Source: Prochlorococcus sp. AG-355-B18
GTDB taxonomy: Bacteria > Cyanobacteriota > Cyanobacteriia > PCC-6307 > Cyanobiaceae
Assembly: GCA_003280965.1 (NCBI GenBank)
Contig: QCDI01000004.1
Span: forward strand, 68,178-132,177
Reading direction: 5' to 3'
Length of the DNA: 64,000 bases
Below the pieces are notes generated by a model. The model searched no databases. It had not been told where the DNA came from and worked only from the letters and a program-made list of their open reading frames with translations. Position 1 is the first letter of the stretch. Each line of letters opens with the position of its first letter. Below, in pieces: positions 1 to 64,000 of the stretch. Position numbers and translations under genes: made by a program.

Positions 1-662
1 ACTGTTTTACGTTTAGAGTTTGTTGATTGTGCTCCTACATTTTTAATGCTTCTAAAAAGCTTATATACATCTTCAAAATTTTCAAGATAATTAAACTTTT
101 CTGAATAATGAATTTCTGTTGATTTGAAATCTTTTAATAATTCATTAGAGCAAAGGAAATTAAGACCACTATATTCAATATCAATTTTTCTACAAGTATC
201 TTTCCATTCAGGAAAACAATCTTTTGTTGGATATGAAATGATTAAAAAACCTCCAGGTATTAATTTACTAAACCAATTTTTTATTATCTTTTCTGGGTTG
301 TTTAACCAATGTATACAAAAGTTAGATGTTAATAGAGAACAGTTATTGATTTCGGGAGGTAAATCATTATTCAAATCCCATATAATTTTTTTACTAGATA
401 ATTTATTCGCAAGAAGCATTTTTTTGCTGAAATCAATTCTGGATACTTTTTGGGAAGAAAATTTTTTTTCTATTTCATCAGCTAATAGTCCTGGTCCTGA
501 TCCTAGATCTATCCATTCACCTTTTTTTTGGGGATTTAATTCCTTGATAAATTGAACAATCTTTTTTGCAAAAAATTTTTGAATATTTGAATATTCTAAA
601 TACCGATATGCAGCATCATTGAAGTTATTTTTTATTTTCTCATTCCACTGTTTATTATCCAT
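1..662 (-). CDS. bioC: Malonyl-ACP O-methyltransferase BioC-like (3' end runs off the window)
   Basis: Not in the ORF track. Read manually from ATG at 662: MDNKQWNEKIKNNFNDAAYRYLEYSNIQKFF..., with SAM motif DLGSGPG. Lies directly downstream of bioF and the esterase. Confidence 0.8.
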   Translation of the reverse strand, partial: MDNKQWNEKIKNNFNDAAYRYLEYSNIQKFFAKKIVQFIKELNPQKKGEWIDLGSGPGLLADEIEKKFSSQKVSRIDFSKKMLLANKLSSKKIIWDLNNDLPPEINNCSLLTSNFCIHWLNNPEKIIKNWFSKLIPGGFLIISYPTKDCFPEWKDTCRKIDIEYSGLNFLCSNELLKDFKSTEIHYSEKFNYLENFEDVYKLFRSIKNVGAQSTNSKRKT

Positions 663-663
663 T

Positions 664-1368
664 TCAATCATTAAATGTATTAAGTAAAATCTCGTATAAA
701 TTTAAATTATTCAAGCAATGCCCTTGCTGAGCTAATTTAATTAAAATTGGCTTTCTATCAAGTGTTTTATTTAAGAAATCTAAAAAGTTATTATTTGATT
801 CTTTGTCAAGAATCAAATCATTTTCTGATTTTATAAAAATAATTTTGCAATCTTTTTTAAGAAATACTGGAAAATCTCTTTTGATGTAAAGTTCTTTTAA
901 ATCACTTAAAAGAAGATTTTTATTTGAACTCTCTAAACTTTTATAAAGGATATTTTTAAAACTATTATTAATTTCATTTGGCATAAATGATCTATGTATA
1001 AATTCTTTCAACATATCCTTAGGTTTATCTTTTTTGATTTTTGTTTCCATTCTTTTTAGAGACCTCAAAATAAAGTCTCTCTTGTTACTTAAAGGAAGAA
1101 AATTATTAAAAGAATTGATAAGAACAATATGAGTTGCTTCTTCTAAAATTTTTTTTGGCATTAAATGAAAACCATATGAGTGGCATAAAGACATTCTGAT
1201 TTCTTTTTTACATTCGCTTTTAATCCATTTTGCTTGATAATTGCTTGTCGAAAAATAGCCTCTTTCATTATCTTGCCAATGCCAATTATTATTTAAAAAA
1301 TCAACTTTATAATCATCCCAGAAATGTTTATTTAGTCCCCACCCATGTTGAGTAATAATTTGTTTCAT
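664..1368 (-). CDS. Pimeloyl-ACP methyl ester esterase (BioK/BioH-type alpha/beta hydrolase)
   Basis: HGWG motif, CHSYG nucleophile elbow and C-terminal GH; sits between bioF and bioC. Confidence 0.75.
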   Translation of the reverse strand: MKQIITQHGWGLNKHFWDDYKVDFLNNNWHWQDNERGYFSTSNYQAKWIKSECKKEIRMSLCHSYGFHLMPKKILEEATHIVLINSFNNFLPLSNKRDFILRSLKRMETKIKKDKPKDMLKEFIHRSFMPNEINNSFKNILYKSLESSNKNLLLSDLKELYIKRDFPVFLKKDCKIIFIKSENDLILDKESNNNFLDFLNKTLDRKPILIKLAQQGHCLNNLNLYEILLNTFND

Positions 1369-2504
1369 TTAAAATCTTTTAATACAGCAATGAAATTCTT
1401 TAGCAGATTAAAATCTAAGTTTCTCCTTATTGTTATTCTTATTCTTGATTGTCCAACTGGGACAGTTGGAGGTCTTATCGCAATTGCTAAAAACCCATTT
1501 TTTTCGAGATATTTTTGAAGATAAATTGCCTTTTCTTCTTGTCCAATAATAATTGATAAAATGTGGGAATCTCCTTGTACAGGAAAACTAAAATTTTTAA
1601 TAATTTCATCCTTCCATACATTTGCAGAAGATAACAAATCATTACCCCATTCTTTATTTTGTAAAATTTTTTTTAAACCCTCTAGTGCTCCAGCAGCTAA
1701 GCATGGAGCAAGCGCTGTTGTGTACCTATATGCACCACTTGTTTGGATAAGATATTCACCAATTTCTGAATTGGAAGCTATGAAAGCTCCTCCGCTACCA
1801 AATGCTTTTCCAAAAGTTCCAGTGATCATAGTTATATTAGAACGGAAATTAAAACTTAAACCTCTGCCTTCAGGACCCAAGATCCCAATTGCATGAGCTT
1901 CGTCTACTAATAATTGAACACTATTTTTTTTGCAAATTTCCGTTATTTCTTTTAGCGGAGCAATTGATCCCTCCATACTATAAAGAGATTCAACAACAAC
2001 TAAAATAGAATTTTTTGTAGGGTTAGAATTAATAATTTTATCTTCTAAATCCTTCAAATTATTGTGTGAAAATCGAACCAGTTTTGCCTGAGCAGCTTTA
2101 ACTCCAACTAATAAAGAGTTATGGATCAATTTATCTGCTATTACGATACTATTTCTGTTTGCTAAAGCCTCGATAGCTGCTATATTTGCTTGAAATCCGC
2201 TTGGGAAAAGTAATATTTTTTCTTGATCAAGCCACTCGGAAAGTTTTGTTTCCAATAATTTATGTATTGGTCTTGAACCTGTAATAAACCTAGAGCTTCC
2301 TGAACCAATACCTTCTAAAAGGCTTATTTCGTAAGCAGCTTTTATTAAATGCTTATCTCTACTTAATCCAAAATAATCATTACTGCATAAGTCTATAAGT
2401 TTTTTATTTTGCGAATTTAAATTTATAAGTTCGAATGGTTTTTTACCTAATGAAAATGTTTTTAATTTACGGATTCTATTTTTTGGAATTTTTATTTTTT
2501 TCAT
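1365..2504 (-). CDS. bioF: 8-amino-7-oxononanoate synthase
   Basis: CSNDYFGL, DEAHAIG, GTFGKAFG (PLP lysine) and IRPPTVP motifs. Confidence 0.95.
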   Translation of the reverse strand: MKKIKIPKNRIRKLKTFSLGKKPFELINLNSQNKKLIDLCSNDYFGLSRDKHLIKAAYEISLLEGIGSGSSRFITGSRPIHKLLETKLSEWLDQEKILLFPSGFQANIAAIEALANRNSIVIADKLIHNSLLVGVKAAQAKLVRFSHNNLKDLEDKIINSNPTKNSILVVVESLYSMEGSIAPLKEITEICKKNSVQLLVDEAHAIGILGPEGRGLSFNFRSNITMITGTFGKAFGSGGAFIASNSEIGEYLIQTSGAYRYTTALAPCLAAGALEGLKKILQNKEWGNDLLSSANVWKDEIIKNFSFPVQGDSHILSIIIGQEEKAIYLQKYLEKNGFLAIAIRPPTVPVGQSRIRITIRRNLDFNLLKNFIAVLKDFK

Positions 2505-2643
2505 TTTGGCAAAATAAAATTTAGTGGATTTAATTAAAAAGATTTAGATTTACTATTAAAGTTTGCAAGGTATTTTTTGTTTATTAATATCTATATAGAT
2601 CATATATTAAGAAGTTAACTCATCCTCTCTTCAATCACAATTA

Positions 2644-5370
2644 TTGCTTAATTTAGAGGAATATTTCCCCTTTCCTCTTGATGATTTCCAATTAGAGGCA
2701 ATACGAGCTATAAATAGCGGAAATTCTGTTGTTTTAACGGCACCAACAGGTTCGGGTAAAACATTGATAGGTGAATTTGCTATATATAGAGGTTTATCGC
2801 ATGACAGCAGAGTTTTTTATACAACACCTTTAAAAGCCCTATCAAACCAAAAGTATAGAGATTTTGCTAATCAATATGGTGAGAATAAGGTTGGTCTTTT
2901 AACTGGAGATATAAGTATAAATAGAGAAGCACCAATCTTAGTCATGACTACTGAGATTTTTAGGAACATGCTTTATGGCGAATTTGATGAATTTGATGAT
3001 CCCTTAGAAAATTTAGAATCTGTGATTCTTGATGAATGTCATTACATGAATGACCCCCAAAGAGGCACGGTTTGGGAGGAAACTATAATCCATTGCCCTA
3101 CTAGAACTCAAATAATAGCTTTATCAGCAACAATAGCTAATGCAGATCAACTACAAAATTGGATAGAAAAAGTTCATGGACCCACAGTACTAATTAACAG
3201 TGATAAAAGACCAGTCCCACTTGATTTTATTTTTTGCAGTGTTAAAGGCCTCCATCCACTTTTAAATAATAAGGGTAATGGAATTCATCCAAATTGTAAG
3301 ATTTGGAGAGCTCCTAAAGGGCAGAAAATGAGAGGGAAAGTGGGCAGGATAATGCAACCAAAGTCTCCCTCAATTGCCTTTGTGATCTCGAAACTGGCTG
3401 AAAGAAATATGTTGCCAGCTATTTATTTTATTTTTAGTAGAAGAGGATGTGACAAGGCTATTGAGAATATAAAAGATTTAACTTTAGTAAGTTATTCAGA
3501 AGCAAATATGATATCCCAAAAATTAGATGTTTATCTTAAAAATAATCAAGAGGCAATTAAAGATAAATCTCAATGCGAGGCATTAAAACGCGGTATTGCA
3601 TCTCATCATGCTGGATTATTGCCTGCATGGAAAGAATTGGTTGAGGAACTATTTCAGCAAGGTTTGATAAAAGTTGTTTTTGCAACCGAAACTCTAGCTG
3701 CAGGAATTAATATGCCTGCAAGAACAACTGTTATTTCTTCTTTATCAAAAAGGACAGAAGATGGGCATAGATTATTATTTAGCAGTGAATTTTTGCAAAT
3801 GTCAGGAAGAGCTGGAAGAAGAGGAAAAGATACCCAAGGATATGTTGTTACATTACAAACAAGATTCGAAGGTGCCAAAGAAGCAAGTGCACTGGCTATA
3901 AGCAAACCAAATTCTTTAGAGAGTCAATTCACTCCTAGCTATGGAATGGTACTTAATCTTTTACAAAGTTACACTTTAGAGAAGTCTAAAGAATTAATTA
4001 AAAGAAGTTTTGGTAGTTTTTTATATTTAGGTGAATCCACAGGTGAGAATATGATTCTTGAAAAGTTGGATAAAGATTTAATTGAATTAAAAAAAATTAC
4101 ATCTAAAGTTTCATGGAAAGATTTTGATGCCTACGAAAAGTTAAAAAATCGTCTTAAAGAAGAGAGAAGGCTATTGAAAATTTTAGAAAAACAAGCAGCA
4201 GAAAAATTATCAGAAGAGATCACTAATGCACTCCCATATATTAAAGATGGAAGCTTAATTTCAATCAAAGCTCCACAAATCAAAAGAAAAATTGTTCCAG
4301 GATTAATTTGTAAGAAAATATATGAATCTCAAAAAATAAAGAGTTTATTGTGTTTGACAATTGATAATTTATTTATCCTTATAAAACCATCATACATAGT
4401 CAGTATTTTTAATGATTTGGATACAATTGATGTCTTAGGACTTGAAGCACCAAAGATGTATTTTTCTGGAGAGGTATTTAGAGGAGATGATTTGTCGCAG
4501 TGTTTCGCAGATCGAATTTTAGAAGTTTCTAAAAAAAATGATTTACAAACTCCACAATATGATCTGACAACGGAAGTTTTGGCGCAACAGCAACAAATAA
4601 ATAATTTAGAAGAAACTGTTACTGATCATCCCGCCCATAGATTTGGAGACTCCAAGAAGTTAAAGAAATATAGAAAAAGAATTGTTGATGTTGAACAAGA
4701 AATAAATATGAGAAAAAAGCTTCTTGAGGATAAAGAAAATCATAACTGGAGAACTTTTACCGATTTGATTAAAATTTTGAATCATTTTGGTTGTTTAAAT
4801 GATTTGGAATTGACAGAAGTTGGACAAACAGTTGGTGCAATAAGAAGTGAAAATGAATTATGGATTGGTCTTGTTTTAGTTAGTGGTTATTTGGACGATT
4901 TAGATCCTCCTGATTTAGCTGCAATTATTCAAGCTATATGTGTTGATGTAAGAAGACCAAATCTTTGGTGTAATTTCAAGCCTTCTTTAAAAGTAATAGA
5001 TGTTTTTAATGAATTAGATGGTTTAAGAAAATTAGTAGCTTCTCAACAGAATAAGCTTTATATTGAGATACCTATCTATCTAGAAACAGAGTTGACTGGA
5101 ATTATTTCTGAATGGGCAAGGGGGAAAAAATGGCAAGATTTGGTTTTTAATACTTCATTAGACGAAGGCGATGTAGTCAGGATTATTAGAAGATCAATTG
5201 ATGTCCTTTCTCAAGTGCAATACTGTATTGGTGTTAGTAATAAATTAAAAACCAAAGCAAAGCTAGCATTAAAAGCTATTAACCGTTTTCCTGTTTCTGA
5301 ATCTAATGATCTTATAAAAGTCTCTGAAGATATTAATCCTGCAACAAAAAGAATTGACAATAATTCTTAA
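2644..5370 (+). CDS. Ski2/HelY-like SF2 DEAD/DEAH-box RNA helicase
   Basis: APTGSGKT, DECH, SAT, TETLAAGINMPA and QMSGRAGRRG motifs; DSHCT-like C-terminus. Confidence 0.92.
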   Translation: MLNLEEYFPFPLDDFQLEAIRAINSGNSVVLTAPTGSGKTLIGEFAIYRGLSHDSRVFYTTPLKALSNQKYRDFANQYGENKVGLLTGDISINREAPILVMTTEIFRNMLYGEFDEFDDPLENLESVILDECHYMNDPQRGTVWEETIIHCPTRTQIIALSATIANADQLQNWIEKVHGPTVLINSDKRPVPLDFIFCSVKGLHPLLNNKGNGIHPNCKIWRAPKGQKMRGKVGRIMQPKSPSIAFVISKLAERNMLPAIYFIFSRRGCDKAIENIKDLTLVSYSEANMISQKLDVYLKNNQEAIKDKSQCEALKRGIASHHAGLLPAWKELVEELFQQGLIKVVFATETLAAGINMPARTTVISSLSKRTEDGHRLLFSSEFLQMSGRAGRRGKDTQGYVVTLQTRFEGAKEASALAISKPNSLESQFTPSYGMVLNLLQSYTLEKSKELIKRSFGSFLYLGESTGENMILEKLDKDLIELKKITSKVSWKDFDAYEKLKNRLKEERRLLKILEKQAAEKLSEEITNALPYIKDGSLISIKAPQIKRKIVPGLICKKIYESQKIKSLLCLTIDNLFILIKPSYIVSIFNDLDTIDVLGLEAPKMYFSGEVFRGDDLSQCFADRILEVSKKNDLQTPQYDLTTEVLAQQQQINNLEETVTDHPAHRFGDSKKLKKYRKRIVDVEQEINMRKKLLEDKENHNWRTFTDLIKILNHFGCLNDLELTEVGQTVGAIRSENELWIGLVLVSGYLDDLDPPDLAAIIQAICVDVRRPNLWCNFKPSLKVIDVFNELDGLRKLVASQQNKLYIEIPIYLETELTGIISEWARGKKWQDLVFNTSLDEGDVVRIIRRSIDVLSQVQYCIGVSNKLKTKAKLALKAINRFPVSESNDLIKVSEDINPATKRIDNNS

Positions 5371-5378
5371 ATTTTTTA

Positions 5379-6764
5379 TCAAATCATTGAATTAATATTC
5401 ATTGCTTCATCAAATTCATCTTCGTTTAAATAACCAAGTTTAAGTGTTGCCTCTTTTAAATTTAATGATTCTTTGAAAGCAAGGTTTGCAATTTCAGCTG
5501 CTTTTTCATAACCAACTTTTGGCACTATGGCTGTAACCAACATTAATGAATTTTCTAAATTTAACTTCATTTTTTTTTGATTAGGTTCCATCCCAGCAAC
5601 TAATTTTATTCTGAAGTTTTCTATTGCATTTTTAAGTAATTTTAAACTTGTAAGAATATTAAATCCAATAAGAGGCTTATATTCATTCATCTGCAAAGTG
5701 CCGCTAGAATTTGCTATTGAAACTGCATATTCAAGACCCATTATCTGAGTACAAACCATTGATAGGGCTTCGCATTGAGTCGGATTTACTTTACCTGGCA
5801 TAATAGAACTTCCAGGTTCATTTTGAGGGATAATTAATTCATATATTCCTGATCTTGGACCAGAAGATAGAATTTTTATATCATTTGAAATTTTAAACAA
5901 TGCACCTGCAAATATTTTTATCTGGCTCATTACTTGAGCTAGACGATCATGCGAGGCCATTATAGAAAAATTATTTTTTGATTTATAGAACATTAGATTC
6001 GTATAATCGGAAATTGATTTTATGGACTCTTCACAAAATCCTTTTGGACAATTAATCCCTGTACCAACCGCAGTTCCTCCAAGAGGCAAGAAATATAATT
6101 CATTCAGACTCATAACAATTGCATTTTCAGCATCTTTAAGTTGCTCTGACCAACCTGATATTTCTTGCCCAAAAGTAAGGGGCACTGCATCTTGAAAATG
6201 GGTTCTTCCTATCTTTATTAGGTCTTTCCATTCTTCACTTTTTTTATCAAGGATTTTCGTAAGTTCTCTTATAGTTGGAACTAAATTTTTGATTATTTCA
6301 TTAACAACAGATATTTGAATAGCAGCAGGAAAAGTATCATTAGTTGACTGAGATTTATTTACATCATCATTCGGATGAATTGGTTGATGACTACCAAGCT
6401 TTGAATTTGTTTTTAACGCTGCAATATTTGAAATTACCTCATTAACATTCATATTTGTTTGCGTGCCACTACCTGTTTGCCAAACCTTTAAGGGAAACTG
6501 TGAATCATGAAGCCCATCAAGTATTTCTGTACATGCCTCTACAATCAAATCTTTTTTTCTTTTATCTATTAAACCTAAATTGAAATTAGCAATTGAAGCA
6601 GCTTTTTTTATGAGGGTGAGTGAATAAATTAACTCAATTGGAATTAATTCTTCTCCAATAGAAAAATTTATTATTGATCTTTGTGTTTGAGCACCCCATA
6701 AAGCTTCCATGGGAACCTCTATTGTTCCCATACTATCTTTTTCAATCCTAAAGTTTTTTGTCAT
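5379..6764 (-). CDS. fumC: Fumarate hydratase class II
   Basis: WQTGSGTQTNMN and GSSIMPGKVNP signatures. Confidence 0.97.
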   Translation of the reverse strand: MTKNFRIEKDSMGTIEVPMEALWGAQTQRSIINFSIGEELIPIELIYSLTLIKKAASIANFNLGLIDKRKKDLIVEACTEILDGLHDSQFPLKVWQTGSGTQTNMNVNEVISNIAALKTNSKLGSHQPIHPNDDVNKSQSTNDTFPAAIQISVVNEIIKNLVPTIRELTKILDKKSEEWKDLIKIGRTHFQDAVPLTFGQEISGWSEQLKDAENAIVMSLNELYFLPLGGTAVGTGINCPKGFCEESIKSISDYTNLMFYKSKNNFSIMASHDRLAQVMSQIKIFAGALFKISNDIKILSSGPRSGIYELIIPQNEPGSSIMPGKVNPTQCEALSMVCTQIMGLEYAVSIANSSGTLQMNEYKPLIGFNILTSLKLLKNAIENFRIKLVAGMEPNQKKMKLNLENSLMLVTAIVPKVGYEKAAEIANLAFKESLNLKEATLKLGYLNEDEFDEAMNINSMI

Positions 6765-6811
6765 TATTCTTCTGAAAACACTGATTAAAATGAGATAAGG
6801 TTTTCAGTAAT

Positions 6812-8107
6812 CTAGATACCGAGCTTCTCCCATATTACACTTAAATTATTGAGATGAATTGAAGGATTAAAACATTCTTCTAAATCACTTTGATCAATAA
6901 AATCCATAATTTCATTATCTCTCTCTATATTTTCTTTGAAATTCCCATTCTCAGTATTCCAGGCCTGATGTGCATTTTTTTGTACTAAGCTATATGCCTT
7001 TTCTCTAGACATGCCGCTCTCTACAAGCAAAAGTAAAACTTTCTGACTAAAAATTACGCCGCCATATATATTTAAATTTTTGAGCATATTTTTTGGATAA
7101 ACTTCTAAATTGCTTACTATATCTTTCATTTCTCTAAGCATAAAATGCAAACAGATTGATACGTCAGGTAACATAATACGCTCATTTGAACTATGGCTAA
7201 TATCTCGTTCATGCCAAAGTGGGACATTTTCCAGAGCTGTTAATACGTAACTTCTCAAAATTCTCGCTAAACCGCTTACTCTTTCACTCCGAATAGGATT
7301 TCTTTTATGAGGCATTGCTGAACTTCCTTTTTGCCCTTTTGTGAATCCTTCCTCAACTTCTAAAACGTCAGTTCTCTGTAAATTTCTTATTTCAGTAGCG
7401 AATCTATCTAGCGAAGCCCCAACCAGTGCAATTGTTTGAACATATTCTGCATGTCTGTCTCTTGATATAACTTGGGTACTTGCTGTATCTGGTTTTAAGC
7501 CGAGTAAATCACAAGTTATTTGTTCAACTTCAGGGTTTGTATTGGCGTAAGTACCCATTGCACCACTTATTTGTCCTATTGCTACGGATTCTTTAAGTGT
7601 TAATAATCTTTTTTTGTTCCTTATTATTTCTGCTAACCATCCTGCAAGTTTAAAACCAAAGGAAATTGGCTCCCCATGAATAGCATGTGATCTGCCAATC
7701 ATTAATGTATTTTTATGCTTTCTTGCTAATAATCTGACTTCATTTTCTAGTTTCTCAATTTCTTTTAGTAATAATTCACTAGAATCTTTCAACTGAAGAG
7801 ATAATCCGGTATCAAGTACATCACTACTAGTCATTCCAACATGAATGTATCTACCAGAGTCTCCTACAAATTCATTGACGCTTGTAAGAAATGCTATTAC
7901 ATCATGTTTAACTTCTTTCTCAATTTCTTTAATTCTGGATTCATCAAACTTTGCATTTGAACGAATATCTTTCATGGCATTCTCAGGAATTTTTCCGAGA
8001 GAACAATTTGCTTCACATGCAGCTATTTCAACCTTAAGCCAACTATGGAATTTTGCACTTTCAGTCCAGATTTGCCCCATTTCGGGTAATGTGTAACGCT
8101 CGATCAC
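6812..8107 (-). CDS. purB: Adenylosuccinate lyase
   Basis: GSSAMPHKRNP and WHERDISHSS motifs. Confidence 0.97.
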   Translation of the reverse strand: MIERYTLPEMGQIWTESAKFHSWLKVEIAACEANCSLGKIPENAMKDIRSNAKFDESRIKEIEKEVKHDVIAFLTSVNEFVGDSGRYIHVGMTSSDVLDTGLSLQLKDSSELLLKEIEKLENEVRLLARKHKNTLMIGRSHAIHGEPISFGFKLAGWLAEIIRNKKRLLTLKESVAIGQISGAMGTYANTNPEVEQITCDLLGLKPDTASTQVISRDRHAEYVQTIALVGASLDRFATEIRNLQRTDVLEVEEGFTKGQKGSSAMPHKRNPIRSERVSGLARILRSYVLTALENVPLWHERDISHSSNERIMLPDVSICLHFMLREMKDIVSNLEVYPKNMLKNLNIYGGVIFSQKVLLLLVESGMSREKAYSLVQKNAHQAWNTENGNFKENIERDNEIMDFIDQSDLEECFNPSIHLNNLSVIWEKLGI

Positions 8108-8389
8108 AATTTTTAATAATCACCATCTTAAACTTTATAACCAAAATCGAATAATTGCCCTATACCTTAAGGATGTACTTGCCATTGCACATATTTGCCT
8201 GTTAATTATTTTTTTTGTAACAGATTTTTTAACTGTTTAAAGAAAGTTTAAATATTAAAATATTTTTACAAATTGCCTTCGTTAATAATGGGTAATTCTT
8301 TAGTTCGCATTTAAAATTAGAAGGTATTAAAGAATTTGGATCTTAATCTTGTAGAAGTTCATTATTCAGTCTTTTTTTTTGATGAATAG

Positions 8390-9202
8390 ATGATTGAAAA
8401 AAGTAGATTAGACCTTTATCTTCTCAACAAAGGTTTATGTGAAACTCGTCAAAAAGCCCAAGGTTTAATTCTTGCAGGCAAAGTAAGAGATATTAATGGC
8501 AAAGTATTGGATAAACCTGGACAGCAAGTATTAATTGGTTCTGAATTGTTTATCGATTCCGGACCTATGTTTGTATCAAGGGGAGGCGAAAAATTATTAG
8601 AGGCATTTAAAAGACTTGAAATAAATGTAAAAGATAAAATATGTATTGACGCGGGAATCTCAACTGGGGGATTTACTGATTGCTTATTGCAACAAGGCGC
8701 AAAGTTAGTTTATGGAGTAGATGTAGGTTATGGACAGACTGCATGGAAAATTAGAAAAAATCCAAAAGTTATACTTTTTGAACGAACAAATATTCGAAAT
8801 TTAAAACCTAATGATCTTTTATCTAGAAGTGTTGAATTGCCAAATTTTGTGGTTGCTGATTTGTCTTTTATTTCATTAAAGTTAGTTTTTAATTCTATTA
8901 GTAATTTATTAGTAGGTGATTCTATAGAGGGAATATTTTTAATTAAACCGCAATTTGAGGTTGGTAAAGATAAAGTCGGCAAAGGTGGTGTTGTTCGAAA
9001 TCCTAAATTCCATACTGAGGCTATAGAGTCTGTTATTGATGCGGCTAAGAATTTTCAATGGAATATACAGAATTTGATAGCTTCCCCTTTAGTAGGTCCA
9101 GCTGGCAATCATGAATATCTAGCTTGGATGTGCTTAAGAAGTGAACCAAATCCAAGAATTAATAGTGAATATATACAAAATTTAGTAAATGAAACTCTTT
9201 GA
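8390..9202 (+). CDS. tlyA: TlyA-family rRNA 2'-O-methyltransferase
   Basis: S4-like N-terminus; FVSRGGEKL, DAGISTGGFTD, LIKPQFE and GPAGNHEY motifs. Confidence 0.93.
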   Translation: MIEKSRLDLYLLNKGLCETRQKAQGLILAGKVRDINGKVLDKPGQQVLIGSELFIDSGPMFVSRGGEKLLEAFKRLEINVKDKICIDAGISTGGFTDCLLQQGAKLVYGVDVGYGQTAWKIRKNPKVILFERTNIRNLKPNDLLSRSVELPNFVVADLSFISLKLVFNSISNLLVGDSIEGIFLIKPQFEVGKDKVGKGGVVRNPKFHTEAIESVIDAAKNFQWNIQNLIASPLVGPAGNHEYLAWMCLRSEPNPRINSEYIQNLVNETL

Positions 9203-9203
9203 A

Positions 9204-9566
<363 letters not shown>

Positions 9567-9812
9567 TTAATTGTTTTTTGGGAAAACATCCATCATTGAA
9601 ATATCAGAAAAACATTTAATATCAAGACCTGCATTTATGGCATCTTCTATTAATAATTTGGAGTTTTTTTCAGAAATAATTACTGTACTATTTGATAATG
9701 CTTCCCACTGATCATTTTCAAAGTGTGTTTGAAGCCATAGCATTCCAATTGCACTCTTTGGTTGAAGTGATTTATTTAAGTTGTTATCGATAGTTATCAA
9801 ACAAATGTCCAT
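9567..9812 (-). CDS. Conserved hypothetical protein upstream of glnB
   Basis: ORF track; likely ATG at 9812 (MDICL...GMLWLQTHFE); co-oriented with glnB, 24 bp gap. Confidence 0.75.
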   Translation of the reverse strand: MDICLITIDNNLNKSLQPKSAIGMLWLQTHFENDQWEALSNSTVIISEKNSKLLIEDAINAGLDIKCFSDISMMDVFPKNN

Positions 9813-9864
9813 TAATTTTGTCTTTGAACTAAACACATATAACCCTTTTGAATGGCATTATGAT

Positions 9865-9880
9865 TGTTACTATTGATACA
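9865..9880 (-). promoter_or_regulatory. Putative NtcA-binding site upstream of the hypothetical-glnB operon
   Basis: TGTATCAATAGTAACA on the minus strand, i.e. TGT-N10-ACA or GTA-N8-AAC (one mismatch to GTA-N8-TAC). Confidence 0.6.
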
Positions 9881-9991
9881 AAAATAAGATTTCACAGGTT
9901 TTGACTTAGTCAACTGTAATACTTAGGCTTGTTGAGACTTTTGCGAATTTTGATCTTTTTATATAGGTTTAGTAAATAAGTTCCATTAAAA

Positions 9992-10402
9992 ATGAGTGCT
10001 GCTAAATTAAATGATTCGACAAAAAGTCCACTATATGGTGAGAGAATTATTGAAGAATCAAAAATAATTTGTTTTGAAAATCCAAATAAAAAAAGAATTT
10101 ATGAAATTTCTATCCAGTTACCTGAATTTACATGTAAGTGCCCCTTTTCAGGCTATCCAGATTTTGCCAAGCTAAATATTGTTTATCAACCAAATTTGAG
10201 AGTCTATGAGTTGAAATCTCTAAAGCTTTATATTAATAATTTCAGAGATATGAAAATATCACATGAGGAAGTTGTTAATAGAATTATGGATGATTTAGTG
10301 AATGCAGGCTCACCGCACTGGATACATCTAAATGCTGCATTTAACCCCAGAGGAAATGTTTCTATGCAATTAGATATTTTTAGTGGACAGAAAAAAAATT
10401 AA
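9992..10402 (+). CDS. queF: NADPH-dependent preQ0 reductase
   Basis: [28 protein letters not shown] and PRG motifs. Confidence 0.95.
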
Positions 10403-11685
10403 AAATTTTTAATTTCTTCTAATAATTTAAAAAATTCTTTTTTAAAACCAACTAAATTTTTATTGCTTAGACCTCCAATGGATAACTTTTGTGATTCAAT
10501 ATTTACAAGAATCCATAATTGGTTAGTAGGTATAAGACTTATTATTGTTCCAAAAATTATTAAGATAAAAGAAAAATAAATAAAAGGAATAGACGGATCA
10601 TTTTTAATTATCAATCCACTGCTGGGGATTATTTTTTTTAGAGCTACTTTTGAAGAATTAATTTCCAAGGGTTCTTCATTTATGTAGAGATTATTTCCTG
10701 AAAAATTTTCTATATTGGAAATTTTAAGTGGACCATTCTCATTATCTATTGTTAAAAGGAATTTTTTTTTATTCTCTGAACCTAATTCAACTAAAACCCC
10801 CCAAACTTGATTTCCAATTTCAGGAATCTCCTTTAATTGTAATTGATAAAGGATATTATCTATTTCTAAAACAACATTTGATATTGACCAGTCAGCTTGA
10901 TAAATAGTTAATCCTTGAAACCTTATTGGGTGATTAACTTTGGCAGTTTTTATTTCATTTAATCTTAAGTCTTCAGAAAAAAAATCTAACTTAGAAATAA
11001 ATTGTTTGGGTATACCATCACTTTCTCGTTCTATAGAAAAATCAACTAACTTTATATTGGCTTTTGAGTTCGTGCTCTCATTAATAAGATCCAAGCTTTC
11101 CCCAGGCAATAAATATTGTTCTTTTGATTGATTGGTAAAACTTCCATATGCTGAGCCTATTAGTAATATTATCAATCCAATATGTACAACTAAAGGACCG
11201 ATTTTCCCAATTAACCCCCTTCTTGCAGAAAGATGACTTTTATATTTGTATGTTTGCCATCCTTGTTTTTTAAGTAATAAATCTGCTTTTGATATGTAGT
11301 CTGCATCTTCATTGATTTGGTGACTAGAGGTTAATTGCAGTTTGCTAAATTTTTTTTCATTCTTATATTCGATCCATTTTAATGAAGCTTTTAAGGAAGG
11401 GATTTGCCTCCTGAAACTACAAGCTGCTAGAGAAATGCAAAGAAGAATTAATGCAAATAAAAACCAAAAGCTTGTATAAATATGATCCAATTGAAGTTTT
11501 AAGACTTTTTCGCCATTTAAAAATCCCAAAATAGGAGCATTATCAAAAATATCAATATAAAATTTTTTATTACTACCTTGAGGTATGAAAGTTCCTATGC
11601 CACTTGAAATGGCTATAAAGATTATGAGTGATATAGCGAATCTTAAACTTGATATTTTTAAAATTAAATTCTTAAAAATAATCAT
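10399..11685 (-). CDS. ccs1: Cytochrome c biogenesis protein Ccs1/ResB
   Basis: [20 protein letters not shown] and [17 protein letters not shown] motifs; adjacent to ccdA. Confidence 0.92.
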
Positions 11686-12342
11686 TTAAATCCAATTTGA
11701 AAATAAATTTAATAATCCAAGGGAAACTAAAAATATCCCACTTAAAGTAGGAATTATTTGACTAAATTTTCTGAGCTCTAAAAATTTTTTTAAGTTTTCT
11801 GCTGTAGCTCCAGCAATGATTAGAGGAATTACTTGGCCAACTCCAAAGAAAAATAAAAAAATAATTGAGATTGTAGGGTTTTTAGCTTGCGATACCCAAG
11901 CTAAAAGGGTTGCTAGTACTGGAGTAATGCAAGGTGAAGAGGCTAGTCCAAAGGCAGACCCTATTGCAAAAGGTGCTAAAAAGGATGGTATTTTATCTTC
12001 AATTATTTTTAAATCAGGTCCATTCGGGAATTGAAACTTTAGAATTCCTAATAAATTTAAACCCATAATAATTGCTATCAAGGCAACTACCGAGGTGTAA
12101 TAAGTTGGTATTTGCCCGTAGATTTTCCCTAATAATCCACTAGCAGCACCCAATGCGACGAGTGAAAAAACTACTCCTCCTGAAAAACTAATAAGTTTAA
12201 ATTTATTTTTGTCTGTTCCACCTATATAAGCAATTGTGATTGGTAGTAATGATATCGAGCATGGCCCCAGACTAGTTAAAAGTCCTGCCATGAAAACCAA
12301 AAATATAGTAAATGGGCCTGGATTATTAAGACCATTTTCCAT
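11686..12342 (-). CDS. ccdA: Cytochrome c biogenesis protein CcdA (DsbD transmembrane domain)
   Basis: LTSLGPC and SPCITPVL paired cysteines in a hydrophobic protein; start uncertain. Confidence 0.92.
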   Translation of the reverse strand: MENGLNNPGPFTIFLVFMAGLLTSLGPCSISLLPITIAYIGGTDKNKFKLISFSGGVVFSLVALGAASGLLGKIYGQIPTYYTSVVALIAIIMGLNLLGILKFQFPNGPDLKIIEDKIPSFLAPFAIGSAFGLASSPCITPVLATLLAWVSQAKNPTISIIFLFFFGVGQVIPLIIAGATAENLKKFLELRKFSQIIPTLSGIFLVSLGLLNLFSNWI

Positions 12343-12424
12343 AAGCAGATTACCATTTTGAGATAATTCTGAAATAACTAAATTAAATGATTCGATAGCT
12401 TAACTTAAATCCTCTAAATTCTAA

Positions 12425-13660
12425 CTAATTAAGCGTCTTCCGTGTATAAATCATACCTATGAACCCTGTTGATTCTAATGAACATCTCAGTAACATTCCT
12501 GCAATAAAAAAAGATGCTAATAATGAATTTCCGCCATAACTGATAAAAGGTAGTGGTAAGCCTGTAGTAGGAATTGAACCTGTTGTTACAGCAATATGCA
12601 TTATTGATTGACCTGTTAATAATACGCCACATCCAATAGCAACCAACTTTGTATAATTATTCCTGCACTTAAGAGCAATTCTGAGGCTTATATAAGAAAA
12701 AATTGCTAAAAATCCTAAGAAAAGGGAACATCCTAACAAACCAAATTCTTCTGCAAAGATGGCAAAAATAAAATCTGTATACATAAATGGTAGGTACTGT
12801 AATTTTTGTATAGAAAGCCCAAAACCTTGCCCGAATAGACCGCCTGAACCAATGGCTAATAGACTCTGAACCAATTGAAATCCACTTTCTTGTTGATCTT
12901 TCCAAGGATTAATAAATGAAGTAACCCTAAGTTTTTGATATTCGTTAATAAGGATACTAAAACAACCAGTTATGAATCCTAATGAGGCAAATGAGCAAAG
13001 AGTGCTAAGTTGTACTCCTCCGCATAAACCCAAAACCCAAAAAAGAATTCCAGTTAATGATGCAGTACTTAAATTAGGCTGTTTTAGTATTAATAAAATT
13101 AATAAACCAAAAGACATAATTGAAATTAATTTTTTATCATTCTTTATCAGATTCCAATGAGCGAAAAGATTAGAAGCTTCTAAAATTAAAAAAGGTTTAA
13201 TTAATTCAGATGGTTGCAGACGTAAATTTCCTAGCACTAGCCATCTTGAAGATCCATTTACTGTAATTCCAGTAATATTAGTCAGAAAAATTAAAAAGAA
13301 TAAAATATAAAAAATAATCCTTGAAAACTTTAAAAGATTTCTAATGTTTGTATTAAGAGTGAAATAAAATAAACCAATCCCTGGAATTGTCCAAATAATT
13401 TGTTTTTTTAAAAAGTAAGCCCAATTTCCCATTTCTCTACTGGCTACCCACCAACTTGACGATCCTAGAATGAGGATGCCGAATATTGACCATATTCCTA
13501 CGAGGATAAGGAGGATTTTAGCTTCATAAGGCCATACCATCCAAGGTAGGGGAAAGATAGACTCTGTTAAATTGCTTAAATTTTTTTTGTAATTAGAACT
13601 AAAGGGTTTTTTTCTTTTAGAAATTCTTTTATATTTTATTGTTTCTTGACTTATCTCCAA
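12425..13660 (-). CDS. ftsW: SEDS-family peptidoglycan polymerase FtsW/RodA
   Basis: NGSSRWL, QPSELIK, TDFIFAIFAEEFG and PTTGLPLPFISYGGNS motifs. Confidence 0.9.
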   Translation of the reverse strand: MEISQETIKYKRISKRKKPFSSNYKKNLSNLTESIFPLPWMVWPYEAKILLILVGIWSIFGILILGSSSWWVASREMGNWAYFLKKQIIWTIPGIGLFYFTLNTNIRNLLKFSRIIFYILFFLIFLTNITGITVNGSSRWLVLGNLRLQPSELIKPFLILEASNLFAHWNLIKNDKKLISIMSFGLLILLILKQPNLSTASLTGILFWVLGLCGGVQLSTLCSFASLGFITGCFSILINEYQKLRVTSFINPWKDQQESGFQLVQSLLAIGSGGLFGQGFGLSIQKLQYLPFMYTDFIFAIFAEEFGLLGCSLFLGFLAIFSYISLRIALKCRNNYTKLVAIGCGVLLTGQSIMHIAVTTGSIPTTGLPLPFISYGGNSLLASFFIAGMLLRCSLESTGFIGMIYTRKTLN

Positions 13661-13925
13661 TTTTTTAAATGTATATGTACTATTGAGACGTTTAATTGAG
13701 ATTTTGCCAAGTCTTTTATTAACGTTTTAAAGTGTTAAAGCAATAAAAAGATGACTTTTCATAAATTTTATTTTTGAAGAATAAAGTAGAAAAAGGTCTA
13801 CAGATTAATCATAAATCTTAAGAATTAATTTTTTATAAAAAAAAACTAGCTAAAAGGCACCTCTCCGTGATAGATTCCGTGAGTTTATATACTTACTTAA
13901 AACCATTCAGAGAGGTTTCTAAACT

Positions 13926-14402
13926 ATGTTCACATCAGTGGACTCAAATAGAAAAAAACTTGAGCATCTTTCTAATGAGAATGCTGAATTTCCTCAATCC
14001 CTGAATAATTCGATCATCAAAGAAAGTAAATCTGGCATTGCCAATCAAATAGATAATTTGCTTTCTCAAAATGATGAATATACAAAATTGCAATTAACAA
14101 TTTTTGGAATTACTTTTATTGTTTCTATTTTTATAGCTTCAATAACTGGAATTTTTCTAGGATTTACTTTTGGTTTTAGTATTTTTATAGGTGCAATTGC
14201 CGGTATTTTTTACCTACGTTTGCTTGCCAAAAGTATAGGGAAACTTGGTAAAGAATCATCAGGTGTATCAAAATTGCAACTATTAGTCCCAGTTTGCCTC
14301 TTTATTTTTGCGAGCAAGCTAGGATCTTTAGATATTTTTCCTGCGATGATAGGTTTTTTCATTTACAAGCCTTCTCTCATTCTTTATTTTTCACGTTCTT
14401 AA
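13926..14402 (+). CDS. atp1: ATP synthase protein I (Atp1/UncI)
   Basis: Hydrophobic first gene of the atp operon ([13 protein letters not shown]); start uncertain. Confidence 0.85.
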
Positions 14403-14425
14403 GTAAATTTTTTTATTCAAAACAA

Positions 14426-15151
14426 ATGTTTTTTAATTCCTTGCTAACAAATTTTGCAGCATTAGAAGTTGGTCAACATCTTTATTGGCAAATTGGAAAT
14501 ATCAGACTTCATGGGCAGGTATTTTTAACATCTTGGATTTTATTAGGAGCGTTATTAGTTTTTATTTCTTTAGGAACTAAAAAAATGGAAAATGATCCAA
14601 AAGGCCTTCAAAACTTGCTTGAATTCCTCTGGGATTACATAAGAGATCTTGCTAGGACGCAAATAGGTGAAAAAGTATATAGAGATTGGATGCCATTTAT
14701 AGGTACTTTATTTTTATTCGTCTTTGTTAGTAATTGGGGGGGAGCTTTAATTCCTTGGAGATTGATTAAGTTACCAAGTGGAGAATTAGGAGCACCTACT
14801 GCAGATATCAACACAACTATAGCCTTGGCGTTATTGGTTTCACTCTCTTATTTCTATGCAGGTTTAAGCAATAAGGGTTGGAGATACTTCGAATATTATG
14901 TTCACCCAACTCCTATTATGCTTCCTTTCAAAATTTTAGAGGACTTTACGAAACCTTTATCACTCTCTTTCAGGCTATTTGGAAATATTTTGGCTGATGA
15001 GCTTGTTGTTGGTGTTTTAGTCTTTTTAGTTCCGCTAATTCTCCCAATACCTGTTATGTTCCTAGGATTATTTACTAGTGCAATTCAGGCATTGATTTTC
15101 GCAACTTTAGCGGCCTACTACATTGGAGAAGCTGTTGAAGAACATCATTAG
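14426..15151 (+). CDS. atpB: ATP synthase F0 subunit a (cyanobacterial atpI)
   Basis: [16 protein letters not shown] and LSFRLFGNI motifs; start moved to ATG 14426. Confidence 0.97.
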
Positions 15152-15159
15152 CTGTCTTC

Positions 15160-15561
<402 letters not shown>

Positions 15562-15629
15562 AAGTTAATATTGCTTCTAATCCTTATTAGCAGTATTTCA
15601 ATTTAATTTTTTAACTTCAATTGAATCAT

Positions 15630-16091
15630 ATGTTGGCTCTTAATTTTTTTGGTGCTACAGAAGGTGGATTATTTGATATAAATGCCACTTTGCCATTAAT
15701 GGCGATACAAGTAGTTGCGCTTACTTACATATTAAATTCTCTCTTTTTTAAGCCAGTAGGCAATGTTGTAGAAAAAAGAGAAAAGTTTGTAAGTAATAAT
15801 ATTATTGAGGCCAAAAATAAACTTTCTGAGGTTAAAAAATTAGAAGCTGAATTATTAACTCAGCTTCAAGGTGCTCGTACAGAAGCCCAAAGAATTGTGA
15901 GCGAAGCTGAGGATGAGTCTGACAAGCTTTATAAGGAAGCACTAGAACTTGCTAACAATGAAGCAAATGCTTCAAAAGAAAAAGCAAGACTAGAAATTGA
16001 AAGTCAGACATCTGCTGCTCGTGATCAACTTTCTAAACAGGCTGATGATCTAAGCGAACTTATTGTTAATAGATTGATTCTAGAAAAATGA
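15630..16091 (+). CDS. ATP synthase F0 subunit b'
   Basis: [14 protein letters not shown] followed by a coiled coil; operon position. Start at ATG 15630. Confidence 0.95.
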
Positions 16092-16600
16092 ATTTAACTC
16101 TTTTAGCTACAGAAGGTTTTGGATTGAATTTCAATTTATTCGAAACTAATATCCTTAATTGGGCTGTAGTAGTTTTCGGTCTTTATAAATTTTTGCCTGG
16201 TTTCCTGGGTAAAATGCTTCAAAAAAGGAGAGAAGGAATCCTTCTTGAATTAAAAGATGCTGAAGATCGACTCCTAAATGCAACTCAAGCTTTAGAAAAG
16301 GCAAAGAAAGATTTATCTTCAGCAGAAGAAAAAGCTTCTCAAATAAAAGCAGATTCCCTTAAAAGATCTGAATCAATAAGAATGGAAAGTGAGAAAAAAG
16401 CGATAGAGGAGATGGCACGAATTAAACAAAGTGCAATCTCTGATGAGAGCTCTGAAGCATCCAGAGCAATTTCTCAACTTCGAAAAGAAGCTGTTGAACT
16501 GGCCATTAAGAAAGCCTTAGATTCTCTACCAAATCGACTTGATAAAAAAACACAAGAAAATTTGGTAACTCAATCAATTAATAATATTGAGGTGAACTAA
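16088..16600 (+). CDS. atpF: ATP synthase F0 subunit b
   Basis: [14 protein letters not shown] followed by a coiled coil. Confidence 0.96.
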
Positions 16601-17142
16601 TGCCACTTTTAAATTCAGTTACTACACCATACGCAGAGGCATTACTTCAAGTTGTGAATGAAAATTCGCAAACTGAGGAGATGGTTTCTGAGGTTAAACA
16701 ACTCTTGGAATTAATCAATGATTCCCCTGAATTGGAGAAGGCACTATCCTCTCCTATTTTAGAGACAGATGCTAAGAAGAAAATCATCATTGAAATTTTT
16801 TCAAATAAGGTTAATTCTTCTTTACTAAATTTCTTAAAATTATTGGCCGATAGGCAAAGAATTGGAATCCTTACTTCAATTCTTGATAGGTTTTTAGAGA
16901 TTTACCGAGAAAATAGTAATATTGCTTTGGCAACTGTTACTTCTGCAGTCGAGCTTACTGATGAACAGAAAGGTTTAATTACCAAAAAGATCATCAATAT
17001 TGCTGGAACAGAAAAATTAGAACTTGTAACTAAAATTGACCCATCTCTAATTGGTGGTTTCGTCGCCAGTGTAGGATCAAAAGTAATTGATGCTTCCCTT
17101 GCTTCACAAATTAGAAAACTTGGCATAACTCTTTCCAAGTAA
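16600..17142 (+). CDS. atpH: ATP synthase F1 delta subunit
   Basis: PYAEAL, DPSLIGGF and IDASL motifs. Confidence 0.96.
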   Translation: MPLLNSVTTPYAEALLQVVNENSQTEEMVSEVKQLLELINDSPELEKALSSPILETDAKKKIIIEIFSNKVNSSLLNFLKLLADRQRIGILTSILDRFLEIYRENSNIALATVTSAVELTDEQKGLITKKIINIAGTEKLELVTKIDPSLIGGFVASVGSKVIDASLASQIRKLGITLSK

Positions 17143-17160
17143 CTTTTAAATCAACCTTAA

Positions 17161-18690
<1,530 letters not shown>

Positions 18691-18708
18691 ATTTATTTAG
18701 GAGATACC

Positions 18709-19659
18709 ATGGCAAATCTTAAAGAGATTAGAGATCGAATCGTTTCTGTTAAAAATACAAGAAAAATAACGGAGGCCATGAGACTTGTTGCAGCTGCAAA
18801 AGTTAGGAGAGCTCAAGATCAAGTTCTTAAGAGTCGACCTTTTGCAGATAAACTTGCACGGGTCTTAGAAAATATTCAATCTAGAGTACAATTTGATGCT
18901 GTAGATTCTCCTCTATTATCCAATAGAGAAGTAAAGAGCATCAGCTTGGTTTGCATAACTGCCGATAGAGGTTTATGCGGTGGTTACAACACAAATATAA
19001 TAAAAAAGGTAGAAATAAGATACGCAGAATTAGTCAAACAAGGGTATCAGCCAAATTTAATTTTGGTAGGGAAGAAAGCTATTGGATATTTTCAAAATAG
19101 AAAGGACAGATATGTAATTAAAAGTACTTTCAAAGAACTAGAACAGGTACCCACAGTCAAGGACTCAGAAGGAGTTACAAATGAAATTTTAGCTGAATTT
19201 CTTTCGGAAAATTCTGATAGGGTGGAAATTATTTACACGAAATTCATCACTCTAGTTAGCTGCGCCCCTGTAGTTCAAACACTACTGCCACTTGACCCTC
19301 AAGGAATTGCTGAGGAAAACGATGAAATTTTTAGGTTGACTACAAAAGATAGTAAGTTACGTGTTGAAAAATCAAATATTGAAAAAAGTGATTCAGAGAA
19401 GTTGCCATCAGATATTGTTTTTGAACAAAGTCCTGATCAACTATTAGATTCGCTATTACCCTTATATCTACAGAATCAGGTACTAAGAGCTCTTCAAGAG
19501 TCCGCAGCTTCAGAACTTGCCTGTAGGATGACGGCGATGAATAATGCTAGTGATAATGCTAAAGAATTAGCAAGTACTTTGAATCTAACCTATAACAAAG
19601 CCAGACAAGCAGCTATTACTCAAGAAATTTTAGAAGTTGTAGGAGGTTCAGCAGTTTAG
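18709..19659 (+). CDS. atpG: ATP synthase F1 gamma subunit (cyanobacterial atpC)
   Basis: DRGLCGGYN and ARQAAITQEILEVVGG motifs. Confidence 0.98.
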   Translation: MANLKEIRDRIVSVKNTRKITEAMRLVAAAKVRRAQDQVLKSRPFADKLARVLENIQSRVQFDAVDSPLLSNREVKSISLVCITADRGLCGGYNTNIIKKVEIRYAELVKQGYQPNLILVGKKAIGYFQNRKDRYVIKSTFKELEQVPTVKDSEGVTNEILAEFLSENSDRVEIIYTKFITLVSCAPVVQTLLPLDPQGIAEENDEIFRLTTKDSKLRVEKSNIEKSDSEKLPSDIVFEQSPDQLLDSLLPLYLQNQVLRALQESAASELACRMTAMNNASDNAKELASTLNLTYNKARQAAITQEILEVVGGSAV

Positions 19660-19675
19660 CAAAAAGATTTAGGAT

Positions 19676-20002
19676 ATGCCTGAATACAATATCAAAGTTC
19701 AATTTGAGCAAAAGACTTTTAGTTTTTTATGTTCTGAAGATCAAGATATTATTTCAGCGGCAAAAATGAATGGAATAGACTTACCAAGTAGTTGTTGTTC
19801 AGGAGTTTGTACAGATTGTGCATCCATGATATTGGAAGGATCTGTAGATCAAGAAGATGCTATGGGATTAAATGATGACTTGAGGGAAAAGGGCTTTGCA
19901 CTTTTATGTGTGGCATATCCCAAGTCAGATTTGAATATTGTTATTGGTAAAGAAGTCGAAGATGATTTATATAATGATCAATTTGGTAAATATCAAAAAT
20001 GA
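19676..20002 (+). CDS. Plant-type 2Fe-2S ferredoxin with C-terminal extension (Fed2-like)
   Basis: C-x4-C-x2-C ... LLCVAYP; tail LYNDQFGKYQK. Confidence 0.9.
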   Translation: MPEYNIKVQFEQKTFSFLCSEDQDIISAAKMNGIDLPSSCCSGVCTDCASMILEGSVDQEDAMGLNDDLREKGFALLCVAYPKSDLNIVIGKEVEDDLYNDQFGKYQK

Positions 20003-20190
20003 AATTAAGTTCAGTTGATTATTATTTAGATTGGCCAGTCTCAATAAAATTAAAAAATTTAAGAGAATTTATCATTGCAAATTTAGAAAAAAAAGGTGAT
20101 TTAATTCGATGGTCAATTGTTGATATTCAAAATTCTATTGACTCTTTTGGAACAAAAAAACTTAAAATTAAAGCTGTCTTAGCTAATTAA
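19999..20190 (+). CDS. Hypothetical protein
   Basis: ORF overlaps the ferredoxin stop (ATGA) and contains an IRWSI segment. Confidence 0.7.
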   Translation: MKLSSVDYYLDWPVSIKLKNLREFIIANLEKKGDLIRWSIVDIQNSIDSFGTKKLKIKAVLAN

Positions 20191-20217
20191 AAAATATAAA
20201 TTTAAATATTTTTAATA

Positions 20218-21276
20218 ATGGAAAATTCACCAACAATATTCATTGTTCCAACTGGTATTGGTTGTCAAGTAGGAGGTTTCGCTGGGGATGCACTTCCTAC
20301 CGCTAAACTATTAGCATCGGCAAGTGAATGTTTAATTACTCATCCAAATGTTATGAATGGCGGTACTCTTTCTGAAAAAGATAAAAATATTTTTTATGTT
20401 GAGGGTTATAGTTTAGACCGACTTGCTAAAGGAGAAATCGCTTTAAAAAGGGTAAAGCAACAGAAAATTGGGATAATTTTTGATTCAGCCATTGAAAAAG
20501 AAATATTAGTGAGACATTTACAAGTTGCTGATGCATGTGTTTCAACTTTAGGGATTAATGTTCATTCTTATGTGATCACAAAAAAGCCATTAAACATAGT
20601 TATTGATTCTGATTCTTCAAAAATCAGTGATGGCATAATTGAAAATCCTGATTCTCTAATTGATGCTGGAAAATGTTTAATAGAAAAAGGAGTTACGGCA
20701 ATAGCAATTGTGGCAAAATTTCCAGATTTTTCAGATTCTCTAGAAACAAATATCTATCGAGAAGGGAAAGGGGTTGATCCTATTTCTGGAGTCGAAGCAG
20801 TCATAAGTCATTTAATTAGCAAATTTTTAAAAGTGCCCTGTGCTCACGCACCTGCTTTAAATCCAATTGAATTGAATGAAAATTTAGATCCTCGTGCAGC
20901 TGCAGAAGAAATAGGATTTACCTTTTTACCCTCAGTACTGATTGGGTTAAGCAATGCACCTGACATTGTTGAATTGCCCGCTAAAAATGAATTAATCTCA
21001 CTACACCCAGATCAGATTGAATCTATTGTTGTTCCTAATGGGGCACTAGGGGGAGAAGCAGTACTAGCAGGGATTGAAAAAGGGTTAAATATTATCTCTG
21101 TAAAAAATCAAAATACATTAAAAGTGACAAATGAGTTTTATGATTATCCTAATCTTCTTGAAGTGGATAATTATTTAGAAGCTGCAGGCATAATTCTTGC
21201 TATTAAAAAAGGAATCAACCTTGATTCAGTTAAACGGCCTTTAAAAAAAATACAACAGTGTTCTTATAGTGATTAA
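20218..21276 (+). CDS. DUF3326-family protein
   Basis: IVPTGIGCxVGGFAGDALP, ITHPNVMNG and AAAEEIGFTFLP motifs. Confidence 0.85.
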   Translation: MENSPTIFIVPTGIGCQVGGFAGDALPTAKLLASASECLITHPNVMNGGTLSEKDKNIFYVEGYSLDRLAKGEIALKRVKQQKIGIIFDSAIEKEILVRHLQVADACVSTLGINVHSYVITKKPLNIVIDSDSSKISDGIIENPDSLIDAGKCLIEKGVTAIAIVAKFPDFSDSLETNIYREGKGVDPISGVEAVISHLISKFLKVPCAHAPALNPIELNENLDPRAAAEEIGFTFLPSVLIGLSNAPDIVELPAKNELISLHPDQIESIVVPNGALGGEAVLAGIEKGLNIISVKNQNTLKVTNEFYDYPNLLEVDNYLEAAGIILAIKKGINLDSVKRPLKKIQQCSYSD

Positions 21277-22970
21277 TAAGATATTGCTATAGGAACTCTC
21301 CAGTCACTTCCTAATGATTGACTGCTTAGTTTTAGGATTGGAGGAGCCTGCTTTCTTTTAAATTCCGCTTTTTTTATAAGTGATAATATTTTTAAAATTA
21401 AATCTTTTTTATAACCATCTTCTTCTAGTTGTAATAAATCTTTTTTCTCTTCAATAATTCCTTTAAGAATATTATCTAGAATTGAATAGGGTGGGAGAGA
21501 ATCAGTATCTAATTGATCAGGACCTAATTCGGCACTTGGAGCTTTCGTCAGTATATTTTCTCCAATTAAATCTACACTTGTATCTAACATATATGATTTT
21601 CTATGATTAATTGAATCTTCGCTATCAAGCCAATTGCATAATTTAAAAACATTAGTTTTATATAAATCCCCAATTACCGATAATCCCCCATTCATATCAC
21701 CATAAAGTGTGCAATATCCTACAGCTAGCTCTGATTTATTTCCTGTTGAAAGTAATAAATGCTTTTCTTGATTTGCTAAAGCCATCAGAAGCGTTCCTCT
21801 GATTCTTGATTGAATATTTTGATTTGTTATCTCAGCCATCTCGAAAGATATGGTATTTATAAAAGATTCTTCAAAAGAGCTCATCAAATTTTCAATTGGG
21901 ATGCTATTGAAATTTATTTTTAATCTGCTCGCTAAATCTTTCGCATCACTTTTTGAATGGGGGGAGCTCCATTTGGAGGGCATAGAGACACAATAAATAT
22001 TTTTGCTACCAAGAGCTGCCGTCGCAATCGCTGATACAAGTGCTGAATCAATACCACCACTTAGTCCAATTAAAGCTGTTTTAAAACCGCATTTTTGAGC
22101 ATAATCTTTAACACCAAGGACTAATGCATCAAAAATTGATGACATCTCAGACTTCTCAAATTTATTTTTTTGAGGTTTTGTTTTCTTAATGTCCCAACTG
22201 GAGAAGTCTTCTGAAAAAGATTTTAATTGTTTAATTTTAGATCCATTCTTATCAAGAATAAAACTATTTCCATCAAAAATTAAATTATCATTTGCTCCAA
22301 TCTGGTTTACATATATCAGCGGTACTTGAAGATATTGAGCAGCAAAACTGGAAACTTTGGATCTTAGCTCTAACTTTTTAAAGGTATATGGGGAGGCCGA
22401 TAAGTTCACTAAAATATCAACTTTTTTTTTCTTTAACTCAAAAATAGGATTCTCTTTATGAATTCCTCTCCCTTCTATATTTTTGTTGACCCATAAATCC
22501 TCACATATAGTAAAGCCAAGTCGCCAAGTTTTATTATTAATTTCTTTTGTTAATACGGAAACTTTTTCTTCTGATCTAAAGTATCTTTTCTCATCAAATA
22601 CTTCATAGGTGGGAAGAATAATTTTACGAGCAATTATTTTCCACTCACCGTGCTCAAGCAATGCAACAGAATTATAAAGATTTGGGAAAAAAGAATCATT
22701 TATTATCTCAGCTATCCCTACTGTGATACTCAAGTTTCCATGTTTTTTATAAATATCTAAGGCTAATTGGTCAAGAATTTGATATTGATTTTTGATTAAA
22801 TTTTTTTTAAGAAGTAGGTCGTTTGCTGGATATCCCCATAGTGATAATTCTGGAGTAAGAACTAAATCAGCAGAATTTGAGCTAGCTTTCGAAGCAGTAC
22901 AAAGAATTTTTTTTGCATTACCCTCTAAATCACCAACAACTGGATTAATTTGAGCAAGTAAAAACTTCAT
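21273..22970 (-). CDS. nadE: Glutamine-dependent NAD+ synthetase
   Basis: Nitrilase domain (TPEL, ICED) plus SGGIDS and TGNKSE...GYCTLYGD motifs. Confidence 0.96.
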   Translation of the reverse strand: MKFLLAQINPVVGDLEGNAKKILCTASKASSNSADLVLTPELSLWGYPANDLLLKKNLIKNQYQILDQLALDIYKKHGNLSITVGIAEIINDSFFPNLYNSVALLEHGEWKIIARKIILPTYEVFDEKRYFRSEEKVSVLTKEINNKTWRLGFTICEDLWVNKNIEGRGIHKENPIFELKKKKVDILVNLSASPYTFKKLELRSKVSSFAAQYLQVPLIYVNQIGANDNLIFDGNSFILDKNGSKIKQLKSFSEDFSSWDIKKTKPQKNKFEKSEMSSIFDALVLGVKDYAQKCGFKTALIGLSGGIDSALVSAIATAALGSKNIYCVSMPSKWSSPHSKSDAKDLASRLKINFNSIPIENLMSSFEESFINTISFEMAEITNQNIQSRIRGTLLMALANQEKHLLLSTGNKSELAVGYCTLYGDMNGGLSVIGDLYKTNVFKLCNWLDSEDSINHRKSYMLDTSVDLIGENILTKAPSAELGPDQLDTDSLPPYSILDNILKGIIEEKKDLLQLEEDGYKKDLILKILSLIKKAEFKRKQAPPILKLSSQSLGSDWRVPIAISY

Positions 22971-23545
22971 TCAACTAATTTAGTGGATTCATATAAATTA
23001 TTCTTTTTAACAATATCTATTAATGAAGTTGGTAAATTAGAATAATTAAAATTTGATCTGAGCTTAGAACTTGAAATGTTTGGGACTTTTATGGTTGAAA
23101 TCTTAAATTTCACTTTATAAGTTTCTAACATTTTAAGAGTATTTGATTCTATAGGATATCCCTCTCTTAAAATTACTAAAAAACTAACCTCATTAGTAAT
23201 TTTATCAAAATTTTTCCAGTAGAAAATATCTTTAATTAAATCGCTCCCAATTACAAAATCTAAATTATTTAATTCATAAATTCTTTTACATTTTTTAATT
23301 GACTCTACTGCCCACTGGCTACTAACACTTTGATTAAATAAAATTTTAGGATTATCTAAACCATCAATTAAAGTTTTTAACAAATGGCTACGAATTGAGA
23401 TATCCTCTTTGTGTTTTTTGTTGGGGTTGTTACTGACATAACCAATTGTAAAAGCATATATTTTGGATAATTCTTCAAGTATTTTTAAATGTCCAATGGT
23501 AGGTGGATCTGCACTGGTACCAAATAATGCAATGCTTTTTCCCAT
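22967..23545 (-). CDS. nadD: Nicotinate-nucleotide adenylyltransferase
   Basis: FGTSADPPTIGH, FVIGSD and ISSS motifs; adjacent to nadE. Confidence 0.93.
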   Translation of the reverse strand: MGKSIALFGTSADPPTIGHLKILEELSKIYAFTIGYVSNNPNKKHKEDISIRSHLLKTLIDGLDNPKILFNQSVSSQWAVESIKKCKRIYELNNLDFVIGSDLIKDIFYWKNFDKITNEVSFLVILREGYPIESNTLKMLETYKVKFKISTIKVPNISSSKLRSNFNYSNLPTSLIDIVKKNNLYESTKLVE

Positions 23546-23552
23546 TTAAGTT

Positions 23553-24794
23553 TTAAGGCAGAATTCTAACAAAATTATTATTTAAATTTCTATTTGAAAA
23601 ATAAATATTTATGTGGTTAAAAATATCTGGGTCATTAAAAGTCATATTTTTGATAATAATAGCGGGTTCTATAAAAGAAGCTTTGCTTCTTGTAAATATC
23701 TCTTTTGCTGCTAATTTCCCCAGGATTTTTGTAGAATGCACTGCGATTGCTGCTTGAATAATTGCTATGGGTCCATAGGGTAATAATGAGAGCCCATTAG
23801 TGAAAGGTGCCGATAATAAAATTACTTTCTTAATAAGGTTTAAAGAGGTATTGACGCCGATTTGAGTAACTCCCAAGTAAAAATTATTAATGGATATATT
23901 TTTAAATAGTTTTCTTGTAGATTCACCTTTCAATGTTAAGCCGTAAATCTTACTTAATTCGCTAATCAATGCAGTATCAAGTACGAAACTACCAGCAACA
24001 TCAAATAAAATAAAAGGATTAAGAGCTACTGCGGATGCCTTTATAGTCGAAAATTTACCAATAGTTGATTGAGCTAATTTCTGCCTTCTTTTCAGTCTTT
24101 GCTCTTTTATCTGCAAAAACAATTTGTCAGCTAGTTGAATTGAATTAAGTGTTAAAAATATCTCACCATATTGATTTATTATTTTTGTTAGATAATTTTT
24201 AAGATTTATTCCATTGTTTAGAATTATTGGAATATTTAAGTCTTTTGGAAGCTTAGATTTGATATTTTCCTTAATTTCTTTTAAGTCATTTTTATTAAAA
24301 AGATCGATTTTATTCAAAATTATTATTATTTTTTTCCCATCTTTAATTAAAGAGCTGATTTTGTTTAATTCATTTCTATTTATATCTCCTGCAACTACAA
24401 ATAAGATAAGATCTGAATGATTTATACGAGAGTATATTTTTTCTGGGAATTTAATATTGCAAAAATCAAATCCCGGGGAATCTAGCAACTCTATACTATT
24501 TAGTGTTTGATTTTTTAGGGTCCAAACTTCTGATTGTATTTCTTTTGTAGAGCCGTTTATAATATTCGTTTTAAAAATGTCTTTATCTAATAAAGAATTT
24601 AAAACAGAGGATTTCCCAACTCCTGATTTACCATATGTGCCAATTCTTATTTGTTTTTCTTTGAGCCTAAAAAGTTGTTGATTAAAAGAAATTATTTCTC
24701 TATTAAAAAAACTTTTTTCATAGTTGGTAAGATCTATACTCTCCCACCAATTTTTTAAAAGTAAATAATTTTTATTAATTCTCAACTGTTTCAT
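23553..24794 (-). CDS. Era-like GTP-binding protein with DUF697-like C-terminus
   Basis: GKSGVGKSS, DSPG and NKID motifs; hydrophobic C-terminal domain. Confidence 0.85.
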   Translation of the reverse strand: MKQLRINKNYLLLKNWWESIDLTNYEKSFFNREIISFNQQLFRLKEKQIRIGTYGKSGVGKSSVLNSLLDKDIFKTNIINGSTKEIQSEVWTLKNQTLNSIELLDSPGFDFCNIKFPEKIYSRINHSDLILFVVAGDINRNELNKISSLIKDGKKIIIILNKIDLFNKNDLKEIKENIKSKLPKDLNIPIILNNGINLKNYLTKIINQYGEIFLTLNSIQLADKLFLQIKEQRLKRRQKLAQSTIGKFSTIKASAVALNPFILFDVAGSFVLDTALISELSKIYGLTLKGESTRKLFKNISINNFYLGVTQIGVNTSLNLIKKVILLSAPFTNGLSLLPYGPIAIIQAAIAVHSTKILGKLAAKEIFTRSKASFIEPAIIIKNMTFNDPDIFNHINIYFSNRNLNNNFVRILP

Positions 24795-24797
24795 AAT

Positions 24798-25775
24798 TTA
24801 TTTTTTCCACCAACCAGCTAATACAGATAAAACATCTTCTGCACCAATAATTCCCACGAATCCTCCAAATTCATCTACTACTACTTTCACTCCTTTATGA
24901 TTCTTGTCAAATCTTGTTAATAATTGATCCGCCCTAATCATTTCAGGAATGTATTCCACAGGTTCGCAAATTTCTGATAATAATTTTTTATTTCCCCCCT
25001 TAATTAATTCTGATAGTATATTTTCACGCTTGACTATGCCATGAATTTTATCAACTTTATCACCTAAAATAACCCACCATTGTGAATTATCTGACATTAT
25101 TAGTTTTGAAATTTCTTCAAGATTTGAAGACCCATCAAGACAAGGTGCCGATACCCTGGGGATCATTAAATCTTTAGCTTTTAAATCATTTAATTGAAAA
25201 ACCTTAAATATCATTGCTGCTTCATCGGCTTCTATTAAACCTTTCTGACTCCCAATTTTTGCCATTTGTCTAATTTCCTCTTCATCAGTTGAAATTTCAT
25301 TTTCTGCAGTAATAACTGGAAATATTTGTTCGATTAGTATTAAGAATGGCCTCATTAAACTATTTAATATTCTCAGTATGGGAACGGATAATAATGCTAT
25401 TTGTACTGAAAATCTTGTTCCAAGAGCTTTTGGCAGTACTTCTCCAACTAATACAACTAATATATAAAAAGCAATCGAAAACAGAGTTAAGCCATAACTA
25501 TTATTAATTACTAATGCTCCATATACCCCCAAAATAAGGCTTCCAATTATGTTAAATCCATTATTAGTAATTGTAATGACAGTTAATGTTCTCCCAAGAT
25601 GTTTCCTAAGTTTAAGAAGTTGATTGGCAGTACTTTTTGGCTTTTGTTTTGAGGCTATTTCTAAAATTCTAATTGAATTTACAGCTAAAAAAGCTGCTTC
25701 TACTCCCGAACAACATGCTGACCCAATTAAAATAAGAATAATAAGAAAAACTAAACCGTAAACACTTGGTTCCAT
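24798..25775 (-). CDS. CNNM/DUF21 + CBS domain protein (HlyC/CorC family)
   Basis: SGVEAAF, GEVLPK, MIPR and VVVDEFGGFVGII motifs. Confidence 0.9.
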   Translation of the reverse strand: MEPSVYGLVFLIILILIGSACCSGVEAAFLAVNSIRILEIASKQKPKSTANQLLKLRKHLGRTLTVITITNNGFNIIGSLILGVYGALVINNSYGLTLFSIAFYILVVLVGEVLPKALGTRFSVQIALLSVPILRILNSLMRPFLILIEQIFPVITAENEISTDEEEIRQMAKIGSQKGLIEADEAAMIFKVFQLNDLKAKDLMIPRVSAPCLDGSSNLEEISKLIMSDNSQWWVILGDKVDKIHGIVKRENILSELIKGGNKKLLSEICEPVEYIPEMIRADQLLTRFDKNHKGVKVVVDEFGGFVGIIGAEDVLSVLAGWWKK

Positions 25776-25849
25776 TAAAATAGATAAAATATTAAATCTG
25801 TTTTAATTCATTCTTCCATTTTTTTTTAAAACACGCCAATACACAATTT

Positions 25850-27175
25850 ATGTTTAAAACTAATAATAAGGTTTTTGAAGAAAGAAGAGAAATTTTCCTA
25901 GACAAGTTAGATGGAAAAGCTGCTATTATTCCTGGAGCTAAGCTTGTAAAGCATCATGCAGATTGCGAGTATCCTTTTAGGCAAGATAGTAATTTTTGGT
26001 ATTTGACAGGTTTTGATGAGCCTGATGCAATTGCTCTTTTTTTATCTCATAAGCCAAAGGGAGAGAGATTTATTTTGTTTGTTGCTCCTAAAGATGTTAT
26101 TAGTGAAGTTTGGCAAGGCTTTAGATGGGGTTTAGAAGGTGCTGAAAAAGAGTTTAAGGCTGATAAGGCTCATTCAATAAATGAAATTAGGGATTTGCTT
26201 CCTGGTTATCTAAATGGCGCTGACGAACTTGTTTTTTCGATTGGTAAGCATCCATCTATCGAGAAAATTGTACTCGAGATATTTACGCAACAACTAGAAA
26301 ATCGCTCAAGATTAGGGATTGGTGCTAATTCTATTAAATCCCCAGAAATTTATTTAAATGAGATGAGAATAATTAAAAGTGAATTTGAAATTAAGAGAAT
26401 GAGAGAGGCTATACAAATTTCAGCAGAGGCTCATGAATTAGTTAGAGAATCTATTAAATCCAAGAACAATGAAAGACAGATTCAGGGTATTTTAGAGGGG
26501 TTCTTTTTGGAAAAAGGGGCAAGAGGACCTGCATATAATTCTATTGTAGCCTCAGGAGATAATGCATGCATTTTGCACTACACTTCAAATAACTCGCCAT
26601 TGAATAAAGGGGAGTTATTATTGGTAGATGCTGGCTGTTCATTAACTGATTATTACAATGGAGACATAACCCGAACTATCCCAATAGGAGGGAAATTTTC
26701 TGATGAGCAAAAAGTTATCTATGAAATTGTATTGAGTGCTCAGAAAACTGCTATTCAAAGTGCCATCATTGGATCCAATTCTAGTACTGTGCATAATGTA
26801 GCTTTGACAATTCTTGTTGAGGGATTAAAAGAAATTGGTTTATTGTCTGGCAGTACTGAAGAAATAATTGAAAACCAATCCTATAAACATCTTTACATGC
26901 ATAGAACAGGGCATTGGCTTGGCTTAGATGTTCATGATGTTGGGGCATATAGAATGGGAGATTATGAAGTACCATTAAAAAATGGAATGATTCTTACTGT
27001 AGAACCTGGCATTTATATAAGTGATAGGATCCCAGTACCTGCAGGACAACCTCACATTGATGAAAAATGGAAAGGCATTGGAATAAGAATTGAGGACGAT
27101 GTTCTAGTTAAAGATACAAATCCAGAAATCCTGAGTATTGCTGCACTTAAAGAAATTTCCGATTTAGAATTTTAA
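25850..27175 (+). CDS. pepP: Xaa-Pro aminopeptidase
   Basis: FRQDSNFWYLTG, DITRT, HWLGLDVHD, TVEPG and GIRIEDD motifs. Confidence 0.95.
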   Translation: MFKTNNKVFEERREIFLDKLDGKAAIIPGAKLVKHHADCEYPFRQDSNFWYLTGFDEPDAIALFLSHKPKGERFILFVAPKDVISEVWQGFRWGLEGAEKEFKADKAHSINEIRDLLPGYLNGADELVFSIGKHPSIEKIVLEIFTQQLENRSRLGIGANSIKSPEIYLNEMRIIKSEFEIKRMREAIQISAEAHELVRESIKSKNNERQIQGILEGFFLEKGARGPAYNSIVASGDNACILHYTSNNSPLNKGELLLVDAGCSLTDYYNGDITRTIPIGGKFSDEQKVIYEIVLSAQKTAIQSAIIGSNSSTVHNVALTILVEGLKEIGLLSGSTEEIIENQSYKHLYMHRTGHWLGLDVHDVGAYRMGDYEVPLKNGMILTVEPGIYISDRIPVPAGQPHIDEKWKGIGIRIEDDVLVKDTNPEILSIAALKEISDLEF

Positions 27176-27229
27176 AATTTGACTTATCTAGTTAATAGAT
27201 TTATTTTTTATAAAGCTTAAATTTCAAAA

Positions 27230-27388
27230 ATGGTTAAATCAAATTCATATGATACGAAACTTTCTCAAGCAAGGGGTTTGGCTAGTCAACTTGGAATGTT
27301 TGCAGAAGAGAACGATATCCCTAAGGATCTATGGGATTCATTGGAAGCTACAATTTATGATTTTTATCAAGTTTCACATGACAGATAA
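27230..27388 (+). CDS. Small hypothetical protein (52 aa)
   Basis: Read manually: MVKSNSYDTKLSQARGLASQLGMFAEENDIPKDLWDSLEATIYDFYQVSHDR; coding-like composition in an AT-rich gap. Confidence 0.7.
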   Translation: MVKSNSYDTKLSQARGLASQLGMFAEENDIPKDLWDSLEATIYDFYQVSHDR

Positions 27389-27493
27389 AATTCGATTTAG
27401 AAACTATCAATAAATAAAATCAAGAAATTTTTGATAAATTAATCAAAATGTGACCATAAACTGATAAATTATTACTTAAACATATATAAGTGA

Positions 27494-27961
27494 ATGACCT
27501 CATCAGATAAGTTAAATCAAAATTCAATAGAAAAAAAAAGTGGTCACCCTAAATCTAAAAATTCCTCTCCTAATACAGGAATGATGGGTGCTACAGCTGT
27601 ATTAGCTGCTGCCACAATTGATGAAGATGGAGTCCCCACTGGTTATACCCCTAAGCCAGATGAAGGAAGGTTCATAATTAAAGTATTGTGGTTACCCGAT
27701 AATGTAGCTTTAGCTGTTGATCAAATAGTAGGGGGAGGACCAAGCCCACTTACTGCTTATTATTTTTGGCCAAGAGATGATGCATGGGAAAAATTAAAAA
27801 GCGAACTAGAGAATAAAGGTTGGATTACAGATAACGAACGAGTTGAAATATTGAATAAAGCTACAGAAGTAATTAATTATTGGCAAGAAGAGGGTAAAAC
27901 AAAGAAATTAGAAGAAGCCAAGTTAAAGTTTCCTGAAGTAACTTTTTGTGGAACTGCTTAA
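27494..27961 (+). CDS. ycf65: Ribosomal protein PSRP-3/Ycf65
   Basis: [30 protein letters not shown] and INYWQE motifs; true start may be downstream. Confidence 0.92.
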
Positions 27962-27964
27962 AAA

Positions 27965-28369
27965 TTAGTTTTTTGCAGCTTGAATCCTTGCCTCAGCTTT
28001 TGAAATTTCTTTTAAAGCTTTAATTTTCTCTGGATTTTTTTCATTTTCAGAAAATTTACTTATTGCTAGTTTTGCTTCTTTGAGATCTTGTTCAGCATTT
28101 TGTACATTAATTTCAGATCCAATTTCTGCATTGTTTACTAAAACTATTACCTCATCTGATTCAATTTCGGCAAAGCCCCCCATTAAAGCTATTGATTGCC
28201 ATTGAGAATTCATTCTTAACCTTAAAACGCCTATATCAATAGCCGTAACTAAAGAAATATGTCCTGGAAGCACACCCAGTTGTCCAGTTGTGCTGGGAAG
28301 AATTACTTCTTCAGCTTCGCCTTGATAAACATTTTTATTAGGAGCTAAAACTTTTAGAGAAATTGCCAT
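27965..28369 (-). CDS. atpC: ATP synthase F1 epsilon subunit
   Basis: [14 protein letters not shown] and GGFAEI motifs; start moved to ATG 28369. Confidence 0.97.
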
Positions 28370-28409
28370 TAATTTAATTTTATTGAAGGATTTATATATA
28401 TTTTGGTAT

Positions 28410-29924
<1,515 letters not shown>

Positions 29925-29955
29925 CTACCATCTCATGGGTAGATTCGTTAAATGG

Positions 29956-29971
29956 GTTCGGCCACCCGCAC
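29956..29971 (+). promoter_or_regulatory. K-box upstream of groESL
   Basis: GTTCGG-CCAC-CCGCAC matches the cyanobacterial K-box consensus GTTCGG-NNAN-CCNNAC. Confidence 0.7.
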
Positions 29972-30088
29972 AGTTAAAGTATGGTTTAATGGCCGCTTCG
30001 CAGATTATGTTGTTGAACATACGGATCGAGAGTTTCTCTTTCCATTTTTATGACGCAAAGCGTCTCAATCATGATTCTCCATTAATCT

Positions 30089-30400
30089 ATGGCAGCTGTT
30101 TCACTTACAGTCTCTACAGTAAAACCACTGGGAGATAGAATATTTATTAAAGTTTCCGCATCTGAGGAAAAAACTGCTGGGGGCATTCTTTTGCCTGATT
30201 CAGCTAAAGAAAAACCACAGGTAGGAGAGGTTGCCCAAGTAGGTCCTGGGAAGCTTAATGACGATGGTTCTCGTCAAACTCCAGAGGTGAGTATTGGCGA
30301 TAAAGTTTTGTACAGCAAATATGCTGGAACAGACATTAAATTGGGGGGAGATGAATATGTCTTGCTCTCTGAAAAAGATATTTTAGCTGTAGTTGGCTAA
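30089..30400 (+). CDS. groES: Co-chaperonin GroES
   Basis: [21 protein letters not shown] and YSKYAGT motifs. Confidence 0.99.
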
Positions 30401-30424
30401 AATATTTGTTTCAAAAATTATTAA

Positions 30425-32089
<1,665 letters not shown>

Positions 32090-32118
32090 CTAAAAAAATA
32101 GTTAATAAATATACATTC

Positions 32119-32152
32119 AAAAAGGGATTATCTTAGATAATCCCTTTTTTTT
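32119..32152. terminator. Bidirectional intrinsic terminator between groEL and secG
   Basis: AAAAAGGGATTATCT-T-AGATAATCCCTTTTTTTT inverted repeat with A and T tracts, between convergent genes. Confidence 0.85.
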
Positions 32153-32156
32153 ACCC

Positions 32157-32384
32157 CTACGATATCCAGCCAGCGCTGAGAATTATTGCTAGTGAAAGAA
32201 ATATAACTAAAAAAGTCCAAGTTATTTTATTCAGAGATGCTTCTGCACTACTTGCACTATTAAACATTGAACTTCCACTTGCAGCAATCCCTCCCATTCC
32301 ATCACCTTTGGGGCTGTGAAGTAAAACTAAAAGTATTAAAAGTAATCCAGAAATTACCCATATCCAACTAAAAATTTGAATCAT
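32157..32384 (-). CDS. secG: Preprotein translocase SecG
   Basis: LLHSPKGDGMGG and LNKITW motifs; two transmembrane segments. Confidence 0.95.
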   Translation of the reverse strand: MIQIFSWIWVISGLLLILLVLLHSPKGDGMGGIAASGSSMFNSASSAEASLNKITWTFLVIFLSLAIILSAGWIS

Positions 32385-32405
32385 TCTTATGGCCCTTTAT
32401 TAATT

Positions 32406-34028
32406 TTAAACGTGTTGCACGACTTTATTATAACCTTTTAATTCGATTTCTTTAATAAGAGATTTTCCTGTCATTTCTTTTGGAATGGGTAGATTTAATA
32501 ATTGCAATAAAGTTGGAGCAATGTCTGCCAATCCAGCATTATCCCTCAAATAGATTTCATTCCCCATATTTGGGATTTTTCTTTTTTCACCCTCAATGAA
32601 AATCAATGGAACTTTATTTACGGTATGAGCAGTCCATGGTTCTCCTGCAGGACCTTTCATTACCTCTGCATTTCCATGATCTGCTGTTATGAGAATGCTT
32701 CCGCCCATTTCTCCAGTAGCATTAACTATTTGACCGATACATTTATCTACTGTTTCTATAGCTTTAATAGTCGCATCCATATTGCCTGTATGGCCCACCA
32801 TATCAGGATTAGCAAAATTGATTACAACAAAAGCATAGTTTCCACTTTTGATTGCTTTAGCACAACTAATAGTTAATTCTTCCGCAGACATTTCAGGTTC
32901 CATATCGTAAGTTGCAACTCTTGGAGATGGAACTAAATGCCTCTCTTCTCCAGGTAAAGGAATTTCAACTCCTCCATTAAAAAAATATGTTACATGAGGA
33001 TATTTTTCTGTTTCAGCTGTTCTGTATTGCTTGAGTCCGTTTTCTGAAACTATTTGACCGATAAAATTATTTAGAGATTCAGGAGGAAATGCAACTTTAA
33101 CTGGGAAGTTTGGGTCATATTGTGTGAAAGTAACTAATTCTAGATCTGGAAAAACTTTTCTTTCAAACTCTGAGAATTCTTTATCTGAGAGGGATTTTAT
33201 TATTTGTCTAGCTCTGTCAGGACGAAAGTTAAAGCAAATCATACTATCTCCATCTTTTAGATAGTTATCAGATAATCGAATGGGCTTTATAAATTCGTCA
33301 GTTATATTTTGATCGTAACTTTTTTGAATATAATCTTGCGGGGATATATTAGTTATTTTAATGTCTTTATCTGTCAAATTGACATAAGCTTTTTCGGTTC
33401 TATCCCATAAAAGATTTCTATCCATTATCCAGTATCTTCCGCATATAGAGGCAATTTCGCCTGTATTATATTTTTTTATGCAAGACTCTATCTGATTTAG
33501 ATATTTAGTTGCACTTTTTGCGGGAGTATCTCTCCCATCTGTAATTATATGAATTGCAACTTTTTTGATGCTATTCTCAGATGCCCATTTTATTAACCCT
33601 AATAAATGATCAATATGACTATGTACTCCTCCATCAGAACATAATCCAGTGATATGCAAAGTAGAATTGTTCTTCTTTAATGAATCAGCGATCTCCTTTA
33701 ATTCATTAACCAAGCCTAATTTATTCTTTCTTACAATATTTGAAATTCTTACAAGTTCTTGTTGGATTATTCTTCCAGAACCAATGGTAAGGTGACCAAC
33801 CTCAGAATTACCCATTTGACCATCTGGGAGACCTACATCAGAACCACTAGCACTTATAAGAGTATTAGGATATGCATGCCATAATGAATCCATAACTGGT
33901 GTAGAGGCACTTTTTATAGCATTGTCAGATATATCTTCTCGATATCCCCATCCATCTAGAATTGCAAGAACTACAGGGCTCTGAGGAACATTTAATCTGT
34001 TTATATTTTTGCTGCTAATCTTTGACAT
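32406..34028 (-). CDS. gpmI: 2,3-bisphosphoglycerate-independent phosphoglycerate mutase
   Basis: [23 protein letters not shown] and TADHGN motifs. Confidence 0.98.
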
Positions 34029-34164
34029 ATTTAGATCAAATTAGTTTTTAAGTGATCCAACCTTAAATTTAGCTTCAAACGCTACTCTTTAACAATTTAT
34101 ATTTAATATAGTTAGCTTTTGCTAATTTATGAAAATATCGAACGAATTATTTTATTGATAAATC

Positions 34165-34701
34165 ATGTCCAACAAAAAAAAAAGGATCGTAATACTTACT
34201 GAAAATGAGCTTAGAAAAACCCTTTCACGTTTAACTTCAGAAATTATTGAAAAAGTACAAAACTTAGACAACCTTCTTTTGGTTGGTATTCCTACTAGAG
34301 GAGTTGATCTTGCCGAAGTTCTAGAAACAGAATTATTTTGTAAGACAGGTGTAAAAATAAGAAGAGGAGTAATTGATCCAACTTTTTATAGAGATGATCA
34401 AAATAGAGTTGGAACTCGATTAATAAAAGCAACTGATATTCCAACACCAATTGAGAAACAAGAAATTCTCTTGATAGATGATGTTATTTATACTGGAAGA
34501 ACAATTAGAGCTGCAATGGATGCTCTATGTTCTTGGGGCAGACCTAAGAGAGTGATGTTATTAGTAATGGTAGATAGAGGTCACAGAGAATTGCCTATTC
34601 AACCAGATTTTTATGGTAAAAGAGTTCCAACTAGTAAAAATGAAAGTATTAGTTTACGTTTAAATAATATTGATAATGAAGAAGGAGTTTTTCTTGAGTA
34701 G
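34165..34701 (+). CDS. pyrR: PyrR bifunctional regulator / uracil phosphoribosyltransferase
   Basis: GIPTRG, FYRDD, IDDVIYTGRT and DRGHRELPI motifs. Confidence 0.95.
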   Translation: MSNKKKRIVILTENELRKTLSRLTSEIIEKVQNLDNLLLVGIPTRGVDLAEVLETELFCKTGVKIRRGVIDPTFYRDDQNRVGTRLIKATDIPTPIEKQEILLIDDVIYTGRTIRAAMDALCSWGRPKRVMLLVMVDRGHRELPIQPDFYGKRVPTSKNESISLRLNNIDNEEGVFLE

Positions 34702-34708
34702 CTTTATT

Positions 34709-36298
34709 TCAGAAGATATTGCCTAAATTATATTCTCCTAAAAATTTATCTTTAATATCGAAATACTTTACTAATAAATCAGCTTTTTCATTGATTTTGA
34801 AGAAAAGTGTCAAGTTGTCCTCTCCAATATTAGATTTATTTTCTAAGACGATTTTGAATGGTTTTTTGTCCCATTTGATAATTTCTTCTTCATTTTGAAC
34901 TTCTGATAATTTTGGTAATCCATTTTCAAAAATCACATCATATTCTCTTTCTTTTTTTGTTTCTCCAATGATTATTTCAAATATTTTCTGATTATCTTTA
35001 CTGGCTTGAAGGATTAGTTTTAGAGGGTTTTCAGTTGGCCATGTTTGACCTTTGTAGAAAATTGGATGCCAGAAGTGCTTTTGTTCTCTTCTATTAAACA
35101 ATCTTATAGATAATCCTTTGTTTAATATGTCTTTAATTTTTACGCCTGGAGTCATTGCTAAAGCTCCTAAAGCAATTGATTCAATAGGAGGAGGTGACTT
35201 TATTTGAATTTTTGAAATCTTTTTTGTTATCCATTCTTTAATTAATGGTATTTGAGTTCCCCCTCCAACCAAGATAATTGCACTTAAGTCATCTACTGTA
35301 CAAAATTTACCTCTTGCTTCATTTAATAAATCTTTAAGTAGGGAGTTAAGGTGATTAAGTAGATTATTCTCAACAATAATTTTCTCAAACATTTCTTTGC
35401 TTAGGTAAAAATCTTTTTCTTGATAATCTTCAGTTAACAATTTTATTGGAAATTTATTTTCATAATTTATTTGAGGCAAGCTTAGTTTACATTTTATTTC
35501 TTCAGCCTTTTGAAGATTTATCGCATATTTATTATTTGGAATAAAATTATCAAGTATCCATTGATCAATATCTTTACCACCAATTTTTGAGCCTGTTTTA
35601 CTTATAATTTCAGCACATCTTACTTTTTGTTTCGAAATTGAGCTAACATCATTGCCCCCAAATTTTAATAATTCAGCTATCGGTCCAGATTTTCCTTCTC
35701 CTCCTTCAATTTTGACTATATTCATATCGATTGTGCTTCCTCCAATATCCAATGTCATTATTTTGGAACCAAATGGTAAATTAATTCCTAAACTTGCCGC
35801 AGTTGGCTCATCAACTAGTGCTATTTCATCAACAGATATATCTCCACAAAGGTTTACTAACCATTCTCTATACCCTTTGTACGTATCAATAGGAGCAGTT
35901 AAAACAAGCCTCTTGATTTCATATTTTTGAGGAATGTTCGCCCACAAAAATTTAAAAAATTTTTTACCACATTCAGCAGGATTTAAGATTTTTGTTTGGT
36001 TAATTTTTTCATTAGGATTTCCAATTAATCTTTTAAAATTTGAATGATAAAATAAGTCTGAATTAGAGTTATCTCTCATCTTTATTGCACTAATACCAAT
36101 TTTCAACGTTTTTGAGGGCTCTTCGCACCAAACTGCTGTAGGTATAACTCCTGGAGATGATGTAATATTTGGTATCTCAACTAAAACAGAATTTATATCT
36201 TTTTCATCTTGAAAAGCTATTACAGTATTAGTATTTCCTAAATCTATAGCAAGTGTTCCAGATAAAATTTTTTCCATATGAAATGTTTTATGAATCAA
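34709..36298 (-). CDS. Hsp70/DnaK-like protein (atypical)
   Basis: AIDLGNTNT, DEPTAA, DIGGSTID and LVGGGTQIP motifs; start may be 36277. Confidence 0.88.
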   Translation of the reverse strand: MIHKTFHMEKILSGTLAIDLGNTNTVIAFQDEKDINSVLVEIPNITSSPGVIPTAVWCEEPSKTLKIGISAIKMRDNSNSDLFYHSNFKRLIGNPNEKINQTKILNPAECGKKFFKFLWANIPQKYEIKRLVLTAPIDTYKGYREWLVNLCGDISVDEIALVDEPTAASLGINLPFGSKIMTLDIGGSTIDMNIVKIEGGEGKSGPIAELLKFGGNDVSSISKQKVRCAEIISKTGSKIGGKDIDQWILDNFIPNNKYAINLQKAEEIKCKLSLPQINYENKFPIKLLTEDYQEKDFYLSKEMFEKIIVENNLLNHLNSLLKDLLNEARGKFCTVDDLSAIILVGGGTQIPLIKEWITKKISKIQIKSPPPIESIALGALAMTPGVKIKDILNKGLSIRLFNRREQKHFWHPIFYKGQTWPTENPLKLILQASKDNQKIFEIIIGETKKEREYDVIFENGLPKLSEVQNEEEIIKWDKKPFKIVLENKSNIGEDNLTLFFKINEKADLLVKYFDIKDKFLGEYNLGNIF

Positions 36299-36372
36299 TT
36301 AAGTTCGTTTTGTAATTTATGTTTTGAATCTGTCCAATAAATTGTAAAATATATATGATAATAAAAAATTTA

Positions 36373-36609
36373 ATGAACGTATCAAATAACGCTGGAATCG
36401 ATTCAAATGATCTTGCCAAAAGAGGCGAAAGCTTAATAAGGCAATCAACTAATAGATACTTAACTACAGTTAGAATTGCTTTTAGAGCAAAACAAAGACG
36501 TTTTGATGATTTTGATGGACTTCTAGAGGAATCAACTGTTAAACCTGTTCAAAGATCAATTATTGAACTAAGCGATGAACAAGACCAACCAGATTTACTC
36601 CCTGGTTAG
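36373..36609 (+). CDS. rpoZ: RNA polymerase omega subunit (Ycf61)
   Basis: [17 protein letters not shown] and [13 protein letters not shown] motifs. Confidence 0.92.
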
Positions 36610-36611
36610 TT

Positions 36612-36983
36612 TTGTTAGAAGACAAAAAACGATGGAGATTACGTAGAGATTTTAAAAAAGGTAAATTTTGTTTTTTGATAGGAATTGATAATTGGTCAAT
36701 TGAGCTCCAAAAAAGTGAGTTTGAATCGCTTTATTTTCTACTTTTAAAAATAAATGCACAACTTTTAGGTATTAAGAACGAATTAATGGCTGAAGAGTCT
36801 ATTACTTTAGTGTTAGAACAATTACCTTGGTTTATTGAGTTAGAAGGGAAAAAGAATGAATGGAGCTTAAGGTTTGTTTTTGAAAGTCAAGACGAAACAA
36901 GATCCTTCGAAATGTATTGGCCGATACCAATAGCACAAAATTTATTTTATGAAATAAAAAACATGTGGGAATCAATGGAATAA
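36612..36983 (+). CDS. DUF1818-like cyanobacterial protein
   Basis: WRL...FLIG..NWSIEL...EF...WSLR pattern; follows rpoZ. Confidence 0.7.
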   Translation: MLEDKKRWRLRRDFKKGKFCFLIGIDNWSIELQKSEFESLYFLLLKINAQLLGIKNELMAEESITLVLEQLPWFIELEGKKNEWSLRFVFESQDETRSFEMYWPIPIAQNLFYEIKNMWESME

Positions 36984-37035
36984 AAGATAAATAAAATTGG
37001 AAATTTTGCAAAATATTTCCCCGCGCCCAAAAAAT

Positions 37036-37099
37036 TTTTTCACAACTTTTCCACAACTATTTAAAAAAAAATATCTAATGACCTAATGTATGTGGAAAA
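37036..37099. promoter_or_regulatory. Cluster of cyanobacterial-type DnaA boxes
   Basis: TTTTTCACA (37036-44), TTTTCCACA (37047-55) and inverted TGTGGAAAA (37091-99). Confidence 0.55.
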
Positions 37100-37294
37100 C
37101 TTCTAATTTTATAAAATTCTTTATATTTCAGAGATATTTATTATTCAAAAATTAATTTCTATGAACTCCCCTTTTATGACTAGATTCTTACGATTCTATC
37201 GCCTGAGACTATTTTATATTGATACTTGTTGACGAATTTTTATTTTTGAAGAAAACTAGAATTTGTAAGTTTAAATTCCATTAAATTGATCAAT

Positions 37295-37546
37295 ATGCAC
37301 GAGTTAAATTACGATTCAAATGCAACAGTTTTCAACAAGAATGATGAAGTAATTAGTTTTAAATGTGAACTACAAGAAAATCTTCAAAAGGCTATGAAAA
37401 AATTTGTTGAGGAACATCCTAATTGGGATCAATACAGGATCCTCCAAGCTGCTATTGCAGGATTTTTAATTCAAAAAGGATTTCAAAATAGAGATTTAAC
37501 AAGACTCTATGTTGGAAATATGTTTTCAATGAATTTTGAGGACTAA
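37295..37546 (+). CDS. DUF2811-family protein
   Basis: MKKFVEEHPNWDQYRILQAAIAGFLIQKG motif. Confidence 0.85.
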   Translation: MHELNYDSNATVFNKNDEVISFKCELQENLQKAMKKFVEEHPNWDQYRILQAAIAGFLIQKGFQNRDLTRLYVGNMFSMNFED

Positions 37547-37555
37547 AAAAATTTT

Positions 37556-38014
37556 TTATATTTTTTCTAATAGTATTTTTGCTATATCATCACGTACCGG
37601 TAAAATTGATAACCTATTTCCTTTTTTTACAACTAATAAATCATCTTCACTGAATAAAATTTTTAACTCAGTTAAACTTAAAATTTTATTTGACTTAGAT
37701 ATGAACTTTACTTTTACACAATCCCATCTAGGATTTTCAGGTTTAGATTTTGGATCATAATACTTTGAATCTTTATCAAATTGCGTAGGATCAACAATAT
37801 TTAGATCTGTAACCTCCATCAGTCCAACAATTCCTGGAGGCTTGCAGTTTGAATGATAGAAAAAAACTTTATCTCCAATATTCATTTTTCTCATGAAATT
37901 TCGAGCTTGATAATTTCTTATGCCGTCCCATAAAGTTACCTGATCATTTTTTAGAGTATCTATGCTGTAGGCATCAGGCTCACTTTTCATTAGCCAGTAA
38001 TTAATTTCAGTCAT
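37556..38014 (-). CDS. EVE-domain protein
   Basis: YWLMKSEP, WDGIRNYQARNFMR, FFYHS and NRLSILPV motifs. Confidence 0.95.
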   Translation of the reverse strand: MTEINYWLMKSEPDAYSIDTLKNDQVTLWDGIRNYQARNFMRKMNIGDKVFFYHSNCKPPGIVGLMEVTDLNIVDPTQFDKDSKYYDPKSKPENPRWDCVKVKFISKSNKILSLTELKILFSEDDLLVVKKGNRLSILPVRDDIAKILLEKI

Positions 38015-38039
38015 ATCAATTAGTTTAGAGAAAGTTACA

Positions 38040-38332
38040 AATCGTGAATGAATCGTGAATGAAATTAGATTTCCAGCCCTATTTGTTTAGAGCTTGCTTC
38101 TCAATTCTTTTTTCAATCTTATCGAAAAGTTATTCGAGAGGATATATATAGTTACAGATCGCTTGAGACAGAATTTTTTATTTTTTCTTGAATCTTGGTT
38201 AAAAAATAGAGCAAATCAAGAAAGCTAGTTATTGCAATGCTTTTCAGTGATTGATTTGTGCTTCTATTCACGATAGTTTGTAAATCTATTCACGATAACC
38301 CCAAAGAAGCTAGTCATAGATTGATTCACGAT
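38040..38332. repeat. Five copies of ATCGTGAAT/ATTCACGAT (2 forward, 3 inverted) at the island boundary
   Basis: AATCGTGAATG twice at 38040-38061; ATTCACGAT at 38266, 38288 and 38324. Confidence 0.85.
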
Positions 38333-38361
38333 ATGTCTCTATGGAACTAGGAGCCTGAAGC

Positions 38362-38589
38362 TTAAGCTGCTTCTGGAGCGAATATTCTGCTGTTCTCTTT
38401 CCAGTATCTGCAGCCCTTAATTAGATGATCACCTTGAGGAATAAGCTTTTGATGAAACGGACAGGTAAGGATGGTGACACAAGAACTTGTTGTGCTGTAC
38501 CTGAAGTGATTGCAAGTAATACAAATCCTCTGTCGTTTTCTTGTTAATGTCTCTCCCTCTAAATAGTCCCATTCCTGCCAGTCCTCCAT
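38362..38589 (-). CDS. Small Cys/His-rich putative metal-binding protein (75 aa)
   Basis: MEDWQEWDYL...CITCNHF...CPFHQKLIPQGDHLIKGCRYW; ATG at 38589. Confidence 0.75.
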   Translation of the reverse strand: MEDWQEWDYLEGETLTRKRQRICITCNHFRYSTTSSCVTILTCPFHQKLIPQGDHLIKGCRYWKENSRIFAPEAA

Positions 38590-38596
38590 AACAATA

Positions 38597-38612
38597 TAGT
38601 ACAAGTGTACTA
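38597..38612. promoter_or_regulatory. Putative LexA (SOS) box
   Basis: Palindrome TAGTACA-AG-TGTACTA, which fits the cyanobacterial AGTAC-N4-GTACT consensus; 7 bp upstream of the ATG at 38589. Confidence 0.75.
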
Positions 38613-38726
38613 ATAGTTATAGCAATTAAATTAGCTATTGGTCAACAATTAGTTCTCGAGGGGGCTATGGGGGATAAGTCCTTATTTGCAGGTATATATA
38701 ATTGCCTCAGACATTTTTGTCATTTT

Positions 38727-39899
38727 TTACGGGAACAATCTATTTCTTAAGGCATCTGTTTCCATTTTATCGATCCTATATTCAAGATTGTCCATTTTAA
38801 ATTTCCTTCTAAGTTCTTTTTGACTATTAATGCTGTCTTGCCATATTTGAAATCCGTTTGTATTAGAACGATTATTAGAAGGAGGAGGACTGTAAGTTTT
38901 ACCAGAGTAATAATTCATACAGCCCTGAAAATCTGAGGCATTCATACATTTGGAATGCTTTGAGTAGGGATTAGTATTAGTAGAATAATTTTTTTCTTTT
39001 GTAGTTTCGCTAGCTTTCCAAGCCTTTTCTACTTCCCTTAAACAGTTGTGCCATTTATACTTTTCTTCAGGCTTGAGATGTATATCTTTGAATCTTTTAT
39101 CACATAAATCCCAAGCGTAAGTTCTACCATTAATACAATCTCTAAGACTCAAGTAGCCATTTCTTTGCCATTGAAGAAGACCACCAAAATTACAAGTTTC
39201 AAATTTTAATGAGCAAATACTATAGTCATCAAAATTATCGTAAGAACCTGAAAAGCAAATCTTTTCAACTTTTTTAAAACATGACACTAAATCTTCAGTT
39301 TCTTCGTCGCAAGCACCTGCTATGCCTGATGTTTTAATATAATAATTCTTGTCTTTAGATGAAATAATTTTCCCCAAATAATTAGAACAAATCTCAGCGT
39401 CTTCATCTAATTTATAATAAATTTTACATTGCTTTCTTATAAATTCTTTTGTATTTTCTTTTCCTATATTAGAAATTCTTTTTAATTTTTCTTTATTAGC
39501 TAATTTAATTTTTTCAATATCTGGTTTACTGGCGGTAATACACGCTGCTTTATTATCTGGATAACTATATTTTGGATCTCCATACTCATCTAACTCTTGA
39601 GGTAATGTATTTCTGTTAATCAATGTTAATTCCTTAAAATCTAAAACATATTCCTCTTCAGCGTCTGAACCTTCCTTAAAAATAAGGATCCGATCTTTCT
39701 CCTTCCACTCTGCAGGCATTTTATCTACTTTCCCAGTTGGGTAAAAAACACTAACAATTTTTTTATTTAAATTAACGTCTAATTTGACTTGATATGTAGT
39801 TCCAAAATTGCAATCTAAATATGTTGATTCGGCTTCAATACTTGAAGGTAAAGCTATTGAAGCAAAAGAAGCAATTAATGGAATTAGAAACCTTTTCAT
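38727..39899 (-). CDS. Secreted Cys-rich hypothetical protein (array member 5; CxxAxDFxGC module near the C-terminus)
   Basis: Signal-peptide-like MKRFLIPLIASFASIALPSSIEA; module HSKCMNASDFQGCM. Confidence 0.8.
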   Translation of the reverse strand: MKRFLIPLIASFASIALPSSIEAESTYLDCNFGTTYQVKLDVNLNKKIVSVFYPTGKVDKMPAEWKEKDRILIFKEGSDAEEEYVLDFKELTLINRNTLPQELDEYGDPKYSYPDNKAACITASKPDIEKIKLANKEKLKRISNIGKENTKEFIRKQCKIYYKLDEDAEICSNYLGKIISSKDKNYYIKTSGIAGACDEETEDLVSCFKKVEKICFSGSYDNFDDYSICSLKFETCNFGGLLQWQRNGYLSLRDCINGRTYAWDLCDKRFKDIHLKPEEKYKWHNCLREVEKAWKASETTKEKNYSTNTNPYSKHSKCMNASDFQGCMNYYSGKTYSPPPSNNRSNTNGFQIWQDSINSQKELRRKFKMDNLEYRIDKMETDALRNRLFP

Positions 39900-40619
39900 C
39901 TAATTACATCTAGGCTTATTCTTCCAAACAGGAGAGTCGCAATTAATTTTTACGGAACCTGAATAAGCTTCTTGTTTTGATGATGGTTTTTTATAGTTCA
40001 GGGCTTTCGTTGCTAATTCTTCAATACCAAAAATATCAAACAGTTCGTTATCTGCTTTTCTTAATTCCTCTGGAGTTGCTTTTTTAGAAATAAATTTCTT
40101 AAATTCCTTCATAGGTAAAGGAGTTATTCTTGGTTTACATGAAGAAGTTGTATAAATAAAAGGTTCTTTATTGGGGCAGTTAGGATCCAAAACAGCTTTG
40201 GCTGATACTCCTAAAGCCAAAGTTTGTGTCCCTCCAAAGATAGGAATAGGTGCTGGTTTAGGGGTATATCCTGCAGATAGCAATGCCAAATGTCTCCATG
40301 GAGTCATATCCCTCAATTTGCTTATGACTTCTCTGCATATACCTCCTCCAGAATAAACAAATCCGTTGGGGCAGCTATTCCCTGATAGCTCAGTAGAACC
40401 CTGTATAACTCTTAGACTTGGAATATCCGTCGACTTACTTGTCTGAGCTTTAATGCAACCTGCATAATCAGCAGCTGGTAAACATAACTTATGAACTTTA
40501 GGATCTACTTCTGCTTTAACTGAAATAGGAAAAGTAAGAGCAAATATTAGTGGGACTAATAAGCGTTTCATCTAATTACACTTGGGCTTATTCTTCCAAA
40601 CAGGAGAATCACAATTAAT
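39894..40619. repeat. 54-bp imperfect direct repeats (39894-39947 and 40566-40619) bounding the 39900-40571 gene
   Basis: 49/54 identical by manual alignment; each spans a C-terminal module, the TAG stop and the next ATGAAA. Confidence 0.9.
39900..40571 (-). CDS. Secreted Cys-rich hypothetical protein (array member 4)
   Basis: Signal peptide ending ISVKA; N-terminal HKLCLPAADYAGC; C-terminal INCDSPVWKNKPRCN. Confidence 0.82.
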   Translation of the reverse strand: MKRLLVPLIFALTFPISVKAEVDPKVHKLCLPAADYAGCIKAQTSKSTDIPSLRVIQGSTELSGNSCPNGFVYSGGGICREVISKLRDMTPWRHLALLSAGYTPKPAPIPIFGGTQTLALGVSAKAVLDPNCPNKEPFIYTTSSCKPRITPLPMKEFKKFISKKATPEELRKADNELFDIFGIEELATKALNYKKPSSKQEAYSGSVKINCDSPVWKNKPRCN

Positions 40620-41507
40620 ATTTCCCACATTCTTTGATTTAGATGAAGTTCTTTTCTTGATGTCTTTATATTTGTAAAGAGAGAAAGTAGAAGGCTTAAG
40701 ATATTCGATCATGTCTTTTTTAGTTCTACAAAAACTTATACCTTTGGTTTTAACCCAATCGTCTTTAGCTTCAGAGAACATAACCCATTTCTTTCTTTTA
40801 CCTTTTTTGTTTATTGTTTTTACTAATCTTTCTTTGAAAAACGTAGCATAAACTTCATCTTCACAATCAAGAATATAATCCCATTGTTGTTGAATTATTC
40901 CTCCAGGAATAGCTGCTCTCCCAGGAATAGTTAATTGAGCAGGAGGGCGCGTATAACAATTGAATGAACCACCTGTTCCATAACAGTTTGTACTGCTTCC
41001 CCCTATGTTGGTTGAGTAACCTGAGGTTCCAGCTTGTGGTTCTTGGTAAAACCTTATAACTGACATTAATTGAATGTATCTACCATATTTGTTGTTAACT
41101 TGAACTTGATATATCTCCGGATTTACATATCCCGCAGCTCTTTTGGCAGGCATATCAGTAAAACGCCAACCTGGAATAACTTTCATTCCTAAGTTGTCAA
41201 CTTTTCCTTTTGCTTCTTCAGGGGAACAATTTCTATATGAACAGTCAATATCATTTGGAGAGATTATTTTTGTAGTATTTAAATTCTCTGGATTTTTTGA
41301 ATATTCCATACATCCTTTATAGTCGGTAGCTTCTAGGCATTTATCATGGAAACTAACTTGACTCATGCAACCTTCATAATCATCTGCTTTTAGACATTTC
41401 TCATGCATATTAGAATCATTGGCAAGAGAAATTTTCCCAGTAAAGGAAAGAGCTAATAGAGCAAATATAAAACTTAAATTGGAACTTTTAAAAAAATTGA
41501 TTTTCAT
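40572..41507 (-). CDS. Secreted Cys-rich hypothetical protein (array member 3)
   Basis: Signal peptide; two tandem HxKCLxAxDYxGCM modules; C-terminal INCDSPVWKNKPKCN. Confidence 0.82.
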   Translation of the reverse strand: MKINFFKSSNLSFIFALLALSFTGKISLANDSNMHEKCLKADDYEGCMSQVSFHDKCLEATDYKGCMEYSKNPENLNTTKIISPNDIDCSYRNCSPEEAKGKVDNLGMKVIPGWRFTDMPAKRAAGYVNPEIYQVQVNNKYGRYIQLMSVIRFYQEPQAGTSGYSTNIGGSSTNCYGTGGSFNCYTRPPAQLTIPGRAAIPGGIIQQQWDYILDCEDEVYATFFKERLVKTINKKGKRKKWVMFSEAKDDWVKTKGISFCRTKKDMIEYLKPSTFSLYKYKDIKKRTSSKSKNVGNINCDSPVWKNKPKCN

Positions 41508-41517
41508 AAGAGAATTA

Positions 41518-42339
41518 TTATTCGATTAGCCAATCCATTTTGTTGTGTTTAGCGCAACCTATGAAATCTTTTGCTTCAACGCATTTCCCTAGATCGTATA
41601 CTCTTTGTTTATAAATTTCCCAAAATTTCTTCAATTCTTTATCATGATTCATAGCTACTTCATAGCAGTAAGCAAACTGACTTAAAGAAGAATAAAAACT
41701 TACTCTAGATTCAAAATCTTTTTCCTTTTCTGCTCCAATAGCCCTGCTGCAAATTCTTTTTCGAGTTTCTTCAGGAGATCTCTTAGAGCCATATTTACTA
41801 ATAATATATTTATCGTTAAAAAAACCTCTGTCAAAAGATGCAACGTCATTTATTTCTTTGATTTTTTCCTTCCTAGATACTTCCGAATCTTTGCTTATAT
41901 CTTTTATATATTCAATATTTTTATTATCCAAATGTTTCCATGCCCTTCCTTCACTAAAAGCAATATAAGCTGGTGACTTAGTTAGTTTATCCTGAGGATT
42001 TTTAGATATGTATTTTTGAAGAATAGATATGCAAGATTTTTCTACTTCTTTTGGAACATCGTAAAGTTTTATAAATGTGTAGCAAGACCCCGCTTTATAT
42101 GAATCTATAGTTTCTCTGTCAAAAACACTACTTTGTAGGAGTGTTTTTTTTATGTTGTTTGTATTACTTAAAAAAAAAGGCAAATATAGTCTCCACCAAT
42201 AATCGTTATCCCAGTTTTTTGTTTCTAACCATTCGCTAGTTGAGCCTGGTGATTTTAGCCATGCTCTTTCATTAACTTCCGCACTAACTGGAGATAAAAA
42301 ACCTAATAAAATCGCTGATATTAATATGCGAATGATCAT
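41518..42339 (-). CDS. Secreted hypothetical protein (array member 2)
   Basis: Signal peptide ending SPVSA; EVNERAWLKSPGSTSEWLETKNWD; C-terminal KCVEAKDFIGC. Confidence 0.8.
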   Translation of the reverse strand: MIIRILISAILLGFLSPVSAEVNERAWLKSPGSTSEWLETKNWDNDYWWRLYLPFFLSNTNNIKKTLLQSSVFDRETIDSYKAGSCYTFIKLYDVPKEVEKSCISILQKYISKNPQDKLTKSPAYIAFSEGRAWKHLDNKNIEYIKDISKDSEVSRKEKIKEINDVASFDRGFFNDKYIISKYGSKRSPEETRKRICSRAIGAEKEKDFESRVSFYSSLSQFAYCYEVAMNHDKELKKFWEIYKQRVYDLGKCVEAKDFIGCAKHNKMDWLIE

Positions 42340-42349
42340 GGTATTGAAG

Positions 42350-43147
42350 TTAAGATTTCTCGTTGAAGCTCATACAACCTTTGTAATCAGCTGCCTTTAA
42401 GCATTTTTCATGATTTTTCTTGTTGTCTGAATTTTGGATAGAAGGTTTAGAAATATTTAATTCTTCATTTTTTTTAGAAGTTTGATTTATTGCTTTCCAT
42501 TTTTCTACTAATTCTAAGCAGTTAACATAAATCCCTAAAGTAGGAAAATCTAAGTCCCTTTCTGTTGAGTAAAGATTACATAGTCGTAATCTTCCAATTA
42601 GCAAATCTCTTTTGCTCATGTTTTTAACTTCAGAATTACCTGAGACTTCGTATAACCAATCTTTGTGGAATTGATCATTAAACCATCCTTTCTTTACTTT
42701 GTATTGCGTATTCCTTACATCTATAAACAATTTAAAATCTTTGTCACTCATCTCTTCTCTCATTAAATTTAATTCATCCTCCTCCCATTTTCTTCCTTCA
42801 TAAAAGGCTTTTTCTTCTTCACTCAGATTCCTTTTAGCCCTTTTTGATAGTTTTTGATAAATAGTTTTACAAGATTCTTTTAGGTAATTAGTGTAATCAT
42901 TCAGTTTAATAAAATCTTTACAGGTTTTTATTTTCGCTTCATCAATCATTTTCTCGTTAATTCTTTTTATCGGTTTGTTATAGAAACGTGCAAGACTATT
43001 AATCCACCATTCATCATCATCCCAATTTTTTGTTTCAAGCCATTCACTCGTGGAACCTTTCGTTTTTAACCATGCTTTTTCATCAACTTCAGCAAAAACA
43101 GGAGATATAAAACCTAGTAAAAATGGTGCAAGCAACAGGTGCTTCAT
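42350..43147 (-). CDS. Secreted hypothetical protein (array member 1)
   Basis: Start moved to ATG 43147 (MKHLLLAPFLLGFISPVFA); EVDEKAWLKTKGSTSEWLETKNWD; C-terminal HEKCLKAADYKGCM. Confidence 0.8.
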   Translation of the reverse strand: MKHLLLAPFLLGFISPVFAEVDEKAWLKTKGSTSEWLETKNWDDDEWWINSLARFYNKPIKRINEKMIDEAKIKTCKDFIKLNDYTNYLKESCKTIYQKLSKRAKRNLSEEEKAFYEGRKWEEDELNLMREEMSDKDFKLFIDVRNTQYKVKKGWFNDQFHKDWLYEVSGNSEVKNMSKRDLLIGRLRLCNLYSTERDLDFPTLGIYVNCLELVEKWKAINQTSKKNEELNISKPSIQNSDNKKNHEKCLKAADYKGCMSFNEKS

Positions 43148-43243
43148 GGCACTAACGAATTTGCACAATGATATATGCAATATCCTTTAATGCCAAGAGA
43201 GATTAATTACATAGTCAGTTTTTAGAAACAATTAGTGATTTAA

Positions 43244-43402
43244 TTATTTTTGGAGTTTCAGTTGATTTCTCATATGCATACTTTTTTGATGAGTGTGAGT
43301 TGGTGTTTTTCTTTTATGTTTGTTTTGAGTGTTATTGGTTCCTCCAATTTTTAAAGAGGTAATACTTTTTCTTAATTTGTTTTTGAATTGATTGATTTTC
43401 AT
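43244..43402 (-). CDS. Very basic small hypothetical protein (52 aa)
   Basis: Read manually: MKINQFKNKLRKSITSLKIGGTNNTQNKHKRKTPTHTHQKSMHMRNQLKLQK. Confidence 0.4.
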   Translation of the reverse strand: MKINQFKNKLRKSITSLKIGGTNNTQNKHKRKTPTHTHQKSMHMRNQLKLQK

Positions 43403-43415
43403 AAGCTTTTATTAG

Positions 43416-43583
43416 TTATTTCACAATCCATTCACTCATTAACAATCTTGCTTTATCAGCATCATTAAATTCAAAATAATACTTAACTCTTTCATGAGCT
43501 GATTCAGCTATTTCACCTTTAGACCAAAATCTTATTCGTCTTGTATTAGGGCAATTATCTCTAGTTAATGGTTTTTTGTTCAT
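43416..43583 (-). CDS. Small hypothetical protein (55 aa)
   Basis: Read manually: MNKKPLTRDNCPNTRRIRFWSKGEIAESAHERVKYYFEFNDADKARLLMSEWIVK. Confidence 0.55.
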   Translation of the reverse strand: MNKKPLTRDNCPNTRRIRFWSKGEIAESAHERVKYYFEFNDADKARLLMSEWIVK

Positions 43584-43786
43584 GTTAAAAATGGAAATTA
43601 AATTAAAGGATATTTGGAATTTGGGTAATTGATATAGCTAAATGAGTTAGAGTTTTTATGAGAAATGGCAAATAATTATTTCTTATTCTTAAATATTATT
43701 TTTATACATATATGTAACAGAAATGTATAGACTTAATATAAATATAAGCATATATAACCAATTTCTTTACATTAATTAATATTAAT

Positions 43787-43804
43787 GTTACATTAGTTTA
43801 CATA
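43787..43804 (+). promoter_or_regulatory. HLR1 (RpaB-binding) element upstream of the hli operon
   Basis: GTTACATT-AG-TTTACATA direct repeat, 16 bp before the hli ATG. Confidence 0.75.
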
Positions 43805-43820
43805 TTTAGTCTTCATAAAA

Positions 43821-43928
43821 ATGACCCCTGAAGCAGAAAGATTTAACGGTTGGGCAGCAATGCTCGGTTTCGTTGCAGCTGTTGGTGCATACGTAACAAC
43901 TGGTCAAATTATTCCTGGTTGGTTCTAA
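43821..43928 (+). CDS. hli: High light inducible protein (35 aa)
   Basis: MTPEAERFNGWAAMLGFVAAVGAYVTTGQIIPGWF; missed by the ORF track. Confidence 0.95.
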   Translation: MTPEAERFNGWAAMLGFVAAVGAYVTTGQIIPGWF

Positions 43929-44062
43929 TGAAAAACACAAAAATAGTTGAAAAGGAAAAGATTATAGCTGAGAAGCTTAACGGCAGATTTGCAATGATGG
44001 GCTTTATTGCTCTTGTTGGTGCTTATCTAACAACTGGTCAAATTATTCCTGGCTTTGTGTAA
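43928..44062 (+). CDS. hli: High light inducible protein (44 aa)
   Basis: AEKLNGRFAMMG...TGQIIPGFV; TAATG coupling gives the start at 43928. Confidence 0.95.
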   Translation: MKNTKIVEKEKIIAEKLNGRFAMMGFIALVGAYLTTGQIIPGFV

Positions 44063-44244
44063 TGCTTGAGGCAGGAATTAACACTTGGATTAACACTATA
44101 CTTTTTCCTTTTATGCCAGTCATAACAGTATTTATGGTTAGTGCATTAATGTTGAGTGATTTGCCATGGAATGATGATGATGACGATGATGATGGCGGTG
44201 GATTAATCTCACCTGTCTATAACTTCGTTCCTCAAGGTGCTTAG
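44062..44244 (+). CDS. Small membrane protein with poly-Asp tail (60 aa)
   Basis: Transmembrane segment then DDDDDDDGGGLISPVY; TAATG-coupled to the hli gene. Confidence 0.75.
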   Translation: MLEAGINTWINTILFPFMPVITVFMVSALMLSDLPWNDDDDDDDGGGLISPVYNFVPQGA

Positions 44245-44259
44245 AGGATATATATCAAA

Positions 44260-44373
44260 ATGATTCTCATCTCATCTTTATTTAATTCAGTCCCTTCAAG
44301 TGCTAAAGACCTTTTAGAGTTTGGTTTCTTTCTCACTGTAGGTATTACAGCAGGAAAAGTAGGACTCCTATGA
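44260..44373 (+). CDS. Small membrane protein (37 aa)
   Basis: MILISSLFNSVPSSAKDLLEFGFFLTVGITAGKVGLL; GAGGA ribosome-binding site upstream. Confidence 0.65.
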   Translation: MILISSLFNSVPSSAKDLLEFGFFLTVGITAGKVGLL

Positions 44374-44456
44374 AAACATATCTAATTGCCATATCACTAT
44401 TTGGCATTGCAATAATAACTACTGCGATATCACCAAGTATTGCTTACGCAGTATAA
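44370..44456 (+). CDS. Small hydrophobic peptide (28 aa)
   Basis: MKTYLIAISLFGIAIITTAISPSIAYAV; ATGA overlap with the previous gene. Confidence 0.6.
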   Translation: MKTYLIAISLFGIAIITTAISPSIAYAV

Positions 44457-44492
44457 AAATTTAATCACTCTTATTAACGAAAAATTAAAAAA

Positions 44493-44621
44493 ATGGAAAA
44501 TTCAAAAACAACTTATTGGCAAAATGCTGAGAGAACCAATGGAAGTATGGCAATGATGGGTTTATTCGCATTGGTTGTAAACTACGGTCTTTTTGGCTGG
44601 ATCATCCCAGGTATTTTTTAA
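44493..44621 (+). CDS. hli: High light inducible protein (42 aa), NGS variant
   Basis: MENSKTTYWQNAERTNGSMAMMGLFALVVNYGLFGWIIPGIF. Confidence 0.88.
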   Translation: MENSKTTYWQNAERTNGSMAMMGLFALVVNYGLFGWIIPGIF

Positions 44622-44716
44622 AATGAATATAGATATTTTCTTAATCTCTTTCTTTACATATCTATTAGTGCCAGTGGTAATGGTTGCTAAGGGTAGAAAA
44701 AATAAGGTATTTTAAA

Positions 44717-44893
44717 ATGTCTTATTTCGCAAAAAATAATTATATAAAATATGACGAATGGTTTGATGAGAATATTTCTCCACTTGATTTAAAATTTTAT
44801 TACGAAGAAAAACGATTCTCAAATACTCTTCATGAAAAATTTTATTTATTGTCAACCTCAAAAATATTCATTGGGGGTTCTGAAAAAAAATGA
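44717..44893 (+). CDS. Hypothetical protein, short paralog of 53403-53819
   Basis: MSYFAxxNxIxYDEWFD...LHExFYxLS is shared between the two. Confidence 0.6.
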   Translation: MSYFAKNNYIKYDEWFDENISPLDLKFYYEEKRFSNTLHEKFYLLSTSKIFIGGSEKK

Positions 44894-45314
44894 TAACTAT
44901 TTAAAAACTTCTTCCGCAAGGTTAAATTAGATTAAAGAAATATATGAATTTTAATTATCATAGGTAAATGAAGATGCATCATTAAATTTTTGAAAAAAGA
45001 GAGTTGACATATAAATTTTTTTTATTATTACATCGAAAATAAAATTTACCTCAATGAATATATTTATTAGTTTTGCTGGAATAAAATTAAGGAAAATTCA
45101 AAATTGGACCACCTAATAAGCTTGAAAAGAGGATTATTCACTGGCAAAAAATTTATAAAAAATTTCTTCATGCATCCGGTATTTCTTTTTAATTTTATTT
45201 TTATCTTTTTAAAGAATATTATTAGTCTAATTTAATGTTTAATTTGATAAACAATTGAAGTAATAATTAATAGAGCTTGTTGATAATGAATTTAAGTATA
45301 AAAAAATTACGATT

Positions 45315-45632
45315 ATGAAAATTCTTATTCCAATAATTGTATCTTTATCTTTCATTTCTTCTTGTAGTAGTGACAAAGATTTTTCTCTTACAGAGGTAAA
45401 CGCATTAATAAATTGCGGAGGCAGATCTCGTATTTTAGAAAATGACAATGAAGAGATAGTTAATACAAAAATAAAAGATTTAAGCGATGGAATAGGAAAA
45501 TATGTTGAATTTACTGTTGTAGAAACTGATAAAAAAGGCGGGAAATATAGGATTATTAATTGTTTCCCAAGTGAAGAACCACAAGATTCAATTATAAAAA
45601 CTGTTAAAACAAATTATAAATTAAGCAATTAA
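45315..45632 (+). CDS. Putative lipoprotein
   Basis: MKILIPIIVSLSFISSC lipobox-like signal. Confidence 0.7.
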   Translation: MKILIPIIVSLSFISSCSSDKDFSLTEVNALINCGGRSRILENDNEEIVNTKIKDLSDGIGKYVEFTVVETDKKGGKYRIINCFPSEEPQDSIIKTVKTNYKLSN

Positions 45633-45769
45633 AACTTATTTAGAAATAACTATTTTACGCCTGATAAAAGTTTTGGATTGATGATTAAGTAGTAAGCGTT
45701 TCATAAAAAATATAGCCTTGGAAAATAGATTTTTTTAAGATTATATTAATAAAATTTAGGGAGAATAAA

Positions 45770-46147
45770 ATGTCAATCATTACGGACAACACAGTGCTCG
45801 TACATATTTATAGTGGTTTAGAATCCAAAAATAAAATAACTTTAGGTTTATTAGTTGCCCTTACAGCAGAAAAAAACGATCACAAAGTAACTCTTTTTCT
45901 TGCTGGGGACGGAGTACACATACTAAATTGCAAAAAAGTTGGTGAAATAGTTGGTCAAGGTACCGGAGATTTATACGAACATCTTGAAAATTTAAAGAAT
46001 TCAAAAGTTACTATATACGTCTCAGGACTTTCGGCTAAATCAAGGGGTTATGATGAGAAGCTTTTAGAAGGATATAATGCTGAGTTTGCTACTCCGGATG
46101 TACTAGTTGATGAGTCAATAAAAGCGGATAGCATCCTTTGTTATTAA
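45770..46147 (+). CDS. DsrE/DsrF-like family protein
   Basis: VTLFLAGDGV, IYVSGLSAKSRG and EFATP motifs. Confidence 0.8.
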   Translation: MSIITDNTVLVHIYSGLESKNKITLGLLVALTAEKNDHKVTLFLAGDGVHILNCKKVGEIVGQGTGDLYEHLENLKNSKVTIYVSGLSAKSRGYDEKLLEGYNAEFATPDVLVDESIKADSILCY

Positions 46148-46168
46148 GTCTTTATAAAAACAGAAATT

Positions 46169-47026
46169 TTAAACTGTGTTTTTTGATAATTTGATAATTT
46201 CCCATGCTTCTGATGCAGAATCTGCGTATTTAAATAAATTCAAGTGTTCATCTGCAATTAATCCATGATCAGCTAAATACTCAAAGTTAATTATCTTATC
46301 CCAATATTCTCTACCAAAAAGTATTATTGGGATTTTAGTTTTCATGCCAGTTTGAAGGAGTGTTAATAGTTCAAACAATTCATCTAGAGTTCCAAACCCA
46401 CCTGGAAAAAATACAGCAGCTATTGATCGCATTACAAAATGGATCTTTCTTAATGCAAAATAATTAAATTTAAAGCAAAGACCTGGAGTTATAAAAGCAT
46501 TTGGGATTTGTTCATTAGGGAGACTGATATTCAACCCTATTGATTTACAATTTGCTTCAAATGCTCCTCTGTTTGCAGCTTCCATAATTCCTGGTCCACC
46601 ACCTGTAACAATCACATCAGAATTATATTTTTTATTTTGATTATTAATTGAAGCAAGTTTAGAAAATTCCATTGCGGATTGATAATAGTGACTCATTGAT
46701 AACAAATTTTCTAACCTACTTAAATTTCGTTTAAGCAAAATCGATGTAGGATTTTTTTTAATCAACTCTTTTATATTTTTAACTCTCTTTTTTGTATTGG
46801 ATTCTTCTGTGATACTTGCGCCTCCAAAAATAATTATGGTTGAAAGAATTTTATTCGCTTCAAGGATGAGATCTGGTTTAGTAATTTCAAGAAGCATTCT
46901 TACCCCACGCATTTCATCTCGACTAAGAAAACCAATATCTTCGTGAGCTAATTTATAACTATCAGAATTAATAATTAAATTCAGATTTTTTAAATTATTA
47001 ATTTTGGGTGAAATATGTTTTTTCAT
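46169..47026 (-). CDS. LOG-family nucleotide phosphoribohydrolase (lysine-decarboxylase-like)
   Basis: TGGGPGIMEAANRGA and PGGFGTLDE motifs; ATG at 47026. Confidence 0.9.
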   Translation of the reverse strand: MKKHISPKINNLKNLNLIINSDSYKLAHEDIGFLSRDEMRGVRMLLEITKPDLILEANKILSTIIIFGGASITEESNTKKRVKNIKELIKKNPTSILLKRNLSRLENLLSMSHYYQSAMEFSKLASINNQNKKYNSDVIVTGGGPGIMEAANRGAFEANCKSIGLNISLPNEQIPNAFITPGLCFKFNYFALRKIHFVMRSIAAVFFPGGFGTLDELFELLTLLQTGMKTKIPIILFGREYWDKIINFEYLADHGLIADEHLNLFKYADSASEAWEIIKLSKNTV

Positions 47027-47547
47027 TTGTAACAAGGGGTTTTAATATTTTTTTCTAGCGGATTAAAAAGAAATCTTTTAATTTGATTATCTTCGTAAAC
47101 CCAAAATACAGGTTTACTATTTCTTGCCTTAACTAAACTTATTTTGTCTAATTTTTGTGGGCTAAATTCTTTAGCTGAATCAAAGAATTTATCTCTTTTG
47201 GGTTGATTTAAAACAATACTACCTTCTTTGCTTGAGATTGATCTGTGATAAGTTCCAATAGGAATTTCTAATGCTCCCATAGATCTATTTAGATAAATCA
47301 CATGATGAGGTTCATCCCATGAAGGATTTATCAAAACAAATTTCCTTTCCCCTTTAATAACTAAATTGTGATCAATTTGATGATAATGAACATAATATTG
47401 CTCATTTTGAAGATCATCTGGAGGAGATATGGCTTCTCCAGAATGGATCACAACGTCAGAACTATTTGATTTATTTATACCTGCATCGAAAAATGTAACT
47501 TTTGGAGTCTGTCTAAATACAGTTATAGGGAAGAATCTTAATTCCAT
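47023..47547 (-). CDS. Cupin-like hypothetical protein
   Basis: AISPPDD, YYVHYHQIDHN and IPIGTYHRS motifs. Confidence 0.7.
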   Translation of the reverse strand: MELRFFPITVFRQTPKVTFFDAGINKSNSSDVVIHSGEAISPPDDLQNEQYYVHYHQIDHNLVIKGERKFVLINPSWDEPHHVIYLNRSMGALEIPIGTYHRSISSKEGSIVLNQPKRDKFFDSAKEFSPQKLDKISLVKARNSKPVFWVYEDNQIKRFLFNPLEKNIKTPCYK

Positions 47548-47632
47548 TGTTTACCCCCTTTTGAGCAAATTTACAAATAGGATTAGAGTTTATTTATTTA
47601 TTATTTTTTAAAAAACTATTAATATCCGGTTT

Positions 47633-47779
47633 TTAATTGCAACAAACTAAGCAATCTTTTTGATTTGGATAATCTCTGCATTCTTTTTTTAAAGTTTCTT
47701 CTAAAAAACCGATTTTCTTGAAATAATCAAGATCTTTTAATTCTTTTTTAGGAACTGTGAATTGTGTTTCTAGTTTCAT
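47633..47779 (-). CDS. Microprotein with CP12-like C-terminal Cys pair (48 aa)
   Basis: MKLETQFTV...ECRDYPNQKDCLVCCN; ATG at 47779 with a GGAG ribosome-binding site. Confidence 0.7.
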   Translation of the reverse strand: MKLETQFTVPKKELKDLDYFKKIGFLEETLKKECRDYPNQKDCLVCCN

Positions 47780-47981
47780 TTTTTTTCTCCTAATTAGTAC
47801 TGTTTTTTGAATCCATTCCAAGTTTGAGAAAACCTTAATCCCAGATAAGAAATTAAAATTGTCCAAAATAAAATCTCTATTCCTAAATTAGTCATTTGCT
47901 TTTCCTCCTTTCTATCTAAGTATTCTTTAGTACAGGTATTATGCAAAAATCAAGCGTAAGAATACCTAAAAAAATAAAGTG

Positions 47982-48134
47982 TTAATCACAAAAAATTTTG
48001 CAATGGTTGTTACTAGGATGTTCCGCGCATTCGTTATGCCAATAAGTTTCAAGTTCTTTGGGATTAATATCACATGAAAAGCTTTTATTATCCAAATTTA
48101 TCTCTTGGATAGTGAATGTGTCGTTTAGCGCCAT
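47982..48134 (-). CDS. Microprotein with CP12-like C-terminal Cys pair (50 aa)
   Basis: Read manually: MALNDTFTIQEINLDNKSFSCDINPKELETYWHNECAEHPSNNHCKIFCD; GAGG ribosome-binding site. Confidence 0.7.
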   Translation of the reverse strand: MALNDTFTIQEINLDNKSFSCDINPKELETYWHNECAEHPSNNHCKIFCD

Positions 48135-48370
48135 AAGACTTACCTCTTGACTACAACTATGTTTTAATTCATTTGAATAGTAAATTTCAAGTTATATGTG
48201 TGCGGTTATAGGAACAAAATTATACGGATTAAGGATCAAAAAAAACTCCCAAATTAAAAATCACTACAAGAAAAACATCTTTAAAAAATTTATTTTAAGT
48301 TTAAAAAAATTTGGATAAAACTTTCTTAGAAATTATCATCCTTAAACTTACTCAGATCAGCTATTATTCT

Positions 48371-48496
48371 TTATCCATCTAATTTATCTGCATATTCTCT
48401 TAAAATTTCAGCCATCTTTTGAGCTGGGATCTGTTGTTGATATTCTCTACATAAATCAAAAAATTTATTCAGGAAATCTTTCATTGAAGAGGACAT
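48371..48496 (-). CDS. Small hypothetical protein (41 aa)
   Basis: MSSSMKDFLNKFFDLCREYQQQIPAQKMAEILREYADKLDG. Confidence 0.6.
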   Translation of the reverse strand: MSSSMKDFLNKFFDLCREYQQQIPAQKMAEILREYADKLDG

Positions 48497-48501
48497 AGAA
48501 A

Positions 48502-48597
48502 TTAGCGTTTTATTTTAAAAGTAATGTATGCAAACCCACTAAGCAATAAAAGACTCATAACTCCATAAAAAATCGCTATTCCGTACATGTGCGTCAT
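48502..48597 (-). CDS. Single-transmembrane micropeptide (31 aa)
   Basis: MTHMYGIAIFYGVMSLLLLSGFAYITFKIKR; 5 bp from the next ORF. Confidence 0.55.
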   Translation of the reverse strand: MTHMYGIAIFYGVMSLLLLSGFAYITFKIKR

Positions 48598-48729
48598 TTA
48601 TTTATAAATATATAAGCAGAATATAAATAAACTAAGAAAACTCCAATAGCAAAAAACTCCAATAAATAAGAAAGTTCCAAATTTTATATAATTTAGGTTT
48701 TTTAAATTCTTGTTCTTCTTTTTTAGTAA

Positions 48730-48846
48730 TCATTTACTTGCTTTTTCATTTCTGGCAGCATTACCTTTTGCTCTTAATACCAAGGTTATTGTAAGGGCGG
48801 CGCTTAGTATCAGAGCATCAATTAATAAGTGTGGGGAGATATTCAT
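48730..48846 (-). CDS. Single-transmembrane micropeptide (38 aa)
   Basis: MNISPHLLIDALILSAALTITLVLRAKGNAARNEKASK. Confidence 0.5.
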   Translation of the reverse strand: MNISPHLLIDALILSAALTITLVLRAKGNAARNEKASK

Positions 48847-49223
48847 CAGCTTATAAGAGAAATAAGAAGAGTCATTATCTTTTCAGCAATAAATCTATTA
48901 GCCATAAAAAAGAGGGGTTTAACCCTCTAATTTTAGATCGACTGTCAATCAATGACTATTTTAGCTTATTAGCTTTTCTTATAAAAAGTATTTTATTTAG
49001 TTGGAGCAAGAGAAGGCACCTGAAAGAATATTTTTAAAAATTTGCGATTGTCCCAATGCGTACAAGAAGAAAGTCGATGATGTGATAGTAATTGCTATTT
49101 TAGAAACTCTATTAAATTTTAAATTTGATACTTTTGAGAATGCAGAATTCATTTATTTACTAATTTAATTTAATTCATAATAACTGCATAAATTAAAAAT
49201 TCAGCATCAAAATTTACCAAAGA

Positions 49224-49433
49224 TTAATTTTCTTGCTCCTTTTTCTGCCCTTGCATTTTTACTTTTTCAAATTCTTTTCTAGAAACTATTCGAATTTTGT
49301 ATTGAGGATATCTTGTTTTCCACCATTTATTTATAGAAATAGCTATTCCTCCTAAATCTTCAGCACAAATATTGACCCATAAAATTTTAGTTTGATCTTC
49401 TTTGTAGAATTCCCAACTAGTAGGTGAAGCCAT
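49224..49433 (-). CDS. Hypothetical protein
   Basis: ORF track; protein-like WW-containing sequence. Confidence 0.7.
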   Translation of the reverse strand: MASPTSWEFYKEDQTKILWVNICAEDLGGIAISINKWWKTRYPQYKIRIVSRKEFEKVKMQGQKKEQEN

Positions 49434-49627
49434 TAAAAATCTTTAGTGAAATTTTTAGGATCTTTGAAAAACAAGCCTATAAATTTTGGTATTGGGTTCG
49501 TTAGCTAAAACTATTTTTTATATGATTAGATTCACTTAAATATAGGGTTTTTATAAAGTGCTAATAAAGGCCTTAAATAAAAAGATTTTTTCATCACTTT
49601 TATTTTAAATTAAAAAAATATCTTAGG

Positions 49628-49650
49628 GAAGAAAGGGCCAAAATTGGCCC
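49628..49650 (-). terminator. GC-rich hairpin / intrinsic terminator
   Basis: GGGCCAA-TT-TTGGCCC followed by TTTCTT on the minus strand. Confidence 0.55.
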
Positions 49651-49740
49651 CTCTGGGTGAAACTATTCCAAAGAAACACCATTAGAACTTTACTCTGAAA
49701 AATGCATATATAAACAAATTAATATAATTAATATTAAAAA

Positions 49741-49950
49741 TTAAGCGGCCTTTTTAAAAGGATTTATGTTCTTAAAAAATTTATTACTTTTGTGGGCACT
49801 CATTTTTCTATATCTTTGATTTATCTCCAAAATATATTTCCTAGCTTTTTTATCGCTTTCAATTTTCTGTTTTCGAAGACGTAAAGCTCTTAATTCCTCA
49901 ATTGACATAAGGCTATTGTCTTGGTTGGAATTAAAAAGATCAAATTGCAT
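49741..49950 (-). CDS. Basic hypothetical protein
   Basis: ORF track. Confidence 0.55.
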   Translation of the reverse strand: MQFDLFNSNQDNSLMSIEELRALRLRKQKIESDKKARKYILEINQRYRKMSAHKSNKFFKNINPFKKAA

Positions 49951-50109
49951 CAGTTTAAGAAATTAACTTTCTTCTTTAAATGCCACAGTAACAATCTCAT
50001 GGTTATTTGCAATAGAGATAATTAACCAATTTCATTTAAATAACATACTTGATTTTCAATAAGTTATGTTTCCAAAAATTAAAAGGTTTCGAATGAATAA
50101 CTTTTAAAA

Positions 50110-50190
50110 TTAGTAAAAATTTTTAATTGAATTAGATGGAACTTCCTCTGGCACCAATGATTCGCCGTAATGTATTTCCGCTGATAACAT
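50110..50190 (-). CDS. Micropeptide (26 aa)
   Basis: MLSAEIHYGESLVPEEVPSNSIKNFY; locally raised GC. Confidence 0.4.
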   Translation of the reverse strand: MLSAEIHYGESLVPEEVPSNSIKNFY

Positions 50191-50751
50191 TAGTAACCAG
50201 TAAAAAAAGTTAACTAAAGCTTTCTCCACGAGGATTTAGTAACTAATCTAAAAAACCTCATAAATTTTGTAAAAGCAATATACAAAATAAATATATCAAG
50301 CAATCAAGATATTTATATAAAAAAGCATAGATCCAAAATAACTTGGAAAGTTTTGCACCTTCAAGCTTTAGGCAGCGGACTAAATCCTCGTGGAGTATTG
50401 GACTTTAGCCCGCTCTCTCTTTTTAGCAAAGGAAAAATTGCACTGCAAGGTAGATCTAAATCTTAAACTTCTATCGTTGTATCCGAATAAATTATTTTAG
50501 TTAATAAGAACTAGGCTAATTAAGCATAAATTAGTGTTATTTATCTTATATATTTGCTATACGGCTTAAGTCATGCCAGTTGATTCAGTATTTTTGCTCA
50601 TTGATATATTGATTCTAAGAATAATATTATTATCAATACCAAAGAAGGTACACTTTTTGAAAAAAATAATTAAATTTCTTAAATCAATTAAGAGAAGAAT
50701 TGATATCCTCAGCGCAGAGACTCAATTAAAATTTATACTAGAAAATTAATA

Positions 50752-50898
50752 ATGGTGTTTCCACATTGTCCTATTTGTGTCGTCCTAGCATTAGTTTCCT
50801 TTTGTATAGGAGTGACTCGCAGTTATATGTTTTTTATTCTTTCAAGGGAGTTAATAAGTGAAAAATCCAAGTTTAAATTTCAGTTTAGTTTCAATTAA
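50752..50898 (+). CDS. Small membrane protein with HCPIC motif (48 aa)
   Basis: MVFPHCPICVVLALVSFCIGVTRSYMFFILSRELISEKSKFKFQFSFN. Confidence 0.55.
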   Translation: MVFPHCPICVVLALVSFCIGVTRSYMFFILSRELISEKSKFKFQFSFN

Positions 50899-50901
50899 GG
50901 G

Positions 50902-50950
50902 TTGACATCTAAGTATAAATACTTTATAAATAAAATGTAGTCAATACTAC
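50902..50950 (+). promoter_or_regulatory. Sigma70-type promoter with a perfect NtcA site over the likely transcription start
   Basis: TTGACA (50902)-N17-TATAAA (50925); GTA-GTCAATAC-TAC at 50937-50950. Confidence 0.6.
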
Positions 50951-50953
50951 AAA

Positions 50954-51018
50954 ATCGTCCGATCTACCATCTGATAGACCGCAGTACGACTCAAGCCATA
51001 GGACGGGGACTTGAGCAA
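50954..51018 (+). ncRNA. Downstream-peptide motif / class II glutamine riboswitch
   Basis: CGTCC...GGACG P1 stem, TCTA/TAGA inner stem, CGCAGTACGAC core and CTCAAG/CTTGAG pseudoknot; precedes an LTYRG peptide. Confidence 0.8.
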
Positions 51019-51034
51019 TCTCAGGAGCTGCATC

Positions 51035-51136
51035 ATGGTAAACATGTATTTCAATGGGAAGTCATTCGTATATTGTAGAAAACAAGAAGAAAAAGCAATA
51101 AAGCTTACCTACAGGGGATCTAGTTACTTAAAATAA
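51035..51136 (+). CDS. DUF4278-like peptide (33 aa)
   Basis: MVNMYFNGKSFVYCRKQEEKAIKLTYRGSSYLK; AGGAG ribosome-binding site. Confidence 0.75.
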   Translation: MVNMYFNGKSFVYCRKQEEKAIKLTYRGSSYLK

Positions 51137-51912
51137 GTTTTCTAATTTCTTTTTTAAATATCTAAAAAAATTTATTTAAGGAGTTCTATAAAATTTGATA
51201 AATTCTCCTTTTGCCATACAAGAAAAGAGAATTAACTCAATAGGTAAAAAAAGGAATATTATTTATGAGTAATTTTGGAGGATAGATAGAGATAATCAGA
51301 GCACTCTTAATAAATTTATCTAGTAAGTTTTTTAACAATAGTGGGTTTAAAAGTTTGCATAATAAAATCTTTGCTGTTAATTAAATTAGAGATTGTTATT
51401 ACTAATACCATTAGAAGTTTTTAATAAATATGTGCTTTTTTCTTATTACTTGTCAAATTATTTAAAAAAAAAATTGGTTATTTATTGAATTTTTTGCATA
51501 GTATTTATTGATACTTTATAAGAAAAACTTATTATGAAGATATTTTTTGCATATCTAAAAAATCATTTATTCGTATATTTCGTAACGAGAAATTAATTTA
51601 GAAATAACTAATTTGTAATCAGATTTTTAAAAGGTCATGCAACCTATTTCTGAAGAGCTTTACAAAAAAATAGTTGAGACTTCTAAAAAATGAGTAAGTT
51701 ATTAATTGCTTTATTAGCTTTAGATATAGGTTTTAGTCTTTCTAAAGTTTATATTTTTACTTGAAAATCAAATTAATTAGAAAAAAGAATTAATTTTTTT
51801 CAAAAAAAGATATAAGGTATTTTTTAGGAAACCTATTTTATAAAATAAATAATTAAACCAACAAAAGAACTACCTACAAGTAGTAGGACCATTAAAAGGG
51901 CTATTAACTTTG

Positions 51913-52299
51913 CTAATCCCATAAAGATAAATCGGAATTTCCTGTAGATCTTTGCATCCAGTGGATTTTCCAAACATTATTTACTTTTTTGAAAATAGAT
52001 GTAACTGTTGGTAAGTCATCATTAGGGGTACCTTTATAAGTAAATTTTGAACCTAGTGTAAAAATGCACATTATTATATTTTCACTTAAAACTTCTAATC
52101 GGTGAATTTTGGTTATTTCTGCCTTTTCTTGAACTATATCAGCAGAAATCATTTGTTCAAACCCTTTTGCATCTATAGGATTACCACTAGGTCTTATGAA
52201 TAAAAAATCTGTAGTGGCATTATTAAGAAAAAAAGAAGCCATTTTTTTGGGATTGGCAAACTCATTTAATAATGAAATTATAGTTTCTTGATCATTCAT
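51913..52299 (-). CDS. DUF3804-like (NTF2-fold) protein
   Basis: FLFIRPSGNPI, YKGTPNDD and WMQRSTG motifs. Confidence 0.8.
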   Translation of the reverse strand: MNDQETIISLLNEFANPKKMASFFLNNATTDFLFIRPSGNPIDAKGFEQMISADIVQEKAEITKIHRLEVLSENIIMCIFTLGSKFTYKGTPNDDLPTVTSIFKKVNNVWKIHWMQRSTGNSDLSLWD

Positions 52300-52580
52300 A
52301 AAAAAGTAAGAGAGGTGTTCCCTTTAGTTTAGATGTACTTTCAAATATACAAATCGTTAATGTGATAATTTTAAGATAAATTCGTTAGTATATCAAAATA
52401 CTATTTATGAAAGCAAACTATGGTGAATTCATTAAACAAACTATTACCTGTTGGCAAAAAGGTCAAGAAATATTTGCCTTTTTTTATTGGATTTAAATTA
52501 CTTACATTTACTGGTTTTCTTACTTACATAATGAATCGTTAATTTATATTACCGTCAAAATATATTTGAATTAATATCTA

Positions 52581-52772
52581 ATGAAAAAAGAAGAACGTAT
52601 AAAAAGATTCAAGTCTATGTCTAGTATGCAAAGACAGGAATTGATATTAAAGAAGATGAAAGAGAGAGGCATAGAAGTTGGGAGCGGGATTCCAAATAAA
52701 AAATATGATAATAGAGAGGTTTATGAATTAATTCAAATTTCTAAATGCTTCCCAGAATTAAGAGAAAAATAA
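52581..52772 (+). CDS. Hypothetical protein
   Basis: ORF track. Confidence 0.6.
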   Translation: MKKEERIKRFKSMSSMQRQELILKKMKERGIEVGSGIPNKKYDNREVYELIQISKCFPELREK

Positions 52773-52872
52773 ATAAAAGTTATTGGTTTGAATTTTAATG
52801 AACATTTATTTGCTTATTTTTTTCTTAGGTTCTTTTGATTATATGCAATAATAATTTCAACTTAAATTAAAA

Positions 52873-53349
52873 ATGTTTAAAAAATTACTTTTAATATTTT
52901 TTTTACTTTTTAGTTCATTTATAACTATTTATCCTTCCACAAAAGAAAATACCAAATTGTTTAACTATTGTTATAGTCTTGAGAAGATATTTTCTAGAAA
53001 TTTAGTAGTAAAAAGTAAAAATATATCAAGGAAAGTTAAAACTTATGCAAAAGATATTATTTTAATTGGTTCGAGCAAAACTAAGGGAGCTTTGGTGAAT
53101 AAGATAATTGATCAATATAAAAATTCTAAGAAATCCTTAATTATAAGTTTTGTCCCTAATCGAGTTTATTGTTTAACAGGATATTGGATTGAGTATGTAA
53201 ATCCAGGAACATTTACATTATTGTTTTATGAGAAAACTAAAAGAGGTATTAATAAATATAAGGACACTAAACAAGAAGTCGATAAATTTATCAGAGATAT
53301 TAATTCAGAATATAAATCCATAAGAAAAGAAATAAAGGATTTATTTTAA
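52873..53349 (+). CDS. Putative exported hypothetical protein
   Basis: N-terminal hydrophobic signal; YC...YCLTGYWIE. Confidence 0.65.
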   Translation: MFKKLLLIFFLLFSSFITIYPSTKENTKLFNYCYSLEKIFSRNLVVKSKNISRKVKTYAKDIILIGSSKTKGALVNKIIDQYKNSKKSLIISFVPNRVYCLTGYWIEYVNPGTFTLLFYEKTKRGINKYKDTKQEVDKFIRDINSEYKSIRKEIKDLF

Positions 53350-53402
53350 ATAAATTATGTTCTAGAGTAAAAAAGTTTTTTATTAAATATGTTTTGCCTT
53401 GT

Positions 53403-53819
53403 CTATATTATGAAAATAAAAATAATAAGAAATCCAAAAACTAATAAAAAACTAACAATAGATAATAAATAAACTAATTTTTTTGTGATGTTAAATTTAA
53501 GTTTGCTTTTGGTAAATTTTTTAAAGAGCCTAAATTTCCTACTAGATAATGGGTAATAGCTTTCTGAAATGTTCTCAAGATAATTAGTATTATTAACTAG
53601 ATAATTATTGGTAATAAGTTCTTTTTTATTAGCTTTTTTATCTAATTGCATATTATTTTCAGAAGCACCAATTTTATGATTTGATAATTCATAAAAAAAT
53701 TCATGTAAATTTTCAGTATTTTTTAATTTTTTATTTTTAACGTCAAATTTTGTTTTTTCTAAATTATCATCAAACCATTCGTCATAGATTATAAAGTTGG
53801 GTTCGGCAAAATAAGACAA
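53403..53819 (-). CDS. Hypothetical protein with C-terminal transmembrane anchor
   Basis: Paralog of 44717-44893 with an added hydrophobic tail. Confidence 0.65.
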   Translation of the reverse strand: MSYFAEPNFIIYDEWFDDNLEKTKFDVKNKKLKNTENLHEFFYELSNHKIGASENNMQLDKKANKKELITNNYLVNNTNYLENISESYYPLSSRKFRLFKKFTKSKLKFNITKKLVYLLSIVSFLLVFGFLIIFIFII

Positions 53820-54337
53820 AATTTTATTTCAAAGTAAGTACAATAAAACCATAAATTAAAAAAAAAAAGATACTTATTTTTGTTGATAAATTTCATAAAT
53901 TATGTTTATAAATCATCATAAATTGTCAATACCATATTAAATTAATTCATCCAGTATTAATGACTTGTTATATGGTATCAGCTAAAAAATCTTAAGATTA
54001 TATTCAAGTAATTTGAAATTTTTTAAAGAAATTATGTTTAATTTAATAGTCTAATTAAATAATATTCGCGAATAAGTTTTTATCATGCCATCATTAATGG
54101 GCACTCCTCGTCTCTGATGCAAAGCAGTGGTCTTGTTGAGTGCAAATATTTTCAAATTATTTAAAATTATCTAATATTAGATGAGAAAATTTAATATATT
54201 TTTGAAAAATATCTTTAAATAATTTTTGTTTAAGCATTCAAAAAGATTTTGATTATACATTCAAATTAGAACTTAAAAAAGAAATCCACAGAATTTATTA
54301 AAACATTCCTAATATTGATTTTGTTAGTTATTAAATT

Positions 54338-54481
54338 ATGAACATCTATTTATTTTGGATATTATTTTTATCTTTATGGGCGATAGTTCCTTTAATGATT
54401 ATTAAAGGTAGGGTAGATGAAACTCCAAAAATTAAGACGGCCCCTGAAGTAAAACCGCAGAAAAAAGGTTGGTTTAAATAA
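54338..54481 (+). CDS. Single-transmembrane small protein (47 aa)
   Basis: MNIYLFWILFLSLWAIVPLMIIKGRVDETPKIKTAPEVKPQKKGWFK. Confidence 0.6.
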   Translation: MNIYLFWILFLSLWAIVPLMIIKGRVDETPKIKTAPEVKPQKKGWFK

Positions 54482-54551
54482 AATTTATAATTTTTTTAAA
54501 ATCAATAATATAAATCTTTAGGCTTTAAACACTAAAATTTCATTTTTTATA

Positions 54552-55136
54552 TTGAAAACATTTGAAAGATATTATCTATTTTTGGTCGTTCTTGGAGGAA
54601 GAGCTGATAAAGCTAATGTTGAGTTACATGATGTTAGGTGGGTTGTGGGCTCACAAATAGAGGATACATTTAATGACTTAAGGAATAATTGGTTTGGTTC
54701 AATTGATGGTTTACATATCGATAGCTTTAAAAAAATAGAATATATAGATGGTTATAAGATAAATTTAAAAATTCTTGATAAAAATAAAATAAAAAATAAG
54801 CAATCACCTAATCAAATTAATTCTCAACAAAATCTATGGTTTGTCAATATTGGAGGTTATGATCCAACTTCAATGCAAGAAAAACATGAATTTTGTTTAG
54901 TTGTCGCTTCAAGTTCCCTAGAGGCAAAGAATAAGGCTATATCCAAATGGCTTAGTGGTTGCAGAAAAAAGCATAAAGATGATATCGCATCTCTAAACAC
55001 GTTAATTAGTTGTGATGATTGTCAACTTATTAAAAATATAGGTAGTTGGGAAATAGAATTAATTTTAAAAAATAATTTACCTGAAGAAACTAATTTTCCT
55101 GATTGGTATGGTTATAAAAGAATAGATAAGGTTTAA
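54552..55136 (+). CDS. DUF1543-family protein
   Basis: LFLVVLGG...ELHDVRWVVG, GLHIDS and LWFVNIGGY...EKHEF motifs. Confidence 0.8.
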   Translation: MKTFERYYLFLVVLGGRADKANVELHDVRWVVGSQIEDTFNDLRNNWFGSIDGLHIDSFKKIEYIDGYKINLKILDKNKIKNKQSPNQINSQQNLWFVNIGGYDPTSMQEKHEFCLVVASSSLEAKNKAISKWLSGCRKKHKDDIASLNTLISCDDCQLIKNIGSWEIELILKNNLPEETNFPDWYGYKRIDKV

Positions 55137-55202
55137 AAAAATTTAAATCAATTTTTTTATAAAAAATTATTATATTTGTAGCCTTTTTATAAATATAAAA
55201 GA

Positions 55203-56408
55203 TTACAGAGAACTTGATTTTCTCAAAAAATAAATTCCGCCTCCCAATGATATGAATACAGGTAACCAAGCAGCAAAAATTGGAGGCAATAAACCTTTTA
55301 CTCCAAATGAACTGAACAGAAATGACATAACATAATAGATTAAGATTAGTATCACGCTTAATCCAAATCCCTGACTTTTAGAAGATCTTAAATTAGATTT
55401 TGATCCCAAACTACTCCCTATTAAACCGAATACTAAGCATGCAAAAGGTAGGGTGAATTTTTCTTGAATACGAACTTGAATTCTTCTTATCTCTTTTAGG
55501 TTCCCAGTTTTTTTATATATTTTTTCTGCTTCTAAAGCCTGCTTCAGAGTCATCTCTGTGGAATCTTTAGGAACTTTTGCTAACTCCAATGGCCCCTCTA
55601 CGAAGGGATATGTGTATTCTTTAAATTTAATATTCGTAGTTTGCCCGGTTGGATCAATAGATATAATACTACCTTCAGAAAATATCCAAGAAGAGTTCTT
55701 TTTATCAAATATTGCATTATTTGCTTTCAAGACTTGTTGAAAATCTTCTCTAGAAAAATCTAATACTGTAACATCATTCATGATTTGGTTTTCATATTTT
55801 GAAGCATAAAATATATGAGTAAGAAAAGTATTTCTTTTTGTTGGTTTTTTGGTTGAAGCATTTATCCTAGAACCATATCTAGAAAACATAATATTAAATT
55901 TCCCTGTTTCGCTGCTGAAAGAACTTCCTATGCCTGCTCTTAAAGTTGTTTCAGCCAATTTATTACTTGTGGGGACCAAATTATCATTAAAATAAAAAGT
56001 CAAACCAGTCATAAATATTGAAAGTGCAATGGCTGGAGAAATAATTCTTGAAGTTTTGATACCTAATGATTTAAGTGCTAACAATTCTGAATTACTTGAT
56101 AATTTTCCATAAGCTAATAATGTAGAGAGCAAAACTGCCATAGGGAATGATAAAACTAAAAATCTGGGCAAACTAAAAAAAAGAACTTTTAAGGCTAAAA
56201 AAAGAGGTAAACCATATTCAACAATTTTTCTTATAAGATCGAACATTACGCCAACAGATAAGGAAATAACTGTAAAAGCAGAAATGGCAAATACCATAGG
56301 GGGTATCATTTGTCCTAATAACCATCTATCTATTAAAGGTATTGAATACCATTGAGTAATTACTTTATTAATGGTTTTTTTAATAAGTGCTTGATTTGAA
56401 ATTTTCAA
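55203..56408 (-). CDS. LptF/LptG (YjgP/YjgQ) permease
   Basis: IDRWLL, PMAVLLSTLL...SELLAL, EKFTLPFAC and AAWLP motifs. Confidence 0.9.
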   Translation of the reverse strand: MKISNQALIKKTINKVITQWYSIPLIDRWLLGQMIPPMVFAISAFTVISLSVGVMFDLIRKIVEYGLPLFLALKVLFFSLPRFLVLSFPMAVLLSTLLAYGKLSSNSELLALKSLGIKTSRIISPAIALSIFMTGLTFYFNDNLVPTSNKLAETTLRAGIGSSFSSETGKFNIMFSRYGSRINASTKKPTKRNTFLTHIFYASKYENQIMNDVTVLDFSREDFQQVLKANNAIFDKKNSSWIFSEGSIISIDPTGQTTNIKFKEYTYPFVEGPLELAKVPKDSTEMTLKQALEAEKIYKKTGNLKEIRRIQVRIQEKFTLPFACLVFGLIGSSLGSKSNLRSSKSQGFGLSVILILIYYVMSFLFSSFGVKGLLPPIFAAWLPVFISLGGGIYFLRKSSSL

Positions 56409-56598
56409 AAGGAATTTATTTGATTTTTATACTGTCGTTTCTTGCATTATAAATTATCAATGATTTGTAGACCAATATAAAATTATTAGTTAAGAGATAC
56501 CACCTTATAATCTTTACTTTTCCTAGTAATAAAAAAATAATTTACTTACCCTTGCATTAAGACAAAGAATTTGTTTATTTAAAAAAAAGAGGAAATTA

Positions 56599-56718
56599 AT
56601 GAAAAATAAAACTTTATTAAAAGAATGTAAGTGTATACATTGCCAACAAAAACTAGAGCAAATTAATAATTCAAGATTATATTGGGACAAATTAATTTTA
56701 AGTAAAATTTCAACCTAG
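56599..56718 (+). CDS. Micropeptide with CxCxxC motif (39 aa)
   Basis: MKNKTLLKECKCIHCQQKLEQINNSRLYWDKLILSKIST; GAGG ribosome-binding site. Confidence 0.55.
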   Translation: MKNKTLLKECKCIHCQQKLEQINNSRLYWDKLILSKIST

Positions 56719-57068
56719 CTTCTTATGAAAAGAAGCATAAATGCACAAACGGTTAATTCCAAAATAACCATTTTTTTAACTCCTATATTGAGATAATTAA
56801 TAATTTTTTATACAATTCTTTTAATACTTTCTTAATAAATAAAATTACTTAGCTTTTTGATTTCTTTTGTAGATTTTATTTTCTCTATTTAAAAGAAAAA
56901 GGATAATAATAATACAAGAAGGAATAAGAATAAAATCCAAAGACATACACTTAGTTTAGTCTATTTTCTATTTAGCAATAAAACAAATATTTGGCAGTCC
57001 TTTAATGACTTAAAGTCTCATAATGAAAAAAATATATAATTGGTTGTTTTATTTCTTATTTGACAAAT

Positions 57069-57165
57069 TAAAAGAGCCTGCAAGTATCCCACCTGCAAGC
57101 TCATGACGACCTAGTTAAATTCAGAATTTCTGACGTTAACCAGCTAAGCACTTCCTAAATGCTAT
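57069..57165 (-). ncRNA. Candidate sRNA divergent from hli
   Basis: GC-elevated ~95 nt with a 12-bp terminal stem that pairs fully only on the minus strand (two G-U pairs), followed by a U tract; TAGTAT -10-like sequence upstream. Confidence 0.45.
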
Positions 57166-57356
57166 CCATATACTAATAAGTAAAATTACTTATTGTGAGT
57201 ATAAATGCTTATTCTTATTCATTTATCCGCTAATTAGGTTAAAAGAAAAATTTAATGAAAATTTTTAAATCTATTTTCAGCAAAAATTTCACATACTGTT
57301 CCATAAATGCTTATAAAAAAAATTCCTGCTTTTGGTTTACATAACTTAATATTTAT

Positions 57357-57374
57357 GTTACAATGGTTAACAAT
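57357..57374 (+). promoter_or_regulatory. HLR1-like element
   Basis: GTTACAAT-GG-TTAACAAT, 13 bp before the hli ATG. Confidence 0.65.
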
Positions 57375-57387
57375 TGTATTTTTTAAA

Positions 57388-57594
57388 ATGACGAATACTG
57401 GAGTAACAACAGAATCAGGTGGAAGACAAAATATGTTCCCATCAGAAACTAGACCTTATATTGATGAATCAGTTTCTTATGATGGTTATCCTCAAAATGC
57501 AGAAAAGGTAAATGGAAGATGGGCTATGGTTGGTTTTGTTGCATTGTTAGGTGCTTACGTAACAACCGGACAAATCATACCAGGAATTTTTTAA
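57388..57594 (+). CDS. hli: High light inducible protein (68 aa)
   Basis: TTESGGRQNMFPSE, AEKVNGRWAMVG and TGQIIPGIF motifs; start moved to 57388. Confidence 0.95.
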   Translation: MTNTGVTTESGGRQNMFPSETRPYIDESVSYDGYPQNAEKVNGRWAMVGFVALLGAYVTTGQIIPGIF

Positions 57595-57648
57595 TAAATA
57601 AATTTATTTAACTTATAAATCCCAATTTTTAATTTACTACAATTAAAT

Positions 57649-57777
57649 TTAATTCAATTTAGAGAATAAAAAAAACCAACTAAAAGTTATTGCATTAAGG
57701 CCAAATATTATTCCTAGAAATATATATGCGAATTTTTTTCCTATAAAGGCTGTATCAGGCTCAAGTTTTACTCTCAT
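57649..57777 (-). CDS. Single-transmembrane micropeptide (42 aa)
   Basis: MRVKLEPDTAFIGKKFAYIFLGIIFGLNAITFSWFFLFSKLN. Confidence 0.5.
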   Translation of the reverse strand: MRVKLEPDTAFIGKKFAYIFLGIIFGLNAITFSWFFLFSKLN

Positions 57778-58232
57778 AAATTTCTAGTATTAATTAGACG
57801 AATTTAGCATTATTTACAATATAAATATGGAATTTGCAAAAGAAAAAAATTAAATTAATATTTCCTTCCTTTACTCTTTTATCTGAATTTAATTTGCAAC
57901 ATTTTTATCAAATTATAATTGGGCAATTTTTTTATTAATATTGTTGTTGCCTGTAACCTTTCTGGGTTTGAGTGAATCTTGCTCCAATGTAAATTAATAA
58001 AATTAGCCAAAAAATGATTTCCAAACTTAGGTTAACCATTTAATTTACCTTAAATCTATTGATAAACTAATTCCAAATGTGTTATCTCTGTAAAGTCTTT
58101 ATACTGATTTTAGTTTAATATCATTATTTGATAAAGTATATTTCAATTATAGTTTATCTCTAAAATCTAATATCAATAAAAAATCAAAAAAAAGAACCAA
58201 AGAAATTGGCTCTAAAAAAGTTTAAAGTTTGG

Positions 58233-58373
58233 TTAGATAAAACCGGGAATAATTTGACCTGTAGTTAAATAAGCTCCAACTAGTGCTACGAAACCCAACA
58301 TAGCAAATCTTCCGTTTAACTTTTCAGCTACGATTTTTTCTTTTTCAACAATCTTTGGTTCAGTATTATTCAT
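58233..58373 (-). CDS. hli: High light inducible protein (46 aa)
   Basis: MNNTEPKIVEKEKIVAEKLNGRFAMLG...TGQIIPGFI; start at 58373. Confidence 0.95.
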   Translation of the reverse strand: MNNTEPKIVEKEKIVAEKLNGRFAMLGFVALVGAYLTTGQIIPGFI

Positions 58374-58480
58374 TAGAACCAACCTGGAATAATTTGGCCT
58401 GTAGTTACATATGCGCCGACTGCTGCAACAAAACCTAACATTGCTGCCCAACCGTTAAAACGTTCTGCTTCTGGAGTCAT
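58373..58480 (-). CDS. hli: High light inducible protein (35 aa)
   Basis: MTPEAERFNGWAAMLGFVAAVGAYVTTGQIIPGWF; same protein sequence as 43821-43928. Confidence 0.95.
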   Translation of the reverse strand: MTPEAERFNGWAAMLGFVAAVGAYVTTGQIIPGWF

Positions 58481-58493
58481 TTTTTTAATGTGA

Positions 58494-58511
58494 TTTGTAA
58501 ATAAATATAAC
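58494..58511 (-). promoter_or_regulatory. HLR1-like element
   Basis: GTTATATT-TA-TTTACAAA on the minus strand, 13 bp upstream of the hli ATG. Confidence 0.55.
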
Positions 58512-58714
58512 ATATTTATTTATTAATGTAAAGGATAGTTCATAGAATTGCCAATTAAATATAAATAAAAACAATTATGCGACAAATATGTATCGACTTA
58601 TACTTTATTGACGATATGCGTTTTCTGGAGTTTGATAAGGAAAATATAAATTAAGAGCTTTATCTTTATAGAATTAAATCCTCAATTGAAAGTAAATTAA
58701 ATTAAAATATATTT

Positions 58715-58750
58715 AAGAGTCAGCTAGTAGGGATACAGGCTGACTCTTTT
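58715..58750 (+). terminator. Orphan GC-rich hairpin with U tract
   Basis: AAGAGTCAGC-N14-GCTGACTCTT followed by TT. Confidence 0.55.
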
Positions 58751-58831
58751 AATTTAGTATTTTTAGTTTGAAGAAAAATAGTTTTTAGATTTTAAATATT
58801 TGCTAATAATAAATTAGATAAAGAGAGACTA

Positions 58832-58996
58832 ATGTCATTTGCTACTTATTTCATGCATGTAATTTTCACAAGAATTCCTTCTCTGATTAATTCTGATTTA
58901 ATACTTTATATTTTGCCAACTCTTACTGTTGCGATACTATTCTTTAGCCTTAAGATAATGTTCTTTAAGACTCCTAAATTGAGAAAAGTGAAATAA
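58832..58996 (+). CDS. Small membrane protein (54 aa)
   Basis: MSFATYFMHVIFTRIPSLINSDLILYILPTLTVAILFFSLKIMFFKTPKLRKVK. Confidence 0.45.
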   Translation: MSFATYFMHVIFTRIPSLINSDLILYILPTLTVAILFFSLKIMFFKTPKLRKVK

Positions 58997-59047
58997 AGAA
59001 GATATCAGAATAAATTATTTATACTGCATATCTTAATTATTTTTATT

Positions 59048-59671
59048 TTGGATAATAGACTTTTTTTTTCGGCTACTAAAAGAAATAGCGCCTTTATTGG
59101 AGATGTACTATCCAAAATCATAAAAAGAAATGGTTCAATATTGGAAATAGGAAGTGGTAGTGGAGAGCACGGAGTAGTTTTTCAAAAACGTTTTCCAGAA
59201 GTAATTTGGCAAACAAGTGATCCAAAGTTAGTACATAGAAAAAGTATAAGTTCTTGGATTGAGCATGAAAATTTAAGTAAGAAAATGCCCCAACCTCTTG
59301 TACTTGATGTAGAAAAAATTCCTTGGGAAATTCCACTGAATTTAGTACATTCTTTGCAAGGCATAGTTTCTATTAATATGATTCATGTAGCAGAATGGAC
59401 TTGTACGATCGCGCTCTTTAAGGAGTCAGCAAAATTATTAAAAAATAGGCAATTTTTGATATTGTATGGACCATTTAGGATTGGCAATAAGCATACAAGT
59501 AAAAGTAATTATTTATTTGATAATTCATTAAAAATGCAGAATAATCATTGGGGGATTAGAAATCTTGAGGAAGTTAGTGAAGAAGGTAAAAAAAATGGCT
59601 TTTTTCAAGAAGATATTATTGATATGCCAGCAAATAATTTTTCAATAATTTATAGGAAAGGTATGAATTAA
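59048..59671 (+). CDS. DUF938-family SAM-dependent methyltransferase
   Basis: LEIGSGSGEH, WQTSD, INMIH, LYGPF, WGIR and MPANN motifs. Confidence 0.9.
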   Translation: MDNRLFFSATKRNSAFIGDVLSKIIKRNGSILEIGSGSGEHGVVFQKRFPEVIWQTSDPKLVHRKSISSWIEHENLSKKMPQPLVLDVEKIPWEIPLNLVHSLQGIVSINMIHVAEWTCTIALFKESAKLLKNRQFLILYGPFRIGNKHTSKSNYLFDNSLKMQNNHWGIRNLEEVSEEGKKNGFFQEDIIDMPANNFSIIYRKGMN

Positions 59672-59719
59672 AAAAATTAAAAGTTTAATAGGTATATTTA
59701 AAATGATTTAATTAACTTA

Positions 59720-59881
59720 TCAACTTGATAGTTTTCTACTCCACTCTTTATGCTTTTCATCTAAATTTGAAACTTTTTCTCCTAGGCTAAGCTGTTTCTC
59801 TAATAATTCTACTTTTGTTAGAGTTATTTCCTCTGAATAAAATTTAATAGGCTGATTACCATGTAAATTGTCTCCACTCAT
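59720..59881 (-). CDS. Small hypothetical protein (53 aa)
   Basis: MSGDNLHGNQPIKFYSEEITLTKVELLEKQLSLGEKVSNLDEKHKEWSRKLSS. Confidence 0.55.
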   Translation of the reverse strand: MSGDNLHGNQPIKFYSEEITLTKVELLEKQLSLGEKVSNLDEKHKEWSRKLSS

Positions 59882-59993
59882 AATAAATTTAATATCTTGA
59901 ATAATTTTCTAAGATGAAAAATAAGATATTACTGATTCTTTTATATTCTTTTCAGATTTGCGTAAATTAATGTGATAAAGAAAATTGTATTTA

Positions 59994-61178
59994 TTATTTT
60001 CTTGATCCTCTTTTATTATATGAAGATTGCCAAATATATCTTCCTCCTTTTTCTCCCTTTATCTCTGATTTAACAGCAACGCAATTACAAGCAATATTCC
60101 AGAGTGCTTTGGGTATAGGGTCAGGATTAAAAAGATATGCTTTGTTAAAGGCTTTTTTAATTAAAACAGTAGCTTTTTTAGCGTGATAATGAGGAATGGT
60201 TGGACAGACATGATGTACGACATGGCTCGAGCCTATATTATGATGCAGAAAGTTAAGGATTTTTCCGTAAGGTCTGTCAATAGATAGAAAGGCTCCTTTC
60301 ATAAATGAAAATCCAGTGTTTGAAAGATGTGGCACATCTGAATCTGTATGATGAAGCCATGTATAAACCACCAACCAACTATTTACTACTAATAAAGGAC
60401 CAAAATAAATTGCTATTACAGGAAATAATCCATGCTTAATAACAAAGAAAAAGATACCCAATAACGTTAAAACTACGCCAATATCTGATATCCAAACTTT
60501 CTTAGTCCATATTGATGGCCATAATGCTTTAGAAAATGGTTTTATTGGCCAAAAATGATTTGAAGTTCCATATTTAATACCTCCAGTACTGCCAGTAAGT
60601 AAATAAGCAGGCCAGCCAAATATTAGATGTAAAACAAGTTGAAGAATTCCGTAACTTTTCTTACCTATGGAATTTGAAAAATTCAATTCTTTATCTCCTC
60701 CAACCTTTTCTGTAATCCCATTGCCATCAATGACTAAAGGAACGTGAGTTTCACCATTGGTTACATTATTAGTAAATCGATGATGCACTGCATGAGAACG
60801 TTGCCAAGAGAAATAAGGAACAAGGAGTAATGAATGTAGTAAATATCCAGTTATAGTTTCTAAAGTTTTGTTTTTTGAAAATGCTCCATGTCCACATTCA
60901 TGGGCAATTACCCAGAATCCCATCGCAGTAGTACCTGATATTAATGAGTATATGATCCAAATTGGGATCATTTTTGGAGTAAATGGAATAGATAACCCTA
61001 TTGCAACTACTAATAATTGAATCAAAGCTGATTGTAAAAGATACCTTAAAGAAGTTTTCGTATTGCACTTAAAATAATGTTCTGGGATAACATCCTTAAA
61101 TTCTTTTATGCTTGGAATATCTTTATTCTCTATTACAAGCGCTTTGCCTTGAAGGCCCGAAAACTTTATATTTCTCAA
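59994..61178 (-). CDS. desA: Delta-12-type membrane fatty acid desaturase
   Basis: His boxes HECGH, HAVHH and HVVHH; LLVPYFSWQRSH. Confidence 0.88.
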   Translation of the reverse strand: MRNIKFSGLQGKALVIENKDIPSIKEFKDVIPEHYFKCNTKTSLRYLLQSALIQLLVVAIGLSIPFTPKMIPIWIIYSLISGTTAMGFWVIAHECGHGAFSKNKTLETITGYLLHSLLLVPYFSWQRSHAVHHRFTNNVTNGETHVPLVIDGNGITEKVGGDKELNFSNSIGKKSYGILQLVLHLIFGWPAYLLTGSTGGIKYGTSNHFWPIKPFSKALWPSIWTKKVWISDIGVVLTLLGIFFFVIKHGLFPVIAIYFGPLLVVNSWLVVYTWLHHTDSDVPHLSNTGFSFMKGAFLSIDRPYGKILNFLHHNIGSSHVVHHVCPTIPHYHAKKATVLIKKAFNKAYLFNPDPIPKALWNIACNCVAVKSEIKGEKGGRYIWQSSYNKRGSRK

Positions 61179-61425
61179 ATTTTTTTTAGGTAAGAATTTT
61201 GTTAAATAAAAATCAATTTATATATCCTATTATCCATCACAGGATCTTCTTATTAAAAGAATGTATCATTTATCTTTGTCAATGGAATTTTTAAAACCTA
61301 ATTTTCATCCTAAAAAAGACTAATTTAGGTTGCAAAACTTAGTTTTATATCTTTATTGAAATTTCTTGATTTATACATGCAATTAGTTTTTTCATCCCCT
61401 TTATTGGTTCCTATTAAAAGCTTAT

Positions 61426-61557
61426 TTAAAGACCACGTATATACTTCTTAGGTAGACCTGTTTGTTTACGAGGCTTTACTAAAATAGGTAAAACTATCAC
61501 TCCAACTGTAAAAAGACAGATTGGAGCAACTACCATCAATATAGATTCTAATGACAT
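61426..61557 (-). CDS. Single-transmembrane micropeptide (43 aa)
   Basis: MSLESILMVVAPICLFTVGVIVLPILVKPRKQTGLPKKYIRGL. Confidence 0.55.
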   Translation of the reverse strand: MSLESILMVVAPICLFTVGVIVLPILVKPRKQTGLPKKYIRGL

Positions 61558-61754
61558 GAAATAATTTTGAATTTATTAATAAATAGCAGGATTTTTTTTA
61601 AAAGTCATGCGTATTTATATCTATTTAGTGATGATTGCTTTAAAACATCTATAGTTTATTAAGTAAAAGAGAAAAAAAGATTAAAAAAATTCATTTTTCA
61701 ATATTCATCCTGTTTAATTGTTCAATATTTCACTTTATTGAGAGGTAAGACATT

Positions 61755-61895
61755 ATGGATGAAGAAAAAAAATGGATGTTAATGACTTATTATTGCCCAA
61801 CTCATGGCGATTCAGGGATGATAAAACCAATTGAAATAACAAAAAAGGAAATTAACAAAACATTCCAAAAAAAAGATATTACTTCTAAAAATTAA
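61755..61895 (+). CDS. Small hypothetical protein (46 aa)
   Basis: MDEEKKWMLMTYYCPTHGDSGMIKPIEITKK...; GAGGT ribosome-binding site. Confidence 0.45.
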   Translation: MDEEKKWMLMTYYCPTHGDSGMIKPIEITKKEINKTFQKKDITSKN

Positions 61896-62292
61896 TTTAT
61901 TTCTTCAATTTATGAAGAAATAGTCACAATCTTAATTTAAACCTCGTATCTAAAAGTACTAAAAAAAATGTTTGGCTGCTTTTTAATCAGCGGAATTAAT
62001 AAATTATTTTTGAATAGAATTTTGAAATATTACTTGACCTCTTTTTTAGATAGACTTAGGAGAAATAATTTTATAAAAATATTCATGATTAATTTATTTG
62101 AATAATTATTAATTTATTAATTAACAAGTTCTTAATATTAATAATTTCTAAACTTGATCAGAATCGCAGGTCAATTCACACTGATTAAGATCATTAGATG
62201 AAATCTTCTCTAAAATTCTTAACATATCTATTTCAGAAAGCTCTCCATTAGAGTTCCATTTTAAAGTCGTTTTTCTTTGTGGGTAATTTTTT

Positions 62293-62451
62293 TTATTCAT
62301 TTTGATCTCCACCCTTTAAATGAATTTCTAAACAACGAGTAATACATTCTTGATGACCATCAACAATACTGCATTCAGTAATACACTCAAAATATGAATT
62401 AATGGAATCTATTTCTGTATTCTCGTTGGTAGAAACAAATGAATCATTCAT
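62293..62451 (-). CDS. Small Cys-rich protein (twin CxxxC)
   Basis: YFECITECSIVDGHQECITRCLEIHL; likely ATG at 62451. Confidence 0.65.
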   Translation of the reverse strand: MNDSFVSTNENTEIDSINSYFECITECSIVDGHQECITRCLEIHLKGGDQNE

Positions 62452-62741
62452 GATATTAGTAGATTTATTTGGAATAGAGATATAGCACGAAATTATGTTC
62501 AATAATTTGATTTATTAAGTGAATTAGGAAAAATAAGTATTAGTTACTAAATTTATATTGCACTTAGTTTACCTTTGAAAAAGCTATTGATAGTCTTCTT
62601 TTAAAAGATAAAAGAAACAACAATTTTGGTTATTTAAGATGTTTTTTTAAAAAGCTATCTTTCAAAAAAATCAGCATAAAGACTGATTTACTTTTCGGTA
62701 ATTTAGTTAGATGATAAAAAAGTACACTTTTAGATTTTCAA

Positions 62742-62894
62742 ATGAAATCAGTAATAAATTGGCTTTCTAAAATGTTTGAGAGTATGGCAAACGCTTTTAT
62801 GCATCCACTAAAGAATGACTTGCCTCCATCTATTGGTACACATGCATATAGCAGTATCCCTCTAAAAAGAAAATTTAGAAGAAGGTTGAACTAG
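62742..62894 (+). CDS. Small hypothetical protein (50 aa)
   Basis: MKSVINWLSKMFESMANAFMHPLKNDLPPSIGTHAYSSIPLKRKFRRRLN. Confidence 0.55.
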   Translation: MKSVINWLSKMFESMANAFMHPLKNDLPPSIGTHAYSSIPLKRKFRRRLN

Positions 62895-62897
62895 GTA

Positions 62898-64000
62898 TCA
62901 ACTTATTGGGATTAATTTTTCATTTTTATTATCCCAAATAATATATTTAAAGCAGTTTGAAAAATCGCTTAATCGCAAAAACTTTGAATGCTGAAGCAAA
63001 TGAATATTTGCTTTATGACAAGCCCTTAAGTTGTAATTTGGTATTCTCTCAGAGAGATGATGAATGCTGTGGAAGGATATGTCAGCTAAAAACCAATTAA
63101 GCCAATTAGGTATATCTAAATTGCTACTACCCAAAATCGCTCCATCGACGATATCCCAATTTTTCGTCTTTTTAGCATATGCATTTTCATAGTTATGTTG
63201 TACAAAAAAAACGCATATTAAAATTGAAGCTGATAGGGTTAACATCACAGAATAAAATGATAAGAAAAAAACTAACCCCAACCATTTGCACATAAAAATC
63301 CACCCTATGATTACTATTACGTTATTAATTACTAACTCAAATAGTTCACTAAAATTATCTCCATAATCAGAAAAAGGTGGTTTAACTCTCGAATTTATAG
63401 CTAAAAGTTTAGAAATTTCTCTATTTTTTATTTTGATAAAAGTCTCTTTCAATACATCTTTAGTAAAATTAAAAATGATTATAATTAGCCCTAATCTAGG
63501 CTTTAAAACTAAATAATAAAAGCCTCCAGGGAAAATCATTACCCAATCTCGACTTAATTTATATAAAAATTTCTCTCTTTTTGAGAGAGAATTATAATCC
63601 TCAAGACTTAAAACATCTATAGGGCCTTTATAAATTTCCCAGTTTCCATTATTTTTATGATGGAATGCATGATCAATTGACCATGATTTCTGGGGAATAC
63701 CATTTACTAAACCAAGTAAGAATCCAAAAAAGCGGTTTAATTTCCTTTTTGTAAAGAGAGAATTATGACCGCAATCATGCATTAATGAGAATGTTCGTGA
63801 AGAGAATAGAGTTAAAAGACAAATAATAGGTATCAATAAAAAACCTTTTATCAATAATGAAAGAGGTTGATTTATTATTTGGTAAACAATTATCCAAATA
63901 GAAATTATTGGTAGGATGGTACAAATAATTTGGTATGAAGCTCTAAAATTGTTTCTTTTTAGAAATGGCCGGATTAAAAAATCACTTCTATTTACCTTGA
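62898..64000 (-). CDS. Membrane fatty acid desaturase (start lies beyond the window)
   Basis: His boxes HDCGH, HAFHH and HSIHH; the frame stays open to the window edge. Confidence 0.9.
   Translation of the reverse strand, partial: KVNRSDFLIRPFLKRNNFRASYQIICTILPIISIWIIVYQIINQPLSLLIKGFLLIPIICLLTLFSSRTFSLMHDCGHNSLFTKRKLNRFFGFLLGLVNGIPQKSWSIDHAFHHKNNGNWEIYKGPIDVLSLEDYNSLSKREKFLYKLSRDWVMIFPGGFYYLVLKPRLGLIIIIFNFTKDVLKETFIKIKNREISKLLAINSRVKPPFSDYGDNFSELFELVINNVIVIIGWIFMCKWLGLVFFLSFYSVMLTLSASILICVFFVQHNYENAYAKKTKNWDIVDGAILGSSNLDIPNWLNWFLADISFHSIHHLSERIPNYNLRACHKANIHLLQHSKFLRLSDFSNCFKYIIWDNKNEKLIPIS

Follow-up and report, generated by a model that had tools for sequence, protein, structure and literature searches.

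A short cysteine-paired module recurs on otherwise unrelated, predicted exported proteins of marine picocyanobacteria

A small protein module, CxxAxD[YF]xGC (module A), recurs on dozens of otherwise unrelated proteins that are predicted to be exported across marine picocyanobacteria. It is a portable unit of ~25 residues. In the genome of Prochlorococcus sp. AG-355-B18, six copies are packed into the 4.4 kb of a five-gene array and two are found in the other 1.58 Mb; an HMM search recovered the same eight copies as the motif pattern. The array is located in a window of 64,000 nucleotides, which is the whole stretch of DNA that was analyzed (contig QCDI01000004.1, positions 68,178 to 132,177). 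Its genes are island-borne and likely transcribed together, and their products are predicted to be exported by Sec and to contain disulfide bonds.

The five genes of the array (38727–43147) are in a variable region, share the minus strand with all features given below, and are separated by gaps of 0, 0, 10, and 10 bp. According to a hydropathy script, used rather than SignalP, all five products start with a basic-hydrophobic N-terminus and have no further hydrophobic segment after it; they are also rich in Cys (2.2–3.9% vs. 1.13% in the background). In these respects, and in the six occurrences of module A across all five proteins, an initial annotation of this DNA holds. Gene 1 (42350–43147; 265 aa, 6 Cys) encodes a signal peptide, a stretch C (43016–43087), a payload of unknown family, and a C-terminal module A, the C-x8-C core of which is at 42374–42403. 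Its start codon is an ATG, and a TTG is located upstream at 43180. Gene 2 (41518–42339; 273 aa, 6 Cys) has the same stretch C (42208–42279) and a divergent C-terminal module A (core at 41554–41583). This copy lacks the His that had been described ahead of the first Cys. Gene 3 (40572–41507; 311 aa, 12 Cys) encodes a signal peptide, two tandem copies of module A (cores at 41367–41396 and 41310–41339), a beta domain (E) whose long hairpin is rich in Gly/Thr and tipped with Cys, and a C-terminal module B, a C-x10-C loop (40575–40619). Gene 4 (39900–40571; 223 aa, 8 Cys) encodes a signal peptide, module A (core at 40455–40484), a small Cys-knotted domain (D), and module B (39903–39947). Domain D has the motif GNxCPxGxAYxGxGxC...DPxCPxxEP...C with a hypervariable center. 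That module B ends genes 3 and 4 agrees with the initial annotation. Gene 5 (38727–39899; 390 aa, 14 Cys) encodes a signal peptide, an N-terminal domain, a Cys-rich middle, a module A (core at 38919–38948), and a tail. Because its module A is at residue 318 of 390, this copy is internal and not C-terminal as first assigned. Elsewhere, the N-terminal domain of gene 5 is encoded by a small gene of its own (E 1e-11 over 67 columns including the signal peptide).

The best promoter-like site (10/12; 43168–43196) precedes the ATG of gene 1 by 21 nt but is a mere hint, given that neither promoter-like sites nor terminators were more numerous in the region than expected by chance. An Rfam search of 36–50 kb yielded no match, and RNA runs provided only short contigs with a depth of 2–5.

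The centers of the five proteins had been considered largely unrelated, and stretch C a third shuffled module. Neither description fits genes 1 and 2, which share 33% identity over 285 columns (E 8e-32) and are therefore paralogous throughout. Stretch C does start both proteins, as was stated, but it was rejected as a mobile unit and is instead where this single protein family is most conserved. Four relatives of gene 1 (P0129–P0132) have the same architecture. The C-terminal module A is kept in all six known members of the family, at 31–81% identity. Genes 5 and 1 share ~80 residues that run into and include module A (E 5e-5).

Module A is restricted in its distribution. Strict matches are present in 98 of 285 genomes of the same genus and absent from 187, including 54 of 92 that are near complete; the reversed DNA pattern, used as a control, had no match in the 285 genomes. 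Within the family, 31 of 64 genera have the module, whereas none of 230 genomes of other cyanobacterial families does. Across all loci, the HMM identified 153 copies, of which 149 are strict. Of 142 copies with an assigned position, 126 are N-terminal and follow the signal peptide, eight are internal, and eight are C-terminal; the N-terminal count includes four proteins whose start had been called too far upstream. Most copies simply trail a signal peptide, as would also be the case for a capping element or a leader with a passive role. In a search of viruses, the strict pattern matched two viral contigs, neither of which has the motif in a listed open reading frame; both were treated as chance matches.

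No family name was found for either module. Module A and the five proteins had no match above curated cut-offs in Pfam, NCBIfam, or PHROG, and a comparison of 86 module sequences with Pfam returned only four single-member matches with E values of 0.03 or worse. Against PDB sequences, the profile of module A matched only designed helical repeats (E 0.13 and 7.8), and module A had no match in the ESM Atlas. A literature search surfaced no paper on modules A or B; supplements, subscription papers, and motif strings were outside its scope, and a description may exist.

Module A rides on many unrelated payloads, N-terminally, inside fusions, or C-terminally. Following masking of the modules, 144 proteins with module A or B from the fetched loci clustered into 28 payload groups, of which 27 contain module A; one off-frame chance match (L162) and two viral chance matches (L133 and L134) were dropped beforehand. 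The group with domain E has 29 members. These results bear out the initial view of modules A and B as disulfide-type modules without a family name that are fused to interchangeable payloads. Recognized payloads include TPR, PDZ, MORN, and trypsin, alongside others of unknown family. Short metagenome contigs provided two further fusions, to an OMP beta-barrel and to signal peptidase S26. Other matches in the metagenome search look chimeric (P0032, P0037, P0098, and P0119). Three proteins with module A are lipoprotein versions (L054, L055, and L154). Module B is a tag independent of module A and is confined to chain ends; its pattern had no match in viruses. Modules A and B as an obligate head-to-tail pair were rejected, since 31 of 40 proteins with module B lack module A and module B is of low confidence in the model of gene 3.

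All synonymous codons are seen at the fixed residues of module A, indicating selection at the protein level. When payloads alone were used as queries, matches were found in 15 other genomes and all 15 retain C-x8-C (11 strict, three with Ala to Val, and one degenerate). In line with disulfide bonding, 94 of 100 nonredundant proteins with module A have an even number of Cys vs. 409 of 773 background open reading frames (53%), and a VKOR is present in the source genome. Module A is predicted to be a helix-turn-helix clasped by one disulfide, on the basis of AF2 models of two proteins (block pLDDT 74–93).

The locus of the array is hypervariable. The array is absent from all 20 syntenic loci and the site differs between genomes. 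As the initial annotation proposed, modules A and B cluster in arrays and the locus differs between strains; the modules did not map to a known Pfam repeat, nor are their homologues scattered singletons of fixed architecture with an invariant array. Module A regions on unrelated payloads share up to 85% DNA identity over 78 nt (a TPR protein of L093 vs. L104), with a mean of 51% across such copies. The nearest module A is in the same payload family for 81 of 93 proteins and in another for 12, suggesting that shuffling is occasional and not rampant. Double-headed fusions also occur (P0134 and P0138). Of 102 loci, 14 have an integrase gene within 4 kb of a module A gene, and DnaB-like helicase genes are near module A genes in six; apart from families of mobile elements, nothing is recurrent among neighbors within 4 kb, and no candidate partner emerged. 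Eight runs, available as contigs only, had no convincing rearrangement joint between modules. Metagenome contigs break at junctions between module B and the signal peptide.

The likely location of the proteins is the cell envelope. In the source genome (99.35% complete), no secretin was found in a search whose control was positive in 6 of 14 genomes, and nothing exceeded the cut-off for a type II secretion or type IV pilus ATPase. The genome has one Omp85 and one TolC-type protein; in the TpsB search, the control itself had no match. The absence of a secretin makes residence in the periplasm or envelope likelier than free secretion, and the recognizable payloads are typical of the periplasm. 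Release to the outside, as initially proposed, is therefore doubtful. The thylakoid lumen is another possible location for proteins with module A.

We tentatively favor, at just short of an even chance, the explanation that module A was spread by recombination and is a putative handle by which proteins dock onto one shared envelope partner. The proteins would cross the inner membrane by Sec, consistent with hydropathy and Cys parity, and would be oxidized by a VKOR-type system. They would then remain in the outer membrane, in vesicles, or in the periplasm, as expected of a genome that lacks a secretin route. There, module A would dock the fused payload onto the shared partner, probably on the periplasmic side. 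Recombination within the shared DNA of the signal peptide and module A may swap payloads and yield fusions in which module A joins two payloads, and elements with integrases may carry the genes between cells. Because about two thirds of genomes of the genus lack a strict module A, any docking partner would need another role.

Short, lineage-specific tags on exported proteins include dockerins, SLH, choline-binding, and LysM modules, as well as LPXTG, PEP-CTERM, GlyGly-CTERM, and the T9SS CTD. Like dockerins, SLH, and LPXTG-type tags, module A is one small, lineage-restricted module that is used on many unrelated exported payloads and is common in islands. Unlike them, it lacks a transmembrane helix, basic tail, or calcium loop, can be placed at the N- or C-terminus, within a protein, or in tandem, has a single disulfide that closes it, and has no processing enzyme or receptor gene linked to it among neighbors within 4 kb. 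Beyond residue 35, no 19-residue stretch of the five proteins exceeds a hydropathy of 1.09, and there is no C-terminal helix of the LPXTG, PEP-CTERM, or GlyGly-CTERM kind. Dockerins are defined by a duplicated Ca-binding DxN/DxDG loop; this loop is missing from the consensus of modules A and B, which have no Pfam match to dockerin. As in CHCH (twin CX9C) proteins, module A is a predicted disulfide-clasped helix-turn-helix, and the tandem copies match NDUFA8, though not significantly (E 0.2). But CHCH proteins have two CX9C motifs that form two disulfides between two helices, whereas module A is C-x8-C, with its only Cys pair on opposite sides of the turn; the Cys of the tandem in gene 3 have spacings of 8-9-8. 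Module A is also bacterial and predicted to be Sec-exported. The array also resembles tycheposon cargo and Prochlorococcus islands in that flexible genes without a known function occupy a site that is conserved but variable (bioRxiv 10.1101/2020.12.28.424599), and integrase and DnaB-like helicase genes are near module A genes elsewhere; the available part of that preprint does not mention modules A or B. Unlike tycheposons, whose cargo is flanked by an integrase and a tRNA attachment site, the window has no tRNA and no integrase was recognized in the open reading frames of 33–64 kb; the contig ends at window position 64000.

It is possible, though unlikely, that modules A and B fold autonomously or cap chain ends without binding a stable partner, and shield the end freed by signal cleavage or pass the chain to disulfide or chaperone machinery. 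The position of most module A copies after the signal peptide, the invariable location of module B at the chain end, the tiny disulfide loops of both, and the lack of a linked partner gene are all as expected. However, module A is also kept C-terminally, within fusions, and as the tandem copies of gene 3, and many proteins have the same signal peptide without it (three of seven in the source genome). Its fixed Asp, aromatic, and Gly residues likewise exceed the needs of a cap, although their role could be purely structural.

We consider it quite improbable that the proteins are released or surface-displayed polymorphic adhesins, decoys, or toxins that act against phages or grazers, with module A as an export signal. 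The hypervariability of the locus and of the center of domain D is consistent with such a role, and PMC4949707 argues that variable exported proteins may aid evasion of phages and grazers. The top two structural matches to the core of gene 3 are to Protein E/Adhesin_E (PF16747), namely Haemophilus Protein E (3zh5; Z 4.8, rmsd 4.1, 101 aligned) and 6gut (Z 4.5), and one payload with module B scores Adhesin_E at E 0.002. These matches are weak, with the former under the trust level of the tool and the latter below cut-off, and they concern one payload only; unlike Protein E, gene 3 has no Pfam match, has a Cys-tipped hairpin insert, and is not a lipoprotein. The model of gene 3 had no Foldseek match at E 0.001 and two unnamed ESM Atlas clusters at 0.76, a fold search with the model of gene 4 had no match (best Z 3.2), and gene 3 matched none of 50,697 phage records. 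The anti-phage or anti-grazer role suggested initially gained no direct support: no known defense system was matched with PADLOC (0 of 6 proteins), and no toxin family match, immunity gene, or small interleaved genes of a polymorphic toxin system were seen in the array, although toxins of an unknown kind may be encoded. The lack of a secretin and secretion ATPase also speaks against release or display, and the PDZ, trypsin, S26, and TPR payloads point to the periplasm.

Self-association of module A, such that products of one array co-assemble (e.g., the tandem in gene 3 with the C-terminal copies of genes 1 and 2), also has a small probability. In the window and at three other loci (L053, L135, and L146), one or more genes with a C-terminal module A are directly upstream of a gene with domain E headed by module A, but fission of fusions with a module A between a payload and domain E could explain this layout equally well. 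C-terminal and internal copies form one subtype: the second Cys is followed by Met in 13 of these 16 copies vs. 8 of 126 others, in counts that include non-independent kin. Although 25 of 136 copies in other genomes have another strict copy within 5 kb, 111 are solitary and many genomes have a single copy. A complex prediction with two copies of module A gave no call either way (score 0.02, mark 0.42). Lastly, that module A has no protein function and is a hitchhiker on a signal-peptide cassette, serving only as a DNA crossover point, is largely refuted, despite cross-payload DNA identities, fusions that join at module A, and the contig breaks noted above, by free synonymous variation around Cys, Asp, and aromatic residues that are fixed across 31 genera, by retention of both Cys in all payload-only matches, and by the low mean identity between unrelated payloads.

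No part of picocyanobacterial genomes is annotated as poorly, or is as specific to strains, as that for exported proteins, of which 54% are uncharacterized according to PMC4949707. A profile of 28 positions links 741 protein clusters (50% identity) that have no family name for the module A segment. As a docking handle, module A would be a small, synthesizable bait that may reveal how island-encoded proteins reach the envelope without type II secretion. It is possible, though unlikely, that it has a twofold function as the handle of an undescribed picocyanobacterial envelope display system, docking payloads on a conserved carrier that loads the outer membrane or vesicles while its DNA acts as a crossover joint, to produce a combinatorial, strain-specific surface repertoire that alters recognition by phages and grazers. 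If true, such a display system would give the most abundant phototrophs of the ocean a combinatorial surface repertoire.

The five minus-strand open reading frames of the array (genes 1–5 at 42350–43147, 41518–42339, 40572–41507, 39900–40571 and 38727–39899), their gaps and the positions of their short cysteine-rich modules agree with the initial annotation, save for a few corrections. Module A (CxxAxD[YF]xGC) is internal in gene 5 rather than C-terminal, and genes 1 and 2, whose centers had been described as largely unrelated, are paralogues over their full length. Because four genuine database relatives of this pair all retain module C, the same payload (the protein outside the modules) and a C-terminal A, C is simply the conserved start of one family and not a shuffled module. 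A fifth match, protein P0133, was set aside, having only A in common and looking chimeric.

The window (G000:C4:68178-132177) has a gene content (hli clusters, gpmI, pyrR) that we take to be of high-light Prochlorococcus type; its tandem high-light-inducible genes form two island clusters (43832–44064 and 57307–58513), ordinary for the lineage. An EVE-domain gene (Pfam E 5e-54) lies ∼700 bp before the array start. The array flanks have DNA-level matches in 36 same-genus genomes, where no listed flank match covers the array itself; four candidates were scored per genome, and these statements concern the matches listed, with 100 weaker ones outside. As the listed matches comprise four candidates per genome, the same site was fetched directly from 20 genomes. 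Beyond the EVE gene, gene content varies among these 20 syntenic loci over the portions listed; none has this array, one has an A gene and two have a B gene, which bears out the proposal that the locus differs between strains. Four more loci at this site were found via module A (L055, L087, L135 and L137), two from other genera. Misassembly is ruled out by four difference-free contigs of one marine metagenome, together spanning most of the array, and by pieces in three other runs.

No integrase flanks the array within the window. One 9-mer, present ten times in the genome, has five of its copies at positions 38041–38332, in the stretch separating the EVE gene from the array; two on the minus strand are followed by three on the plus strand, and they may be akin to the arm-binding sites of recombinases at island borders. 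In at least eight syntenic loci, the EVE gene is adjoined by a small Cys/His-rich gene (38362–38604, minus strand; CxxCxHF...CxxH...C) with no family above cut-off in the libraries searched, often with an ATP-binding-looking or other cargo gene beside it.

Module A is portable, as had been proposed. Once the modules are masked, the 144 proteins bearing A or B fall into 28 payload groups, 27 of which include A. Named A payloads are TPR, PDZ, MORN, trypsin-like protease, signal peptidase S26 and outer-membrane beta-barrel; for the majority of the rest, Pfam has no family. Six copies lie in the array and two elsewhere in the genome, heading a TPR and a PDZ protein. Across 142 copies, 126 directly follow a signal peptide, eight are internal and eight C-terminal. 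AlphaFold predicts a helix-turn-helix in both modeled proteins. Cysteine counts are even in all five window proteins and in 94 of 100 nonredundant A proteins, versus 409 of 773 background ORFs; from these counts and the cysteine spacing, we infer that A is closed by a disulfide. On short metagenome contigs, A heads beta-barrels (P0088, P0095) and, with a cleavable-looking signal peptide, replaces the usual membrane anchor of signal peptidase I domains (P0078, P0081). A syntenic gene of genus g29 (L141:2684-3019, L233:1336-1761) comprises little else than a signal peptide, module A and a short tail.

The A pattern occurs at 144 places in 98 of 285 same-genus genomes (reversed control 0) and in 120 of 401 family genomes, covering 31 of 64 genera (control 2). 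A profile built from 86 nonredundant copies matched 10 of 20 other family genomes and, elsewhere in the class, none of 230 genomes. In a 50%-identity library it matched 741 clusters; the strict motif is present in 149 of the 150 best-scoring ones, the remaining one being an unrelated repeat protein. No real viral copy was found by viral pattern search, among listed ORFs or in phage records with gene 3. Family libraries, structure libraries and literature searches gave no name for module A, in keeping with the initial annotation.

Module B (a C-x10-C loop) is likewise a shared tag: of the 285 genomes in the genus, 39 match it (control 0). Among 40 B-bearing ORFs, a set excluding five further A+B proteins, 26 copies are C-terminal, 13 directly follow the signal peptide and one is in a short broken-looking frame; 31 of the 40 lack A. 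A family sample gave B in 10 of 136 genomes, nearly all <2 Mb, with a clear motif in four of nine matches inspected, and sister genera have divergent forms. There, divergent B-like loops precede a conserved SPMDMD-type C-terminal tail (L145:2772-4025, L154:3086-3742, P0035). A and B are independent tags, brought together in the array.

The gene 3 core is confidently modeled (blocks >90 across most of residues 91–270), its top structural match, Haemophilus Protein E, being weak (Z 4.8). Structure searches with the model of gene 4's Cys-knotted domain gave no fold match. This domain (40134–40382, minus strand) heads a family of ∼27 proteins, also in L142, L150, L171 and L225; relatives in the family's larger genomes share another C-terminal tail, C...YxxYLxANPxMKxWAE, and this may stand in for B there. 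For gene 5, 284 genomes yielded no relative over its full length, and its first domain is also found as a stand-alone small gene. Genes 3, 4 and 5 are one frame split by two TAG stops at zero-gap junctions (39899/39900 and 40571/40572). Genes with MKRLL-type signal peptides start right after the upstream stop, in frame, in 14 of 45 cases versus 24 of 322 in the background, also in L002, L056, L064, L070, L077, L098 and L145; KGK-stop ends several upstream genes there, giving ribosome-binding-like sequence.

Invariance of the A motif goes beyond an artefact of the search pattern, since a profile search over all loci gave 153 copies, four deviating and none with a cysteine lost, and a search with the gene 3 payload alone reached 15 other genomes, all 15 retaining C-x8-C. 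Every synonymous codon is used at these fixed positions, so the peptide is under selection. There is also exchange between payloads: DNA identity is as high as 85% for copies borne by unrelated payloads, the closest relative of 12 of 93 copies belongs to a different payload family, and some fusions carry two A-headed units. The 81 of 93 keeping to their own family argue against rampant shuffling. The subtype of C-terminal and internal copies also heads some proteins with the gene 3 beta domain (E). A layout of C-terminal-A gene(s), then an A-E gene, is also seen in L053, L135 and L146, and L064, L106, L112, L135, L137 and L142 have fused X-A-E forms; these are most simply explained by fusion and fission at A. 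In other genomes, 25 of 136 copies have another within 5 kb. Integrase genes are the commonest unrelated neighbor (14 of 102 loci), consistent with carriage by the integrative elements that bioRxiv 10.1101/2020.12.28.424599 describes. In L144 (535-16124), a ∼5-kb integrase and A-gene block occurs in two inverted copies on one contig, which may reflect a genuine duplication or else have arisen during amplification.

Predicted signals (hydropathy-based) are Sec-type with no membrane anchor, and would take array proteins across the membrane. Without a secretin route, Sec-exported proteins remain periplasmic unless inserted into the outer membrane or borne by vesicles. The genome (1.58 Mb, 31% GC, 99.35% complete) encodes VKOR, one Omp85 and one TolC-type protein, and neither a secretin nor a type II/pilus ATPase was found in it. 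Array proteins would accordingly be destined for the periplasm, outer membrane or vesicles; the thylakoid lumen may be another location. Module A is a conserved mini-domain that is independent of position and sits on PDZ, TPR, protease, barrel and lipoprotein payloads; most simply, though tentatively, it would be a handle through which these bind a single envelope component common to them all. That A is instead a folding or end cap is unlikely. Surface or released defense factors are improbable, and the role against phages or grazers first proposed found no support; self-assembly among array products via A ranks next and is quite doubtful. A neutral crossover sequence is very improbable given the selected peptide, with fixed residues and free synonymous codons. 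Exported proteins with small tags peculiar to one lineage are already known. Compared with such tags, and as a putative binding handle, module A would differ in being soluble, disulfide-closed and able to work at either end or internally.
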